From a virus: a stretch of DNA of 64,000 bases. The stretch spans positions 90,168 through 154,167 of the IMG/VR virus record IMGVR_UViG_3300042514_001858; one strand, written 5' to 3'. The first letter of the stretch is position 1. Each line of letters begins with the position of its first letter. A program made the translations under genes and the position numbers. The notes below the pieces were generated by a model, which saw only the letters and a list, made by a program, of their open reading frames with translations, ran no database searches and had not been told where the DNA came from. Of this stretch, positions 1 through 64,000 are shown piece by piece.

Positions 1-904
1 CAATATATTTGATATCTGACTTTGATTTATTGAAATTATTATCCATCAAAGGTGCGAGAGTTAATTGCACATTTAGTTCGGAAATAAATTTCGGATAATT
101 TGTCAATGTCTGCCAATGATGAAATTCAATTTCTCCATTTTGAATGTATGGATGCAATTGTGGAGGAAATGCACCAATGAAAATGAATTGATATTTATAC
201 CTATTATCGATAATAAATTTCAAAACATGGGAAAAATCGTCTTGCCCTCCTTTTTTCACATCAAAGTGCGCTCCTGAGCCAGAATATAAAATTCTTGGTT
301 TTTTACGATTTTTATCGTAATTTTTAGCAATTTTATAAGAATCATAATAATGTCCAATCCACCATTCAGGTGGGAAATTTGGAATCACAGAGATTTTATC
401 TTGACCTGTTTTTTCAATAAACAAATCACGCATGAACTTACACGTGACTGTGACTTCATCTGCCATTCGCATCATGTCAACGCAATTTTGACGGATTTCG
501 TCATTATCGAACGATGGTTTTCCTGAATTATAATCAGGAATTTCTTCGCGAAATACAACATCATCTACTTCATAGATAATCTTGAATCCCATTTCTGCTT
601 GAATGCTCTTGAGAAATTCAAAATATTGTTTTTGAGGGGTAGATGCTTGTCTTTGTAATTTGACGGTTTTAATATCTCTAAACCAATTTTTATCTAAAAT
701 CATCTTAGTAAGTGATGTGGACTCACCAAGATTATTCATATTGATATGATGTTCATGCCAACCTATTCGCCATTGACCACATCCCTGACGATCTGCTACA
801 AAATTTAAATAGACATTACCTTTTTTGGGTTCTTCTTTATTTTTATTTTGGACTTGAAAGGGGTTTGTTGGAAAAGGAGATGCAAACGGTTGACTATTAA
901 ACAT
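1..904 (-). CDS. Glycosyltransferase-like protein, truncated by the window edge (not in the ORF track)
   Basis: Hand translation from ATG 904: MFNSQPF...NFVADRQGCGQWRIGW...KIIYEVDDVVFREEIPDYN. The GCGxWR and YEVDD motifs are typical of phage glycosyltransferases. Confidence 0.65.
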   Translation of the reverse strand, partial: MFNSQPFASPFPTNPFQVQNKNKEEPKKGNVYLNFVADRQGCGQWRIGWHEHHINMNNLGESTSLTKMILDKNWFRDIKTVKLQRQASTPQKQYFEFLKSIQAEMGFKIIYEVDDVVFREEIPDYNSGKPSFDNDEIRQNCVDMMRMADEVTVTCKFMRDLFIEKTGQDKISVIPNFPPEWWIGHYYDSYKIAKNYDKNRKKPRILYSGSGAHFDVKKGGQDDFSHVLKFIIDNRYKYQFIFIGAFPPQLHPYIQNGEIEFHHWQTLTNYPKFISELNVQLTLAPLMDNNFNKSKSDIKYI

Positions 905-933
905 GTCAATAATTAACCATTTGCTATTATTTG

Positions 934-2724
934 TCAATTAGTTATTCTTCTAGTCATTCCCATTTCTTTTTCAAGGAAGACTATTTCACCAGTAACATGT
1001 TTGGATGTTTCTGTTCTATGGGAAATCACATAAACAGAAAGATCATATTTGTCAGTTCTATGCTTGATCTGTTCGATCAGCTTATCAATTCCCATGGAAT
1101 CTAGGGTGGAATCAAGGTATTCATCAAAAAATTCCACATTAGATGACACGCCTGAAATCTTTCTCTTCAAATCCTTGAATGCCCACGCACACGCGAGGTC
1201 AACCGTTCTACGTTCGCCACCACTCAAGTTCCAGTAAGAAATCTCCTTGCCTTTATCATTGGAAAGCTGCTCATCAAAGTATTCATCGAATTTGCAACGA
1301 ATGGACATACCAAGATCGTTGATATATTGCTGAATGCTTGCGTTCATCATGGAAAGAAGTCTCTTCACCACAAAGCTACGAACACCTTCTTCTCCTAGCA
1401 CGAATTTACAGATTTCATAATCATCTGATTTCTGTTTGAACATTCGGGAATTGTCGTTTTCAGCGTTTTGTCTCACCAAAGTATTTTGAATACTTTCTTC
1501 GAAATTTGGTTTAGGTAATTCTTCCAGCTTCAAATTGTCCAGAGACTCTTTGTATTGCTTGAGACTGTTTTCCAGACCTTCTAATTTTTGTTTGGTGACT
1601 TTCGCTTCGTTGATCTGATCTTGGAATTCCGCTACCTTTTGTTGAACCTTTTCCTTTTTGGAATGAAATTGGGATTTCTCTTCCTTCAATTTGTCAATCT
1701 CCTCAACAATACCATCCAATTCGGATTGATATTGTTCCTTCATCTTCTCCAGATGCTCCACATGGGTATGGGGAATATCTTGGAGGCATTTATCACACTG
1801 AATACCATCTTCAACAGAGGAAAATTTATCAATTTCTTTCACCTTCAGCTTTCTCAAAGTCTCCTTGGATGAAATCGCATCATTCACATGACCGATCTTT
1901 CCATCCAGCTTTCTCCATGCTTCATGATACTTTTCTTGCTCTTGTTGTATCGTAGAAACATCCATAACGGATGTTTTATCAATCTCTTTTTCAATATCAA
2001 AGATTTTCCCTTGAATTTCAATACGTCTCGCCTCAAGACGACCCTCCATTTCTTCGACTTTCTTTTGGTAATCTTCTTGTTGTCTATTCAGAGTTTCCAA
2101 AGTGTTGTCAATTTCTTCCAATTTAGCAGAGGAAATATTCATATCTGATTTGTTCTCACGAATCAGATTCTTCAATTCGTTGCTCATTTTACCAAAGACT
2201 TCCAGAGAGAAAATATCATTGATGAATTTGCGCTTCTCTTCAGGCTTCTTTGCCATGAATGGGATGTTATCCGAAAGAGATAGAATATCACAACTACGAC
2301 AAATCACAGGATTGGAACCGATCAAATCACAGATGAATTTATCTGTATTGGCAATGGAGTCCTTGGTGATGTCTTCTTCGCCTCTCAGGAGCGTCACAGA
2401 GCTTGGTTTGAGTTGTCGCTTGATTGTGTATGTCTGCGTGTCATTGTCAGTCTCTACGTCGAACGTAAGCTCAATAGCACCCTTTCCTTTGGTGATATTG
2501 TTGATGATGAATTCTTTCTTGATGTCACGGATGGTTTTACCAAACAATGCATAATAGAAAAGTTCTGCAATACAACTTTTCCCGATTCCGTTCACACGAT
2601 CAGGATTATCCAAATTCTTTCCAGTAATCAGGTTAAAACCAGATTGGAAATCAATCACAATCTGGTCATTTCCGATACTAAGGAAGTTCTGCCCCTTTAA
2701 ATTTTTATATAAGATTTTTTTCAT
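934..2724 (-). CDS. gp46: Recombination endonuclease ATPase subunit (SbcC/Rad50-like)
   Basis: Walker A NGIGKS, long coiled coil with CDKC zinc hook, LSGGE signature, FFDE Walker B. Confidence 0.95.
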   Translation of the reverse strand: MKKILYKNLKGQNFLSIGNDQIVIDFQSGFNLITGKNLDNPDRVNGIGKSCIAELFYYALFGKTIRDIKKEFIINNITKGKGAIELTFDVETDNDTQTYTIKRQLKPSSVTLLRGEEDITKDSIANTDKFICDLIGSNPVICRSCDILSLSDNIPFMAKKPEEKRKFINDIFSLEVFGKMSNELKNLIRENKSDMNISSAKLEEIDNTLETLNRQQEDYQKKVEEMEGRLEARRIEIQGKIFDIEKEIDKTSVMDVSTIQQEQEKYHEAWRKLDGKIGHVNDAISSKETLRKLKVKEIDKFSSVEDGIQCDKCLQDIPHTHVEHLEKMKEQYQSELDGIVEEIDKLKEEKSQFHSKKEKVQQKVAEFQDQINEAKVTKQKLEGLENSLKQYKESLDNLKLEELPKPNFEESIQNTLVRQNAENDNSRMFKQKSDDYEICKFVLGEEGVRSFVVKRLLSMMNASIQQYINDLGMSIRCKFDEYFDEQLSNDKGKEISYWNLSGGERRTVDLACAWAFKDLKRKISGVSSNVEFFDEYLDSTLDSMGIDKLIEQIKHRTDKYDLSVYVISHRTETSKHVTGEIVFLEKEMGMTRRITN

Positions 2725-3740
2725 TTACACTTTTCGTATAACTCATCGTTAATTTTCTTCACTCTCATCAATTGCTCATCACCCAGCTTGAGTTGTTCAT
2801 AGAACTCATCAAACATTCCCACAATATCAACAGAATCCACTTGTTCAACATCACCAATTGTCTTGGTTGCCACATTGTATTCCGTGGTGAGACGGAAAGG
2901 AGCGAAGTTAGACAGGTAGACTTTGAACTTCTCAACCTTATCATCTTCAATGTCTTTGTCAACTATGAGCTTGATGATGTTTCCTTCGATATCCTCCGCT
3001 TTGTAATTCTTGATCTTAGTCAGAGGAATTTTAATAAATTCAGGAGATGCCGTGTTCTTTACAAATTCGACAGAATCATCTTCTAGATTCAGAATGTGAT
3101 AACCCTTGTCGTCCCCACAATCGTTAAAATCGTGATGGAAAGTGTTACCAATGTATCGAATCGTTCCTTCGTTGTATTTCTTAATACTCTTGGTATGGAA
3201 GTGACCAGACCAAACATTGGTGGTTCGGGATGCTAAGAAATCCATGACTTGGAATCCGTGATCACAAACCTTATAATTGTTCATTTGAAATGTCTGAATT
3301 TCAAAGTGTCCGAAAATATGGTCAAATTTACCGTCTGGCAATTCGTGATTCCAAGGAACAAATAATATTTTTTTACCAAATGCCTCAAATTCCAAGTTCT
3401 GATCGATAATAGTAATATTGTCATGACCTTTGAGGAAACCCAAGCTATGCACATCACTACGATTTTTATAGAAAGCATCATGATTTCCAATTACCATGAA
3501 CATGTTGAAGCCCTTGAACTTTGCAATCAATTCTGATGCCACATGGATGGTTTGCACAGAGATTTCTGAACGATTATGGAAAAAGTCACCAAGGAAAAAG
3601 ATATCAGTGATCTTCTTTTTCTTTAGATCGGTGACAATCCAATCTGCCCACTTGAGAGCGATTTCATGCCACTCCGTTGAATTTCCATATAGACCCAAAT
3701 GAAGGTCGGAAAAAATAGCTACTGTAGGTTTCTTAATCAT
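2721..3740 (-). CDS. gp47: Recombination endonuclease nuclease subunit (SbcD/Mre11-like)
   Basis: DLHLG, GDFFH, GNHD and SGHFH phosphoesterase motifs; adjacent to gp46; start probably ATG 3740. Confidence 0.95.
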   Translation of the reverse strand: MIKKPTVAIFSDLHLGLYGNSTEWHEIALKWADWIVTDLKKKKITDIFFLGDFFHNRSEISVQTIHVASELIAKFKGFNMFMVIGNHDAFYKNRSDVHSLGFLKGHDNITIIDQNLEFEAFGKKILFVPWNHELPDGKFDHIFGHFEIQTFQMNNYKVCDHGFQVMDFLASRTTNVWSGHFHTKSIKKYNEGTIRYIGNTFHHDFNDCGDDKGYHILNLEDDSVEFVKNTASPEFIKIPLTKIKNYKAEDIEGNIIKLIVDKDIEDDKVEKFKVYLSNFAPFRLTTEYNVATKTIGDVEQVDSVDIVGMFDEFYEQLKLGDEQLMRVKKINDELYEKCK

Positions 3741-4173
3741 TGTCGTCATATTCATCTCCTTCCATAACTGGTTTTACATATACATGTCCCATCGCATCAG
3801 GACCAGACATTGAATCCATATATACCATTTCTTTATATTCATTCAGACCTTCGTGCTGTCCCTTTTCTTTATTAATACGATTGGTAAATGCGTTCCATGC
3901 AATACGATTGAAATAAGAAAATGGGTTAAATTCTGATTCAATGTTATATAATTTTTTCTCCAAAGCATGATACATTTTTACAATTGCATCTCCCACCATT
4001 TCCTCTTTCCAACTTCGAGAATATCGAATAAAGCGGTGATTATATGATAATCCCTCTGCTATTTTAACAATGTTAGATGCCAAATCATTAGTCATATTGT
4101 CAGACTGATAATAATCGGTTAATAGCTGTCGGAACTCTTTGGAGTTCACATAATACTCACTTTTATTACTCAT
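3733..4173 (-). CDS. gp55: Late-transcription sigma factor
   Basis: YYVNSKEF, IAEGLSYNHRF, EMVGDAI and NPFSYFNRIAWNAF are gp55-type motifs; syntenic with gp47. Confidence 0.9.
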   Translation of the reverse strand: MSNKSEYYVNSKEFRQLLTDYYQSDNMTNDLASNIVKIAEGLSYNHRFIRYSRSWKEEMVGDAIVKMYHALEKKLYNIESEFNPFSYFNRIAWNAFTNRINKEKGQHEGLNEYKEMVYMDSMSGPDAMGHVYVKPVMEGDEYDDND

Positions 4174-5584
4174 TTATTTCAATTGTTCTTTCTGTCCATT
4201 GGATATCTTCTTTATCGTAAATTTCTTGTCTGTATTCAGCATGAGAAGATGAATATTTGGTATTATCCACGATGTCAAATATTCTCAATTTATCTTTACT
4301 ATCATGCAAACGGAGTCCTCTACCAATTGATTGGACAACACGGATAAAGCTCTTACCCAATCCAACAAACATAATATTTGGAAGATTTTTAATGTTGATA
4401 CCAGTGGAAAAGATAGATGACATTGCAATACATATGATATTATCATTCTTTTCCATCATGTCAATTATTTTTTGTCTTTCTTGAACATCAACTTCACCTT
4501 TGACAAAATATATATGTCTATCCAATCTATTAGACAACACAGATAATAAAGAATCGCCATGTTCCAAATGATTGACCATGATAAGAACGTTGCCATTAAG
4601 TTTACTAGCCAATTTACAAATAAAATCATTCCGTTTTTCATTTTTATATAAGTATTCTAATTCTTGTTTATAATTTAATTTATGTGTTTTTGGATGCTTT
4701 AATTTTAAAATATTTATATTAACATTTGATAAATATTTCTCATCTCTCAATTCTTTGGATTTCTTCTCATAAATCACTGGTCCAAAGACACCAAGCGTTT
4801 TCCATTGATTCAATGGCTTATCAGATAATGTCCCTGTAAAACCAAACTTGTTTGGTGTTTTAATTTTATTAATAATTTTCGACAAATTGGCATCACTATT
4901 GACACCGTGACACTCATCGACTATCAATAAATTCACATCAAGTATCCAAGGATTATCAGTAAATTTGGAACCTAAATTCTGAGTATTACATATGACAACT
5001 TGAGTATCTTGCAAAGGATTTTCACCAGTCCAACCTGAATATGAAAATGTAACTTGGTAGTCCTCAAAATCTTTTTGTAACTGATTTACAAGAGAAAGAC
5101 CTGGAACTACGATAAGACATTTGAATGTATCATTTGATACGTTTTCCATATAATTTTCTATCAGTAATGCTTGAGCTAAAGATTTACCTGCTCCTGTTGC
5201 TAATAGAAAAACACCATAACCTTTCTCTAGTCCAGCTATGATAGAATCTTTTTGATAATAACGAGCATCATATTTAAGTTCATCTTTGAACTCGAATTTC
5301 CCAATGCCACATTTCAATCTATTACGAAATTCATCGGTGAATGTGATATCGGTAATTTGGTTATCTCTTAGATGTTTCAGAATCTCCCCATAAAATCCAA
5401 AGTCAAACAAACCAGTGGGTGTGATTGCATACTTACGATCTTTTACAAAACGATGACCTTTCCTCTTAGCAAAAGAAGCACCATCATTCTTAACAGAAAA
5501 ATGATTACGGATCATACTGAGTGTTTCGGAATCCGTAATCAATTGCGCCTGTCGCTTAGTTGGTTTATAATCAAATGTTATCAT
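4166..5584 (-). CDS. uvsW: SF2 DNA helicase UvsW
   Basis: ATGAGKS, DECH, TGT and QSIGRGLR motifs. Confidence 0.93.
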   Translation of the reverse strand: MITFDYKPTKRQAQLITDSETLSMIRNHFSVKNDGASFAKRKGHRFVKDRKYAITPTGLFDFGFYGEILKHLRDNQITDITFTDEFRNRLKCGIGKFEFKDELKYDARYYQKDSIIAGLEKGYGVFLLATGAGKSLAQALLIENYMENVSNDTFKCLIVVPGLSLVNQLQKDFEDYQVTFSYSGWTGENPLQDTQVVICNTQNLGSKFTDNPWILDVNLLIVDECHGVNSDANLSKIINKIKTPNKFGFTGTLSDKPLNQWKTLGVFGPVIYEKKSKELRDEKYLSNVNINILKLKHPKTHKLNYKQELEYLYKNEKRNDFICKLASKLNGNVLIMVNHLEHGDSLLSVLSNRLDRHIYFVKGEVDVQERQKIIDMMEKNDNIICIAMSSIFSTGINIKNLPNIMFVGLGKSFIRVVQSIGRGLRLHDSKDKLRIFDIVDNTKYSSSHAEYRQEIYDKEDIQWTERTIEINE

Positions 5585-5983
5585 TTACATTTCCTGTAGC
5601 TTCCGCAGTTCCAAAATGTTTTTAATGTCGTTACCAATGAATGTAATCTGACTTACCAATTTTTCCAAATATTCAATCAAATATTCCTGTTCTTTAATTT
5701 TTTGATTGATTGCTTCCAATGATGGAGTCTTATCCAAATCATCCAATACCTGCTTATTAAGAGCCACAGGAGACTCTTCCATAATTCTTTTCTGGAGAAT
5801 GTGTTTGGTAGATGCTTTTAATTTGTAGAGCTTATCTTTCTCGATCTTCGCATCAATGAGCCGACATACCCAAAAGTGCTTTTCAGAAGGAACTCTGCGT
5901 GTGACATCTTCGAGATTGAAGTCTGTGATCTTAGCAAATTCTTCATATTGTGTTTGATATTTTTTAATCAGTTCGTAACTCAT
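5585..5983 (-). CDS. uvsY: Recombination mediator UvsY-like
   Basis: 132-aa helical protein ending IGNDIKNILELRK; directly upstream of uvsW. Confidence 0.7.
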   Translation of the reverse strand: MSYELIKKYQTQYEEFAKITDFNLEDVTRRVPSEKHFWVCRLIDAKIEKDKLYKLKASTKHILQKRIMEESPVALNKQVLDDLDKTPSLEAINQKIKEQEYLIEYLEKLVSQITFIGNDIKNILELRKLQEM

Positions 5984-6068
5984 AATTTTTCAATGATATT
6001 TCCATAGTGTTTATCAGGAGCATGAAAGCTATTTATTCACTACTCTCATCATTTAGTTAAATAATAAC

Positions 6069-6305
6069 ATGAACCAACCTTTTGTCAACGATAAAAATGA
6101 AATCGCCAACATTTATCAACAAATGTTGAATGAGGACATGACTGCTGGGGGCGTGTATGGGGGGGATGTTGCTGGTCATGCTGGTATTGAAAACACCGAT
6201 TGGTTTGCTCCAGGAGATGCTAGGAATCCTTATGGGATGGGTGTCACCACCAGAAGAGGTAAATTGAAAAATAAAAAACGCAGGAAGAAAATTAAAAAGA
6301 ATTAA
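6069..6305 (+). CDS. Small late hypothetical protein with a basic C-terminus
   Basis: TAAATA at 6058-6063, 5 nt before ATG; leader EIANIYQQMLNE. Confidence 0.7.
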   Translation: MNQPFVNDKNEIANIYQQMLNEDMTAGGVYGGDVAGHAGIENTDWFAPGDARNPYGMGVTTRRGKLKNKKRRKKIKKN

Positions 6306-7218
6306 TTCTCTTTCTCGCTACTTCACAATATTCGGAATTTAAATCAAATCCAATATAATTCATACCTAATTGTTTGGCAACTGCTCCTGTTGTTCCTGAA
6401 CCCATGAAGAAGTCCAATACGATACCATTTTCAGGGCATCCACTCTTTAACATACGTTCTACCAATTCTTCAGGAAATGTGGCTGTGTGAACGGACTTGT
6501 TGGATTTGGTATTAATCTTCCACACTGCTCTCATGGAACGTCCTCCTCGCTTACGCATTGCGTCCAGAATCCTTCTCTTCGTATCACTTGGGTTCTGTGC
6601 CTTCTGAGACTCATAATCCTTTGTAGCCTCTCCTGTATACACTTCATCAGGATTGGAAGAATTGGCAAATGGTTCAATTTGTTGTTTGAAATAATACGAT
6701 TTGCTTTTCACGAACATGAATACTGATTCAAAATCAACCACAAAACGATCTGTGACGCTCTGGGGGAGGGCATTTCCTTTATGCCATACGATATTATTTC
6801 TCAAAATCCATCCTCTATTCTGCATCTCGATGGCAAAACGGAAAGGAATTAATGCCAATTGTTTTGGTTTTCTCCATCCTCCCAATTTCTCTTTGGGTTT
6901 TTCATTAAATTTGAATGATTCTTTTTGAAGCTCATCCTTATTTTTCCAAACACCTTTACCACTTCCAAGATAGGTATCCCCTAAGTTCACAAAAACAACA
7001 CCATCATCTCGTAGAACACGATAAACTTCATCGTAGTAATCACACAATCCATTGACAAACTCTTCAGGTGTCTCAGCCAATCCAAATTCATTTTCATCAT
7101 CTGTGTATTGACGAAGGTTGTAATAGGGAGGTGATGTCAGGCTGCAATGGATCGATTTGTCAGGCAATTCCTTCAATCCAGCCATTGCGTCAATGTTTTT
7201 GATGTAATTCACGTTCAT
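6292..7218 (-). CDS. DNA N4-C/N6-A methyltransferase (beta class)
   Basis: TSPPY catalytic motif N-terminal; HTATFP and DFFMGSGTT SAM-binding motif C-terminal. Confidence 0.92.
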   Translation of the reverse strand: MNVNYIKNIDAMAGLKELPDKSIHCSLTSPPYYNLRQYTDDENEFGLAETPEEFVNGLCDYYDEVYRVLRDDGVVFVNLGDTYLGSGKGVWKNKDELQKESFKFNEKPKEKLGGWRKPKQLALIPFRFAIEMQNRGWILRNNIVWHKGNALPQSVTDRFVVDFESVFMFVKSKSYYFKQQIEPFANSSNPDEVYTGEATKDYESQKAQNPSDTKRRILDAMRKRGGRSMRAVWKINTKSNKSVHTATFPEELVERMLKSGCPENGIVLDFFMGSGTTGAVAKQLGMNYIGFDLNSEYCEVARKRINSF

Positions 7219-7224
7219 GTTTGG

Positions 7225-7252
7225 ACAGTAGCACAGATTTTTGGGATGTCAA
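7225..7252 (-). promoter_or_regulatory. Sigma70-type early promoter of the methyltransferase gene
   Basis: TTGACA-N13-TGC-TACTGT, ending 6 nt before ATG 7218. Confidence 0.7.
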
Positions 7253-7319
7253 ACGGATGTTTTTTAATTTTCTGGCGATTAAATTTAACTAAATTTCTTT
7301 ATTATATTGTACATCTATT

Positions 7320-7556
7320 CCCACCCCCCTCCCATTAATTATACTCGCTATATTCATTTGTCAATAGTCAATTTATTATTATAATTAATTATCTTATTAT
7401 TAGATATAGATTAGATATTAACTATGATTAAAGATAACTAAAGAAAGAAACAAAAGAAAAAAAATTAATTAAAATCAATCTTCTTATCATTATCTATTGA
7501 TTAAGATTAATGTACAATAAATATAATAAATCAGAATCAATTATAATTAAATATAA
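7320..7556. other. C-tract followed by an extremely AT-rich non-coding region
   Basis: CCCACCCCCTCCC at 7320-7333, TTGACA-N15-TATAAT on the minus strand, then ~190 bp of mostly A/T. Confidence 0.5.
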
Positions 7557-8033
7557 ATGCAAAAATCAGAAAGTCAACCCCAAAGCACATGGAAAAATTT
7601 CCCAACCGATACGGAAGGTGTCGTAGGATTTGTTTATCTCATTCGCAATGATCATCCAGAAGTCGTCAATACCGACAAACCTCAATATTACATTGGGCAG
7701 AAGAAGCTACTCAAGAAAGTAAAGCGCAAACCATTGAAAGGTAAGACGCGCAATAGAATTTCTTATGTGGACAACGATGTTGAAAAGTATTGGGGATCGT
7801 CCAAAGAATTGCTTGCTGACATTGAGAAATACGGTATTGAGCATTTTTCCAGAGAAGTGATAGAAGTCTGTCAATCAAAATTCCATATGTCATTCGCGGA
7901 AATGGATTGGCAGGTTAAATGTAAAGTATTATTTGATAAGAGATTCATGAACGGCATTATCAATGTCCGCTTAGGAGTCGTTCCCAAAAATTATGTTGAC
8001 ATCGAACGTGATCCTGTTACTCTCGAATTGTGA
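7557..8033 (+). CDS. GIY-YIG-superfamily protein conserved in T4-like phages
   Basis: GFVYLIRN...YYIGQKK...YWGSS...FSREVIE. Confidence 0.65.
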   Translation: MQKSESQPQSTWKNFPTDTEGVVGFVYLIRNDHPEVVNTDKPQYYIGQKKLLKKVKRKPLKGKTRNRISYVDNDVEKYWGSSKELLADIEKYGIEHFSREVIEVCQSKFHMSFAEMDWQVKCKVLFDKRFMNGIINVRLGVVPKNYVDIERDPVTLEL

Positions 8034-8527
8034 GTAGGATTTCATTTCAAAACAAACAGATCATCGATATTGATGAAGTGTTTAAGGAAACCAATGAACA
8101 TTTCTATTATTTGTTGGAAAATCTTGGATTGACAGCAACTTTCGATTTCTCTAAAAGAAATAACAAAAAGCTATACACCCATCAATTTATCAAGACATTC
8201 ACAGAATTTCTAAAATATCTCAACGGTGATTTTGTATTTTTCTCCAACACATTAACAAAGGATAAGTTCCGTAATCAGCTTTTGGCTAAAATCCACCGAA
8301 TTTTCAAAATTAATATCGTGGGAAAAAATTACACATTTGAGCAATTGGAAAGCTATCTTGAATGTAGACACGCTGAAGTAATTTCCGAATTTGAATCGGT
8401 TTTTCAAAATAGAAAAACACCTTCATTTCGAAAAATTTCTAAATATCTGGAAAAAGAAGGTCTGACTTTTCTCAATGAGCAATATTTTCAAGAAGTTCTT
8501 AATAAGATGACTATTTTGATTAAATAA
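8030..8527 (+). CDS. Hypothetical protein
   Basis: 165-aa ORF whose GTG start overlaps the upstream stop (GTGA). Confidence 0.7.
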   Translation: MSRISFQNKQIIDIDEVFKETNEHFYYLLENLGLTATFDFSKRNNKKLYTHQFIKTFTEFLKYLNGDFVFFSNTLTKDKFRNQLLAKIHRIFKINIVGKNYTFEQLESYLECRHAEVISEFESVFQNRKTPSFRKISKYLEKEGLTFLNEQYFQEVLNKMTILIK

Positions 8528-8531
8528 TGCT

Positions 8532-8996
8532 ATGAGTAAATTTTTGAAACTTATTGAAGAACATGATCCAGCTACTAAGCGTAGAATGGTTGATTCTTCC
8601 AAAGCTAAAAAAAGCAAATTTTTAGAAATTCTGGAACAATATGATCCAGCTAATGAACAAAAAAGAGAAGATGCTTTCAAAGCTAAAATGCTTTTACATG
8701 AAAAGAAAAGACGATTCAAAAAGAAAAAATACGCTGAAGAGGATGAATCTATCAATGCTACAACAGGTACGTATGAAGTCGATAAAGAAGTCGAAGGATT
8801 GGCAGGTAAAGCTTCTGGTGGTTTGAAAGGTCTTGCAGGTAAATTGTTTGGCACTTCTGCACAAAAAGCAAAATCAGCAGTGAAAGAAAGACAAAATCTT
8901 GCCAATCAAGCAGTTGATGCTTATAGAAAAGGTTCCGTAAGAATTAAAAAAGGATTACAATCAGTAAAACAAACCGCAACTGGAAGAACTTATTAA
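8532..8996 (+). CDS. Late hypothetical protein with a duplicated N-terminal leader
   Basis: TAAATA-N5-ATG; SKFLKLIEEHDPA and SKFLEILEQYDPA. Confidence 0.75.
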   Translation: MSKFLKLIEEHDPATKRRMVDSSKAKKSKFLEILEQYDPANEQKREDAFKAKMLLHEKKRRFKKKKYAEEDESINATTGTYEVDKEVEGLAGKASGGLKGLAGKLFGTSAQKAKSAVKERQNLANQAVDAYRKGSVRIKKGLQSVKQTATGRTY

Positions 8997-8997
8997 T

Positions 8998-9408
8998 ATG
9001 AAATCAAAAACATTACAATTAATTGAAAAATATGTTCGTCTTCTTGAACAAGACGAACAAGATCCCAATGCTGGTATGGAGCAAGCACCTCCTCAAGAAG
9101 GGCAACCAGCACCTGAAGCACCAGCGGAAGAAGCTAATCCTGTTCCTCTCACTTCCATAGCAGAAATTAATTACATTAAACATGTTGTGATGGCATTGCT
9201 ATACGCAACAACAACTAATGTATCGGAAGCAGATAAATCAAATCTGAAGGAACTTGAAGTTGCTTTACAGGATGATGATGAAGCTCAAGAATTGTTACAA
9301 CAGACTGGAAAGACTGGTAAAGAATTTTATGAAGAAGAAATCCTACCAATTATTATGGGAATCCAGAATGAAAAAGAAGAAGCACAGAATTTAAACTCAA
9401 TTAGCTAA
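8998..9408 (+). CDS. Acidic hypothetical protein, candidate internal head protein
   Basis: Leader MKSKTLQLIEKYVRLLEQ; P/E/Q-rich linker. Confidence 0.7.
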   Translation: MKSKTLQLIEKYVRLLEQDEQDPNAGMEQAPPQEGQPAPEAPAEEANPVPLTSIAEINYIKHVVMALLYATTTNVSEADKSNLKELEVALQDDDEAQELLQQTGKTGKEFYEEEILPIIMGIQNEKEEAQNLNSIS

Positions 9409-9416
9409 ATAATATT

Positions 9417-9878
9417 ATGAAATTCAAAGGTGAAGAAAATAAAGTGATTTGGGAATCTTTCCGTGGTAAAGTTATGAACGAAAGATTTGATGACGAGATG
9501 GATGATGACTTCGGTGATGCCATGGAGTATGATGGTTTCGGTGACGACGATGAATTCGGTGGTGATGATGACTTTGGAGATGATGACTTCGGTGACGAAG
9601 GTGATTTTGATCAACCTGAAGCACAAGGAATGGTCATGGAATTTGACCCAATTAGTCCTGTTGAGAAGCACGAAGTTAATGAAGTTCTTCTTTCAGAGTT
9701 GAAAAAACTCGCTGAATATGCTGATCGTTTGTATGAAATGAGAAACGATTGTGAATTTGAAGATTGGATGGTTTCAGCGATTACTATTTCTTCGACTTAT
9801 GTTTCCGATGTTTGGCATCGCCTTGATGCTAAAGCTGATTTTGCAAACACTGGATTTGAACAATCCGATGATTATTAA
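9417..9878 (+). CDS. Acidic (D/G/F-rich) late protein
   Basis: TAAATA-N5-ATG; (D)DDFGD repeats; helical C-terminal domain. Confidence 0.75.
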   Translation: MKFKGEENKVIWESFRGKVMNERFDDEMDDDFGDAMEYDGFGDDDEFGGDDDFGDDDFGDEGDFDQPEAQGMVMEFDPISPVEKHEVNEVLLSELKKLAEYADRLYEMRNDCEFEDWMVSAITISSTYVSDVWHRLDAKADFANTGFEQSDDY

Positions 9879-9894
9879 TAATTTTGATAAATGA

Positions 9895-10353
9895 ATGACA
9901 AATTTCAAACAATTCTTTGTGGAGAAAAATATATTCGGTCTAATCGAAGATATTTTCGTTGATGGTATCGGAACTATTTCCTCTAAATTGGATACTGGTA
10001 ACGGTGCTTACAATGTTTTACATGGAGAAGATATTGAATTTGGAGAGGATAAAAAAACAGGCGAGAAGATAGTAAGATTTACAACCATCAATTCCATGAG
10101 ATTAGAAAAACCTACAGAAGACACAATTATAATTAATATCGGAGAAGGAAATACTATTGAAAGACCTGTGTGTCTTTTTGATTGTGTTATAGGAGGTAAA
10201 AAATTTAAAAGTATCCCCTTTTCTATTAGTAATCGATCTACTAATGACCACAAGGTTTTAATCGGAAAAGATTTTATCAAAAATGAATTGGATGCCCTGA
10301 TCGATGTAGCATTAAACAATGTAGCAGACAAAAAATTATCAGTCGATGTATAA
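9895..10353 (+). CDS. Retropepsin-like aspartic protease (RimK-associated type)
   Basis: KLDTGNG catalytic motif, ERPV, VLIGKDFI. Confidence 0.75.
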   Translation: MTNFKQFFVEKNIFGLIEDIFVDGIGTISSKLDTGNGAYNVLHGEDIEFGEDKKTGEKIVRFTTINSMRLEKPTEDTIIINIGEGNTIERPVCLFDCVIGGKKFKSIPFSISNRSTNDHKVLIGKDFIKNELDALIDVALNNVADKKLSVDV

Positions 10354-10900
10354 GTTATCACAAAGAGAATTATTGGAAGAGGGACTTTGGGACAAGTTTA
10401 AGGATTCCAAAGTTGGTAGAGGGCTTCGAAAAGTTGGTCAATTCGGGGCAGAAATTGCTAAAGTAGTTGCTCCAAATACTAGTTCTCAAGTTGGTTCTAT
10501 TGTTCAAAAATACAGAGACGCAAAACAAAATATTTCACAAGCTGGTAGAAAAATGGAAGATAGGGTTATCGAATTTTTAGATGGTTACAGTCTTATGCCT
10601 GATGATTCAGAAGTTAAAATGCTCAAAAGTTTTCCAAATGGTGATTCGCAGTGGAGAGTCAAAGTTGGAAAAAAAGACGTTGATCCAAATACAGGTGAAA
10701 GTAAAGTTGTTCAAAGATATAATTTTCCTATTGCTATAATCCTCCATGATAAAAAAAGCAATTCGTTTAAATTCCTAACAGAACCAGCACAAAGAAGAAC
10801 GGGTGCTGTTAATAATACTACGCCTCCACCATCTACTACGCCTCCACCATCTACTACGCCTCCACCATCTACTACGCCTCCACCAACTACTCGACCATAA
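10346..10900 (+). CDS. Hypothetical protein with a Thr/Pro-rich tail
   Basis: Leader ELLEEGLWDKF; C-terminal (TTPPPS)n. Confidence 0.75.
   Translation: MYKLSQRELLEEGLWDKFKDSKVGRGLRKVGQFGAEIAKVVAPNTSSQVGSIVQKYRDAKQNISQAGRKMEDRVIEFLDGYSLMPDDSEVKMLKSFPNGDSQWRVKVGKKDVDPNTGESKVVQRYNFPIAIILHDKKSNSFKFLTEPAQRRTGAVNNTTPPPSTTPPPSTTPPPSTTPPPTTRP
10816..10885 (+). repeat. 18-bp tandem repeat, ~3.9 copies
   Basis: TACTACGCCTCCACCATC at 10816, 10834 and 10852, partial at 10870. Confidence 0.95.
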
Positions 10901-10936
10901 GGTATTGACATCCACAAATTATTCATAAATATCACT

Positions 10937-11116
10937 ATGAACGTAGAAATCGTAGTAAAAGAGGATGAGAATTTTAAAATTGTAGACGGTGTAGAAGAAG
11001 CACCGAAAGCTGTTGAGCAACCAATCAAAGTAGAAACACCACAAAAACCACAACCAACCTTGGAAAATCCAAAAGGTCATTCATGGTTTGATGGCACTTC
11101 TTGGGGGACAAAGTGA
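10937..11116 (+). CDS. 59-aa late protein (not in the ORF track)
   Basis: TAAATA 10926-10931, 5 nt before ATG; MNVEIVVKEDENFK...HSWFDGTSWGTK*. Confidence 0.7.
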   Translation: MNVEIVVKEDENFKIVDGVEEAPKAVEQPIKVETPQKPQPTLENPKGHSWFDGTSWGTK

Positions 11117-11145
11117 TTGGTATTTATTGCTAAAATAAATGCGCA

Positions 11146-11886
11146 CTACACCTTGAGTACTTGCGTGATATGCTTCAATATCTGCGATCTCACAATATCA
11201 CTTATGTCAAATTTGACACATTGAATATCGTTTTTTACTGAGAAATCAGTATCAAATGCATCATACACGAAAGTGAACCCCGAATCATTGATATCTGCTT
11301 GAGCAGCATCCCCCAATACAAAGTATCGAGAATGTCTACCAAATCGTGTTAGGATAGTTGTTATCTCTCCCTTCGTCATATTTTGAGCTTCATCGATTAT
11401 CACAGCACAGCGATGGAAGGTAAGACCTCTTACAAAATTTACTGGTATTGCTTTAATATATTCGTTTTCCATCAAGTGAGTAATATCTGTTTTAGATAAA
11501 ATTTCATTTAATTTATCCAACATTGGCATAATATAAGGTAAGAATTTTTCATTCTCATCACCTTTAAGGAATCCAATTGAACGTGAAGAACTTTCCACCA
11601 CAGAACGAATGTAGATGATCTTATCAACATGCCCATTCTTCAAAAGCTCAAGGGCTGAAAATACAGCCAAATGCGTTTTTGCGCTTCCTGCTGGTCCGTT
11701 GACAAATACCATATTATTCTTCGGATGTTGCGACATATAATAAAATTTCTGTTGGTTATCAGTCATTGGATAATTATTTTTCAAATATAAATTTGATAAA
11801 TCAAACCCCTTTTTGATGTGTTCGGTATATTCCTCCGTCACATCCCGCTCTTTCCTCTTACGAGGAGGTGTCTTTTTTACTGACAT
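11146..11886 (-). CDS. phoH: PhoH-like ATPase
   Basis: GPAGSAKT, IGFLKGD, RGLTF, IIDEAQN, GDAAQAD, IVRS. Confidence 0.93.
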   Translation of the reverse strand: MSVKKTPPRKRKERDVTEEYTEHIKKGFDLSNLYLKNNYPMTDNQQKFYYMSQHPKNNMVFVNGPAGSAKTHLAVFSALELLKNGHVDKIIYIRSVVESSSRSIGFLKGDENEKFLPYIMPMLDKLNEILSKTDITHLMENEYIKAIPVNFVRGLTFHRCAVIIDEAQNMTKGEITTILTRFGRHSRYFVLGDAAQADINDSGFTFVYDAFDTDFSVKNDIQCVKFDISDIVRSQILKHITQVLKV

Positions 11887-11913
11887 ATGTATTATTATTT
11901 AACAGAAAATCAC

Positions 11914-11941
11914 TTGATTTTTGAGAATATGGTGGTAAATT
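11914..11941 (+). promoter_or_regulatory. Sigma70-type promoter heading the kinase/glycosyltransferase operon
   Basis: TTGATT-N13-TGG-TAAATT, 7 nt before ATG 11949. Confidence 0.6.
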
Positions 11942-11948
11942 AATTAAT

Positions 11949-12686
11949 ATGAAAATTGCATTCGCAGGGGCGCACAATACTGGAAAATCGACACTTATTA
12001 AGTCATTTTTACAAAAATGGCAAATGTATAAAACACCGTCGAAAACATACAGAGATATTATCAAAGAAAAAGATTTGAAACATTCTTCCAATACCACAGC
12101 CGAAACACAATTGCTTATTTTGGATTGGATGACAGAGACTTTAGAAGTTAATAAGGATGAGAAATATGTCGTCTATGATCGTTGTACTTTGGATAATTTG
12201 GCATATACTCTTCATGCTGCTGAGAAAGATTTGATATCGGAGGATGTTCTCGGAATTACTGTAGATATTGTTCGACGTTCTCTGAAAAATCTAGATATTA
12301 TTTTTTGGATTAAATACGATCCCACTATCAAAGTTGTAGCAGACGGATTACGGGATACTAATTTGAATTATATTCAAGAGATTGATGATATCTTTGCTGG
12401 TCTTTATGAACAATATTCAGATCAGCTTGAGAACACACCATTCTTCATTGCTGATGATATGCCAGCAATTATTCCCATTGAAAATATCCCGAATCTTGAT
12501 GATCGAATTGCTTGGATAGGAGAATTTATTGATCAAAAAGGCGAATTAATTGAAACACAGGACAGTATCCTCGATCCTAAAAATCTGGAGATGATGGAAC
12601 AAATGCTAAAAGATCAGAGTCAATGGACGGAAAAAGATAATGAATTCAAGAATATCACAAATCAAATTAAGAATTTTAAAATATGA
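11949..12686 (+). CDS. P-loop nucleoside/nucleotide kinase (AAA_28/dNMP-kinase-like)
   Basis: GAHNTGKST, YDRCTLDNLAY. Confidence 0.75.
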   Translation: MKIAFAGAHNTGKSTLIKSFLQKWQMYKTPSKTYRDIIKEKDLKHSSNTTAETQLLILDWMTETLEVNKDEKYVVYDRCTLDNLAYTLHAAEKDLISEDVLGITVDIVRRSLKNLDIIFWIKYDPTIKVVADGLRDTNLNYIQEIDDIFAGLYEQYSDQLENTPFFIADDMPAIIPIENIPNLDDRIAWIGEFIDQKGELIETQDSILDPKNLEMMEQMLKDQSQWTEKDNEFKNITNQIKNFKI

Positions 12687-13531
12687 GTGAAAAAATCGGA
12701 GTTGGTATTATCACATGTGGAAGAAAATCCATGTTTGAGAAGCTTTTCAATTCTCTTTTGGATTGTGGTGAACAAATTGATTATTTATATGTGGTTGAGG
12801 ATACTAAAACCAATCGCAGTTATGATGATAATTACGCTGTCGATATTGCAAGATCTTGGAAGGGTGAACACATCACAGTGTTCACCCCAACTGCAAATTT
12901 AGGTGTCGCCAAAGCTAAGAATAGCGCATTGGCGCATCTTCTTGATGCAGGATGTGATCATATCTTTCTGATTGAAGATGATATGTTTATTAAAAATCCA
13001 AACATCTTCCAAGCATATATCGACGCTTCTAAGAAAAGTGGTATTCAACATTTGATGTTTGGTTATCATGGACCAGCTAATAAAAATGGAATCTCTCGTG
13101 GTAAACCATATCCTCGATTGGTTGTTGATTATGGGGATTTCTCTCTCGCATTTAATCAGCATTGCGTTGGGGCATTTTGTTATTATTCCAGTAAGTGTCT
13201 AGAAGATGTCGGTCTAATCGATGAAAAATTTCGTAATGCTTTTGATCATGTTTCCCATAGTTATGAACTCGCTTTAAAGGGTTATTCCACTCCTTATTGG
13301 TGGTGGGCTGATCTGGCAAATTCTTTGGATTATATTGAAGAACAAGCGTGTTCAGAGGAAAATTCGTCCATCAAGACACCTGAATCCATGCAGAAATGGA
13401 GTGATAATATTCGAAGTTCCATGGAGTATTTCAAAGAGAAATTTGGCGTATTCCCGTTTGGGAATGATGGTGTCCTAGATACGAGAGAACAGGAAGTATT
13501 GACATTTTTGAAAAATACTATAAATCATTGA
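12683..13531 (+). CDS. Glycosyltransferase, GT2-like
   Basis: IGVGIITCGR, NLGVAKAKN, FLIEDD, VGLIDEKF. Confidence 0.85.
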   Translation: MSEKIGVGIITCGRKSMFEKLFNSLLDCGEQIDYLYVVEDTKTNRSYDDNYAVDIARSWKGEHITVFTPTANLGVAKAKNSALAHLLDAGCDHIFLIEDDMFIKNPNIFQAYIDASKKSGIQHLMFGYHGPANKNGISRGKPYPRLVVDYGDFSLAFNQHCVGAFCYYSSKCLEDVGLIDEKFRNAFDHVSHSYELALKGYSTPYWWWADLANSLDYIEEQACSEENSSIKTPESMQKWSDNIRSSMEYFKEKFGVFPFGNDGVLDTREQEVLTFLKNTINH

Positions 13532-13532
13532 A

Positions 13533-14342
13533 ATGAAATCCGACTTGAATAATATTGGCTTGATGATTCATTTCCGTAGGGACGTGGATGATCGATTTCG
13601 CAATCTAGAAATGGTTGTAAAATTCTATCGTGAAAATTCTGAAAATCTCCAAATCGCCATTCTGAATGATGATAAGGAATTGGATGGGGACTTCAAAAGA
13701 CTCTGTAAGCAATACGATTGTAAAGGTCTTTTTATGGTAAATCATGATGTTTATTGGAGAACCAAGGCATTCAATGAAATGTCTAAGATTCTGGAAGTTG
13801 ATTATCTGATTGCGGGAGATACTGATGTGATCGTTGATCCAAAATATATTCTGGAAGCGAAGCAATTGTTCGATGATAATGTGGGGATCGTGTATCCTTA
13901 CGATGGAATGTTCATTCATTTGAAGCAACCAATGTTTGAAAAATTCATCGCAGATCAATCCTTAGTTGATCTATTGGATAAATCTAAAGCACTTAAACCA
14001 ATCCCATACGATCAGGATGAGAATTTTCTCGTTGCACATCCCCAAAGCAAGGGAGGAATGGTTATGTTTAGTAAAAAAGCTTTTACCGAATGTAATGGGT
14101 ATAATCCAAATTTTAGAGGATGGGGTTATGAAGATGATGAGATCTTAGCTAGATTTCAAAAAATGGGATGGGGGATTTTGAGAGTTGGTAATAAAGAGGC
14201 AATAGCGTGGCATCTACCTCATGAAAATACAGTGAGAGAAAAACACCAATACTATGATAATAATCGGAAACACTCCGATTTCGTTTGTGGTAATACTAAG
14301 TGGGAAGATTTGGAAAAATATATTTGGAGTTGGACACTGTGA
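13533..14342 (+). CDS. Glycosyltransferase, GT-A fold with a GT7-type C-terminal motif
   Basis: GDTDV (DxD), NGYNPNFRGWGYEDDE. Confidence 0.85.
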   Translation: MKSDLNNIGLMIHFRRDVDDRFRNLEMVVKFYRENSENLQIAILNDDKELDGDFKRLCKQYDCKGLFMVNHDVYWRTKAFNEMSKILEVDYLIAGDTDVIVDPKYILEAKQLFDDNVGIVYPYDGMFIHLKQPMFEKFIADQSLVDLLDKSKALKPIPYDQDENFLVAHPQSKGGMVMFSKKAFTECNGYNPNFRGWGYEDDEILARFQKMGWGILRVGNKEAIAWHLPHENTVREKHQYYDNNRKHSDFVCGNTKWEDLEKYIWSWTL

Positions 14343-15037
14343 AACCTAGATTTTCCATATGTGTTCCCGTTTGGGAGCAGCACGGATTTGGTCTTCAGTA
14401 TTTGAAAGATCTGATCCATTCAATCCAAATCCAAACATTTCAGGATTGGGAGATTGTGATTTCTGATCATAGTAAAAATTTTGATATTTTTGATTTTTGT
14501 TTAGCGGAATCGGAGAAAGATTATATATTACGATATTTCAAATACGAGGAAAATTATGGTAATGGTGTTGCCAATCTCAACAATGCTCTGAAAAGAGCGG
14601 AAGGAGAAATCATCAAGATCATGTTTCAAGATGACTTCATGTTTGATCGTAGATGTTTGGAGAAATTCGATAAAGCATTCCAATGTGAAAATAATAAATG
14701 GGCTGTTTGTGGGTGTAATCATACGAGAGATGGTGTGAATTTTGATAGATTCATGGTTCCGTCTTGGAATGATAGATTGTTGGAAGGTGTGAATACAATT
14801 AGTTCTCCGTCCGTGCTATCTTTTAGAAATGAAAATATTGAATTGTTTGATGAGAACTTGACAATGCTCATGGATGTGGCATACTATTATCGAATGAATA
14901 AGCACCACGGATTACCCACGGTGATTGAAGACTGCTTGGTTACTAATCGGTGTCATGAGAATCAGATCAGTAGCAGGTATTCAGGAAATTTAGAAGACGA
15001 GATAAAATATTGTAAAGAAAAATATGATAGTAACTGA
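14339..15037 (+). CDS. Glycosyltransferase, GT2
   Basis: FSICVPVW, EIVISDHS, NLNNALK, MFQDD; GTG 14339 overlaps the upstream TGA. Confidence 0.85.
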   Translation: MKPRFSICVPVWEQHGFGLQYLKDLIHSIQIQTFQDWEIVISDHSKNFDIFDFCLAESEKDYILRYFKYEENYGNGVANLNNALKRAEGEIIKIMFQDDFMFDRRCLEKFDKAFQCENNKWAVCGCNHTRDGVNFDRFMVPSWNDRLLEGVNTISSPSVLSFRNENIELFDENLTMLMDVAYYYRMNKHHGLPTVIEDCLVTNRCHENQISSRYSGNLEDEIKYCKEKYDSN

Positions 15038-15920
15038 AATATACAATGGACAGGGATTAGGTAATCAACTTGCTTGTTACGTGACAACAAGAGTCGTTGC
15101 CAAAGATAAGGGATTTGATTTTGGGATTATGAATCCCCATAAATTTAAATGTTTGGATTTTATGGATTTAGATTTTGGATTACCCGTGATAGGTGGATAT
15201 TCAGAAAAAGAAGGCGATATACCCATTACTTTACCAGATGGTATTCAACATTCTTTCAAAGAAAGATGGTTGTATCTCTCAAATGGTTCCAATGTAACTA
15301 TCGATGATCCTAATTTAGAATTGATTCAAGATAACACACAAATTATCGGAATTTTTCAATCGGAAGATCGTATCATCCACCGCAAAGATGAAATTAGGCA
15401 GTGGTTGAAAATTAAACCAGAAAAGGATTGTTATGATTATTCTGATCCAAATATCTGCATCATTAATTATCGTGGCGGGGAATATGCAAGTGTTGCCGAT
15501 TTTCATTTGAATGGAAAGTATTGGGATGATGCGATTACCAGAATGAGACAAATTAACCCAAATTTTAGATTCGTTGTTATCACTGATGATGTAGAAAGAG
15601 CAAGCAGACAATTCCCTGATTTTGAAGTGAAACATTATGATATTGGAACAGATTTCACTATTATCAAGAATGCTCATTATTTGATTTTATCAAATTCCAG
15701 CTTCCCGTATTTTGCCACTTTACTAAGTGATACTGTAAAGTATATATTAGCTCCTAAATATTGGGGTCGCTATAATATATCAGATGGTTATTGGGCATGT
15801 GGCTACAACATTTTCAGGGATCATGTCTATATTGATAGGGAAGGAACATTGTTTGGATATGATGAATGTGTGGCAGAATTTGAAGAGTATAAGAAACGCG
15901 ACCCCAATTTTTGGAAATGA
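15024..15920 (+). CDS. GT11-like (alpha-1,2-fucosyltransferase family) glycosyltransferase
   Basis: GQGLGNQL, GIFQSE, NYRGGEY, LSNSSF. Confidence 0.8.
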   Translation: MIVTEIYNGQGLGNQLACYVTTRVVAKDKGFDFGIMNPHKFKCLDFMDLDFGLPVIGGYSEKEGDIPITLPDGIQHSFKERWLYLSNGSNVTIDDPNLELIQDNTQIIGIFQSEDRIIHRKDEIRQWLKIKPEKDCYDYSDPNICIINYRGGEYASVADFHLNGKYWDDAITRMRQINPNFRFVVITDDVERASRQFPDFEVKHYDIGTDFTIIKNAHYLILSNSSFPYFATLLSDTVKYILAPKYWGRYNISDGYWACGYNIFRDHVYIDREGTLFGYDECVAEFEEYKKRDPNFWK

Positions 15921-16708
15921 TCTACGACATTTTTAGCTTTAATAACGAACTTGACATGTTGGAATTGAGATTGAATATTCTCGATCCCTACGTGGATAAA
16001 TTTGTATTGGTAGAAGCGGATAAGACTTTCAGTGGTGTTGATAAGCCTTTGTATTACGAAGAGAATAAGGAACGCTTTGAGAAATTCCATGACAAGATTA
16101 TTCATTACAAGGTTCTAGATTCTCCAACATCGTTTGATGATCCAAATTGCGATCAGGAAATCTTACAGATGGCACTCAACAGTGATATGGTAACACGAGA
16201 ACATATATGCTGGGTCGTTGAATTTTATCAGAAAGAATCTATTAAAAAAGCTTTAATTAATTTGGAAGATGACGATATTTGCATAATTTCTGATGTTGAT
16301 GAAATATGGAATTATGATATATCATTATCTCCAAATGGGGAAGAAATTTTGAAACCATTAATTAATAATTGCTATATAGAATATCTTAACGTTAAAACAA
16401 ATGAAAATTGGACATATTTTACTGGTCCTATAATCACTAGATATGAAAATATTAAAAATATTAATCCAATGTGTCATTTAAGAGTATTGAAAAAATTTCA
16501 ACATCTCTATAAGTTTATAGAGAATGGTGGATGGCATTTTAATGCTTTGGGTGGAATACAGAAAAAGATTGAAGATTTTAAGCATCCAGTATATCATAGT
16601 GGATACATGGAAATGAGAAAAAATGGATATAGAATAGACGAAGTAGGATTGCCTATATTCATTTTAGAAAATATGGATAAATTAAAAAATAAGAAATTAA
16701 TATTATAA
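15917..16708 (+). CDS. GT17-like beta-1,4-N-acetylglucosaminyltransferase
   Basis: YDIFSFNNELDMLELRL, VDKFVLVEA, TFSG..KPLYY, SDVDEI, GGWHF. Confidence 0.85.
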   Translation: MIYDIFSFNNELDMLELRLNILDPYVDKFVLVEADKTFSGVDKPLYYEENKERFEKFHDKIIHYKVLDSPTSFDDPNCDQEILQMALNSDMVTREHICWVVEFYQKESIKKALINLEDDDICIISDVDEIWNYDISLSPNGEEILKPLINNCYIEYLNVKTNENWTYFTGPIITRYENIKNINPMCHLRVLKKFQHLYKFIENGGWHFNALGGIQKKIEDFKHPVYHSGYMEMRKNGYRIDEVGLPIFILENMDKLKNKKLIL

Positions 16709-16709
16709 T

Positions 16710-17336
16710 ATGAATATAGAAAATAATGGAGAAAGAATGGATATTGATTATTTCAATATGGAGTATGAAAATTTTGACATTTATCAGAAAAGTCATTATA
16801 AAAGATATGAATTTGCTAAAACTTTAATGAACGAAGGTGATATTGTCGGAGATATGGCATGTGGTTCTGGGTATGGTAGTATGATGCTTTTAGAAAAAAG
16901 TAAAGAAGTTTATTCTGTCGATATTGATCCAATCACTATCAATGAAGTTGCTAATAGATACGAAAATGAAAATATCCATTTTGTTGTTGGAGATTTAATA
17001 GACCTAAAAGTTGAAAATAAATTTGATAAGATTGTCTCATTTGAAACACTGGAGCATTTTACTCCAGATGATTTGAAAAAAGTCATAACAAATTTTCACA
17101 AAGCCTTGAAAAAAGATGGTAAATTAATTTTTTCCACTCCTTATAATCAAGAACAATCAGAAGCATCGATGAGATTTCATAAGACATTCTACATAACAGA
17201 GAATACCATTAATCAATTTTTCAAAAATTTATTCGAGATTGATATAATCAAATATCAAGATTATCAAACACATACTGTAAAAGACGATGATGGGAATAAG
17301 AATTTTATTATAGGAGTTGTTAAAAAAATAAGTTAA
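16710..17336 (+). CDS. Class I SAM-dependent methyltransferase
   Basis: HYKRYEFA, DMACGSGYG, SFETLEH, LIFSTP. Confidence 0.88.
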   Translation: MNIENNGERMDIDYFNMEYENFDIYQKSHYKRYEFAKTLMNEGDIVGDMACGSGYGSMMLLEKSKEVYSVDIDPITINEVANRYENENIHFVVGDLIDLKVENKFDKIVSFETLEHFTPDDLKKVITNFHKALKKDGKLIFSTPYNQEQSEASMRFHKTFYITENTINQFFKNLFEIDIIKYQDYQTHTVKDDDGNKNFIIGVVKKIS

Positions 17337-17340
17337 AAAT

Positions 17341-18075
17341 ATGAAAAAAATAAATAAAAATTTTGTAGTTGTCAGTGATTACAATTGGCTACCTGAAAAT
17401 CTTGAAGATTCTTGGGTTGATAAATGGTGTGAAAATTATCTAATTTATGATCGTTATCATCGATTTCCCGAATCTGAAAAAGTAAAGCATCAGAAAAATG
17501 TGGGGCAGAATGTTTATGATATATTCCATTTTATTTTAGAAAATTATGACAATCTTCCCGATTCCACATTGTTTTGTCGTGCGTGTCTAATGAATCAAAA
17601 GGATACTGGAACTCCACGATACGATGAAAATGGCAGGATCATCTCTAATGGAAATTGCACGGAAGAATTTTTTCTTGATATTGCTAACAACACTAGATTT
17701 ACAGAGATTCAAGATTTCACCAGTGAGCCTTGGAGGATAAATTATATCGAAAATGCTATTGGACCTGAAAATAGTTATCTTGAGCGCAATACTTCATGGT
17801 ATTTTGGAAAACATCAGGGAAAATATTATTCAAATATTAATGATTTTTTCAATGACATGTATGAAAATCCTGAGATTCCACCTTGGTTTAGATTTGCACC
17901 AGGTGTTAATTACATCATCCCAAAGGAGTATATTTTGAAATATTCGAGAAAATTTTATCAACGAATTCTTGATATTCTCGGATGGGATGTTATTGTTGGA
18001 GAAGCTCATATGATTGAGCGAGCATTGTGGACAATATTCCATAATGATTGGAAAGTTAAAGAAGAATATAGATAA
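17341..18075 (+). CDS. Hypothetical protein, DUF3431-like (glycan-cluster associated)
   Basis: NVGQNVYDIFHFILENYDNLPD, FAPGVNYII, AHMIERALWTIF. Confidence 0.55.
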   Translation: MKKINKNFVVVSDYNWLPENLEDSWVDKWCENYLIYDRYHRFPESEKVKHQKNVGQNVYDIFHFILENYDNLPDSTLFCRACLMNQKDTGTPRYDENGRIISNGNCTEEFFLDIANNTRFTEIQDFTSEPWRINYIENAIGPENSYLERNTSWYFGKHQGKYYSNINDFFNDMYENPEIPPWFRFAPGVNYIIPKEYILKYSRKFYQRILDILGWDVIVGEAHMIERALWTIFHNDWKVKEEYR

Positions 18076-18141
18076 TGCAACCATTTAAGAAACATCCCAC
18101 CCCCCGCCGAAACATTCAACCATACCGAATTTTTTGATCTG

Positions 18142-18624
18142 TTGTTCAAATGGATTCGTCCAGAACACTATCTTGAACTTGGTGTGAGGCATGGAGGCAA
18201 TTTTGTCACGCTTGCCAAACACTGCAAAAAAGCAGTCGGAGTGGATATGATTCCTGCTGAATTTGGTTTGGAGGGTAATATGGAATATCATCAAAAAACA
18301 ACTGATGATTATTTTGAATCATTAACTACTGAACAATTTGATGCCGTGTTTATTGACGCTGATCATTCTCATCAACAATCTTTGAAAGATTTTAACAATG
18401 TAAAAGATAGAGTGATCGAAGATGGATTTATTTTCTTCCATGATACCTATCCTTGGGATTGGTCTATGACTGACAGAGGACAATGCGAGGATGTTTATAA
18501 AACTGCGAAACATATTAAACAAAATTTAATAGATGATTTTGAAATCATAACTTTACCTTTCAATCCTGGAGTAACAATTTGTAAAAAGATTTCCAGAACG
18601 AAACAAATGATCTATGACTGGTGA
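18142..18624 (+). CDS. SAM-dependent methyltransferase (Methyltransf_24-like); 5' end appears frameshifted from ATG 18075
   Basis: YLELGVRHG, FIDADH, GFIFFHDT. Confidence 0.8.
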   Translation: MFKWIRPEHYLELGVRHGGNFVTLAKHCKKAVGVDMIPAEFGLEGNMEYHQKTTDDYFESLTTEQFDAVFIDADHSHQQSLKDFNNVKDRVIEDGFIFFHDTYPWDWSMTDRGQCEDVYKTAKHIKQNLIDDFEIITLPFNPGVTICKKISRTKQMIYDW

Positions 18625-19543
18625 AAAAATTTTCATAACGGGCGGTGCTGGATTTCTTGGTAGAAATCTAATTCGTCGCTTACATCAAGATAATGAAATC
18701 ACCGTGTATTCACGCGATGAGTCCAAACATTATTATCTAAAAAAAGAATACCCAAAAGTAAATTTTGTGGTTGGGGATATTCGCAATCGTGATCTATTGA
18801 TTAGAAAATCAAGGTATCATACGATTGGTATTTTTGCAGCATCTCTGAAACAGATTGAAGCCTGTAATGACAATTATGAAGAAGCTTCAAAAATCATTAT
18901 CGATGGTGCAATCAATTCCAGAATTGCAGCAGAGGAAAATAATTTCAAAGCTGCTTGCTTCATCTCATCTGATAAAAGCAGAGCAGCAACTACAATTTAT
19001 GGTGCAATGAAATATGTAGCTGGTGAGTGTTTCATTGCAGGTAAATCAAATTGTAACCTAACTACTGCCGTATATGGAAACGTAATGAATTCCACAGGAT
19101 CGATTATTCCTTTGATATGGGAATATATCAAAAACGGTAAAACACTTTCTCTCTATGGAGAAGAAATGACAAGATTTTTATTGGATGTTGAAGATGCTGT
19201 AGATTTGATTTTGAAATCTTTAAAGTATAAAGGATGTAATGTTATCCCAGATTTAAAATCGTTTTTTGTAGTCGATCTTTTCAATATTTATAAAGAAAAA
19301 TTTGGATTAAAATATGAAATTTCTGAACCTAGAACTGGTGAAAAAATTCATGAAATCATGGCTTCTTCTGAAGAAATTAGACGAATGAGTTATGAATATG
19401 CTGATGATATTTATTTGATGTATCCACATAAAGATTTAAATATGGTAGAATTTTCAAAAAATGAATATTCTTCGAGAGATAGTTCACTTGAATATATAGA
19501 ACTTGAAAAATATTTAAAATCTAAAAATTATTTTAAACCATGA
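18614..19543 (+). CDS. UDP-GlcNAc 4,6-dehydratase (CapD/PseB/FnlA family)
   Basis: ITGGAGFLG, YSRDESK, GDIRN, SSDK, YGAMK, YGNVMNSTGS, MTRF, GEKIHE. Confidence 0.88.
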   Translation: MTGEKIFITGGAGFLGRNLIRRLHQDNEITVYSRDESKHYYLKKEYPKVNFVVGDIRNRDLLIRKSRYHTIGIFAASLKQIEACNDNYEEASKIIIDGAINSRIAAEENNFKAACFISSDKSRAATTIYGAMKYVAGECFIAGKSNCNLTTAVYGNVMNSTGSIIPLIWEYIKNGKTLSLYGEEMTRFLLDVEDAVDLILKSLKYKGCNVIPDLKSFFVVDLFNIYKEKFGLKYEISEPRTGEKIHEIMASSEEIRRMSYEYADDIYLMYPHKDLNMVEFSKNEYSSRDSSLEYIELEKYLKSKNYFKP

Positions 19544-20337
19544 AAATTATAGTATTTGGAAGCACTGGAATGTTGGGAACTTATTGTGTCAAGTTTTTCA
19601 AACAAAAAGGTTATACGGTATTACCAGTAGATAGAGAAATGTTAGATTTGACATCATCTCATGAAAATATATTAAATTTTTTGATATCGAATGTTTCTAG
19701 TGTGGATGTTATAATTAATGCTGCTGGTGTTATTAAACAACGAAACACTGATATAGGTGATATGTATAAAGTTAATACTATATTTCCTCACATTTTATCT
19801 AAATTTAAAATGGAAAATGGGTGTAATGTTATCCATATAACGACTGATTGCGTGTTTAGTGGTAAAGATGGGTATTATAATGAATCATCTTTACCTGATT
19901 GTGAAGATGATTACGGTAAATCTAAATTATTAGGCGAAGCACCTAATTTATCAATCATTAGGACTTCTATTATTGGTGAAGAAATTAATAATAAATTATC
20001 ATTACTTGAGTGGTGTAAGTCTAAACGCGAACAAACTGTCTATGGATATGTCGATCATTATTGGAACGGTGTAACATGTTTAGAATTGTGTAAAAGAATA
20101 AATCAATTATTGGAATATAAATCGTTTTGGGAGGGTGTTAGTATTTTACATTCACCAGAGATCGTATCGAAGTATAATTTAATCAATATGATTTCCGATG
20201 TATTTGATTTACAAATATCAATAACTCCAAAAATCGGTGGTAAATGTTATAGAAATTTACAAAATGTGCGATGCATACCGACAGCATCATTGAAACAACA
20301 ATTAGAAGAATTGAAAGAATTTAATATATATGAATAG
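19540..20337 (+). CDS. RmlD-like NDP-4-keto-6-deoxysugar reductase
   Basis: GSTGMLG, INAAG, HITTDCVFSG, YGKSKLLGE, RTSIIG. Confidence 0.88.
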   Translation: MKIIVFGSTGMLGTYCVKFFKQKGYTVLPVDREMLDLTSSHENILNFLISNVSSVDVIINAAGVIKQRNTDIGDMYKVNTIFPHILSKFKMENGCNVIHITTDCVFSGKDGYYNESSLPDCEDDYGKSKLLGEAPNLSIIRTSIIGEEINNKLSLLEWCKSKREQTVYGYVDHYWNGVTCLELCKRINQLLEYKSFWEGVSILHSPEIVSKYNLINMISDVFDLQISITPKIGGKCYRNLQNVRCIPTASLKQQLEELKEFNIYE

Positions 20338-21094
20338 TTGCTATGTAAATGTTATTGGTGGCGTGGGCAATCAGTTATTTCAAATAGCTGCTGGTTATGC
20401 TTATGCCAAGAAACATGGTAAGAAATTGATCATCAACCCTTATAATTGGTTTGCTGGTCAGGGGTCTAATCCTCTAGTGTATAAAGATAACATTTTTAAA
20501 AATTTTGAATATGGTAATTATAGTGGAAATGTCGTTCCTATTCAAGAAAAAAGATTTAATTATGATGAATTACCCTTCATAGAAGGCTCTGTATCATTGA
20601 ATGGATATTTCCAATCTTTGAAATACTTCGAAGAATACAAAGATGAATTTATTTCTTTATTGAACTTGCCAGAAGTCGATGTTCTTCCTAAATGGGGAAA
20701 CAATCTGAATATTGCATTTCATATAAGACGAGGTGATTACTTGAACCATGCAACAATACATTATGTGTGTAGAACCGAATACTTTAATAAATTATTTGAT
20801 ATTTTCACACCTGAAATAGTAAAGAATACTAAAATTCTTGTATTTACAGATTCACCCGAAATTGTTTTAGAAGAATTTAAAGGCAAAGAATTTATTATAA
20901 TGAAATCAGATTCTGATATTAAAGAACTTGCATACATGTCAAAGTGTGATATCGTAGTGGGGAGCAACTCTACCTTTTCTTGGTGTGCAGCTTTGATTGG
21001 TGATAAGACATCTTATTTCCCTTCCAAGTGGTTCGCAGATGGTGGAGAAGCGACTGATATTTACTACGATAAAATGATTAAATGTAATGTTTGA
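20330..21094 (+). CDS. GT11-like glycosyltransferase
   Basis: GGVGNQLFQ, GYFQS, HIRRGDY, SNSTFSW. Confidence 0.9.
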   Translation: MNSCYVNVIGGVGNQLFQIAAGYAYAKKHGKKLIINPYNWFAGQGSNPLVYKDNIFKNFEYGNYSGNVVPIQEKRFNYDELPFIEGSVSLNGYFQSLKYFEEYKDEFISLLNLPEVDVLPKWGNNLNIAFHIRRGDYLNHATIHYVCRTEYFNKLFDIFTPEIVKNTKILVFTDSPEIVLEEFKGKEFIIMKSDSDIKELAYMSKCDIVVGSNSTFSWCAALIGDKTSYFPSKWFADGGEATDIYYDKMIKCNV

Positions 21095-21866
21095 AATTAA
21101 TAAAATATATAATGAAAATTGTCTGGATACTATGAATAGTATGCCAGAAGAATCCATTGATTTAACTGTTACCAGCCCTCCATATGATGATTTGCGAACT
21201 TATAATGGTTATTCTTTCGACTTTGAAAATGTAGCCAAGGGGCTTTTCAAAGTCACTAAGAAAGGTGGAGTTGTTGTTTGGGTAGTTGGTGATCAGACAA
21301 AAGATGGTGATAAATCTGGAACGAGTTTCCGACAAGCTCTTTACTTCAAAGAAATTGGCTTCAAATTACATGATGTCATCATTTATGAGAAGAGTGGTGT
21401 CTCACCAGTGAAAAATAGATATTACCCTGCATTTGAATATATGTTTGTTTTATCCAAAGATAAAATCAAAACATTCAATCCTATTTGCGATAGACCAAAT
21501 AAATGGAGAGAGCGTTGGGGTAAGACTCGCCAACGTAGAAAAGCAGATGGAACTATGGGTGAGAAATATGAAAGTAAGATTGCTCCTGAATTTGGTATTC
21601 GACGTAACATTTGGAAGTATACACAAGGAGGTGGTTATGGGTCTGATGATAAAATCGCATATAAACATCCAGCAATCTTTCCCGAAAAATTAGCAGAAGA
21701 TCATATTTTAAGTTGGTCAAATGAAGGCGATTTGGTATACGATCCATTCATGGGAAGTGGGACTACTGCTAAAATGGCAAAGCTAAATAATAGAAATTAC
21801 ATTGGTAGTGAGATCAGTGGGGAATATATAAACATCATCAATAATCGCTTATGTTTAACACAATAA
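21087..21866 (+). CDS. DNA N4-C/N6-A methyltransferase (beta class)
   Basis: VTSPPY, HPAIFP, DPFMGSGTT. Confidence 0.92.
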   Translation: MFEINKIYNENCLDTMNSMPEESIDLTVTSPPYDDLRTYNGYSFDFENVAKGLFKVTKKGGVVVWVVGDQTKDGDKSGTSFRQALYFKEIGFKLHDVIIYEKSGVSPVKNRYYPAFEYMFVLSKDKIKTFNPICDRPNKWRERWGKTRQRRKADGTMGEKYESKIAPEFGIRRNIWKYTQGGGYGSDDKIAYKHPAIFPEKLAEDHILSWSNEGDLVYDPFMGSGTTAKMAKLNNRNYIGSEISGEYINIINNRLCLTQ

Positions 21867-22111
21867 ATCACATTCTTTTTGATAAGAAAGGGGAGATGAC
21901 AAATGAATTGTTGGAAGAGTTCTCTCCTTATATGGTGACTCGTTACTTGAGTTTCTATGATAAAGATCTGTTGAATTATGCTAATGAGACAGTGAACAGA
22001 TACTCACAGATATTCGATACGGATGAAGAAGCATTTCGATTCTTTGAAAATGTGATTCCCAAATTGAAACGAAAAAATATCAAATATATATCCAAAAAAA
22101 GAGAAAAATGA
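21851..22111 (+). CDS. gp62: Clamp-loader small subunit-like
   Basis: FSPYMVTRYLS...YANETVN...FRFFENVIPKLKRK resembles the gp62 core. Confidence 0.55.
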   Translation: MFNTINHILFDKKGEMTNELLEEFSPYMVTRYLSFYDKDLLNYANETVNRYSQIFDTDEEAFRFFENVIPKLKRKNIKYISKKREK

Positions 22112-22722
22112 ATGCTTTAAATAATTTTTTCAAAAAAATCTATTGTATAAATTTGGATAGACGACCTGATCGTTGGGAACATGCTTCCAAACAATTTGAA
22201 AAATTTGGAATAAATGTTGAGAGATTTTCTGCAATAGATCATGAACATTTGGATAACATACCTCCAAATATTAAGCGAGGAGCATACGGATGCACATTAA
22301 GTCATTGTGGAATAATTGAAAAGTGTAAAAACGATAATGTTGAAAATGTTTTGATTTTTGAAGACGATGTTGTATTGGACGATGATATTTTAAACGTTTT
22401 TGAAAATAATATAAATCATATTCCGAGATGGGATATGATTTATTTTGGAGGGTATCACATACATCGCCCAACGCACATAGAAAAAAATATCTACAAATTG
22501 CATTATAGCTATGCGTTGCATAGCTACGCATGTAATCACACCATGTATGATATTTTACTAAAACTCGAAAACCATATTTGTTTTGATGTTAGTGTAGCAG
22601 AAATCCATAATACGCATGATTGTTTTTTACTTACCAAAGATGACGGTTCATCTTTGACAAAACAATATTTAAATTTTAGTGATATTGAAAATGGATATAA
22701 AGATTATACGAATATACTATGA
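22108..22722 (+). CDS. GT25-like glycosyltransferase
   Basis: YCINLDRRPDRW, ERFSAID, GCTLSH, LIFEDD. Confidence 0.88.
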   Translation: MNALNNFFKKIYCINLDRRPDRWEHASKQFEKFGINVERFSAIDHEHLDNIPPNIKRGAYGCTLSHCGIIEKCKNDNVENVLIFEDDVVLDDDILNVFENNINHIPRWDMIYFGGYHIHRPTHIEKNIYKLHYSYALHSYACNHTMYDILLKLENHICFDVSVAEIHNTHDCFLLTKDDGSSLTKQYLNFSDIENGYKDYTNIL

Positions 22723-23486
22723 AAGCACTTGTTGTATGTCCAACTTATGGAAGACTCCCTTATCTGGGGAGATTGTTAGCATCATTTTTACATCAAGACT
22801 ATGATGACAAGCATTTGGTTATCATCAATGATGATAAAAAAATCACATTGGAATGTGATTATGATAATGTCACTGTTATGAATTTGACCAAAAAGATATC
22901 GGTAGGGGAAAAAAGAAACTTGGGGGCAGCATACGGACATTTTGATGTGATACATCCATGGGATGATGATGATATTTTCTTACCCAACCGTTTATCAAAT
23001 CATATGAAACAATACGCCGATCCTTCTGTGGAAGCATACAGAAATTTTCCCTCATATACTATATATGCGGATAAATTTGCTTCGTGTAGTGGGGGGACGA
23101 ACAATAAATCATATCGAAAAAAAATGTTTTTTGATGTTGGAGGATATGGCAGCACTAATAATTTTCAAGAAGATGCGGAATTACATCACAAATTAAGAAA
23201 TTTTAAAAAAGATGAAAATGAAAATGAACGCGATTTTGTTTATGGATTTTCAACATCTAATTTTCATTTATCGTGTCAACCCACGGAATTACAAATACAA
23301 AAAATTTCATATGACCAATTAATAGAATTAAATTTATTAAACAAAAAATTTATCATAACGCCTGACTTCGATGAATATAATAAATATCTACTGTTAGATG
23401 AAATTTTTAAAAAAAAGGGTGAAAGTATTGAGATTGATGTCTTACCAAATGGTAAAATTAAAATACTAAATGTGGACAATGAATGA
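22719..23486 (+). CDS. Glycosyltransferase, GT2
   Basis: VCPTYGR, QDY, LVIIND, GEKRN, WDDDD. Confidence 0.85.
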   Translation: MKALVVCPTYGRLPYLGRLLASFLHQDYDDKHLVIINDDKKITLECDYDNVTVMNLTKKISVGEKRNLGAAYGHFDVIHPWDDDDIFLPNRLSNHMKQYADPSVEAYRNFPSYTIYADKFASCSGGTNNKSYRKKMFFDVGGYGSTNNFQEDAELHHKLRNFKKDENENERDFVYGFSTSNFHLSCQPTELQIQKISYDQLIELNLLNKKFIITPDFDEYNKYLLLDEIFKKKGESIEIDVLPNGKIKILNVDNE

Positions 23487-23523
23487 TTACGTATTCATGC
23501 ATATTCCCAACGCAGGTAGAGGA

Positions 23524-24042
23524 TCAATCCTCCATATAAAAAGATTCCAAAAATTGTGATATTCTTTTATTATATTCAATTGCTAAGTTCTTTCCCTGCT
23601 CTATTGAAATCCCGTTTCTTTTGTGTAGGGACGTGGCAATATCTTTAAGATTTCTATAACATACAACAAATTGAGGATTTGGTAGATGTTTATACCAAGC
23701 ATCTATGGTCAATGATGTTCTAGGATCTTTAAACCCCCAACTTTCCATATTTTTACTCTGTGCTGTTGCAACCTCATCAGCGACGATCCGTTTAATATGA
23801 TCTTCATAATTTTTACCAATTTCAATTATTTTTTCTCTTGGTGGGGGATCAAACCAACTACCACCAGAATTGTGTAATATCTCATCATTTATTTTAATTA
23901 TCTCAATGTTTTCATAATGACCCTTTGGATTGTCTACTAATCCGATCAACAATTTTTTTCCCATATGAACTTCAGAATTTAAAGTTCTGGCAACTAATGA
24001 GGTTGCTGATCTATGCATTCCCAATACGACTATTGTTTTCAT
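23524..24042 (-). CDS. Sulfotransferase-family protein
   Basis: VLGMHRSATS PAPS-binding loop, NPKGHYE, WGFKDPRT. Confidence 0.8.
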   Translation of the reverse strand: MKTIVVLGMHRSATSLVARTLNSEVHMGKKLLIGLVDNPKGHYENIEIIKINDEILHNSGGSWFDPPPREKIIEIGKNYEDHIKRIVADEVATAQSKNMESWGFKDPRTSLTIDAWYKHLPNPQFVVCYRNLKDIATSLHKRNGISIEQGKNLAIEYNKRISQFLESFYMED

Positions 24043-24782
24043 ATTTTCAAATAATTTTCTAAAAGTTGTTTATAGTCGGTGTTCCATTTTGGCTTTAGTT
24101 CAATATCACCAATTGGAATTTTTCCCTCTTTTTTTAAATTATCAATGTGTTTCGAATGTCTAATAATTACATTTTCTCTATCTGGTGTATCCTTACTTTG
24201 ACCCGACATATGATAACTTCTACCGCCCCATAAATACATCCACGAAATTTCTTCATCTGGTGGGGAAGCATTTACCACTCTACAATTATATTCTCCTTTC
24301 AATTTAATAACAAATGACATATCATATCCCGCATTTTCAAGAGGATGTTTACTCGATCTCTCCCATATCTCTTTAGTATAAATGATGCCAGAATTTCCCA
24401 GAGAAGTCAGAGCATGTATTTTATTATGATTAACCAACGCACCTCTATTCCAATGAAGTAAATCGTAACTTGGAAAATATTTGTTTATATTACCTAAGTG
24501 ATTCGATAATGCAATATCATCATCATCCCAAACTGCTATTGTATTGTAGCTACAATTTTCTACCGCAAAATTTTCCTTAGCTCCAATTGTTTCAAATGTT
24601 TTATCGAAATTAATTATTTTAACTTTCGGGTGATCGAAATATAATTTTTGTTCAGGATAGTCATTCACGATAACCATCTCACTATCACCATCATATTCTT
24701 GATTTAAAAAACTGTATAATGATTCTTCTAATAAATCAACTCGTCCGTATGTGATACATTTACATGAAATAGGAATTGCCAT
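24039..24782 (-). CDS. Glycosyltransferase, GT2 (paralogue of 22719)
   Basis: CITYGR, QEY, VIVND, GAKEN, WDDDD; TAAATA 7 nt upstream. Confidence 0.85.
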   Translation of the reverse strand: MAIPISCKCITYGRVDLLEESLYSFLNQEYDGDSEMVIVNDYPEQKLYFDHPKVKIINFDKTFETIGAKENFAVENCSYNTIAVWDDDDIALSNHLGNINKYFPSYDLLHWNRGALVNHNKIHALTSLGNSGIIYTKEIWERSSKHPLENAGYDMSFVIKLKGEYNCRVVNASPPDEEISWMYLWGGRSYHMSGQSKDTPDRENVIIRHSKHIDNLKKEGKIPIGDIELKPKWNTDYKQLLENYLKI

Positions 24783-24845
24783 ATTTGTTTATTTAATAAT
24801 AAAAAAATATTCATTGACAAATAAATAATACCAATAAATATATTT

Positions 24846-25271
24846 ATGTCCGTATCTATTGATGTTTTAGCCCCTCAAAAATCCCACATTGATCTCAGTG
24901 ATAAAGCACTACCAAGTGATTTTGGTTTGGATGATTATAGTCTATCCAAACTTTTTGATGATGTGATGCTTCTTGAATATTGTGATTTGGTCACAGGAGA
25001 AGAATCAGGTGATTATATTTTACGTGGAGGTATTGCGATTCCTGTTGCTCAAGTTCATAATGCTTGGAGAAAAGGTAAAGTCATCCTTAAAGGACCAAAC
25101 GTGCGATACACTGAAGTTGGTGATATCGTAGTGTTCCCCAATAATATGGGTATTCCAATCTCCAACTTGGAAGTAACAGGTCATGGTAAAGTGAAGAACG
25201 CTTTGTTCTTGAACGAGCAGCGCATGTTTGGCGTTTGTGATATAAATGCTAAAAAAATTAAAGAGAAATGA
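24846..25271 (+). CDS. GroES/Cpn10-like co-chaperonin
   Basis: GGIAIP mobile loop, GKVILKGP, VGDIVVF; TAAATA-N5-ATG. Confidence 0.75.
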   Translation: MSVSIDVLAPQKSHIDLSDKALPSDFGLDDYSLSKLFDDVMLLEYCDLVTGEESGDYILRGGIAIPVAQVHNAWRKGKVILKGPNVRYTEVGDIVVFPNNMGIPISNLEVTGHGKVKNALFLNEQRMFGVCDINAKKIKEK

Positions 25272-25659
25272 GTTACAAACGTTATTGAAAAATAACATTT
25301 GTGATTTATTAATTGTTCGTAGACGACCTGAACGCTCACCAGGACGACCTTATATTCGCCAGATGTTGTGTACGAACAGTATGGAGATTCTCAATTCCTA
25401 TAATGGTAAAACAACTTTGAACTTTTCAGGTTCCTTTGAACCTAAAAAAGTCGATGAGCGTAAACATAATTTAGTAGTTACATGGGATATCTTCATGCAG
25501 GACTTTAGAAATGTCTCGATGGATATGTGCTATCTCGTTCAAAAAATCCCAGCAGACGATAACTTTTGGAAGTTTTTCAATGAAAATATATTCCCCATGA
25601 GTCCAAACGAGAAATTGCGATACATGGACAATGAACTTAATCTCGACCCTTACCCATGA
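25246..25659 (+). CDS. Conserved T4-like hypothetical protein (DUF2693-like)
   Basis: RQMLCTN...VVTWDIFMQDFRNV. Confidence 0.55.
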   Translation: MLKKLKRNELQTLLKNNICDLLIVRRRPERSPGRPYIRQMLCTNSMEILNSYNGKTTLNFSGSFEPKKVDERKHNLVVTWDIFMQDFRNVSMDMCYLVQKIPADDNFWKFFNENIFPMSPNEKLRYMDNELNLDPYP

Positions 25660-25985
25660 ATAGAATCGAAGAACATTTAAAAAAATTAATTTTCCGTGAT
25701 GTGAAATTTGTATTGAATTCCCGAACAATCAAAGGGGGTAAAATACAAATGTTTAACACAAAACAAAATTTTGTAAGATTTAAAATTGAAGAAGATGGAG
25801 ACATCAAAGAATGGGAAATCTCTTATCCTTATGATATTAAAAAAATTGAAAATGGATTTATTTTTGATTATTCTCTGAGTGCATTCTGTCCTAGAACTGA
25901 AGAGGTTTATTGGAAGATGAAAGCAATTAACAAAACAGATATTTCTAAATTTTTCGATAATTATCTTTACGTCTTGACATCTTAA
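25656..25985 (+). CDS. Hypothetical protein
   Basis: 109-aa ORF with ATGA coupling to the upstream gene. Confidence 0.7.
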   Translation: MNRIEEHLKKLIFRDVKFVLNSRTIKGGKIQMFNTKQNFVRFKIEEDGDIKEWEISYPYDIKKIENGFIFDYSLSAFCPRTEEVYWKMKAINKTDISKFFDNYLYVLTS

Positions 25986-26001
25986 AATTGCGTGGTAGGA
26001 T
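25974..26001 (+). promoter_or_regulatory. Sigma70-type promoter upstream of the helicase
   Basis: TTGACA-N13-TGG-TAGGAT. Confidence 0.65.
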
Positions 26002-26046
26002 TTCCATAATAAATGTCCTTAGATGTTGAAATTGAAATCTTAAAAA

Positions 26047-27672
26047 ATGCGTAACTTAATATTAAACTTCCCAGAGGGATTCAATCCTCGTGATAAACAA
26101 GCAAAAGCTCTTAATGCCATTGAAAAAGCATTTGAGAATGGTAAAAAATTCGTAATTGTTCATGCAGACACAGGGGTAGGTAAGACACACTTAGCTAAAA
26201 CCCTTGGGAATGTATCTAAAGATGTTCCTGTTGAATTTGAAAGAATAGTAAAGAATTATAGTATTTTTGCTGAAAATGGTGCAGAATTGATGAAAGATAT
26301 TGATCCATTTGGGTGTTATTCTTTGACAATTACTAAATCACTCCAAGATCAATACCAGAATACTTTCGATGATACAGGAGTTTTGAAAGGTAAGAGTAAT
26401 TACCAGTGTGATGTGGATGATACCCTGTCAGTTGATATTGCGCCATGTATTTATGTGGCAAACCAAAAGAATGAGTGTTGGAAAGCTAATCGTTGTCCTT
26501 ATTACAACTCTCGTAATAATATGCTAACGTCAAGGTTTTCCGCTTTGAATTACAGTATGTTTTTCTCTCTTCCCAACCACCTCAAGAAAAGACAGATTAT
26601 TGTATGTGATGAGGGTTCAGAATTAGAAGAGCAGTTAGTTGGTCAATTTACATGTGTAGTGGATATCCCATTTCTTATGAAGACTCAAACACTCGTCACA
26701 CCATTTCCCAATGATGATAACAACAAAACCAAAGTGTTGGCGTGGATTAGTAAGGTTACAGAGAGCGTAACAAATTCCTTAGATGAATACAAAAGTTGGT
26801 TTAGTGAGAATAGTAATAAAAAGGATATTATCACTTTCAATAAAAAGAAACAGGAATATACCAAACTTACCAATCTTCAAAATTCCTTACAATTATTGAT
26901 TGATACTTTCTACGATAGCGATTACATCGTAGAACGATTGGAAAATGCTATCCGATTTATTCCTTTAAAAGTTGATGTTCTTTCAAAATATTTGTTTGAT
27001 TATGCTGAAAAAGTAGTAATTCTTTCTGCGACAATTATTGATCCCGATGCTTATTGCAAATCTCTTGGTATTAAAGATCATGAATATATCCACATTGGAA
27101 CAGACTTTAATCCAGAGAAGTCACCGATTCATATCATGGCAAAACAGAAATTAAATTTTCAAAATTTAAAATCTATGCTTCCAACTTTGATGAAACAGAT
27201 CAAAGGTATCATGGAACATCATAAAGATGAAAAGGGTATCATTCATACTCACACTCAATATTTGGCAGATTATATTCGAGAAAATATAAAATCAGATCGT
27301 TTGCTTTGTAGGGAAGCAGGAGTGAATAATGAACAGCTTTTGGAAACTCATGAATCGTCCAGTGAACCGACCATTTTGGTATCTCCTTCAATGACATATG
27401 GTGTGGACTTAAAAGGTGATTTGTCTCGCTTCCAAATCATTCTCAAAGCACCATGGCTACCGACAAAGGATGTTCGAGTAGAGAAGCTGATGAAAATTGA
27501 TAAGGATTGGTATGGTAATGCTATGCTCAAGACTCTGCTTCAGGCTTGTGGTCGTAGTGTTCGCGCCCATGATGACTGGTGTGAAACATATATACTTGAC
27601 GGAAGCATTTTTGATGCTATTAATAGGAACAAGAAGAAGCTTCCCAAGTTCTTCCTAGACAGATTTAACTGA
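26047..27672 (+). CDS. DinG/Rad3-like SF2 helicase
   Basis: Q motif PRDKQ, ADTGVGKT, GKSNYQC plus Cys cluster (Fe-S), SAT, GVDL, QACGRSVR. Confidence 0.88.
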   Translation: MRNLILNFPEGFNPRDKQAKALNAIEKAFENGKKFVIVHADTGVGKTHLAKTLGNVSKDVPVEFERIVKNYSIFAENGAELMKDIDPFGCYSLTITKSLQDQYQNTFDDTGVLKGKSNYQCDVDDTLSVDIAPCIYVANQKNECWKANRCPYYNSRNNMLTSRFSALNYSMFFSLPNHLKKRQIIVCDEGSELEEQLVGQFTCVVDIPFLMKTQTLVTPFPNDDNNKTKVLAWISKVTESVTNSLDEYKSWFSENSNKKDIITFNKKKQEYTKLTNLQNSLQLLIDTFYDSDYIVERLENAIRFIPLKVDVLSKYLFDYAEKVVILSATIIDPDAYCKSLGIKDHEYIHIGTDFNPEKSPIHIMAKQKLNFQNLKSMLPTLMKQIKGIMEHHKDEKGIIHTHTQYLADYIRENIKSDRLLCREAGVNNEQLLETHESSSEPTILVSPSMTYGVDLKGDLSRFQIILKAPWLPTKDVRVEKLMKIDKDWYGNAMLKTLLQACGRSVRAHDDWCETYILDGSIFDAINRNKKKLPKFFLDRFN

Positions 27673-27673
27673 T

Positions 27674-28819
27674 ATGAGCAAATTAAAAGAAACAATCAAA
27701 AAAGCACTGGAGAAAACCTATTGGGTAAATTCAGTTGGTGAATTTAAGAACCCTTCCGACTACCCTCAAGAATTTGAACAGAAATTTGGTAATATTTCTC
27801 TGAATACGATTGTACTTGATGATTATCTAATAGATGCTCGAAGACTCGATGATATTCATGATCTTTTCAAAAGATGGAAATTTGATGTAACTCATCAATA
27901 TAAAATCAATGATTTCAAATCTGGATATTATTTTAATGAATTTTTATATTTGATGGTTCGTTGTAATTTCGGTTTACCTGAAAACAAAATTAATAAAGAA
28001 GATGATGATGATGATATAGAATTTATTTCTATGGAAAGTGGAGTCGTTTCCATATCGTTTTGCCCTCTTCTTAAAAATAAAAATGCCATTGAAAAATTGC
28101 TAGAGGAGTTAATCGACATGAATGTTCTTTTTATTCCTGATTCGGAGAAGAACTTTTACATGATCGCTCAGAATGCTCAAGGTTTGTATAAACAAAAAAC
28201 CACTTTCAATAATATTGAAATTAAAGACGGGAGGTATGATCTATATTATGGTAAAAAATGTCCTATTGATAAATTTAAACAATTTATGAGAGATGACAAC
28301 ACTGAAAGTCTTTTGCTTTTACATGGCGATCCTGGTGCTGGAAAATCTAATATGTTAAAGAATTTAATTTTAGAGACGGATGAAGATGTTATTTATGTTC
28401 CACCTTCTATGGTATCAGTGATTTCATCTCCTGATTTTATTTCATTCATGATCAAAAACAAAAAAAACTTTTTGATTATCGAAGATGCCGAGGAAATTTT
28501 ATCAGTTGATAGAAATTCTGGAACAAATAACCTACTATCAATATGTGACGGATTTCTTAAAGATGCATTACAGATGAAAATTATATGCACTTTTAACTGC
28601 GATCTAAACAAGATCGATCCAGCTTTGTTGAGAAAAGGTCGATTATTTTTCGAATACAAATTTGGTGCGTTATCAAAAGAAGAGGTTCAAGATTTATCAA
28701 ATTTTTGTAATTTAGGGTTGAAAGTTGATAAAGAAATGACGTTAGCAGAGATTTTCAACAGCGAAAAAGATGTGAGCATTGAAAATTCATTTGAAGAGAG
28801 ACGGATCGGATTCTTTTAA
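27674..28819 (+). CDS. AAA+ ATPase
   Basis: LLHGDPGAGKS, LIIEDAE, IDPALLRKGRL, C-terminal RIGF. Confidence 0.85.
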   Translation: MSKLKETIKKALEKTYWVNSVGEFKNPSDYPQEFEQKFGNISLNTIVLDDYLIDARRLDDIHDLFKRWKFDVTHQYKINDFKSGYYFNEFLYLMVRCNFGLPENKINKEDDDDDIEFISMESGVVSISFCPLLKNKNAIEKLLEELIDMNVLFIPDSEKNFYMIAQNAQGLYKQKTTFNNIEIKDGRYDLYYGKKCPIDKFKQFMRDDNTESLLLLHGDPGAGKSNMLKNLILETDEDVIYVPPSMVSVISSPDFISFMIKNKKNFLIIEDAEEILSVDRNSGTNNLLSICDGFLKDALQMKIICTFNCDLNKIDPALLRKGRLFFEYKFGALSKEEVQDLSNFCNLGLKVDKEMTLAEIFNSEKDVSIENSFEERRIGFF

Positions 28820-29539
28820 TAATTTATTTCTTTTTCGAGATTCCAACATTTTAATTCTTTGTTCCTCTGGCATTTTCTTTCCTTTATTAACATTCGGGAT
28901 TCCTTTCCTCAACCCTGCCAATCTTTGACGTTCTTCTTCAGAAACTTTTTTGCCATAATTATTATGTTTTTCGCCACTTCTAGCTATCGACATATTTATT
29001 CTCGCTTCATCACTCATTTTAGTTCCTTTTTTTAATTCCGACATTCGTTTTTTACATTCTTCAGTATGTTTGAATCCTGTGAAAGATTTCACCCTATTTG
29101 ATATTGCTTCGGGCGACATCTTCTTACCCATTCCACCCAAAGATATTTTTTTACGATGTTCTTCTGATAATTTCTTCCCTGTTCTAACTTTTGATAATTT
29201 TTGTTTGGTTTCATCCGAATGATTAAAACCTATCATGCTCTGTCCTCTTTTTAATACATTATAACCATTTGGTTCCAGTGAATTAAATTTTATAATAAGT
29301 TGTTCTTCTAAATCGTGTAATCCTTTTTTATCAAAATCTGTGAGATAATAAATATCGATATCAAAATTTTCAATACCATATTTGTTTATAGCATTATGAA
29401 TAATTTGTTTTCCTTTACTTCTATAACCACAAACTCTCTGATACATATTAATACTTTCCCCAATATAATACTTCCCATTCACTTCATTGCGAATGATATA
29501 AACACCAGCCTTCTTTTCAAATTTATCAGTTAATTTCAT
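28787..29539 (-). mobile_element. Free-standing GIY-YIG homing endonuclease with NUMOD3 repeats
   Basis: GVYIIRN...YYIGES, NGYN, repeated H/MSxExxxKxS motifs; oriented opposite to its neighbours. Confidence 0.88.
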
Positions 29540-29669
29540 TCAACGTCTCCTCTAGTATTCTTTTGATATATTCGGTCATAGTCAGACCAGATTTCTTTGC
29601 AATCTTACGAATTTGCTCCTTCATTTCCAAAGTCACATAGAGTTCTATTTTTTTCTTTATTGTTTCCAT
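29526..29669 (-). CDS. 47-aa ribbon-helix-helix DNA-binding protein (not in the ORF track)
   Basis: METIKKKIELYVTLEMKEQIRKIAKKSGLTMTEYIKRILEETLNEIN*; overlaps the endonuclease start. Confidence 0.75.
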   Translation of the reverse strand: METIKKKIELYVTLEMKEQIRKIAKKSGLTMTEYIKRILEETLNEIN

Positions 29670-29756
29670 ATATCATTACTTAGTAAATTTTAATGATTTT
29701 TTCATGATTTTTACATAAAAAGTTTAATTAGGAATTTTTAATTAAGTAATACTGTA

Positions 29757-30836
29757 ATGCGTGATTACAGTTATTTTTTTGAAAATTCCAATCTCCTCAA
29801 TATGTTTGTGGCAGCATTTGACGATGCATTTGTGTATCGTTATGATGCAAAAACCAGACAATCGAAGGAGAAAATTGAAGTTCGGTATGTAAACGGACCT
29901 AAACACCGTGTCCTACATGATCTCACTGATCGAGCCAAGACACTGACATTGCCAGTAGTAACGATTGAGCAAACAAGTTTAGCTCGTGATCCTTCCAGAA
30001 TTTCAAATAAAGATCAATTTCTGTATAGAAAACAGTTGGATTCTACCAATAGACTTGCGAAAATTCCAACACCAATTCCAGTAAATCTCACTCTGGATGT
30101 GAATATCATCTGTTATTTCAAAGAAGATTTGGATCAGATCATCCAGAATTTCGTCGTAAATTGTAATCCATATATCATTGTTTCTTGGCAATTTCCTGAA
30201 AAGTTCAACATGCCATTCATTGATGAGATTCGTTCAGAAATTCAATGGTCAGGTGATATTTCCTACGAAAATCCCAAAGATTTGTCACCTGATACAAAAT
30301 GGAGAATTTCTGCATCTACATCATTCACGATCAAAGGTTGGTTGTTCAAAGATTATAACCAAACTCAAGCACCGATCTATGTGGTTAATGCAGATTTCCA
30401 TGCTCTAGCTGTCAGTAATAGATTTTGTGATTACAATCTCTTCGATGCTATCAGTGCAGAAGGTGTTCAAACAGAAAGCGTATCGATTAGTGCGTATCCA
30501 GAATTCACCAATTATTTCATCAATGGTATCCATCAAGGAGATTCTTTGATTGTAACTGAGTTGAATGAAAGAAATTTCCAATTCTATGGGAAGCGATTCG
30601 GTTACAATAACACTTGGTATCTGTCTGGTGCATATAATATTCCTCAATTGGTTTACACTGAGATTGATACTGCCAAGTTCCCCACGATTTCCGCTTATCT
30701 ATTACCAGAGAATGTGATCACAGTAGTGAATGATAATATTGTCACAATATCCCTAAGTTCAAATTATTTTAGTAATTTGTCGGGAAACCATGTTTTTGTG
30801 ACGGCAAATGACGCAGGGTGGGTAGCATCCTATTAA
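29757..30836 (+). CDS. gp15: Tail sheath stabiliser/terminator
   Basis: FVAAFDD, VRYVNGPK, TLPVV, RDPSR, PIPVNL, DLDQIIQNF...NPY. Confidence 0.8.
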   Translation: MRDYSYFFENSNLLNMFVAAFDDAFVYRYDAKTRQSKEKIEVRYVNGPKHRVLHDLTDRAKTLTLPVVTIEQTSLARDPSRISNKDQFLYRKQLDSTNRLAKIPTPIPVNLTLDVNIICYFKEDLDQIIQNFVVNCNPYIIVSWQFPEKFNMPFIDEIRSEIQWSGDISYENPKDLSPDTKWRISASTSFTIKGWLFKDYNQTQAPIYVVNADFHALAVSNRFCDYNLFDAISAEGVQTESVSISAYPEFTNYFINGIHQGDSLIVTELNERNFQFYGKRFGYNNTWYLSGAYNIPQLVYTEIDTAKFPTISAYLLPENVITVVNDNIVTISLSSNYFSNLSGNHVFVTANDAGWVASY

Positions 30837-30862
30837 AAAAAACAATTTGACTAAATAATATC

Positions 30863-31270
30863 ATGACTACGAAAGATCAGATCGCAATTGCTAAATTGTA
30901 TATGGAGGGAAATACTTGGGCTGGGTCTATCGCAGATGCCCATAATAAAAATATAACAAATTGGGGGTCTTTTTCAAGAGCCATACTGAAAAAATTTCCA
31001 GATTTTGAAGAAAAAAATGATAGATTCGGTAACACCGAACGAGAAATATTAGAATATTCAACTGGTAATTTATCATTGGAAATAAAATTTGAGAATGGGA
31101 AAGTAAGCGTTGAATTATATTTTGAGAATGAGCAAATGGCTAATAAATATAATCAATATAAATCATTTGATGATGATTTTGATTCAGCATATGAGTTTGT
31201 TTTACAAATGGCGAAAAAGATAAAAATATCCAGCCATGATTTTGATCAAGATATTTATGGGGACGATTGA
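30863..31270 (+). CDS. Late hypothetical protein, candidate internal head protein
   Basis: TAAATA-N5-ATG; leader KDQIAIAKLYMEG. Confidence 0.7.
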   Translation: MTTKDQIAIAKLYMEGNTWAGSIADAHNKNITNWGSFSRAILKKFPDFEEKNDRFGNTEREILEYSTGNLSLEIKFENGKVSVELYFENEQMANKYNQYKSFDDDFDSAYEFVLQMAKKIKISSHDFDQDIYGDD

Positions 31271-31313
31271 TCTATTTAATTGAATAATTGAAGATTCCCC
31301 CTAAATAATAAGT

Positions 31314-33140
31314 ATGGCGGGTTCCGATAGTTCTTCTACACAATCTTCAAATAAATCCTACGTTAGTAATGACGGTAAGGGTTCCACTTTCGATAGGAAT
31401 ATGCAATCTTATTTGAAGAATCGTGGGAATTTTATTCAGCAAACTCCTGATGAAGCAAAGAATACAAAATATAAATATTTCCAAAAAATCGGGTTACGCA
31501 GACCTGAAGCAATTGCTAAGAACTCTGTAGCTCTTAATAACGACTGGAATAACACAGCGTTTTCCGCTATTTACCAAGACAAATCCTTTACGGATTTGAT
31601 GTATTCCCAAGCATCGGAAGAAAAACCAGGTCGTCTTAGAGACTACCGTATGATGGCTGCTTACTCTGAAGTGGCAGATGCTTTGGATGAAATTTGTGAT
31701 GAAACCATTAACGTTGATGAAGATGGGGAAATCGTAACTCTTGATTTCCGTAACGCTGATTTGGAATCAGAGAAAAAAGAGGAAATACAAAAAGAATTTT
31801 CTAAATTCTGTTCCATGTTGGATTTGGATGATAATGGATGGCATTATTTCCGACAATTTCTTGTTGAAGGTGAACTCTTTTTTGAACTTATTCTGAAAGA
31901 TGATTACATCAAACAAGGTGTTGTTGCCATTAAAAATCTTCCTGCTGATCAATTCGATCCTGTTTATGACAACATCCAGACGATGTTAGTCAAAGCATTT
32001 ATTTATAAGAAGCCTATTTTTTCTAGCATCGATAATAAAAAAGTTGAACGGTATGAATATATTCCATTTGAAAAGAACCAAGTTCTTTATGTAAATAGTG
32101 GACAATATAATGAAACAAAAGATTTTATCATTCCTTTCATTGAGAATTGCCGTAGAGCTTATAGACAGCTTTCGATGATCGAAGATTCTGTGGTTATCCA
32201 TAGAATGGTTCATGCACCTCTCCGTTTCCTTTTCAATGTGGATGTAGGTAGATTACCAGTTCCTCAAGCTGAAGCATATCTGAGAAAATTACAATCTCAA
32301 TATTGGTCTACCAAGACTTTCGATTTGGATCAAAGTGATGTCGTTAAAAAATATGCACCACAGTCTACTTTGGATTCTTTCTGGTTTGCTAAAAGACAAG
32401 GACAAGAAGCAACAACTGTTGAAACATTTGGTGGTCAACAATCAGATGGTAATATGGAGCCTCTAGATTGGTTCATCAAGAAACTTTATCGTTCTCTGAA
32501 GACTCCTACTTCTCGTTTGAATAATGAAACGGGATATAATGATGGGACAGAAATGCTTCGTGAAGAGCTTAAATTTGCGAAGATGATCATTCGTCAACAA
32601 CAAAGATTTGCTCAAGGCATCAAAAGAGCATTTGTCACTCATCTCAAATTCAAAGAAATGTTCGAAGAATATGATCTTTTCGAAGATAATATTCAAGTGG
32701 AATTTAATGTTCCGACGAATTTCTATGACATGAGAGAAAGTCAAAAGCTTGAATTAAAAATTAACACCTTTACCAGTATTACAAACAGTGAATTTGTCTC
32801 CAAAACCTTTGCTATGAAAAAATATTTGGATTGGAAAGATTCAGACATTCTTGCTAATCGTCACTTCCTGAGAAACGAAGCAGAGTTCCTATACGAAATT
32901 GAACAAATTAAAGCCAACGGACCTAACTGGAAAGAACTTGCAGCACAACAAGCTGAAGGTGCTGCGGGAGGAGAAGGTGGTGACATGAGCGACTTGGGTG
33001 GCGGTGGTGGTGGCGGTGGTGGCGTTCCAGACTTTGGAGGAGGAGGAGCCGCTATTAGTGGTGGAGAAGCTGATTTGGGCGGTGGCGAAGCACCTCCAGC
33101 AGAAGAAGCACCTCCAGCAGAAGAAGCACCACCAGTTTAA
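31314..33140 (+). CDS. gp20: Portal vertex protein
   Basis: YRMMAAYSEVADALDEI, IEDSVVIHR..HAPLR, DVGRLP..AEAYL, LYRSLKTPTSRL, REELKFAK. Confidence 0.95.
   Translation: MAGSDSSSTQSSNKSYVSNDGKGSTFDRNMQSYLKNRGNFIQQTPDEAKNTKYKYFQKIGLRRPEAIAKNSVALNNDWNNTAFSAIYQDKSFTDLMYSQASEEKPGRLRDYRMMAAYSEVADALDEICDETINVDEDGEIVTLDFRNADLESEKKEEIQKEFSKFCSMLDLDDNGWHYFRQFLVEGELFFELILKDDYIKQGVVAIKNLPADQFDPVYDNIQTMLVKAFIYKKPIFSSIDNKKVERYEYIPFEKNQVLYVNSGQYNETKDFIIPFIENCRRAYRQLSMIEDSVVIHRMVHAPLRFLFNVDVGRLPVPQAEAYLRKLQSQYWSTKTFDLDQSDVVKKYAPQSTLDSFWFAKRQGQEATTVETFGGQQSDGNMEPLDWFIKKLYRSLKTPTSRLNNETGYNDGTEMLREELKFAKMIIRQQQRFAQGIKRAFVTHLKFKEMFEEYDLFEDNIQVEFNVPTNFYDMRESQKLELKINTFTSITNSEFVSKTFAMKKYLDWKDSDILANRHFLRNEAEFLYEIEQIKANGPNWKELAAQQAEGAAGGEGGDMSDLGGGGGGGGGVPDFGGGGAAISGGEADLGGGEAPPAEEAPPAEEAPPV
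33087..33131 (+). repeat. 18-bp tandem repeat (EAPPAE) in the portal tail
   Basis: GAAGCACCTCCAGCAGAA, ~2.5 copies. Confidence 0.85.
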
Positions 33141-33811
33141 TTCAAAGGTATATTATAATTCCTAGCACATTCTTTCGATTTCTGATCGAACGGATAAATT
33201 GTTCCGTGCCAAAGGTAATCTTTGCCACCTTCAATTGGACCTAAAGGACGAACTTTTATCAACCATTCTCCCATATATTCCCCACGGGAATTTTTAAATT
33301 TTAATTTACCTGAAAATTGGGAAGATGCATCAGTAGATTCTTCCCATCTACGCATGTAATCATCCAACTGGATTTCGTCTTCTATGAAATTTTTCCAATT
33401 CAAACGAAGTAATTCTTCCGATGAAGTCGCGCACAAATGACAATATGTTTCATTAACTTGAATATTTATTGCTTTGGAAGTAGTGCGAAAAGATGGTTTA
33501 GGATTCAACCAAAACATTGCTTCTATTTCTGCTTTGATGATTTTCAGAGAATCCTTCATGGAACCACCACCATTAGGGGAGATTTCATACTCAACATTCT
33601 TTAATCGAGTGTCTAAATTACCAATTCCCGATTTAATTTCTTGTAAAATTTCTGGTATTTCATGTTTAGATTTACTATAAATTTTATGTTGTTCATATTT
33701 TTTAATAATAAATTTTTTAATTTTTTTGAAAAAAACCAAGAAGGTGCTTACCAATCCAATAACAATTGAAATAGTTTGCGCGTTTTGCATTAAGAAAATC
33801 CATAAATCCAT
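33137..33811 (-). CDS. Membrane protein with a PAS-like domain (holin candidate)
   Basis: N-terminal TM helix, EISPNGGGSMKD motif, PAS-like VNETYCHL...ELLRLNWKNFI; TAAATA-N5-ATG. Confidence 0.6.
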   Translation of the reverse strand: MDLWIFLMQNAQTISIVIGLVSTFLVFFKKIKKFIIKKYEQHKIYSKSKHEIPEILQEIKSGIGNLDTRLKNVEYEISPNGGGSMKDSLKIIKAEIEAMFWLNPKPSFRTTSKAINIQVNETYCHLCATSSEELLRLNWKNFIEDEIQLDDYMRRWEESTDASSQFSGKLKFKNSRGEYMGEWLIKVRPLGPIEGGKDYLWHGTIYPFDQKSKECARNYNIPLN

Positions 33812-33819
33812 GATATTAT

Positions 33820-34116
33820 TTATTCACAAAAGCTGACGCAATTAAATGCTGAGTTATAATAAAATTTAGTTCCGTTATTAGATAGTGGAGACCACCCAGT
33901 ATCAGTTGATTTATTACACACGTAAAAATAGTATTGACTACCATTATTAGCTGATGGCTGAACGAAAATAGTGCTTTGACCCCAAAGTATGAAATCGTTG
34001 GAAGATAGGTAATAATATTTGGAACCATTATTGTTATTAGGATTCCAACCTGAAACAGTTGGAACACCACAAGAAAGTTGGTAATAAACAGAACCATTAT
34101 TGGATTCAAATGACAT
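33820..34116 (-). CDS. Small repeat protein (four NNG(S/T)x(Y/F)Y units)
   Basis: Internal repeats, 4 Cys, TAAATA-N5-ATG. Confidence 0.75.
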   Translation of the reverse strand: MSFESNNGSVYYQLSCGVPTVSGWNPNNNNGSKYYYLSSNDFILWGQSTIFVQPSANNGSQYYFYVCNKSTDTGWSPLSNNGTKFYYNSAFNCVSFCE

Positions 34117-34147
34117 ATTATTATTTAGCTTATTAAATAATAATATG
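34114..34147. promoter_or_regulatory. Back-to-back divergent late promoters
   Basis: CATATTATTATTTA-gcttat-TAAATAATAATATG, a perfect 14-bp inverted repeat. Confidence 0.85.
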
Positions 34148-35287
34148 AGTCTCTGTCAATTAGAACCAATTTCAGCTTTCATGTCCACTAATCTTAATTC
34201 AAAGATTGAGTGTTATCAACGTTTGGGAGAAAGAATCTTGAGACTATTGGGACATCCAATGATCAATGTTGAATTGCATTATGACCAACTTTATGAAGCA
34301 ATTTCAATGGCAACGGATTTTTATACAAAATACGCTGGATATTCAAAAGAATATGTAATTTTTGATAGTAACTTATATGAAAGTGGCAAAGGAATCAGAT
34401 TGGATACTCTTTTCACTGTGGCAAATTCTGGATATACACCATCGGAAAAATTAAATGATAAGAAAATCGGACCTAATCCTGATTATGAAGTGAAAATTCC
34501 TGATGTGTTGTATGTTTCCTTATCCACCATACCAAATTCTTATTTTGCTTCTTCTTCCTCTTTGAGTGCTGTAGTTCCATCCGATGGTATTACATCCATG
34601 CAAATTATTGATAAAACCACTTATAATTTATTCACCACGTTCAGACCTTCTTTGAGTTCTTTGTTTCAACAATCTTATCAAAAACCTTTCACTGTTCAAT
34701 GTGAACCACAAGAAGATGTTCGCACATACAACAATATGTTTGATTATGATATCATGGATTATCGAAAAGTTGTTGATGTCGTATCGTTTGAAGAAGGTTC
34801 TACGACTGGTGTGAATACATTGTTCTCCGTGGAACAAACTATGGCACAACAATCATATCACGCATATTCTCTTGGGAATTATGGTTTTGATATTCTTTCT
34901 TGGCATACTGTCAAAGATTGGATTGATACCAGAGAAAAAATGTTTGCCACCAGAAGAGATATTTATTTCGATCCCAGAACACAATATTTACGCTTGATAC
35001 CACAGCCGAAAAACACCACATTCTATGGTTTATTGGAATGTTATGTGGAAAAACCGCTTCGAGATTTGGTAAAAGAAAAATGGGTATTGGAATACTCCAC
35101 TGCTTTGTGTAAAGTCATGTGGGGAAGGATTCTCACTAAAATTAGTGGCGTGGGTTTTCCTGGTGGTGGTTCTATCAATGGTGATTCCATTTTGTCAGAA
35201 GGTGTTGCAGAGAAAAAAGAATTGGAACAATTCTTAATTGAAGGTGGGTACGGAGATTTCGACCCAGTATCTTTCTCTGTTTTTTAA
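34145..35287 (+). CDS. gp13: Neck protein
   Basis: ILRLLGHPMINVELHYDQL, WVLEYSTALCKVMWGRILTKISGV.FPGG..INGD; start moved to ATG 34145. Confidence 0.88.
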   Translation: MSLCQLEPISAFMSTNLNSKIECYQRLGERILRLLGHPMINVELHYDQLYEAISMATDFYTKYAGYSKEYVIFDSNLYESGKGIRLDTLFTVANSGYTPSEKLNDKKIGPNPDYEVKIPDVLYVSLSTIPNSYFASSSSLSAVVPSDGITSMQIIDKTTYNLFTTFRPSLSSLFQQSYQKPFTVQCEPQEDVRTYNNMFDYDIMDYRKVVDVVSFEEGSTTGVNTLFSVEQTMAQQSYHAYSLGNYGFDILSWHTVKDWIDTREKMFATRRDIYFDPRTQYLRLIPQPKNTTFYGLLECYVEKPLRDLVKEKWVLEYSTALCKVMWGRILTKISGVGFPGGGSINGDSILSEGVAEKKELEQFLIEGGYGDFDPVSFSVF

Positions 35288-35329
35288 TAATTATAATTGA
35301 CATAATAACCATTTGACTAAATATAAAAG

Positions 35330-37594
35330 ATGAGATTGTTTAGCGAAGAGGTAAAAGTTACCTCGTCTAACTCTCCTCTGAACATCCTTCAAGTTAAAGA
35401 TTTTCAAGAAGTCTTTTTCGGTGTTTTCGAGGTGCAGATAAACGAAAAAAAATATGTGGCAGAAAAGATTTCCGAAGAAAACGGAAATCCAATCGTATCT
35501 ATTCTTGTGGAGGAAGGAAACGAGAAAGCACAATATCCTTTCTTACTTCTGAAAGGGAAACAAGAAATTTATTTCAATTCGCAAAGCGAACCAGTTGAAA
35601 TCTTTGAATCAAATATTGAGAATGAAGAAGATGAAGATTTAGAAGTTGAAGAGCTTATCAAAGAAACTTTCGATAATTCTGAAATTGTTGAAGATAAAAA
35701 ACAAGAAATTCTTGAAGAAATAAAAAGAGTAAAGAGAAATGCTGTAAAGAAATCTCTTGAAATTTTAGAACATAATAAAGCAAAAAATATTCAAGATATT
35801 AAGAATGAGAGTAGGAAAAAGGAAAAAGCTCTCAAAGGGTATTTGGAATCAGCAAGAGAAAATCTTGTAGATGAATTTACTATCATTTCTGGAAAAATTA
35901 AAAATGAATTAATTTCAGATAATGATTATAAATTTGATGAGATTCGTGAAAGCATTGATCTTAAAATTCAAGATATTGCTGACAATCTAAATGAATCTCT
36001 TGGAAAGAACTTTGAAAATTCTTCTAAGTTGATTGATAAGTCTGTCAAACAATTAGTCAAAGAATTATATGAAAGAAATATCAACCCGAAAGTTGATAAA
36101 GAATTAAAAGATATTGCTGAAGAAATTGTTGAAAAGGTATCAGAAATTGATAAAAATCTCAACGATAAATTGGATGAAAAAGCTGATGTTTCTTTAATTG
36201 AAAGTGTTAATAAGGAATTGGATGCAATTCGTGATGCCAATATTGAACTTAATAATTCCTTGAACAAAGGTGTCCAAAAAGCCCTCTCTCGTGTAGGAAA
36301 TGTCGATAAGAAAATTTTAGAGATTTCTGAGAAATTTGATAATAAAATCTCAGAAACAGAACAAGAAATCACGCAATATTTCGATGAAAAGTTATCCTTA
36401 GTAAAGGAAGAAACATTAGATATTACAGATGAAGCGAGAAAATATTTTCAAAATCTTATTCAAGAAAGTAGAAATGGATTACTTTCTGAGATTCGTAAAA
36501 TCAAAAATGAAAAGCCAATTGAATATATTTTAGAATCTAAAACAGGGAAACCAATTGTTAAAGAATGGGACTCCATTGAAAAGGATTGGAATAAAAAAAT
36601 TCACGATAAATTTGAAAATTATAAAACCGATTTAAGAAAATATGTAGCTGTTTATGCTTCTGGTGGAGGGACGAATGCCACTCAATACCAAGATGGTGGC
36701 ACGATGAATGGTGATTTGACTATTGTCGGAAAGCTTTCTGCTGGTGATATCTATTCAAATGGTAATAGAGTTGCAACAGTTGTCACTCCTACACGCACTA
36801 CACTATCTGGCAACGGTATATTATCATCGTTTGCCATCGATGGAGCAGAAAGTCTCACTAATCCATCTGCGCTCATTGTCGCTATTGATGGTGCGCTACA
36901 AGAACCATCTGTAGATTACTCTGTTGGCAGCGGAAACATTACCTTTACTTCTCCATTAGCAAGTGGAGCAAAAGCAGTTGTGGTATCTCCTACAAATACT
37001 GTCCAAGTGCTTGATATGATTCCTTCAGATGGGAGTGTGACAAGTGCAAAATTAGCAAGTGGGTTGAGCATTTCTGCGCCTACACTGACCAATGCCGTAA
37101 TAAGTGGGTCTACTACTTTTAGTACATCAGGTGCAGCGACAGCACTAAACACCTCTCTTGGAACGCGAAGAGTCAGGAGAACAACTCTTGCAACAAGAAC
37201 AAGCTCATCTATGGTAGCAGATGACACACTAGTTTTGTCAGTCGTCAGCGGCGTGACATATCGCATTAAAGTTCATTCGCTAACCAAAAATTCAACCGCG
37301 ACAGTTGGGATGGTTTTACGCATTGACCACCCTGGTATCACAGCAAGCGGAAGCGATACCGTAGGTCACTTTACAAACGGTGGCGGCAACTCAACGATTA
37401 CGCCATCAACCTCAACATCGCTGACAAACTCGGTCAACCAGAACGGGCAGAATCTAAGCACAATTTCAGAGGTTATTTTAACACCAACAGCGTCAGGTAA
37501 CGTAACTGTAATGTGGGGGGCGCGTGTTCCTGCTGGTGTAGAAACAGCAGGATTGAACGCTAACAGTTATATGGAAATTACAGAACTAAGTTAA
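35330..37594 (+). CDS. Virion protein: acidic coiled coil fused to a fibre-like C-terminus
   Basis: E/K-rich N-terminal half, GGTMNGDLT junction, IDGALQEP..DY and GSVTSAKLA fibre motifs. Confidence 0.65.
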   Translation: MRLFSEEVKVTSSNSPLNILQVKDFQEVFFGVFEVQINEKKYVAEKISEENGNPIVSILVEEGNEKAQYPFLLLKGKQEIYFNSQSEPVEIFESNIENEEDEDLEVEELIKETFDNSEIVEDKKQEILEEIKRVKRNAVKKSLEILEHNKAKNIQDIKNESRKKEKALKGYLESARENLVDEFTIISGKIKNELISDNDYKFDEIRESIDLKIQDIADNLNESLGKNFENSSKLIDKSVKQLVKELYERNINPKVDKELKDIAEEIVEKVSEIDKNLNDKLDEKADVSLIESVNKELDAIRDANIELNNSLNKGVQKALSRVGNVDKKILEISEKFDNKISETEQEITQYFDEKLSLVKEETLDITDEARKYFQNLIQESRNGLLSEIRKIKNEKPIEYILESKTGKPIVKEWDSIEKDWNKKIHDKFENYKTDLRKYVAVYASGGGTNATQYQDGGTMNGDLTIVGKLSAGDIYSNGNRVATVVTPTRTTLSGNGILSSFAIDGAESLTNPSALIVAIDGALQEPSVDYSVGSGNITFTSPLASGAKAVVVSPTNTVQVLDMIPSDGSVTSAKLASGLSISAPTLTNAVISGSTTFSTSGAATALNTSLGTRRVRRTTLATRTSSSMVADDTLVLSVVSGVTYRIKVHSLTKNSTATVGMVLRIDHPGITASGSDTVGHFTNGGGNSTITPSTSTSLTNSVNQNGQNLSTISEVILTPTASGNVTVMWGARVPAGVETAGLNANSYMEITELS

Positions 37595-37610
37595 TTATTA
37601 TAAATAAAAT

Positions 37611-39659
37611 ATGGCAACAACTAAAATCACATCAAGATCCCTAGAAACTGGAGCAGCATTAGCAAATCTTAATGCTGGTGCAAGTGTGGCATTGACTGTT
37701 CCAGTCACAGCAACTAACTATAATCCAGGAACAAATGTAGCGACATTTTTAGCTACTCCCACAAGTGCAAATTTACTAGCGGCGGTGACAGATGAAACAG
37801 GGACGGGTAGCTTGGTTTTTGCGACATCGCCAACTATCACAACTCCAACAATAGCACAAATCAATGGCGGCATTGCAGCTAACGATGACCTGACTTTGCA
37901 AGGCACAACAAATGCCACACGGACAACGAGCTATGTTAATCTACAACCTAGCGGTGGCAATGTAGGGATCGGCACAGCTACTCCATCAGCGACTCTGCAC
38001 ACAATCGCGCTGACAGAACAAATGCGAATCGGCTATGATGCCGCAAACTACACTAGCCTAACCGTATCAAGTGCTGGCAACGTAACTCGTAACAACACTG
38101 GCACTTTTGTTAGTCAAACGCTCAGTGGCAATCAAGCACTCTATCAAGGGTTCTCAAGTTCTGCGGTGTATATGACTATAGGAGGAACTACCCGTGGTGA
38201 TGGTAGCTTAGGTAAGTTTAACGTATTCGGCACAGGCACTACCAGTGACGCACCTATTTATGTTATCTGGCATACCACAGATGACTCAGCAGGTAAGAAC
38301 GCAGGGCTTATAACTAAGACTAGGATGGGTAGTAGGTATCTTAAAACCTACCAAACAATAGGGCAAAACGATAACTCATTCGGCAATGCTGGGCTTGTTC
38401 AGTTTACTGCATTTGAGTACTCTAACAGCACTTATACCACTCTCGCAACACCAACAGAGTTCACTGGTTGGAACTATCAGTATTACAATGGAGCAGCATA
38501 CGAGTCTTTGCTTGCAGTCAGAAAAGCGGGAGTTGGAGTTGGAGTAGTATCTCCAAACGCTAAAGCGAAGCTGCAAGTTGATTCAACAACACAAGGGTTT
38601 CTTCCCCCGCGCATGGATACAACGCAGCGTAACGCTATTGCATCGCCTCCCGCTGGATTGGTCATCTACAATACAACCACAAGCAATCTCAATTCGTATA
38701 GTGGCTCTGCTTGGGTGGAACTAGTCGATAGTGCTGATCTCGGCACAAACGTAGCGACATTTTTAGCTACTCCCACAAGCGCGAATCTAGCATCGGCACT
38801 CACCGACGAGAACGGAACAGGCGGCGGCTTCGTGCGAGCAGAGGGCGCGACTTTGACGAGTCCATCAATCGCAGGAACGGCATCTTTTACGGATACAACT
38901 CGCCCGACATCGGCAGGAACGGGAACGCCAGCGGCTACATCTCTGATGACAAGAGACGATGTTGCACTAGAGCCTTTTTACAGTCTCGGCAGTGTTTTTC
39001 GCGTATCAGCAACGCCAGCTTTTGCAAATAGCGGCACTGGATCGGCGGCATTACAAGGAACGGGTGACCGATGGGTAGCATTAAGCTCAGGAACTTCTAA
39101 TAGTGGCTATGGCAGAGCGCAAATCGGACGGGGAATCACAACAGTTCCGTCTTATTCAGGCGGTGGCATCAACTTTGCTTCAAAGCTGGGCGTTTCTATT
39201 ATTTTATGGATCGCGAATTCCGCTGCGACTGACACCTTGAACATTTTCAGATTGCGATTCGGGTCAGACAATACTCCTGTTGCTGATGGAGTTGACGCTG
39301 TTGCATATCGCGGATTTGGCGTGGAAATTAAAGCGCGTGGAACCTCGCATGATTGGCGAGTGTACGGACATGACGGAACATCAATAACATACAGTGCATG
39401 GTCAAATACAGGATTGAACGCAAACATATTACAAACTCGAATTTCTTTATCCGTGATGAGCAATGGAAGTGGAACTATTACCGCCAGCCTTGGATCAAAT
39501 GGATCAAGAACATTGTCAACTATAACGACAACTGGAGGTCCCACTGCGACAGGAACTTCCGCGCAATCATACGTTGAAGCGCATGTTGCAAATTCCGCTA
39601 GCGGAGTAACGTCTGTATCTGCCGCGCTTTACGACGCACTCTTTTACGCTCAAACTTAA
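37611..39659 (+). CDS. Tail fibre / receptor-binding protein
   Basis: T/S/G/A-rich; GNVGIGTATP and STTQGFLPPRM..TQRNAIASPPAGLVIYNTT; TATAAATA upstream. Confidence 0.8.
   Translation: MATTKITSRSLETGAALANLNAGASVALTVPVTATNYNPGTNVATFLATPTSANLLAAVTDETGTGSLVFATSPTITTPTIAQINGGIAANDDLTLQGTTNATRTTSYVNLQPSGGNVGIGTATPSATLHTIALTEQMRIGYDAANYTSLTVSSAGNVTRNNTGTFVSQTLSGNQALYQGFSSSAVYMTIGGTTRGDGSLGKFNVFGTGTTSDAPIYVIWHTTDDSAGKNAGLITKTRMGSRYLKTYQTIGQNDNSFGNAGLVQFTAFEYSNSTYTTLATPTEFTGWNYQYYNGAAYESLLAVRKAGVGVGVVSPNAKAKLQVDSTTQGFLPPRMDTTQRNAIASPPAGLVIYNTTTSNLNSYSGSAWVELVDSADLGTNVATFLATPTSANLASALTDENGTGGGFVRAEGATLTSPSIAGTASFTDTTRPTSAGTGTPAATSLMTRDDVALEPFYSLGSVFRVSATPAFANSGTGSAALQGTGDRWVALSSGTSNSGYGRAQIGRGITTVPSYSGGGINFASKLGVSIILWIANSAATDTLNIFRLRFGSDNTPVADGVDAVAYRGFGVEIKARGTSHDWRVYGHDGTSITYSAWSNTGLNANILQTRISLSVMSNGSGTITASLGSNGSRTLSTITTTGGPTATGTSAQSYVEAHVANSASGVTSVSAALYDALFYAQT
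37737..38779 (+). repeat. 29-bp perfect direct repeats 1014 bp apart
   Basis: GTAGCGACATTTTTAGCTACTCCCACAAG at 37737-37765 and 38751-38779. Confidence 0.92.
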
Positions 39660-39683
39660 AACATAATCTTTATTAAAAAACAT

Positions 39684-40115
39684 ATGAACGAACAAATAGA
39701 CGAAGAAATGACATCGCAGGAATATGAAAAATTCCTAACACAACGAGCAATCAAAGGTATCTACCATGCTGTAGTAACCTTTGAGGAATGCTATAGATTA
39801 TTTTGGGGCAGACAACCTGAAACGATCATCGCATCTTTAAACGAAAATGTTCCTAAAACATTAGCACGATTCGCTTCTAATACAGAAATTGGAAATGCTC
39901 TTAATTATCAAATGGCAAAAACAAAACACACTGTGCGTGTGCCTGTTACAATGCCAGAAGGATATGGTTTTGATGGAGAATGTTTTACTTATAACATACC
40001 CGTAGTGGCGACACCTGAACCAGAGATTATCATAGATCTAAATCCAGTTCTAGAGCCACCAGTATTAGATGTCATTGAATCAGAAGTTATTGTCGAAGAG
40101 CCAATGATACAGTAA
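39684..40115 (+). CDS. Hypothetical protein (possible fibre chaperone)
   Basis: 143-aa ORF directly after the fibre gene. Confidence 0.6.
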   Translation: MNEQIDEEMTSQEYEKFLTQRAIKGIYHAVVTFEECYRLFWGRQPETIIASLNENVPKTLARFASNTEIGNALNYQMAKTKHTVRVPVTMPEGYGFDGECFTYNIPVVATPEPEIIIDLNPVLEPPVLDVIESEVIVEEPMIQ

Positions 40116-40576
40116 TGGGTAATCTACCTTTAAAAAAAGATTCGAGATTTAAACAAGGATTTTTTGCCCCTAAAAATCCTCAAAAGTATATTGGTAAATT
40201 GGATAATATAATTTTTCGATCTGGTTTAGAATTGAAATTGTTTCGATGGGCAGATAATAATGTAAATGTTTTGGAATGGAATAGCGAAGAATTTACTATT
40301 CCTTATTTTGATAGTCTTCAAAGGAAAAATCGTAAGTATTTTATTGATGCTTACGTAAAAATAAAAGAAGGAGATAAAATTAAAAAATATCTTATAGAAG
40401 TTAAACCTTGGAAACAGACTCAAGAACCAAAAGCTACTAAAAATAAAAAGAAATCCAATCTGCTTTATGAACAAGTAGCATGGAAGAATAATTGTGATAA
40501 ATGGGCATTTGCCAAAGAATTCGCGAAGAAGCATGGCATGGATTTTATTATTATTACAGAAAAAGAATTAAATTAA
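40115..40576 (+). CDS. gp4: Head completion nuclease
   Basis: PKNPQKYIG, FRSGLE, WNSEE..IPY, YFID, LIEVKP, KWAFA, ITEKEL. Confidence 0.92.
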   Translation: MGNLPLKKDSRFKQGFFAPKNPQKYIGKLDNIIFRSGLELKLFRWADNNVNVLEWNSEEFTIPYFDSLQRKNRKYFIDAYVKIKEGDKIKKYLIEVKPWKQTQEPKATKNKKKSNLLYEQVAWKNNCDKWAFAKEFAKKHGMDFIIITEKELN

Positions 40577-40609
40577 TAGAATTTACAATCATTAAACATA
40601 AATAATATT

Positions 40610-41275
40610 ATGGCGTTGAAACTTAAATTAATCGCAGAAAATCCTGATGTGTTTGATAACTTTGAAGTTATCGAAGAACAATCCAATCGAAACAGTACAT
40701 CCAATCTTTATGTTAAAGGACCGTTCATCGGTTGCAATAGCGTGAATAAAAATAAAAGAATGTATAAACTTGATGATACGAGAACTGAAGTTCAAAGATA
40801 TATCAATGAGATGGTTCTTCCAGGTAGAGCGATGGGTGAGTTGAATCACCCTACTAGTGCTGATGTTAATCTGGAGAGAGCTTGCCATTTGGTAACAGAA
40901 TTGACTGAAGTTAATGATTATTTTGTTGGTAAAGCGAAAGTCTTGTCAACACCTACTGGTCAGATCCTCCGTGCGCTTATCAATGATGGTGTTAAAGTCG
41001 GTATGTCCACTCGTGCATTGGGACAATTGATGGAAAATAATGATTACAATCTAGTTCAAAATATGCACTTGGTAGCTATTGATGCTGTTGCAGATCCATC
41101 TTATCCAAAAGCATTCGTTAATGGTATTTTGGAAAGTAAAACATACGTTGTTGAACAAGACGGTTCTTTTGAAGAAGTATATGAAAATTTTGAAAAGTCT
41201 CTCAAAACTATTCCAAAGCATGATATTGAATCTTATCTTCGTAAACAAATCATAAAATTCATTAATTCTATTTGA
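40610..41275 (+). CDS. gp21: Prohead protease
   Basis: NKNKRMY, AMGELNHP, GKAKVLSTPTG, GMSTRALG, DAVADPS. Confidence 0.95.
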   Translation: MALKLKLIAENPDVFDNFEVIEEQSNRNSTSNLYVKGPFIGCNSVNKNKRMYKLDDTRTEVQRYINEMVLPGRAMGELNHPTSADVNLERACHLVTELTEVNDYFVGKAKVLSTPTGQILRALINDGVKVGMSTRALGQLMENNDYNLVQNMHLVAIDAVADPSYPKAFVNGILESKTYVVEQDGSFEEVYENFEKSLKTIPKHDIESYLRKQIIKFINSI

Positions 41276-41277
41276 TA

Positions 41278-41949
41278 ATGAAAAAGCTACCTTTCTGGAA
41301 ATTTAGAAAATGGTTTTCTGATAAAGGGAAAATTGGAGAATTTTTCGCTGATCCTATATCACAACCAGAATTTCTAACTAGGTTAAAATGGTTGTCCGAA
41401 GGTTCTTTGGAATATCATCTATCTAAATTTACATCACCATGGACACATGGTGGAATTCCAGAAGAAAAACAACTTTATAAAGAATTTGAAGAATACGTGA
41501 TAAATAATAATATGGGTAAAACATTCAAAGATATGAAAAAAGACGGTAAAGTTACTTTTGATGGTCCTAAAGTAAAAGACCGCAAACCATTTGCACCTGG
41601 CACTCAGAAACATAAAGCCAAAAAAGGTAAAGGTTCTTATGATCGTAAACCACCTGAAGAAGATGCTGAATTTAAAAAAGGTGAAACGAGCGAAGCGAAA
41701 AAAGATAGTCTGAGGCGTATGCGCGAAGAAAATAAAGGTAAAAAATTACCTCCTCCACAAAAAATGGAAATGAAAGGAGGACTTCAGAAAAAACTTAAAG
41801 AAACACTCGGAGAATCAGCATCTATCATCAAATTTATTGAAGCTATCATGACTGAAGACCATGCAAATGCTCATAAATATCTGAAAGATACCATCAATAA
41901 AAAGATTCAGGAGAAAATTTCTCAAGAAATTGAAAAACCTTTGTTCTAA
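41278..41949 (+). CDS. Prohead core gp67-like protein with an internal late start at 41512 and an ArfA-like motif
   Basis: C-terminal FIEAIMTEDHANAHKYL resembles T4 gp67; KKGKGSYDRK; TAAATA 41501-41506, 5 nt before ATG 41512. Confidence 0.6.
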   Translation: MKKLPFWKFRKWFSDKGKIGEFFADPISQPEFLTRLKWLSEGSLEYHLSKFTSPWTHGGIPEEKQLYKEFEEYVINNNMGKTFKDMKKDGKVTFDGPKVKDRKPFAPGTQKHKAKKGKGSYDRKPPEEDAEFKKGETSEAKKDSLRRMREENKGKKLPPPQKMEMKGGLQKKLKETLGESASIIKFIEAIMTEDHANAHKYLKDTINKKIQEKISQEIEKPLF

Positions 41950-41986
41950 AACATAAAAAAGTTATATCAAATCTCTAAATAATATT

Positions 41987-42871
41987 ATGAAGAAAAACAA
42001 ACAGAATCTTTTCTCTGAAGACGTTCAAAAAAGTCTCGGTCTTTCCGACGAATCCGTTAGTGCTATCCAAAAAGCATTGGAAGCTAAAGTAGATCTTGCA
42101 GTTGAAGCTGCATTGGTTGAACAGGATGAAGTGTATGCTACTAAATTGGGATCGGTCATGGAATCGCTCGATAAAGATCGCACCATCAAAATGAAAAAAT
42201 TGATGGAAGCTTTTGATAAAGATAAGACTACCAAATTAGTTAAAGTTGTTAAGAAATACGAAAGAGAACAGCAAGTTGATCTAATTAGATTTAAAAAACA
42301 ACTCACTGAATCTGTTAGTGCCTATTTGGAAGAATTTTTGAGTGAATCCATTCCTGCTAAAGATATTGAGCAAGCAGTTAAGAATAAAACCGCTATGAAC
42401 GTGTTGGGAAATCTCCGCAAAGTGTTTGCAATTGATTCTGCTATCATGAAAGAATCTGTGTCCGATGCAATTCTACAAGGTAAAAATGAATTGGATAAAC
42501 TTCGTAATGAGAACGCTTCTTTGAAGAGCAATCTCAAAGTTATCACTGAAGAGAAAAATAACACACAAGTTAAACTCTTCCTCGAAGGTAAAACTTCCAA
42601 GTATCCTGAATCTAAAAAGAACTTCATCAAGAAAGCTCTTGGCGATAAATCCCTTACCTTTATCAAAGAAAATTTCGATTACACCGTGCGTCTCTTTGAA
42701 AAACAAGAGAAAAAACAACTTGAAGTAATCAAGGAAGAAGCTCTCCAAAACCGTAAACATAAGCCAGATTTCGTGAAAAATCAAAAAATTATCACGGAAC
42801 AAGTAAGTAATGATGTAGAGGAGAATGATCCTTATCTGAGTGTCCTTCAAACGATGGAATTCAGAAGATAA
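41987..42871 (+). CDS. gp22: Prohead core scaffolding protein
   Basis: Coiled coil with multiple xxES sites; lies between gp21 and gp23. Confidence 0.85.
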   Translation: MKKNKQNLFSEDVQKSLGLSDESVSAIQKALEAKVDLAVEAALVEQDEVYATKLGSVMESLDKDRTIKMKKLMEAFDKDKTTKLVKVVKKYEREQQVDLIRFKKQLTESVSAYLEEFLSESIPAKDIEQAVKNKTAMNVLGNLRKVFAIDSAIMKESVSDAILQGKNELDKLRNENASLKSNLKVITEEKNNTQVKLFLEGKTSKYPESKKNFIKKALGDKSLTFIKENFDYTVRLFEKQEKKQLEVIKEEALQNRKHKPDFVKNQKIITEQVSNDVEENDPYLSVLQTMEFRR

Positions 42872-42933
42872 TTTCCACCCCGCACTATGAGGAATTAATT
42901 CCTGAACAAATGTGAATAGAAAATCAAATATAT

Positions 42934-44385
42934 ATGAATATCCCACAAACTGATTTAAATGGCTCAAAAATGCAACGCGCAGTCGCTAAATGGCGTAAAG
43001 TGCTGGACTATAGCTCGAACTCGATTCCTGCTATCCAGAACGAACACGTCTATAAGACAACCGCTATGCTGCTTGAGAACCAAGAACAGTGGTGCTTTCA
43101 AGAATCAAACAACGCTGGTAGTAACGGCGTTTTTGGCGCAACGTCTTCCATTGGCAATGGTATCGCTAACAGCGACTCCTATGCTGCTGGTGATGCTCGT
43201 TTGCCAAAGATTCTGATTCCTATGATTAGACGTACTTTCCCAGAATTGATTTCTAATGAAATCGTCGGTGTCCAGCCAATGGGCGGTCCTGTCGGACTCG
43301 CCTTCGCTCTCCGTTATGCTTATCAAGGCGAAACCCTTGGTGCAGACGGTGTTGATGGCAAAGCATTCACCTCTACTTCCCGTGGCAACCAGCCTTGGGA
43401 TCAGTATGCAGGTGGTACAGGTCTTCCGAACGACGAAATGGGCTATCAATTACTGGACACACGTTTCACTGGCACATCTGCTGGTTTCCTCTCTGGTCAT
43501 GCTGAGTGGACATTCGCAGATCAAGACCGTGGTATTGCTGAACTATTGAGTAATTACGAATTGACAGGTAAAATCCCTCAAATCGAACTCAAGTTTGACA
43601 AAACTGCTGTTGAAGCTGGGACACGTAGACTTGCAACTCGTTGGAGTGTTGAGTTGGAACAAGACATCAAAAACATGAACGGCATCGATATCGATGGAGA
43701 ACTTACGAATGCTATGTCGTATGAGATCCAAGCTGAAATCGACCGTGAAGTTGTGATGCGTATGATCCAAACAGCCTTTAATGCTGGTGCTGGCGCAGGT
43801 TTCTCCATCTGGAGTCCTGTTAGTGCGGATGGTCGTTGGACTGCTGAAAGAAATATTACCTTCTATCAACGCCTTATTATCGAAAGTGGTCGTATGGCTG
43901 CTCGTAACCGTAGAGGTGCCGCTAACTTTGTTATCGCCACTCCTCGCGTTTGCAGCATCCTCGAAATGCTTCCTGACTTTAAGGTTTACGAAATCAACGG
44001 AACCGTTTCGACGGCTGGTGTTGGTATCGCAAAAGTTGGTACTGTTGGTAGCCGCTGGACGGTTTATCGTGATACTCGGACTGAAGTTCAGAACACTTCA
44101 CTCTATAGCCCTAACTACTACTCTGGTCAAACCAGCGGTGTAGAATATGCGCTATTGGGTTACAAAGGTTCTGAATACTATGACACAGGTATTATTTACT
44201 GCCCATACATCCCGATTATGGTGCAACGCACAATTGGACCGAATGATTTCGCTCCTCGCGTTGGACTCATGACCCGTTATGGTATTGTAAACAATATCTT
44301 CGGTGCTAATCTTTATTATCACCTGATCATTGTCAAAGGTCTTGGTACTGCGTTTACACCTGGTTCTGTTAGCACTTACCTGTAA
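42934..44385 (+). CDS. gp23: Major capsid protein
   Basis: TAMLLENQE, IRRTFP, VGVQPM.GPVGLAFALR, EIQAEIDRE, YCPYIP, GLMTRYG. Confidence 0.97.
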   Translation: MNIPQTDLNGSKMQRAVAKWRKVLDYSSNSIPAIQNEHVYKTTAMLLENQEQWCFQESNNAGSNGVFGATSSIGNGIANSDSYAAGDARLPKILIPMIRRTFPELISNEIVGVQPMGGPVGLAFALRYAYQGETLGADGVDGKAFTSTSRGNQPWDQYAGGTGLPNDEMGYQLLDTRFTGTSAGFLSGHAEWTFADQDRGIAELLSNYELTGKIPQIELKFDKTAVEAGTRRLATRWSVELEQDIKNMNGIDIDGELTNAMSYEIQAEIDREVVMRMIQTAFNAGAGAGFSIWSPVSADGRWTAERNITFYQRLIIESGRMAARNRRGAANFVIATPRVCSILEMLPDFKVYEINGTVSTAGVGIAKVGTVGSRWTVYRDTRTEVQNTSLYSPNYYSGQTSGVEYALLGYKGSEYYDTGIIYCPYIPIMVQRTIGPNDFAPRVGLMTRYGIVNNIFGANLYYHLIIVKGLGTAFTPGSVSTYL

Positions 44386-44416
44386 GTCTAATTTAGCAGA
44401 CACGCTGAACAAATTT

Positions 44417-44448
44417 GAAACCCGATGCACCGAAGAGCATCGGGTTTC
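44417..44448 (+). terminator. Stem-loop after gp23
   Basis: GAAACCCGATGC-N8-GCATCGGGTTTC, 12-bp stem. Confidence 0.75.
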
Positions 44449-44473
44449 CTCGTTTATACGTTAAATAATATCA

Positions 44474-44998
44474 ATGCAATTATTCAATCAATTTTTCCAA
44501 ATCCACGAAAGTCTTGATAATCCATACCCTTGGAAGAATACGTTCAAAACCGAAGAAGTCGTAGATGATTGGGATGATAGTGGAGATGAATATCCCAAAG
44601 ATGTTCTTACACCAACTCAAATAATACATTTCAAAACAGATGAAGGTGTTCCATACATTTGGTATGCAAAGCAAAATAGATACAACGATAAATATTGGGA
44701 AATTGCATTCGGGATTGTTGAAAAAGATAAAGGAGATGGTGGCTATGAAACAAATATTGAAAAAACGGGAACAGGCAATGCATTTCGTGTATTCGCTACA
44801 GTAATTGAAATTACAAATTATTTCGTGGAATGGGATGGAGATAATTATGAAGTTCAAAATTTAACCTTTTCATCTAAAGGTAATAACCGAACATCTCTTT
44901 ATAAAAAATATCTAGTTCCCCGAATTGAAAATTTTGAAATATCTGATGAACAGAAAAATGGTGATGAAACAGAAATCCATCTTCAACGTAATTTCTAA
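44474..44998 (+). CDS. Late hypothetical protein, candidate internal head protein
   Basis: TAAATA-N6-ATG; leader MQLFNQFFQIHES; TGTGNAFRVFATV. Confidence 0.75.
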   Translation: MQLFNQFFQIHESLDNPYPWKNTFKTEEVVDDWDDSGDEYPKDVLTPTQIIHFKTDEGVPYIWYAKQNRYNDKYWEIAFGIVEKDKGDGGYETNIEKTGTGNAFRVFATVIEITNYFVEWDGDNYEVQNLTFSSKGNNRTSLYKKYLVPRIENFEISDEQKNGDETEIHLQRNF

Positions 44999-45026
44999 AA
45001 TTTGATCAATTTTGCTAAATAATAAT

Positions 45027-45479
45027 ATGAGCATTTTTACGTTCCAACAAAACCTTCTTTCCGCTGAAAAAACTGGTAATCCTAATCTTACCAATACTAC
45101 ACTCTCCGCAACAGGTGTCACATTCCTATCTGGTGCTAACGTAGTTGTTGCAACTAGACAATTAGGTGTGGTATCTCTGTCCACTACTGATGTGGGTATT
45201 GCATTCGATCCTGTTGAATTTTCAGTAGGCTCTACAGTTAATACCGCATCTGCATTCTCCCTTGCTGCTTATCCAAGTGTCACGGTAAATGTTCTTGGTT
45301 CAAGATTTAATATTCCAGCATCGCTTCACAATACTCAAATGGCTATCGTGAATACTGATAATTCATATTCTGTGTTCCCATTCCTGAGTTCTGTCACGAC
45401 TGTTCCAACATCAGCATTCTCAGAAACCTTCTCTGTATCTACCCCTGATGCTCGTAGAAAGAGATTGCTAGGATATTAA
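45027..45479 (+). CDS. Ser/Thr-rich late virion protein (decoration candidate)
   Basis: TAAATA 45016-45021, 5 nt before ATG 45027; beta-rich composition. Confidence 0.65.
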   Translation: MSIFTFQQNLLSAEKTGNPNLTNTTLSATGVTFLSGANVVVATRQLGVVSLSTTDVGIAFDPVEFSVGSTVNTASAFSLAAYPSVTVNVLGSRFNIPASLHNTQMAIVNTDNSYSVFPFLSSVTTVPTSAFSETFSVSTPDARRKRLLGY

Positions 45480-45512
45480 TAATAAGATACTTTTAATCTT
45501 TATTGGTATATG

Positions 45513-45540
45513 AAAGCACACGGTTGATTCGTGTGCTTTT
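45513..45540 (+). terminator. Rho-independent terminator
   Basis: AAAGCACACG-N7-CGTGTGCTTTT. Confidence 0.7.
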
Positions 45541-45555
45541 CTCTTAAATAGTAAT

Positions 45556-46281
45556 ATGTATAATAGGGGAAGTGGTTCAGGCGCAGAATCCAAAAGAACT
45601 GACGAATCATTTTATAGTGGTATTGTCGTGAAGAACGATGATCCTTTGAAATTGAATAGAGTAAAAATTTATATTCCCGAATTATCTAACCAACCTTTTG
45701 ACAATTGGTTGGAAGAATACGATGAAATCAATGTTAAAATGGCAGGTGTCAATAATCCAACTGATAATTGGAACGACATTGCAATATTTAAAGAAATAGC
45801 CAATAACCTCCCATGGGCAGACCCATGCTACCCAATAATCGGTGAATCGGGAAATGCTCGATATTACCAAAACGATGAAGATAGTATTTCAACTATTTCT
45901 GATTGTAATTATGAAGAAGGGTTTCAAGTGAATGATGAAGAACCCCCAACATTACAAACGGGATCATTCTCACCAGCATTTATCTATGAAAACAAAGATA
46001 CCATTATGGGAGACGCTTTCAATAAACCAATTGATGTATTCTCTGTGAAGTGTAATACATATTCATTTGGTTACAAATCACAAAAATTTAGTAATAAAAC
46101 AAAGGGTATAATCGGTGTTCCTGAAGTTGGTTCTAAAGTATGGGTATTCCATTACATGGGAGATTTAAATTTCCCTGTTTATTTTGGTGTTATACAAGAT
46201 TACAGAAGCCTTACACTTATCAATAGAACTGATAATGAATCCAACATTTCTCCTTATTACCCATCTGACTTCGAAAATTAA
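45556..46281 (+). CDS. Baseplate hub gp5/VgrG N-terminal OB-fold protein
   Basis: GIVVKNDDP..LNRVKIYIP, WADPC, VPEVGSKVWVF..GDLNFPVYFG. Confidence 0.8.
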   Translation: MYNRGSGSGAESKRTDESFYSGIVVKNDDPLKLNRVKIYIPELSNQPFDNWLEEYDEINVKMAGVNNPTDNWNDIAIFKEIANNLPWADPCYPIIGESGNARYYQNDEDSISTISDCNYEEGFQVNDEEPPTLQTGSFSPAFIYENKDTIMGDAFNKPIDVFSVKCNTYSFGYKSQKFSNKTKGIIGVPEVGSKVWVFHYMGDLNFPVYFGVIQDYRSLTLINRTDNESNISPYYPSDFEN

Positions 46282-46283
46282 TT

Positions 46284-47876
46284 ATGTCTAAAAAGAAATA
46301 TAGAAACCGCACAGTATTAAACCAAAGAGGGGGAGCAATTGTTATCAATAATACAACTGATAATGAATCTCTACATATTTCTCAAAGATCGGGTAGTAAT
46401 ATTCTATTGAATAATACTGTCAATTCTGAATTAGCGACAAATAATAAACAAACTCTAGTATTGAATGATAAATTTGATACCATAAAAGGAGATTCTAGTG
46501 AATTTGTAGTAGGTGGGAAAAACGAAAGAGTTGGTGGCACGGTTTACAATTATAAAGGATTTATAGATGAATCAGAAATTCAAGCATTCCAAGAGTGGAA
46601 AGATTTAGTAAAACCAATTGCTGATAATAATTCAAAATTTAAAATAAAAAGAGGTGGATTATCATTACCTAATGGTGTATCCAGTTCTCCATCGGGAACT
46701 CGCGATGACAATCCCGTGATAGGTTCTAAAGTATTCGTAGTTGAAAATAAATTTGGAGGTTACACCAAATTACCATATAGAACATCTAAGAGTGATGAAG
46801 TCACTGCTTATACACCAGTTCCAGAGAGGACGGGAAATCCAGCAAAAGAAGATTCTATCACATTACAAAATATCGAAAAGAGTGCTGGTGGTGCTGGATC
46901 TCAAGCTCCAGGTGTTTTAGAATTTGGTGCTTCCAAATCTGCTGCAACCGAAAATGGTGAATGGGAGAAAGATCAAGATGCATTGGACATCGACAAACAA
47001 TTTTTAGATGCTCAGGAACAATTAACCAAGATTGAAGAAAAAATGGGTGATGGTGGGGATGAACATCTTATCACTAAAAGAAATAAATTTGAAACAATTG
47101 GAGCAGTATTCAACGATTTACCATCAGTTCGCATTGATGAAAAAGGTAGAAGTCAACCATTTGAAATGTTAGTATCCGATAAAGGAATTTATAAAAATCA
47201 TGATTATGTTCCTTTAGTCGAAGAAGTTGATAACTCTTCCAATTTTCCTTGTGGGAAGGATCACGTAATTGTTGGAAATTCTTTCAGTAGAATTGTGGGA
47301 TCAGGGGGTATATCTCTGAAAACCACTGGTTCTTTTGAAATGGGAGGAACTGTTTTACGAGGTGGTTTCAAACAAATTAATTTAAATGCTTCCCATGGTG
47401 TTCACATTGCTTCAGAGAGTAATCTAGAATTACAATCTTTAAAGACAATCGTTCTTCGGACAAATAGACAAGTGTATGTCGAATCTTCCATGGGAATTAA
47501 AAATAATTTAATTGTAGGGGGTGGATTGGCAGTAGAGGGGGAAACATACCTCCAACATGTTACCGCCCCCTTGGAGGTGCAGCAAACAGAGAATACGGTA
47601 GTGCTTGGTAAATTTGCTATCGATCAAGATCGTAGATTGATTATTGGTGAATGTAATATTGCAGGGGAATTTTACCCAGTCTATGCTAAAGCAACTGATG
47701 ATTTAATTGTGACTTATCCACATAGTCACCATTTCAATAATATTCCTCTCAAACTTATGGAATCTAATGAGGATGTTCGTAAAGATGCTCACAATAATAA
47801 AATAAATGCGCATAACACTGTTGCTCAGTCCTATGCGCAATTACACGAGAAGAAAATACCTGTTAAAATTAATTAA
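46284..47876 (+). CDS. Baseplate central spike (gp5 C-terminal-like beta-helix)
   Basis: Beta-repeat composition, C-terminal PHSHHF; follows the OB-fold gene. Confidence 0.65.
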   Translation: MSKKKYRNRTVLNQRGGAIVINNTTDNESLHISQRSGSNILLNNTVNSELATNNKQTLVLNDKFDTIKGDSSEFVVGGKNERVGGTVYNYKGFIDESEIQAFQEWKDLVKPIADNNSKFKIKRGGLSLPNGVSSSPSGTRDDNPVIGSKVFVVENKFGGYTKLPYRTSKSDEVTAYTPVPERTGNPAKEDSITLQNIEKSAGGAGSQAPGVLEFGASKSAATENGEWEKDQDALDIDKQFLDAQEQLTKIEEKMGDGGDEHLITKRNKFETIGAVFNDLPSVRIDEKGRSQPFEMLVSDKGIYKNHDYVPLVEEVDNSSNFPCGKDHVIVGNSFSRIVGSGGISLKTTGSFEMGGTVLRGGFKQINLNASHGVHIASESNLELQSLKTIVLRTNRQVYVESSMGIKNNLIVGGGLAVEGETYLQHVTAPLEVQQTENTVVLGKFAIDQDRRLIIGECNIAGEFYPVYAKATDDLIVTYPHSHHFNNIPLKLMESNEDVRKDAHNNKINAHNTVAQSYAQLHEKKIPVKIN

Positions 47877-49582
47877 CCCTCGCAGGATTTACAGTTCATA
47901 ATCGATCTAGCCAGATTTTGTGCTGGATTAGAGCTTCTTTGATAATACAACCCTTTAATACCCTGCTCCCAAGCAAAAATCATCAGTTCATTGACTTCTT
48001 TTAATTTGGTGTTTGGGGGAATTGTGATGTTTAGAGACTGACCCTGATCGATATATTTTTGTCTTTGTGCTGCCTGAATAATGATTTCCTTTTGGGAGAT
48101 TTCACCAAACGTCTTGAACACATCTTTTTCATCTTGTGAGAGAAAATCTAAATGCTGAACACTGCCACCGTGAGTAAGAATTGATTTCCATGTGACGGAA
48201 TCATTCTTACCTTTACATTGAAGCAAATTCATAAGGTATGGATTCTTATATGTGAAGTTTCCTTTGGCAAGAGCTTTTACAAAATAACAACTGTTCAAAG
48301 GTTCAATCGATGGTGATGTTTGACCAAGGATAAAGCTACTAGATGTTGTTGGTGCTACTGCGAGAGTGGTAACATTTCTGCGACCATATCCTTCGAGAAG
48401 TGGTGCTTCCCCAAAAATCTTCGCCAATTCTTCTGTTGCATGATCTGCCTTTGTTCTGATGTGACTCCAGATATCAATATTCAAAAACTTAGCGTCCATA
48501 GACTCCCATGGAATCATCTTCGACTGAAGAAGAGAGTGCCACCCAAGAACCCCAACACCAAGAGCGCGTTGGTTGATTGCAAACTTACGAGGTGCTTCCA
48601 TAAACTCTAACCCCTTTGTTTTATTGATGAATTCTGTCATCACAGCATCCAAGAAATATACCAACGTTTCAACAGCATCTGTATCTTTCCAATTTTCCCA
48701 CTCTTCAAGATTTAGAGATGACAAATCACATACGAACGATTCGTCTTCAGAATTACTCAGAGCGATTTCGTTACAAAGATTTTGGTGATGGATTTTTAAT
48801 CCTTTATCTTTATAAACTTGGGGTGCATTGTTGTTGAGCGTATCTGTGAATGAAATGTATGGGTATCCACTCTCTGCTCTCTTCTTGATTACCAGTGACC
48901 AGATTTTTCTAGCTTGTTTATCGCCATCGATCATCTTTTGCATCCATTCATCAGAAACACATACGCCGATAGACATATCCTGAATAGCGTTACCCTCAGA
49001 TTTAATTTTTAAGAATTCCTCGATATCTGGGTGATCGATTGGAAGATAAGCTGCCATACTACCACGACGAACGTTTCCTTGAGAAACTACTCCCATAAGC
49101 TTATCAAATAATTCAAGACTATAATCCAATTTATGAATTGGTGTTCCTGCGAGATAATTGAGTCTTTCCGATATTTCCATGAAATGAACTGCTCCAGTAG
49201 ATGATCCACCAGAAGAAATTGGTTCTCCTCTTCCTCTCAATTCTCCAAAATATGCAGATGTTCCACCTCCCATTTTTGTCATGATTGCAATCTCTGAAGA
49301 CTTTCTAGCGATTCCCGCCATCGTATCGGGAATATAGCTCCCAAAGCATGAAATTGGCAATCCTCTTTCACGACCAAAGTTGCTCCAGATCGGTGATGCT
49401 AGAGAATATGCTCCCATATGTAAGTAAGCCTCGAATTTGTCAGCAAACCCATCAAGCCCTAAAAGTTTTTCTGCTGCTTCTGCAATGTCTCTCATCCGTT
49501 GTTCTGGAGTTTCCCCTTCCAACAGATATCCTCTTTCTAGAAATTTTCTAGAGTCTTCGTTTAACCATTTTATATTACTCAT
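47873..49582 (-). CDS. nrdA: Class Ia ribonucleotide reductase alpha subunit
   Basis: PISCF, GGGTS, SQGNVRRG, NLCNEI, APTTSSS, DQGQS, LYY, C-terminal CKSC. Confidence 0.95.
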   Translation of the reverse strand: MSNIKWLNEDSRKFLERGYLLEGETPEQRMRDIAEAAEKLLGLDGFADKFEAYLHMGAYSLASPIWSNFGRERGLPISCFGSYIPDTMAGIARKSSEIAIMTKMGGGTSAYFGELRGRGEPISSGGSSTGAVHFMEISERLNYLAGTPIHKLDYSLELFDKLMGVVSQGNVRRGSMAAYLPIDHPDIEEFLKIKSEGNAIQDMSIGVCVSDEWMQKMIDGDKQARKIWSLVIKKRAESGYPYISFTDTLNNNAPQVYKDKGLKIHHQNLCNEIALSNSEDESFVCDLSSLNLEEWENWKDTDAVETLVYFLDAVMTEFINKTKGLEFMEAPRKFAINQRALGVGVLGWHSLLQSKMIPWESMDAKFLNIDIWSHIRTKADHATEELAKIFGEAPLLEGYGRRNVTTLAVAPTTSSSFILGQTSPSIEPLNSCYFVKALAKGNFTYKNPYLMNLLQCKGKNDSVTWKSILTHGGSVQHLDFLSQDEKDVFKTFGEISQKEIIIQAAQRQKYIDQGQSLNITIPPNTKLKEVNELMIFAWEQGIKGLYYQRSSNPAQNLARSIMNCKSCEG

Positions 49583-49593
49583 GTTTATATATT

Positions 49594-50568
49594 TTAAAAT
49601 AACTCGTCTTCGTCAAATGCTTGATTTTTCTTGGAATATTCTGTGGGCTTACCGTGGAAAAAATCAACCATACTGTTACCAAGCAATTGCTCATCAAACC
49701 ACATTGTATCACCAATTAGCGTTTCGTCAATATCAAAAGCTTTGGAAAATCCAATCTGGATCAACGACTCGTTGATTCGACTCTTGATCAACTCTTTTAG
49801 TAATGGTGCTGATAATCCTTCTTCATCGATACCATTAACCATCCAGTCAATAATTTTGGACTCTGCGTTGAAAGCTTCTTGTGATTCTTGGATGATTTTC
49901 TCTTCGAATTCTTCGTCAAAAAGTTCTGGACATTCTTCTCTGATCGTATTGATGATCTTGATACCTACTAAGGCATGTATAAGTTCTTCGTTTCGTGTGT
50001 AGCAAACTTGTTGATTGGTATCTTTCAGAACATTTTTCTTGGTGTTGAACCAATTGATAACGTAAAATTGTGAGAACAGAGAAACGTTTTCAACAAACAA
50101 AGTGAACAACACCAAGGCATATAGATATTGTTTTTTTGAATCTTTGTAGAATCGGTGTGTATATTTTTTCAAATACTTGACCCTACCTTGAATCCAATCC
50201 AACTTTAGATTTTCCTCAAACACATCATTCAGTTCCAATACATCCAATAGACGTTCATATGCATTGTTATGGATCACCTCAACATTTGCCATAACGAACC
50301 CCAAATCCTGTAAAGATGGATGTGGTAAATTGTCTCCAAGCTTGCTCCAGAAAGTTTTTACAGCTACTTCTATCTGTCCAATAGCTGATAGTGTTCGGAT
50401 GATGATCTCTCGCTCTTGGTCGTTTAAAACAGTTTTAAATTGATGTAGATCGCTCTTAAATGAAAACTCTTTGTCTGTCCAGAAACCATTATGCATAGCT
50501 TCAATAAACTGTTCTGTCCATGGGTATTTGTTTGGTTTTCTACTAATTTGTTCGTCAAAAATGCTCAT
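49594..50568 (-). CDS. nrdB: Ribonucleotide reductase beta subunit
   Basis: FWTDKE, EVIHNNAY, VENVSLFSQF, EELIH, DFF. Confidence 0.95.
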   Translation of the reverse strand: MSIFDEQISRKPNKYPWTEQFIEAMHNGFWTDKEFSFKSDLHQFKTVLNDQEREIIIRTLSAIGQIEVAVKTFWSKLGDNLPHPSLQDLGFVMANVEVIHNNAYERLLDVLELNDVFEENLKLDWIQGRVKYLKKYTHRFYKDSKKQYLYALVLFTLFVENVSLFSQFYVINWFNTKKNVLKDTNQQVCYTRNEELIHALVGIKIINTIREECPELFDEEFEEKIIQESQEAFNAESKIIDWMVNGIDEEGLSAPLLKELIKSRINESLIQIGFSKAFDIDETLIGDTMWFDEQLLGNSMVDFFHGKPTEYSKKNQAFDEDELF

Positions 50569-50671
50569 AATTGTCTATTACTTATCCTCTGCTTTCTCTC
50601 GTTTTTCTTTTAATTTTTTTTGGTTCGTTTTGCTAAATATACCACGAACTAAAAAAAATCAACCCCCTTTT

Positions 50672-51310
50672 TTAGAGAATTTCATCGATGATCCCATAAT
50701 CAAGACATTCTTGAGCATCCAACCAAATATCTCTCTTCATAAGATCATCCAATTTTTTCATTGGAACTTTGGTGTGTTTTTTATAAAAATCTTTGAGAAC
50801 TTTCATCAATTTAGTGCATGTGGCGATTTCATCCTCCATTTCTGAGAACTTACCATAGACACCAGAACTTAATTGGTGAATGAGGAAATGAGCATGTTGT
50901 CCCATATATCTTTTATGACCACTTAAACTAATCAGAGTTCCAGCGGATGCGGTATTACCATCGACATATGTGTAGACTTTAGATTTTAATCTACGGATTG
51001 TATCGACAGTAGAAAATGCTGCAAAAATAACACCTCCAAAGGTATTAAGATGGAGATGGATGATAGGTTCATAATTATCATCAAAGATTTTAATACTTTG
51101 TAATTTACAATCCAATTCGAGTAAAACACGGTTTAATTCCAAAACAGATCCTTCATCAATATCAGCATAGAATAAAATTTTATTATTAATAACTCGAATA
51201 CCACTATTAACGGTTGCTTGTTCTTCATTTGCAGATGTTATGATGATATTTGGTATATTTGAGTTATTTTCCTCTTTTTCCTCCTCGTTTCGATATCCCC
51301 ACCTTTTCAT
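50672..51310 (-). CDS. ClpP-like serine protease
   Basis: LNTFGG, GNTASAGT, FLIHQ, RDIWLDAQECLDYGIIDEI. Confidence 0.85.
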   Translation of the reverse strand: MKRWGYRNEEEKEENNSNIPNIIITSANEEQATVNSGIRVINNKILFYADIDEGSVLELNRVLLELDCKLQSIKIFDDNYEPIIHLHLNTFGGVIFAAFSTVDTIRRLKSKVYTYVDGNTASAGTLISLSGHKRYMGQHAHFLIHQLSSGVYGKFSEMEDEIATCTKLMKVLKDFYKKHTKVPMKKLDDLMKRDIWLDAQECLDYGIIDEIL

Positions 51311-51358
51311 ATAACATTATTTAACATTGAAATCTATGTTATCAAATTAAATAATATT

Positions 51359-51676
51359 ATGGATAAATTTTTACAACAAATCTATACTGATTTGATTTTG
51401 GAATATCAAAGTGGTTTCAACCCACCCCAAAGAGTGCCAAAGCAAGAAGTTCCTCAAGAAGCGGGAACTAAATTGTCTTACAATAAACAAATAATTGGAA
51501 TAGCACCACCGATGGTGACTTCCCACGTTTATGGTGAGCAAGAAGAAGAATTGGGAGGAATTTTAAAAATTATCCAAGATGTTGAAGATGAATATATCGG
51601 AGATTCCCCAATTAATAATGCTGTCAGATTAGCACTTGGAACATTGAGAGAAAAATTGGATAAATCGAATAAGTAA
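51359..51676 (+). CDS. Late hypothetical protein
   Basis: TAAATA-N5-ATG; leader FLQQIYTDLILE. Confidence 0.7.
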   Translation: MDKFLQQIYTDLILEYQSGFNPPQRVPKQEVPQEAGTKLSYNKQIIGIAPPMVTSHVYGEQEEELGGILKIIQDVEDEYIGDSPINNAVRLALGTLREKLDKSNK

Positions 51677-51683
51677 TATTGTC

Positions 51684-51845
51684 ATGAAAAAATTAATTTT
51701 AGCATTTGTAAGTGTATTCTTGTTTAATTCTTGTGGAGTTCCTTTTAAATTGGAATCCCCCAATGGCATATTCCGTAAAAGTGAAGACGGTTCCGTATTT
51801 TTCGGGTATAAGTTTGAAAAACCAACGGTTTCTGATGGAAAATAA
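51684..51845 (+). CDS. 53-aa lipoprotein (not in the ORF track)
   Basis: MKKLILAFVSVFLFNS-CGVPFKLESPNGIFRKSEDGSVFFGYKFEKPTVSDGK*; signal peptide plus lipobox Cys. Confidence 0.7.
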   Translation: MKKLILAFVSVFLFNSCGVPFKLESPNGIFRKSEDGSVFFGYKFEKPTVSDGK

Positions 51846-51860
51846 CCATCACAAACATAT

Positions 51861-52436
51861 TTAAAATCCGCAATATTTACGAAATTCCTCCATGGGGAAT
51901 GCTGGTCCTGGATCAACTTTGCGATCAGGTGCAATGTCCTCGTGTCCTAAAATAGCATCTAGAGTATAACGTTTGGTTAGAACATTGCTCAATTCTTTAC
52001 CAGTTGCAATTTGTTCTGAAGTATATTGTTCCCATTCACAAATTGGACCACCATTCTTATGTTTGGCTCTAAGAGGTGGTAATTTAGAATAGCGTCGAAT
52101 TAAATTCGTAGAATCCCCGGCATTAGCATATTCTATACCAATCGAACAGGAATTTAAGTTTTCATAGGTTTTTCCAGCATGAGTCCATTTTGATTTACCA
52201 GCATGTCCACATGTAAGATTGCAAGGACGACATTGATATAATGTGCCGTCTCTATCAATTACGAAATGTGCTGATGCCCCTTTAGCATCTGGTGTTTTCC
52301 AAAAATTAATTGAGGACATTCCAGTTGCACCACTTGTAAAATGTTGGATAAGAAATCTACGAACGCTCATTTTACTCCCACCTTCCAATGGAACTCTTTT
52401 TGCAGTGTCTACCCAATGATCTTCCAAAACTTTCAT
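51861..52436 (-). CDS. N-acetylmuramoyl-L-alanine amidase (endolysin)
   Basis: IQHFT, SAHFVIDRDG, HAG, NSCSIGIE, GHEDIAPDRKVDPG; late promoter. Confidence 0.92.
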   Translation of the reverse strand: MKVLEDHWVDTAKRVPLEGGSKMSVRRFLIQHFTSGATGMSSINFWKTPDAKGASAHFVIDRDGTLYQCRPCNLTCGHAGKSKWTHAGKTYENLNSCSIGIEYANAGDSTNLIRRYSKLPPLRAKHKNGGPICEWEQYTSEQIATGKELSNVLTKRYTLDAILGHEDIAPDRKVDPGPAFPMEEFRKYCGF

Positions 52437-52444
52437 ATTATTAT

Positions 52445-52849
52445 TTAGTGTCCGTAATTTTTAATTCTTTTTTTCCATATAGGATAAGAACCAGCAACCA
52501 CAGCAGAATAGATAGTCCATCTCATGGTGAATCCAACTCCAGCTTCTTTCATCAATTCGAGAAACATCCAATTTGACGTTTTCCAATCATATTCAGTATT
52601 AAATGGTGAAAATAACCAATCATGGACTAGAGCGGCAGGGAAAGCAGGTCCATAAGGTCCGATAATAGCCCATGAAAATTTGGGTGCTGATATACCATCA
52701 GTAATAAATCCTTTGGGAACGGTAATTAATTTACCTTTGTAATAACAACGAAAATCTGCCAAAAGACGAAATTTTCTCGTTCCTTTGACAATACCCAAAT
52801 CTTCCAATTTAATGGTATCGGGAAAAACATTTTTATTTAATTCACTCAT
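52445..52849 (-). CDS. DUF1353-like protein
   Basis: VPKGFITDGISAP, AALVHDWLF. Confidence 0.8.
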   Translation of the reverse strand: MSELNKNVFPDTIKLEDLGIVKGTRKFRLLADFRCYYKGKLITVPKGFITDGISAPKFSWAIIGPYGPAFPAALVHDWLFSPFNTEYDWKTSNWMFLELMKEAGVGFTMRWTIYSAVVAGSYPIWKKRIKNYGH

Positions 52850-52864
52850 ATTATTATTTAGTAC

Positions 52865-52892
52865 TTGACAAATGAAAAAAATATGCTAAATT
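52865..52892 (+). promoter_or_regulatory. Sigma70-type promoter
   Basis: TTGACA-N13-TGC-TAAATT, 6 nt before ATG 52899. Confidence 0.7.
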
Positions 52893-52898
52893 GGAAAC

Positions 52899-53279
52899 AT
52901 GTTGAAAATATCTTGTATATTATTGTTTATGATGTTATGTGGTAATTCTGAAGAATACACTGCTAGAGTCACTTATTATTGGTCAGGAAATGGTGGTCAA
53001 GTTGGATCACAAACTTCTACTGGTAAAAAAGCGATCTGTGGAAAAACCGTAGCAGTTGATCCAAAAATTATTCCTTATGGTAGTAAAGTAATTATTCCTC
53101 AAATGGGTATAACTGCTACAGCAATTGATACTGGTAGTGCAGTGAAAGCTAGAACTGCTTCTAAAAAAATTGGTAAAAATAATATTGTGATCGATGTTTT
53201 TTGTGCTTCTAAAAAAATCGCGCAACAACGAATCAAGAATTTTCCAATGTTTATGAAAATTATTGTGGAGAAAAAATAA
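52899..53279 (+). CDS. Secreted 3D-domain (MltA-like) cell-wall protein
   Basis: Hydrophobic N-terminus; VAVDPKIIPYGS, AIDTG, IDVF. Confidence 0.85.
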   Translation: MLKISCILLFMMLCGNSEEYTARVTYYWSGNGGQVGSQTSTGKKAICGKTVAVDPKIIPYGSKVIIPQMGITATAIDTGSAVKARTASKKIGKNNIVIDVFCASKKIAQQRIKNFPMFMKIIVEKK

Positions 53280-53296
53280 AATAGATACAATCTAAT

Positions 53297-53965
53297 ATGT
53301 CATACCTAGTCGCGAATATACCACCCGTTGAAGTTTTTGTACGCAAAGAATTCCTTTATGACTTTCTACCCGATGAAGATGGAAGACCTCTTGGGTTTGG
53401 TGAATATGAAGCTGCACATTGGATAACCACAAAGAGTATCCAAAATCAGGCACTATATTTTGAATCTTTCCTACATGATTATGGTGCGCTTTATGATAAG
53501 CTGCCATTACACGCATTCCTATGGCGTACTGATGTTGACACCTCAAATCTATACCCATTGGATTGGTTGCAACTATGGGATTGCTTTTCATATAATATCA
53601 CTGTAATAAAAAAGCAAAGGTTACGCAATGCTAGATGTGAAGTCTTAATGAAAGATCGTTCATGTGCTAATGGGACTTATCTATTTACAATTGACTCATG
53701 TGCCTCAGAGCCAAATGAAATTGATGTATCATGGTCTGAGACACCCAATGAACACAAGTCATTTAATATTATCAAATTGGATAATGGACAATTTGCAGCA
53801 CAGCCTAATAATCGTATCATTTGGAAACACCAATCACAAACACCATCGGAGCTTTTAAAAGTTCCTTACTTTAAATTTTCAACACGGACATGGGTATGTG
53901 AAAATAGCGATAGATGGAGTGCATCGGCTGCAACCACGTTTACATATGAAAATGAAAACCTATAA
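53297..53965 (+). CDS. Conserved phage hypothetical protein
   Basis: GALYDKLPLHAF, LQLWDCFSY, EHKSFN, NGQFAAQPNNR. Confidence 0.75.
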   Translation: MSYLVANIPPVEVFVRKEFLYDFLPDEDGRPLGFGEYEAAHWITTKSIQNQALYFESFLHDYGALYDKLPLHAFLWRTDVDTSNLYPLDWLQLWDCFSYNITVIKKQRLRNARCEVLMKDRSCANGTYLFTIDSCASEPNEIDVSWSETPNEHKSFNIIKLDNGQFAAQPNNRIIWKHQSQTPSELLKVPYFKFSTRTWVCENSDRWSASAATTFTYENENL

Positions 53966-53995
53966 ATTATTTTTATCAGCAAATACTATTAAATT

Positions 53996-54661
53996 ATGAA
54001 AAACACAGTAGAACTACTTGGATATTATGGTAGCGATGAAATTATCGCTTGCAGTGCATGGACTTCTACTTCACGGGAACTCTCGGATGAAAAACGAAAA
54101 CGTATCCCTAAGCTTATCAACATGCTATGGAATGATGGACACGAAAGTCCATTTGAAAAAGGAACTGTCCACTTCCTTGTCGATACTGACATTGCAACTC
54201 ACATCCATTTACTCAAGCATCGTATCAGCAGCATGAACGCTGAGAGCGCACGTTATAAGGAACTGAAGGAAGACAAGTATTACCTACCTGAAGACTGGGC
54301 AGGCATCAAAGGAACTGTGGTCGATCCTTTCACATTTGCACCAAAACAGTTTGAATGGTTGGATCAGCTTGAAGCATATACTAAGCAAGGGAACCTATTA
54401 TATCATGCATGTCTCGCCGATCTTACGCCAGTTCTTGGTCGTAAACGTGCCAAAGAAAGCGCACGTTTCTTCAAGACTTACAACAGTCAAATCCAGGGAG
54501 ATGTTAGTTTCAATATGCGCAGCTTTGCTAACTTCATTAAGCTGCGAAACAGTGAACATGCACAAGTTGAGGTTCGTGAACTTGCGCAAGAAATGCTACA
54601 GCTTGTGAAAAACATCGATGGTAATCCGTTTGAACACACGCTAAAAGCATGGGGCTATTAA
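53996..54661 (+). CDS. thyX: Flavin-dependent thymidylate synthase
   Basis: GHESPFE, KHRISSMNAESARY, KESARF, NMRSFANFIKLR...AQVEVRELA. Confidence 0.93.
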   Translation: MKNTVELLGYYGSDEIIACSAWTSTSRELSDEKRKRIPKLINMLWNDGHESPFEKGTVHFLVDTDIATHIHLLKHRISSMNAESARYKELKEDKYYLPEDWAGIKGTVVDPFTFAPKQFEWLDQLEAYTKQGNLLYHACLADLTPVLGRKRAKESARFFKTYNSQIQGDVSFNMRSFANFIKLRNSEHAQVEVRELAQEMLQLVKNIDGNPFEHTLKAWGY

Positions 54662-54727
54662 TATGCGTTGTATGTTTTAAAGATAAAAAATCATTGATTT
54701 CTCGAATATTCGGATAAATAATTTAGT

Positions 54728-54925
54728 ATGATCAAAGTATTGACAAATAATAGTGTTAAATTGTGCTGCAAAGGAAAAAGTTGCCCAGTAGTTACAGAAC
54801 TCACAGACGGCATGGTAGAAATTACTGATGATTTTGGTAACAAAATTATTGTGAGAAAAGAAGAAGCACTCCTGATTTCCGATGGTGTAAAAACGATTGA
54901 TAATCAAAAACTTATTCTAGGATGA
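54728..54925 (+). CDS. Small Cys-containing hypothetical protein
   Basis: LCCKGKSCP; TAAATA 7 nt upstream. Confidence 0.65.
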   Translation: MIKVLTNNSVKLCCKGKSCPVVTELTDGMVEITDDFGNKIIVRKEEALLISDGVKTIDNQKLILG

Positions 54926-55203
54926 GTCTTTGGTTTCAATCTTTTGTATTGATTGGTGCTTGTCTGATCCTGAAATACGGATCAATTCTAAATCCTATTC
55001 GAGATCGTTTGATTAAAATGAAATTCTTTGAGAAATTGTTTAAGTGTTGCATGTGTCTTGGATTTTGGGTGGGATGTTTCTTTGGAATGTTTTGGACAGG
55101 CACACCATTCTTGATTCCCCTATGGGGATTCTACGCATCTTCCATTTGTTGGTTTGCTGATTATTTCACCATGGTGATTGACAAATATTTGGGGAATGAT
55201 TAA
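54922..55203 (+). CDS. Small membrane protein (DUF1360-like)
   Basis: LFKCCMCLGFWVG, hydrophobic segments. Confidence 0.6.
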   Translation: MSLWFQSFVLIGACLILKYGSILNPIRDRLIKMKFFEKLFKCCMCLGFWVGCFFGMFWTGTPFLIPLWGFYASSICWFADYFTMVIDKYLGND

Positions 55204-55211
55204 ATAATAGA

Positions 55212-55826
55212 ATGCAGTCATTCTATAAATTTTTTTGGGAAGCATTCTCAGACATTGGTAAATTATCACCTGAACAATTAAAAATCAGTAGAAAACTAAC
55301 ACCTGAAGATTCTGGAAAATTTAAAAAAGTTGATTGGCGATCATTTTATAAAATCATCAATGCTTACATGGAATCAGATACTAAACGTGCTGACCCTGAA
55401 CACAAAGAACATGAATGGTTTAAAGATATTAAAAATAACATCACCATTTACAAACCAGAAGAATACGCAGAGATGGAATGTTTTATCGGACCAAACAATA
55501 CCAGCGGATATTGCATCAAAAAGGGTGATGAATTGGTTTCGGTTTTTTCTGGCATACAATCTTCGGGGGATGCGGCAGTAAAAAGTGCTATTAAAAATGG
55601 TGTTAGACGTTTAGATTGTTTTGCGGAACAAGATGGTGATGGTAATATCATACCAAAAAAATTATTCAAACTCTACAGTCGAAATGGTTTTGTTATTGAC
55701 AAAGATAAAAACGATGATACAATGCCTTATCCAGTGTTCAATGGTATTTCCTATGGTGTTGACGACGATGGCAACATCGACAGAAATTCCAAAACAGTGG
55801 TTGTTTACATGAAATTAGCACGATGA
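55212..55826 (+). CDS. Late protein with a possible GNAT-like domain
   Basis: TAAATA-N5-ATG; leader MQSFYKFFWEA; ELVSVF..., RLDCF, LFKLYSRNGF. Confidence 0.6.
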   Translation: MQSFYKFFWEAFSDIGKLSPEQLKISRKLTPEDSGKFKKVDWRSFYKIINAYMESDTKRADPEHKEHEWFKDIKNNITIYKPEEYAEMECFIGPNNTSGYCIKKGDELVSVFSGIQSSGDAAVKSAIKNGVRRLDCFAEQDGDGNIIPKKLFKLYSRNGFVIDKDKNDDTMPYPVFNGISYGVDDDGNIDRNSKTVVVYMKLAR

Positions 55827-56107
55827 CAGTAATTTATCCAAGAGAACATATGATTAACGCTCCGAATAGTGATGGAGTAGAAGTTATTTTTACAGGCGAT
55901 CCAATTCCCCTTCCATCAGGAATGTATGATACAGTATTGATGATTGTTGAACATGAGCCTAAAATGGTTGATTTGAATTACGAATCGTCATATAAGTCCT
56001 GTATGCATACTGTAAAGACTATGATTGATTGTAATTTTCAATCTAGAAATTTGGAATTATTAATAAAAAAATTTAAAACAATAGAAGATATTTGGAATTA
56101 TGAGTGA
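55823..56107 (+). CDS. Hypothetical protein
   Basis: 94-aa ORF overlapping both neighbours. Confidence 0.55.
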   Translation: MTVIYPREHMINAPNSDGVEVIFTGDPIPLPSGMYDTVLMIVEHEPKMVDLNYESSYKSCMHTVKTMIDCNFQSRNLELLIKKFKTIEDIWNYE

Positions 56108-57031
56108 TGAATTAAACATAAGAGAATTATATAATAAAATTCTGGAAAAACGTGCAGCAGCAAGAGGAATTGTTTTATCGGAAAACGTAAAAATACCAGT
56201 CACTAGAAGTAGTCCTGATAAACTCGAATTTGATGGTATTGTTAAAAATTTTGACGACAACACCAGACCATTTTGTTTTATTGGGGAAAATTCAGAATTG
56301 ATTGGAACAATAAACCACAATGAAGGTACACATCCGTATATATTTTCTGCTTTTACTAAGTTAGCAGCAGCTTTAAAAATTATACCTTTTCCAGCAATGA
56401 TGAGTTATCTGCAATCAATGTATTCAGATACTACAATTAAAGATGTTAAAAAGATTCTTAAAGACGATGATGTGTCTTTCTTGGGTAAATTTGACATGTC
56501 AAACTTGGAATTTTTTGCAAAGAAACAGAAATCAGGAATGACAACAGACACTAGACGGAATACCAGAGCGGGTAGAATATGGTTTTCGGTCGCATCTAAA
56601 ACATTGAAAAAAAATGTCAATGTAATTGTTTTTTGGTGTAGAGAACGTCAATTGAAACCAGATGATTTAAAAAGTTTGAATAAATATTTTAAATTGGGTG
56701 ATTTTTTCTGGTCTGCAACTGATTCAAGTCAGTTCAATTATTTTGGTGACAATTATAGAGAGAGCGAATCTGGTGAGACTAAAGAACTCAAAAGTAAAAT
56801 CTATCCCGAATTGTCACACGATGAGATTGTTGATATTCTAATGAGAGCGCATACTGGATTTAATATGACACCATATGAAAAGAAAATTGTATGGGAATTT
56901 AGAGGATTTGATCCATCGGACTTGAAACAGGTTACGGGAGGGTATCCTTCTGCTGCTGAATATGGATATCGTAAAAAATTAAGTGAGAGTGTCGATGATT
57001 AGTTAAATTGTAATTTTCAATCTAGAAATTT
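56028..57031 (+). repeat. 25-bp direct repeats flanking the 56100 gene
   Basis: ATTGTAATTTTCAATCTAGAAATTT at 56028-56052 and 57007-57031. Confidence 0.9.
56100..57002 (+). CDS. Hypothetical protein
   Basis: 300 aa; leader ELNIRELYNKILE. Confidence 0.75.
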   Translation: MSDELNIRELYNKILEKRAAARGIVLSENVKIPVTRSSPDKLEFDGIVKNFDDNTRPFCFIGENSELIGTINHNEGTHPYIFSAFTKLAAALKIIPFPAMMSYLQSMYSDTTIKDVKKILKDDDVSFLGKFDMSNLEFFAKKQKSGMTTDTRRNTRAGRIWFSVASKTLKKNVNVIVFWCRERQLKPDDLKSLNKYFKLGDFFWSATDSSQFNYFGDNYRESESGETKELKSKIYPELSHDEIVDILMRAHTGFNMTPYEKKIVWEFRGFDPSDLKQVTGGYPSAAEYGYRKKLSESVDD

Positions 57032-57057
57032 AAAGCAATAGAAGAAATTTGAATAAT

Positions 57058-57756
57058 ATGAAAAATAAAGACAATAATGAAATTGGAGATATTTACACTG
57101 ACTTACTACAAGAAAGTGGATTAAATAGAGTTCGTAATAAAATTCAGAAACATGCTGCTGGAATTGTTACAGCATTTAGGAATGATAAATCATACAAAGA
57201 AAATATGCTCAACAATAAAAAAATATTAGCATATCTCCAATCGAAAAGATATTCCATTACCACAGTATTGGGAACATTTATCGAAGATTTTATCGATGAT
57301 GATAAGCGTGAGGAAATTCTAGCTAGAAAAGGTGGTGGTGATGCTTATAATCCAGTTGAAAAACATGTTAATGAGCGTTCGTTTTTCGTAGTCAATGACA
57401 AAGTAGAAGGCGATGATGATGGGGAACTGGCGAAAGATTTATATAAAATGGGTAAAGCTTTTAATCAAGATTCAGTCTTAATCATTCCAGCGGGTGGAAT
57501 AGGTGTTTATTTATGGGGAACTTCCGATGGAGAAGACGCATATCCTGGTTTAGATGTTAAACAAACCGTTGGTGAAGGAAAATTCGGTAAACATTCAGGT
57601 CCGTTCCTATCCAAAGTTAAAGGACGTGATTTTGCATTTGAAAAAGAACGTGATTTTGTATTTGAAGAAGTTGGACAACCTAAAACCATTAATGGCAAAA
57701 GAAGTCGATATCTATTACTGAAAGAGATTCAAAAAATTGTAGATAACTTAAAATGA
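57058..57756 (+). CDS. Conserved phage hypothetical protein (DUF3293-like)
   Basis: Leader EIGDIYTDLLQES; GIVTAFR, ERSFFV, FNQDSVL. Confidence 0.7.
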   Translation: MKNKDNNEIGDIYTDLLQESGLNRVRNKIQKHAAGIVTAFRNDKSYKENMLNNKKILAYLQSKRYSITTVLGTFIEDFIDDDKREEILARKGGGDAYNPVEKHVNERSFFVVNDKVEGDDDGELAKDLYKMGKAFNQDSVLIIPAGGIGVYLWGTSDGEDAYPGLDVKQTVGEGKFGKHSGPFLSKVKGRDFAFEKERDFVFEEVGQPKTINGKRSRYLLLKEIQKIVDNLK

Positions 57757-58517
57757 ATAACTTTAAAACTTTTTTTGAAAGATTCGCAAATGGGGAATTA
57801 CCTCCTGTAAATAAAAGAAGAAAAATTCTTTTAGAAGCTCAATATGTTTACCCATCCTCTGGTGATAAAGCTATCATGGATTTGTATGCGCTATATGCTC
57901 TATGGTGGGAATTGGGGGGTGGCAAATCAGCATACAATTACGAAGATACCAATGTTCGTAATTATAAAGTAAGAGAAAAAGTTGATCGATATTTTGAAGA
58001 AGCATTGGTAGTTATAGCAAATACTCTTCTACAGGAATCTAAAGAAGCGATTGCTGATGAAGCAGAAAATATTTTCGATGAATATTTAATACCTTCAAAA
58101 GAAGTAGTTACATGGTTTAAAGAGAATAACCTCCTCCCAAAATTAGCAAAAGCACACAACGAAGGAAAAGGTGGTATATGGTTTGATGTTTTTGATTATA
58201 ACGATACTACTAGTATTATGTCTGCTCCTTTTTGGGAAAAAAATGCTAATTTATATGGTGGTAAAAAATGGGCTGAAATCACTCAAGCAGTGAAAGAATT
58301 AGACAATGCCATCCGCAGAGAAAAAGTATCCGCTCTAATGGGTTCATTTGACAAGTTGATGGACTTGGAACACAACACGGGAAATCTTTATTCTAAACTT
58401 AATAAAATGAAAGTGTCAAAAGATACTTTAGATTTGAGAGCAGGATTTGGATCACCAAAAGATTTCCAACCATATGTCAGTGATCAAGTTGCAAAATTGA
58501 TTAATTTAATTAGATAA
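57753..58517 (+). CDS. Hypothetical protein, candidate internal head protein
   Basis: Leader MNNFKTFFE; YGGKKWAEI...DLEHNTG. Confidence 0.75.
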   Translation: MNNFKTFFERFANGELPPVNKRRKILLEAQYVYPSSGDKAIMDLYALYALWWELGGGKSAYNYEDTNVRNYKVREKVDRYFEEALVVIANTLLQESKEAIADEAENIFDEYLIPSKEVVTWFKENNLLPKLAKAHNEGKGGIWFDVFDYNDTTSIMSAPFWEKNANLYGGKKWAEITQAVKELDNAIRREKVSALMGSFDKLMDLEHNTGNLYSKLNKMKVSKDTLDLRAGFGSPKDFQPYVSDQVAKLINLIR

Positions 58518-58528
58518 TAAATAATACT

Positions 58529-58753
58529 ATGAAAAAATTCCAAGATTTCTTTAATGACTACTTCAAGAAAGTTGAAAAAAAAGATCTTCCTAAACCAGAG
58601 GTTTCCAAAGGAGAAGAAGTAGAACAAGAACATATTGCTCCTTCCAAGAGAAAAACAAAGTTAGGAAAGAAGTTGGCGAAAACGATTGCTAAACAGCATG
58701 TGGAAGAAGATCCAAAATATTACTCCAAGATGGAGAAACAGCACAAAGATTAA
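58529..58753 (+). CDS. DUF5661-like small protein
   Basis: KGEEVEQEH...IAKQHVEEDPKYYSKM; TAAATA-N5-ATG. Confidence 0.7.
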   Translation: MKKFQDFFNDYFKKVEKKDLPKPEVSKGEEVEQEHIAPSKRKTKLGKKLAKTIAKQHVEEDPKYYSKMEKQHKD

Positions 58754-58762
58754 ATTATTATT

Positions 58763-60181
58763 TTAATGATTAAATGATTCGGTGTAAGGATCTACCACAA
58801 CTTTTCTTGCGGTTATATCTACTGGTTTTCTGATCATGACATCATCAGTCATAGGTGATTTATTTGTAGATGAATGCATATTGTCTTTTATTTTATTAAT
58901 ACCTCTTCTGAGAAAAGAAAGAGTTTCTGTTCTACTTTTATCAGTCATCCCCGCCAAATATTTCAAAGTGTTGGTATCTAATTTTTCCGTGATCGCCATC
59001 ATATCAGATGGATTGATCTTTGTCAATGCTTGAATTGTATCTTTTCTGGATAATGTTTTATTTTTGATTGAATCTACAATCACTTGTCGTTGTTGTTTGG
59101 TCATCATACTTGGTATGTATCCTCCAACGCTTTCGATGATCTGCTCAACAGCTTTATCCCATTTCTGATCAAAGTCTTCTACGTATTCCTTCATTAACAT
59201 TTCATATTGTTGATCGAATGATTCTTTTTTGATGAAGGGTTCTATATCTTTAAAAATGGTGTAGTGATCTTTACTAACATTTCTTCCATCCATTTTAGAA
59301 CCTTTCAATCTCTTATTGGTATAATCTTCCAATCTATCTTTGGTTCTTTTATTTGGTGCGTATGCTGTTTGATATTTGATATTATCTCCTTTTTTAGTTG
59401 CTATTACTTTATGCTCGTCTCTCGCTTTTTCTTCTTTAGAAAACTTGCCAGCATATAAAAATTTATGCTCAACAATTTTACACCAATCGTCCCACAAAAT
59501 TTGTGACATTGGACTACTATATTCAATATATGATTCTAAATTTTTCCTACCACCTTTGGTCAATTTACCATGCTTATCTCTGGCGGGACTAGCCATATTT
59601 AATCCAGTGACATCATATGATTTGACATTAATACTATCGAAACATCCTAAATCACCACTTATCAGTTGCACTACAAAAGCAGCTTTAGCTTTTGCTAAAC
59701 CTTTTATGGTTGTAACGTAGTCGAAAAGTTCAAAAACATCGTCTATTCTTTTGACAACATTTTCATAAATGGTTTGTCTGTTATCATAAACATCATAAAA
59801 TTGTGATAATCTTTGAGTCGATAATCCAGTTTCTTTATGCTTACCAGTCATTTGATGACCCAGAAACGATGGTGGTTCCACATTTCTATTAACCACTAAT
59901 CGATTCCCCTTTCTCACAACTGCTTTCGTATAAAACCACTCAATAAATTTTGGGAAACCATGTAACACTTCTGCCCAAGGTGTTTGCATAGTATAAAATA
60001 CAAAGGCGAATACCATCGCTAAATTATCTGGATTTGATAATGCGAATGCTTTTATAAGAGGATTGTCATCTTTGAAACCACTGTCTTTGTCATCTCTCTT
60101 TATACCTAAAGGAATAGTGACTTTTGGTTGCCAAATGACACTCTCCATCAATTCCTTATACAATTTATTAAAGCTACGCAT
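58763..60181 (-). CDS. Protein with an HhH DNA-glycosylase-like domain
   Basis: IKGLAKAKAAFVVQL...LGCFDSIN; TAAGTA-N5-ATG; leader MRSFNKLYKELMES. Confidence 0.55.
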   Translation of the reverse strand: MRSFNKLYKELMESVIWQPKVTIPLGIKRDDKDSGFKDDNPLIKAFALSNPDNLAMVFAFVFYTMQTPWAEVLHGFPKFIEWFYTKAVVRKGNRLVVNRNVEPPSFLGHQMTGKHKETGLSTQRLSQFYDVYDNRQTIYENVVKRIDDVFELFDYVTTIKGLAKAKAAFVVQLISGDLGCFDSINVKSYDVTGLNMASPARDKHGKLTKGGRKNLESYIEYSSPMSQILWDDWCKIVEHKFLYAGKFSKEEKARDEHKVIATKKGDNIKYQTAYAPNKRTKDRLEDYTNKRLKGSKMDGRNVSKDHYTIFKDIEPFIKKESFDQQYEMLMKEYVEDFDQKWDKAVEQIIESVGGYIPSMMTKQQRQVIVDSIKNKTLSRKDTIQALTKINPSDMMAITEKLDTNTLKYLAGMTDKSRTETLSFLRRGINKIKDNMHSSTNKSPMTDDVMIRKPVDITARKVVVDPYTESFNH

Positions 60182-60189
60182 TATAATAC

Positions 60190-60663
60190 TTAATATAATT
60201 CGTCCTGAATAGTAGTTAAATACTCCCCATCGATCTCTTCAACCATCTTAGATTCAACCACACTGTCAGGATTGATGATGATAATGGAAAGATTCTCATT
60301 TCTGATATCACCTTCTCCTGTATTTTTGTAGAAAGCAATATCATAATCACCCAAATCTTTTACATAATCATATCCATGATCTGTTCCATCATCAGGTAGT
60401 AACTTGGGATACACTTTATCAATTCTAATAGTTAATTCATAAAGATAATACTTGTCGAATCTCCCTTCGTCATTGATCATATAATCAGCACGAATCAGAG
60501 CTTGTTGCTTAGTTCCCGCATGAGAACCTGAAGTATAGTCGTTCTTATTGGGACGAGCCGAAGAACGATACACTTTAAGATAGTGAGTATTCGAGATATC
60601 TCGTAGCTTACTATTCGGAGATAGCTCTTGGATATCATAGAAAGATTCTAGAAAAGTTCTCAT
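60190..60663 (-). CDS. ADP-ribosyltransferase-like protein
   Basis: VYRSS, HAGTKQQA, YLYELTI, YDIAFYKNTGE, SIIIINP; start moved to ATG 60663 (TAAATA-N5). Confidence 0.45.
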   Translation of the reverse strand: MRTFLESFYDIQELSPNSKLRDISNTHYLKVYRSSARPNKNDYTSGSHAGTKQQALIRADYMINDEGRFDKYYLYELTIRIDKVYPKLLPDDGTDHGYDYVKDLGDYDIAFYKNTGEGDIRNENLSIIIINPDSVVESKMVEEIDGEYLTTIQDELY

Positions 60664-60750
60664 AAAAATATTTAATCTATTGACAGGGGAAGGAAATATT
60701 TCATACCATGGTGGAACATATGGAGAAATATCCATAATGTGATTAATATT

Positions 60751-61395
60751 TTAAGCTCTTAGCTTGTGACCAATGAAATCGAACACTTCCATTTTATCAT
60801 CGTCTATTTCAGTATTAATCATTTCCTGTTTATTAACTCTTAAACCAACCATCTTATCAAATCCATAAGTTCTCCATTTCACATCAGTTTCAAATTTACC
60901 ACCTGAAGATGGATACATATATTGTTTGGCTTCTTCCTTATCAATTTCTTTTAAGTTTCCCTGATTATCTCGAATGACATAAAACGTTACGTTATTCTTA
61001 ATTAGATTAGAATTAAACATGATTAAAGATAATCCTCTCTTAGAAATCCCCACACTACGGGAGAGTCTTTCTCCTACAGTATTACTTGACTGTGCTTCAA
61101 AATCCCCTTCATCACCCCTTTTAGTTAATTGTCTATTAACTTCTTTTTGGTATTCCCCCAATTCTCCAATCGTTTGAGTGATTTTATATAATTGTTGGTG
61201 AGGGAATTGTTTTTCATATTTTCTTGGTGTGGTAACTGCGGTAAAGCTAAAAGGGATTGTGGTGTTTGGTTTCTCTTTATCTGCCTTAATTACAAAGTCC
61301 ATCATACCTTTAATATCCATAGGTATTGATCCTTCTGCAAAACCATATGCCATTTCCATGTAAATATTCTCCAATATGATACGATCTTTGTTCAT
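60751..61395 (-). CDS. Late hypothetical protein
   Basis: Start moved to ATG 61395 (TAAATA-N5); leader KDRIILENIYMEMA. Confidence 0.75.
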   Translation of the reverse strand: MNKDRIILENIYMEMAYGFAEGSIPMDIKGMMDFVIKADKEKPNTTIPFSFTAVTTPRKYEKQFPHQQLYKITQTIGELGEYQKEVNRQLTKRGDEGDFEAQSSNTVGERLSRSVGISKRGLSLIMFNSNLIKNNVTFYVIRDNQGNLKEIDKEEAKQYMYPSSGGKFETDVKWRTYGFDKMVGLRVNKQEMINTEIDDDKMEVFDFIGHKLRA

Positions 61396-61494
61396 GATAA
61401 TATTTAATATAATAAAGTTAAATATTTCTTTTGAAAAAAATTTTTGAGGGGCAACCACCGAAACGATATATTCCAATTATGATTAAATAATAGA

Positions 61495-62349
61495 ATGAAC
61501 CAAGACGAACTTTCCCTACAACAAATCTACCAAGAAATGGCTTTGACCAATCTACAAAAGATTGGAAAGTGGGAAGACAAAAAGAATCGTCATGGTTATG
61601 ATAAAGCATCAATTGGTATCCTATCTTCTCCCGCAGGACTGAAGAAATTGGAAAATACTTTCAATCGCATTGGTAATTGGGATTTTAATTTATATTTCGT
61701 AAAAAAAGCGGGAGCATGGAAAGAAGCAGAAAAAGGTCTAGTGACTCCCGAATTTGTAAAAGAACATCTGGGTCTGGAAGTAGGTAAAGATTTCCCCCAA
61801 CCAGAGAACGACCAAATCACAGTATTCTTCACCAATAATGCAGCAGCAGAAAAAGTCCCTCTGACTCCATGGACAATTGCCCATAGAATTGGACATAGCT
61901 TCGCAGCAACATTTAGGAGAAATAATGATTTAAATTATATTAATAGAAACATATCAAACATCCTAAAAAATCTTTTTGAACAAGCTTACAATATAAACAC
62001 AAGTAATTCCAGAGACTTACGCTATTCATCTGATTATTATGTAAGAGACTTCTTCCAAAAGATCGGTAAGTTCCGTAGCGCAAGAATGGGTAAGCTCGTA
62101 AGACCCGCAGAATTCTATCACGAAGCATTTGCCTATTGGTTACTACATGATGGAGAATTGACTTTCAATGACCCGCCAAAAATTCTACAAGACAGTAACA
62201 AACAAGCATGGGGTAAATCAACAGCACGTAATTACAGATTACAAGATGAAGATGAAGCTTGGGAATATATTAATCAATTCAAATGGGCTTTAGATGAAAT
62301 GTTCAATGTCATGATCGGTAAGCACATGGGAACAATGTCCATTATGTGA
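61495..62349 (+). CDS. Late protein with a variant zincin-like motif
   Basis: TPWTIAHRIGH...EFYHEAFA; leader DELSLQQIYQEMA. Confidence 0.55.
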   Translation: MNQDELSLQQIYQEMALTNLQKIGKWEDKKNRHGYDKASIGILSSPAGLKKLENTFNRIGNWDFNLYFVKKAGAWKEAEKGLVTPEFVKEHLGLEVGKDFPQPENDQITVFFTNNAAAEKVPLTPWTIAHRIGHSFAATFRRNNDLNYINRNISNILKNLFEQAYNINTSNSRDLRYSSDYYVRDFFQKIGKFRSARMGKLVRPAEFYHEAFAYWLLHDGELTFNDPPKILQDSNKQAWGKSTARNYRLQDEDEAWEYINQFKWALDEMFNVMIGKHMGTMSIM

Positions 62350-62361
62350 TTAAATAATAGG

Positions 62362-63756
62362 ATGATATCTTTCCACGAATACTTTTTAATAAGAGAAGCA
62401 AAATTCTCCCAATCAAAAAAGGTAATCCCCATAACAAAATTACCTATGTTCTCTGTTTATCTTTTCAAAGATGATGTAGATAAAGTAGAGAGCATAAATG
62501 AATTGAAAGAAAAAATAACGAACGCTTGCACGGAAGCAAGAAAGATAATCACCAAGATGGGTTTCCCTTCCATGCATTCCAACATATTGATCAAGGATTT
62601 GTCAGAGGAAGTGAATTGGGTATCGGGGGGAGGAGTTGGGGGTTATGCTCATCGCAAAGGAAAATACATGACAGTATCCTTAAATCAAATCAATGATCCA
62701 AATTATCTAATCAAAGTGATAGTCCATGAATGGGCGCACCTATGGATGTTCAACAATTCCGAAGGATTTAAAAGAGCTGTCAGCGAATACTACAATACTC
62801 TATTAAACCAATACAAAACAAATTTCTCCACCGCTCAAAAACAGAAGGAAAAGGAACCATTCAAAAATATTTATAAGTATACTAATTTTGAAAAAACAGA
62901 AGAATTATTGGGCAGTGGTTATAACAGTTTAATTTGGAACGAAGTTGTTAAAGATATGATGTATACAGTCAGAAATATCTATCAAAGTTATGTTTCCAAC
63001 AAGTATGATGAAGACGGTTCCCCATGGAAAATAAATGACCAAGAATTTTTTAAAGTCTGGAGAGACAACTTCAAAAGTAAAACCAGAAAATTAATATTAA
63101 AAATAATTAATGACATGCAAAACAAATCACAATTTTGGCATGTTGATATGGGAATTTATAATAAACAACTTAATTATCTAAGCAATGCCCTGACAAAGTT
63201 ATTTTATGACAATCTAATAAAGAATATAAAACGTTCAGTGGAAGCGGATGAGAGTGATTGGAATTGGGCGAAGGAAGATGGAGAAGATTGGGTATCAGAA
63301 TTTGAATCCATTTCTGATTATCTATTAAGTGAAACAAAACATAACGAGAATTTTATATTCGCTAATGATGATTCTTATACGGAAGTTAGTAATAAATTTG
63401 ATGAATTAGATACTCATAGATTGGGTATTGTTGTCCTTATAATCAATTTCGTATTCAATATCTTTGAAATTACTATAAATCAAAAAAACTTCCCCCAATC
63501 AGGAGATAACCTTGCAGGAAAGGAACAATCTCCATTTAGGGAACAGATGAAAGATCTGGTAAAGTGGGTAGATTCTTATGGAATGTCAAATAATGATGAG
63601 TTATGGGCAACGGGAGTGGAGGAATTTCTCAAGCTCCCTTCAAACCATAAAAAAGCTATATTAAAATTAATGGGAACCCAAGGAGAACGACCTCTACCCA
63701 ATCGGAGATATAAAAAATATATCAAAACGATTGATACCGATGGTCTTACACTTTAA
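62362..63756 (+). CDS. Zincin metallopeptidase-domain protein
   Basis: VGGYA, IVHEWAH, YGMSNNDELWA; leader MISFHEYFLIREA. Confidence 0.7.
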   Translation: MISFHEYFLIREAKFSQSKKVIPITKLPMFSVYLFKDDVDKVESINELKEKITNACTEARKIITKMGFPSMHSNILIKDLSEEVNWVSGGGVGGYAHRKGKYMTVSLNQINDPNYLIKVIVHEWAHLWMFNNSEGFKRAVSEYYNTLLNQYKTNFSTAQKQKEKEPFKNIYKYTNFEKTEELLGSGYNSLIWNEVVKDMMYTVRNIYQSYVSNKYDEDGSPWKINDQEFFKVWRDNFKSKTRKLILKIINDMQNKSQFWHVDMGIYNKQLNYLSNALTKLFYDNLIKNIKRSVEADESDWNWAKEDGEDWVSEFESISDYLLSETKHNENFIFANDDSYTEVSNKFDELDTHRLGIVVLIINFVFNIFEITINQKNFPQSGDNLAGKEQSPFREQMKDLVKWVDSYGMSNNDELWATGVEEFLKLPSNHKKAILKLMGTQGERPLPNRRYKKYIKTIDTDGLTL

Positions 63757-63948
63757 ATCATTGTTCTCCTTACAAAAAAAATATTTTTTGAAAGAGACGC
63801 GAATATAGGAAAATTCCAATTTTTCCATAAAAAAAATTTTTTTTCAATAGGTGGATTTCCAAGAATTTTATATAAAATAATTTAGCCATGGCATCCTACC
63901 CCCCTCCCCCCCTCCACTTAAAAACTAAGCAAATCCAAACAGACCCCC

Positions 63949-63980
63949 CTAGTTTTTAAACACACCCTCTTAAAAACTAG
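63949..63980. repeat. 11-bp inverted repeat in a C-tract region
   Basis: CTAGTTTTTAA-N10-TTAAAAACTAG. Confidence 0.8.
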
Positions 63981-64000
63981 ACTACAGGTAAATAAAAAAA

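Follow-up and report, generated by a model that had tools for sequence, protein, structure and literature searches.

What do the consecutive genes at 55212-63756 of this viral DNA encode, and where would their products act? A first-pass annotation of the window (the whole 64,000-nucleotide stretch analysed here) had proposed an unpacked polyvalent toolkit, delivered with the DNA for host takeover or anti-defence. We read the region as a hypervariable, probably late-transcribed locus of an uncultured, very divergent T4-like phage. We put a probability of about 0.68 on the reading that the locus encodes cargo that is packaged in the head, cleaved there and injected. Since 10 of the 11 genes start with a T4-like head-loading tag, the phage probably injects a kit of enzymes with its DNA. 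The sequence evidence is best explained by delivery with the DNA, given the leaders resembling the T4 capsid targeting sequence (CTS), a gp21-family protease, cleavage-motif endings, leader swapping, and the Kinase-PolyVal and subthreshold ART-PolyVal domains of relatives, but the enzyme labels attached to the toolkit proved uneven.

In the window's ORF list, 11 ORFs in both orientations tile the island, in agreement with the roughly 10 consecutive mixed-orientation genes described before. Two starts were corrected: the promoter-proximal, leader-bearing ATGs at 60663 and 61395 replaced the longest-ORF starts at 60735 and 61476. The features are given below, with a slash at the proposed end of each leader; ORFs are named in the text by their start codons.

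40610..41275, + strand: prohead core serine protease of the T4 gp21 family (PF03420 Peptidase_S77, E 1.4e-28), outside the island
55212..55826, + strand: GNAT-like domain with a type A leader (MQSFYKFFWE/A); TAAATA-N5-ATG; phrog_2563, function unknown; 204 aa
55823..56107, + strand: leaderless ORF with ATGA overlaps at both ends; 94 aa
56028..56094, + strand: direct repeat, copy 1
56100..57002, + strand: 300-aa protein with a type B leader (MSDELNIRELYNKILE/K), flanked by the two repeat copies
57007..57051: direct repeat, copy 2
57058..57756, + strand: S-AdoMet-lyase-like protein with a type B leader (..IGDIYTDLLQE/S); 232 aa
57753..58517, + strand: 254-aa protein with a type A leader (MNNFKTFFE/R)
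58529..58753, + strand: small basic DUF5661-like protein with a type A leader; TAAATA-N5-ATG; 74 aa
58763..60181, - strand: HhH-GPD-like protein with a type A leader (MRSFNKLYKELME/S); TAAGTA-N5-ATG; HhH-GPD-like N-domain at ~1-320, internal second leader-like junction (SFDQQYEMLMKE/YVEDFDQKW), C-terminal module of ~130 aa
60190..60663, - strand: predicted ART-fold domain with a type A leader (MRTFLESFYDIQE/L); TAAATA-N5-ATG; 157 aa
60751..61395, - strand: 214-aa protein with a type B leader (MNKDRIILENIYME/M); TAAATA-N5-ATG at 61395
61495..62349, + strand: protein of an uncharacterised family with a type B leader (..LQQIYQE/MAL); TAAATA-N5-ATG; 284 aa
62362..63756, + strand: HExxH protein with a type A leader (MISFHEYFLIRE/AKF); TAAATA-N5-ATG; 464 aa, with a ~230-aa variable insert

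In seven of the 11 ORFs, TAA(A/G)TA ends exactly 5 nt 5′ of the ATG, and no Shine-Dalgarno sequence is present where this promoter-like element occurs. The other four (55823, 56100, 57058 and 57753) have no such motif of their own; all overlap or abut the upstream gene and are probably co-transcribed with it, so that individual promotion, previously ascribed to most genes, applies to seven. Sigma-70-like promoters and terminators were not enriched. The direct repeat (25 nt identical, ~47 nt at 81%) places the 3′ end of 55823 a second time behind gene 56100.

The claim that nearly all genes bear leaders holds for every ORF except 55823, in which none was found. Type A leaders (six ORFs) follow the pattern M-x-x-F-x-x-F/Y/L-F/Y-..-E and type B leaders (four ORFs) the pattern ..[ILV]-Y-x-x-[ILM]..E. 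Across the genome and ~100 related loci, type A was found in 28% and type B in 16% of the ORFs with the promoter motif (n = 219), compared with 2.9% and 1.0% of those without it (n = 2473) and 2.3% and 0.9% of internal-Met controls. The association between leader and TAAATA-N4-6-ATG was strong (Fisher odds ratio 19, p 8e-61), and hydrophobic-x-Glu occurred at positions 9-14 in 46 of 53 type A leaders versus 9 of 132 regex-matched controls (p 8e-27), both p-values being inflated because homologous sequences were counted as independent. The 53 unique type A leaders have F4 in 52 cases, F/Y/L at position 7, F/Y at position 8 in 45 cases, and their first Glu mostly at 9-12. They match the T4 CTS, MKTYQEFIAE (PMC8442874), at positions 4, 7, 8 and 10; targeting in T4 is controlled by residues 4 and 7 and processing by 8 and 10, and gp21 cleaves at L/I-x-E (PMC9026906). 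About 40 unrelated mature families share one leader type, and orthologues within the 60663, 55212, 61495 and 62362 families differ in their leader (type A, type B or none) but keep the Glu boundary. In the AF2 models, leaders form low-confidence ends of otherwise confident structures. Weighing against the cargo reading, we found no documented T4 counterpart of type B and no clean hydrophobic-x-Glu site in the first 30 residues of 58529, and the mature domains (pI 4.6-9.5) are not uniformly basic, unlike the T4 internal proteins (IPs).

The presumed leader-processing enzyme is encoded in the head module, with the portal gene on one side of the Peptidase_S77 gene and the gp23-like capsid gene on the other. 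Its product begins MALKLKLIAE, with an I-x-E site at residue 10, comparable to the LIE-9 site of T4 gp21 itself (PMC9026906). A further leader-bearing gene (44474-44998) directly follows the capsid gene. The capsid protein is only ~33% identical to that of any cultured T4-like phage, so that applying T4 rules here is an extrapolation.

All motifs quoted in the first-pass annotation are present, including the VYRSS...SGSHAGT...GEG of 60663, the ORF that had been called ADP-ribosyltransferase (ART)-like. This call is borne out at the fold level by two aligners applied to the AF2 model (pLDDT 89.4). The top Foldseek matches were MbcT, ParT, RES-Xre, pertussis S1 and PARPs (best E 4.6e-3, TM 0.52); VIA-align returned the diphtheria toxin catalytic domain (Z 7.6) and ParT (Z 7.5), and its rows down to about rank 35 were mostly ART-fold proteins. 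The protein has 71 homologues; in its family G46, H48, G50, E117 and S126 are invariant and R33, S34, S35 and E76 nearly so. Pfam and PDB gave no sequence match. The best structural matches, RES/ParT-type toxins (MbcT 6fkg, ParT 6d0h, RES-Xre 9r35) and diphtheria toxin (1dtp), align with TM ~0.5 and Z 6.2-7.6 over 110-126 residues at 7-15% identity, and are similar in size (~150-190 aa). By our own reading, the conserved R33, E76 and S126 follow the order of the R-E-S signature. Unlike the RES/ParT toxins, 60663 has no adjacent antitoxin-like gene, lies in a phage late context and carries an address leader.

The remaining enzyme assignments are below curated thresholds, except for a Pfam S-AdoMet-lyase match. 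A zincin is plausible for 62362: the HEWAH (H122-H126) noted before belongs to an invariant HEWAHLWMF, accompanied by invariant W402, Y406, G407, E413, W415 and T417 in a C-terminal block, but Pfam matches are weak, both over the HExxH region (YgjP-like, E 0.023; SprT-like, 0.059) and over the C-terminal block (Peptidase_M90, 0.036). A 235-aa paralogue without the insert is encoded elsewhere in the genome (G000:80391-81098), and the homologue in related locus L094 has an extra N-terminal ART-PolyVal-like domain (E 3.5e-6, 28.3 bits, below the 31.2-bit cut-off). The HRIGH of 61495 (H130-H134), also labelled a zincin, is not a canonical one, as Arg invariantly replaces the catalytic Glu and the fold matches are weak. 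The family (977 representative clusters at E ≤ 1e-3) has an invariant W..AHRxGH, including H130, R131 and H134, together with E206; against its AF2 model (pLDDT 93.3), the M34 zincins gave Z 3.8 over 151 residues (anthrax lethal factor catalytic domain) and Z 3.3 (PPEP-1). Elsewhere this domain is fused to PolyA_pol, dCMP deaminase or PcfJ, and some orthologues begin at the post-leader MAL...

The GNAT label of 55212 is weakly supported. A GNAT-motif-A-like stretch is present and PF12746 GNAT_acetyltran is matched consistently, in 14 of 34 family members, but at subthreshold scores (best E 9e-4) and not in the window copy; the protein has 38 homologues, and in its orthologues the leader may be A, B or none, with an invariant Glu always preceding AF.D.GKLSPE. 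The HhH glycosylase call for 60181 is a lead only. Its segment IKGLAKAKAAF...GCFDS, with G161, K166 and D182 invariant, was confirmed, and an ESM Atlas feature search pointed to viral 'HhH-GPD / 8-oxoguanine glycosylase' clusters (score 0.93-0.94; PF22175 in 14-44% of members), but no HMM supported HhH; in relatives the N-domain is fused to PolyA_pol+HD+NUDIX. We also observed an S-AdoMet-lyase match of 57058 that the annotation had missed: PF23780 reaches 37.6 bits, above its cut-off of 28, but over profile positions 2-50 of 133 only. The protein matches phrog_30877 and phrog_2226, and no relative of it was found in IMG/VR or PDB. For 58529 (pI 9.5), PF18905 DUF5661 scores 25.3 bits, just below its 27-bit cut-off, with a best E of 1.7e-8 in leader-bearing relatives; L102 and L103 have its homologue next to that of 61495, and in L104 the two are fused. 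No family match was obtained for 55823 or 61395, no convincing one for 57753, and none for 56100 in Pfam, PHROG or PDB.

The comparison with related phages suggested earlier revealed a locus whose position is conserved in L011, L014, L083, L100 and L102 and whose gene content differs. In L011, L014 and L083, 55823 is kept beside the homologue of 55212, and 56100 homologues (56-81% identity) are encoded as well; 57753 and 61395 are absent from the related loci. The slot at the direct repeat holds nothing in L011, a Kinase-PolyVal gene in L083 and the 57058+57753 pair in the window. Cargo of the relatives includes Kinase-PolyVal (E 5e-36) as well as leader-bearing proteins of the PARP-like and the CCA-type nucleotidyltransferase+HD(+NUDIX) kinds. 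Searches of 50,697 phage records with the 60663 and 62362 proteins (tblastn) and the region (megablast) found nothing.

Could the shared N-termini reflect something other than packaging and injection? With TAAATA 5 nt before the ATG and no Shine-Dalgarno sequence, the mRNAs may be leaderless, and the leader peptides co-occur with this arrangement; they might thus be a downstream-box-like signal for translation or mRNA stability on leaderless late transcripts, the proteins being ordinary late cytoplasmic enzymes. We regard this as highly improbable. Selection appears to act on the leader peptide rather than on its nucleotides, because a leader is missing from 123 of the 219 ORFs that have this element upstream, and the F4 codons keep the genomic ratio (TTT:TTC 34:18 versus 1558:976). 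In addition, residues in the leader are replaced by similar amino acids (F/Y/L), the probably co-transcribed 56100, 57058 and 57753 bear leaders without promoters of their own, and no nucleotide rationale is obvious for the hydrophobic-x-Glu ending. Another reading also seems quite unlikely, namely that the proteins are late accessory enzymes that never leave the cell that makes them, where they might modify DNA or virions, exclude superinfecting phages or time lysis, and that the common N-terminal helix serves regulation or oligomerisation or marks the protein for degradation. Maturation could make use of GNAT, zincin and nucleotidyltransferase activities, but the motif fits the T4 CTS by position, has at its end the site recognised by a phage-encoded type of protease and lies outside the folded domain in models; leaderless orthologues would be odd if the leader were a functional part of the enzyme.

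Alternatively, the proteins may be loaded into the prohead and yet be mainly structural, as scaffold-core or DNA-condensing internal proteins (T4 IPII, IPIII; the phiKZ inner body), their enzyme motifs being relics or incidental. Leader-bearing genes also occur in or beside the head module (e.g. 44474-44998), several island proteins have no enzyme signature, and 58529 is small and basic. We nevertheless consider this unlikely: putative catalytic residues are invariant in diverse homologues (H48/E117/S126 in 60663, HExxH/E413 in 62362, H130/R131/H134/E206 in 61495), hypervariability between close relatives better fits accessory arms-race genes, and the relatives' cargo belongs to conflict-associated families (Kinase-PolyVal, ART-PolyVal-like).

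Under the preferred reading of head-packaged, injected cargo, the T4-late-type TAAATA 5 nt 5′ of the ATG would switch on each gene or short operon together with the structural genes. The 10-20-residue type A or B propeptide would then dock the protein onto the prohead scaffolding core, as the T4 CTS does, and the gp21-family protease would cut it off after hydrophobic-x-Glu. The mature domain would remain among the DNA, be ejected with the genome into the next host and act there ahead of all phage gene expression. The proposed cargo of the window comprises an ART-fold, a GNAT-like, an S-AdoMet-lyase-like, an HhH-GPD-like and an HExxH zincin-like protein, one protein of the HRxGH...E family and four proteins without a recognisable family; all activities and targets are putative, and the likely roles would be host takeover and counter-defence.

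T4 offers the closest parallels: a short propeptide that is aromatic at position 4 and hydrophobic at 7 and 8, with Glu at ~10 and a hydrophobic-x-Glu end; an encoded gp21-family protease; late-promoter-like upstream elements; one address for unrelated mature domains; an ART among the cargo, as T4 packages Alt (PMC5512222, PMC9026906); and variation of the locus from one relative to the next, reported likewise for T-even IP genes (PMC3012670, PMC9026906). The putative cargo set here is much larger than that of T4 (10 in the island, at least ~20 in the 154-kb partial genome, ~40 families across a few relatives), mostly enzyme-sized rather than small and basic like the T4 IPs, and it uses a second leader class, type B, interchangeable with type A, with one gene having an internal leader-like junction. 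Polyvalent proteins (Iyer et al., 2017; PMC5512222) overlap the island in domain repertoire (ART, zincin-like metallopeptidase, GNAT, NUDIX, kinase), late/virion gene context and predicted delivery with DNA, although no window protein matched the MPTase-PolyVal and ART-PolyVal models. Unlike them, the island has its domains mostly in separate genes with their own address peptides rather than in one giant polypeptide, and processing would be by a prohead serine protease instead of an embedded metallopeptidase. In phiKZ-like and SPN3US-like phages, a gp21-related protease removes propeptides after Glu from E and inner-body proteins, which are then ejected (PMC5694885, PMC9026906); these phages cleave at S/A-x-E and have no short T4-type N-terminal address defined, whereas the island combines a T4-like address with hydrophobic-x-E.

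The island at 55212-63756 takes up the last 8.5 kb ahead of the contig end; the window itself is the final 64 kb of a 154-kb IMG/VR virus contig with an estimated completeness of 75%. The window also encodes ribonucleotide reductase, ThyX and a T4-type head module:

31314-33140: portal
40610-41275: gp21-family prohead protease (PF03420 Peptidase_S77, E 1.4e-28)
42934-44385: gp23-like capsid protein

The capsid protein shares no more than ~33% identity with that of any cultured phage, its best matches being cyanophage gp23, which makes the virus a remote member of the T4 superfamily. No cultured relative was found among 50,697 phage records, either by megablast of the region or by tblastn of the proteins of two island genes (60663 and 62362). 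An ORF with a TnsA-like endonuclease N-terminal domain (40115-40576, Pfam E 1.3e-20) lies within the head module, directly upstream of the protease gene, and may be a homing or mobile endonuclease.

The island is tiled by 11 ORFs, which we refer to by their start coordinates:

55212, 55823, 56100, 57058 and 57753, plus strand: overlapping run of five genes
58529, plus strand: next gene after the run
60181 (58763-60181), 60663 (60190-60663) and 61395 (60751-61395), minus strand: three genes
61495 and 62362, plus strand: two closing genes

This confirmed the first-pass annotation in its account of a gene block of mixed orientation, with seven genes having their own promoter-like element and ten bearing a leader. 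For 60663 and 61395 the longest ORFs were misleading, and the true starts are the ATGs with a promoter-like element before and a leader after them. The element, TAAATA (once TAAGTA), ends exactly 5 nt ahead of the ATG in seven of the 11 genes, and the remaining four overlap or abut their upstream neighbour. TAA(A/G)TA also precedes head genes, e.g. the prohead protease and scaffold candidates; from its likeness to the T4 sequence TATAAATA we infer that it probably acts as a late promoter. Three starts share a 19-nt box, ATGATTAAATAATAGAATG (55196-55214, 61479-61497 and 62346-62364), of the form (A/G)TGATTAAATAATAG(A/G)ATG; two copies are identical and the third has two mismatches, and the box puts the T4-late-like TAAATA 5 nt before the ATG. 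No Shine-Dalgarno sequence was present at the seven TAA(A/G)TA starts, which together with the spacing of TAAATA implies that the late mRNAs would be leaderless or nearly so. Sigma-70 promoters and intrinsic terminators, considered as organizing elements, both occurred at background level.

In T4, proteins are directed into the head by a capsid targeting sequence (CTS), MKTYQEFIAE (PMC8442874), in which residues 4 and 7 serve targeting and residues 8 and 10 processing, the prohead protease gp21 cleaving after L/I-x-E (PMC9026906). All island products except that of 55823 begin with one of two leader types, M-x-x-F-x-x-F/Y/L-F/Y-..-E (type A) or ..[ILV]-Y-x-x-[ILM]..E (type B):

Type A (six products): MQSFYKFFWE, MNNFKTFFE, MKKFQDFF.., MRSFNKLYKELME, MRTFLESFYDIQE, MISFHEYFLIRE
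Type B (four products): ..IRELYNKILE, ..IGDIYTDLLQE, ..LENIYME, ..LQQIYQE

The six type A leaders agree with the T4 CTS at its defining positions (4, 7, 8 and Glu 10), whereas the four of type B have in common with it only the hydrophobic-x-Glu ending. Likewise, the T4-type pairing of a gp21-family protease with leaders ending in L/I-x-E is found here, in the PF03420 gene and the leader motif. A logo of 53 unique type A leaders from the source genome and its relatives showed Phe at position 4 in 52, F/Y/L at position 7 and F/Y at position 8 in 45; the first Glu mostly occupied positions 9-12, with a hydrophobic residue two before it in 48 of 52. Hydrophobic-x-Glu at positions 9-14 was present in 46 of 53 promoter-linked type A leaders, compared with nine of 132 regex-matched internal controls, and nine of the ten island leaders contain it.

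Chance matches, secretion signals or an mRNA-level signal might account for such N-termini. To determine how tightly leaders and promoter are linked, we called ORFs on the genome and ~100 fetched loci, scoring TAA(A/G)TA 4-6 nt before the ATG. Among 219 ORFs with this motif, 61 had a type A and 35 a type B leader; in 2473 ORFs without it the frequencies were 2.9% and 1.0%, which is the rate found at internal Met residues used as control (2.3% and 0.9%). The odds ratio of the association was 19, and since many of the sequences are homologous the p-values are inflated, the effect sizes being large nonetheless. The leaders are acidic and amphipathic without a hydrophobic core, which ruled out signal peptides. 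The conserved Phe codons are used as in the genome at large (TTT:TTC 34:18), and a leader is missing from over half of the ORFs with the motif; the signal thus resides in the peptide rather than in the mRNA.

The leader behaves as a part that can be exchanged or lost. Across 34 aligned homologues of 60663 (49-87% identity) the mature domain is strongly conserved, and the N-terminus is of type A, longer and A-like, type B-like (MGYIDDIGLLYEKIL..) or missing. The 55212 family likewise varies between type A, type B (..IANLYSEMLVE), other short forms and none, with an invariant Glu always closing the N-terminal part before AF.D.GKLSPE. Some 61495 homologues begin at MAL.., right after the predicted cut, and one (in L104) has a type A leader and a DUF5661-like domain fused in front. 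All leaders of the 62362 family end in I/L/V-x-E, followed by x-(K/R)-F. In both AF2 models (60663 and 61495) the leader is the low-confidence end, and clustering assigned the mature parts of promoter-linked leader proteins to ~40 unrelated families.

The first-pass annotation had given five of the mature proteins enzyme labels. The ADP-ribosyltransferase (ART) label of 60190-60663 gained support at the level of the fold. An AF2 model built on a 34-sequence alignment (pLDDT 89.4) was matched by Foldseek to MbcT, ParT, RES-Xre, pertussis toxin S1, PARPs and exotoxin A (best E 4.6e-3, TM 0.52). An independent alignment against structure representatives (VIA-align) had as its best matches the diphtheria toxin catalytic domain (Z 7.6 over 126 residues) and ParT (Z 7.5), with ART-fold proteins filling most rows to about rank 35. 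Individually moderate, these scores agree between the two methods and form a consistent list, which supports a predicted split beta-sheet ART fold. Within the family G46, H48, G50, E117 and S126 are invariant and R33, S34, S35 and E76 nearly so; R33, S34, S35, E76, E117 and S126 lie on or beside core strands of the model and are candidates for one of the ART catalytic signatures (R-S-E, H-Y-E or R-E-S).

Two further proteins had been labelled zincins, 62362 from its HEWAH and 61495 from its HRIGH motif. In the 62362 family HEWAHLWMF is invariant (H122, E123, H126), as are W402, Y406, G407, E413, W415 and T417 of a C-terminal block, W..SYG.S..E.WAT..E.F. The protein thus combines HExxH with a downstream Glu (E413) as candidate third ligand, the arrangement of gluzincins. 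Pfam matches were weak and all below cut-offs: YgjP-like (0.023) and SprT-like (0.059) over HExxH, and Peptidase_M90 (0.036; profile positions 189-229) over the C-terminal block. Neither a search of the genome with PF18818 (MPTase-PolyVal) nor a PDB profile search gave a match. Elsewhere in the genome there is a paralogue of 235 aa that retains both conserved blocks but not the ~230-residue variable insert. The 62362 product is plausibly a gluzincin. A 620-aa homologue in L094 is extended at the N-terminus by a domain that matches ART-PolyVal below the cut-off (E 3.5e-6); the corresponding search of the genome itself (PF18760) gave nothing useful. The C-terminus of 62362 is 24 residues longer than those of 81-94% identical homologues (L082:3910-5232 and L083:10001-11323), whose frames stop earlier; tblastn alignments read through those stops.

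The label of 61495, by contrast, fails at the motif that defines zincins: the position of the catalytic Glu in HExxH is taken by an Arg (R131), invariant in 70 diverse members. The family comprises 977 representative clusters (E<=1e-3, 50% identity) and has no Pfam model. The AF2 model (pLDDT 93.3) has an order of elements that resembles the gluzincin layout, i.e. a sheet, a His helix (H130-R131-x-G-H134) and a later helix with invariant E206. Nothing above Z 4.2 was found by VIA-align among 48,161 PDB representatives; the matches spanning the model were all weak, namely the M34 peptidases anthrax lethal factor (catalytic domain, Z 3.8) and PPEP-1 (Z 3.3), and a putative Bacteroides metallopeptidase (Z 3.1). 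An ESM Atlas shape search returned only the protein's own viral cluster. Elsewhere, members are fused to PolyA_pol-type nucleotidyltransferase, dCMP deaminase or PcfJ, which suggests that a zincin-like scaffold, with Arg instead of the catalytic Glu, acts on nucleotides or RNA. In relatives, the 61495 homologue adjoins or is fused to a small DUF5661-like protein (here 58529).

Support for the remaining labels was thinner. In the 55212 family, 14 of 34 members match PF12746 (GNAT_acetyltran) below cut-off (best E 9e-4) and a motif-A-like segment, ELVSVFS..SSG.A....AIKNG, is conserved, but the window protein itself had no Pfam match and a PF12746 run on the genome gave nothing; the signal is weak but coherent, and 55212 is plausibly GNAT-like. 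The N-terminal domain (residues ~1-320) of 58763-60181, labelled a helix-hairpin-helix (HhH) glycosylase, contains IKGLAKAKAAF...GCFDS with G161, K166 and D182 invariant and a Lys-to-Asp spacing of 16. An ESM feature search led to viral HhH-GPD/8-oxoguanine glycosylase clusters (score 0.93-0.94), with PF22175 in 14-44% of their members, but PF22175 on the genome, Pfam scans of nine N-domain homologues and a PDB profile search gave no match, so that the HhH-GPD reading stays a lead. Of the five labels, then, ART has the support of the fold; the HEWAH zincin and GNAT labels are plausible, HhH-GPD is a lead, and the HRIGH protein lacks the motif that defines its family. Outside these five, 57058-57756 matches S-AdoMet lyase above threshold (PF23780, 37.6 bits against a gathering cut-off of 28), over the first third of the profile only (positions 2-50 of 133); phmmer retrieved no solved SAM lyase, and an IMG/VR scan no relatives. 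No recognizable family was found for 56100, 57753, 61395 and 55823; a match of 57753 to a designed PPR protein (E 3.4e-5) had no significant stretch and was treated as compositional. For all families, PDB profile or sequence searches gave no significant match, and neither PADLOC nor Pfam at E<=10 on eight island proteins yielded anything useful.

The 58763-60181 protein contains a second leader-like segment, SFDQQYEMLMKE followed by YVEDFDQKW (residues ~322-340, window 59160-59220). In three related loci (L011, L100 and L102), separate CCA-type nucleotidyltransferase genes with a leader begin with the same segment, which also forms the junction in fused forms; loci with the segment include:

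L083:4366-7272
L011:13492-15012
L102:8859-10373

This identity of an internal segment with the start of a separate gene suggests that two cargo genes were fused and the address kept as a putative protease-cleavable linker. In relatives the N-domain is also fused to PolyA_pol+HD and NUDIX domains, e.g. in the 968-aa protein of L083.

The place of the island is conserved and its content changes. It has the same position in L011, L014, L083, L100 and L102, preceded by homologues of the small genes 54728 and 54922 and followed by genes that have another motif upstream. ART, DUF5661-like and HRxGH proteins and a nucleotidyltransferase or its partner domain recur, and the rest varies. Specifically, the slot between the 56100 and 58529 homologues is empty in L011, holds a type B-led Kinase-PolyVal gene in L083 (E 5e-36) and here contains 57058 and 57753. 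A direct repeat (56028-56094 and 57007-57051; 25 nt exact, ~47 nt at 81%) brackets 56100-57002 at this variable slot and is likely to be a recombination scar from cassette exchange. As a synteny anchor thyX proved unsuitable, since most of the 80 thyX loci belong to other phages and lack leader genes in their neighbourhood. Several leader proteins of relatives (L096:473-1237, L100:10856-11686, L089:11326-12168 and L084:6490-7320) have Y-H-(G/A/I)-T soon after the leader, one such protein giving a weak PARP match (E 2.9e-4), and their sequences suggest that the clade carries further H-Y-E-type ART cargo.

The island had been proposed to be an unpacked polyvalent toolkit of injected effectors. 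Polyvalent proteins carry at least two effector domains per polypeptide (Iyer et al., 2017), and in this the window genes differ: they are mostly single-domain, only 58763-60181 having two modules. Relatives do have fused forms (968 aa in L083, 620 aa in L094, 354 aa in L104). By sequence logic carried over from T4, the island is best explained as a probable set of injected enzymes that would be loaded into the head, comparable to a polyvalent protein taken apart into single genes. A wider joint reading is tentative, with a probability of about 0.3. According to it, the two leader classes would be an address code from which the injected proteome of an uncultured T4-like clade could be read from DNA alone, and one toolkit would exist in two states, as individual CTS-tagged genes or as fused proteins of polyvalent type. 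Adjacent cargo genes would fuse, with the internal leader kept as a protease-cleavable junction (58763-60181 and the 968-aa L083 protein), and cleavage within the head would release the single effectors again. Also among the cargo would be the ~1000-cluster family of 61495 as an unrecognized enzyme family, zincin-like in scaffold with Arg for the catalytic Glu, repeatedly fused to nucleotide- and RNA-modifying domains and of non-peptidase chemistry.

Should the leaders prove to be genuine capsid addresses, one could list from sequence alone which proteins a phage of an uncultured lineage delivers ahead of its own gene expression. The candidate list is dominated by enzymes (ART-fold, GNAT-like, S-AdoMet-lyase-like and two zincin-like proteins) rather than small DNA-binding proteins, and relatives add kinases and tRNA-end repair enzymes. 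Such proteins could then be tested for roles in host takeover and pre-emptive counter-defence, and would link the one-address, many-cargo design of T4 to the polyvalent proteins of other phages. The T4 CTS principle has been known since 1996 and the idea itself is not new; what this case adds is a broad range of cargo, a pair of leader classes that can stand in for each other, and the particular folds.

A 174-aa gene with a type A leader (44474-44998) also follows immediately after the capsid gene, and its homologues L084:9450-9974 and L086:4619-5143 lie directly upstream of a 62362-type zincin homologue. Past the island, the contig end (63757-64000) contains poly-C runs and repeated AAAAACTAG-like motifs resembling the genome's other promoter class, and in relatives the genes beyond the island differ in upstream sequence (..CTGTTACTACC ATG).
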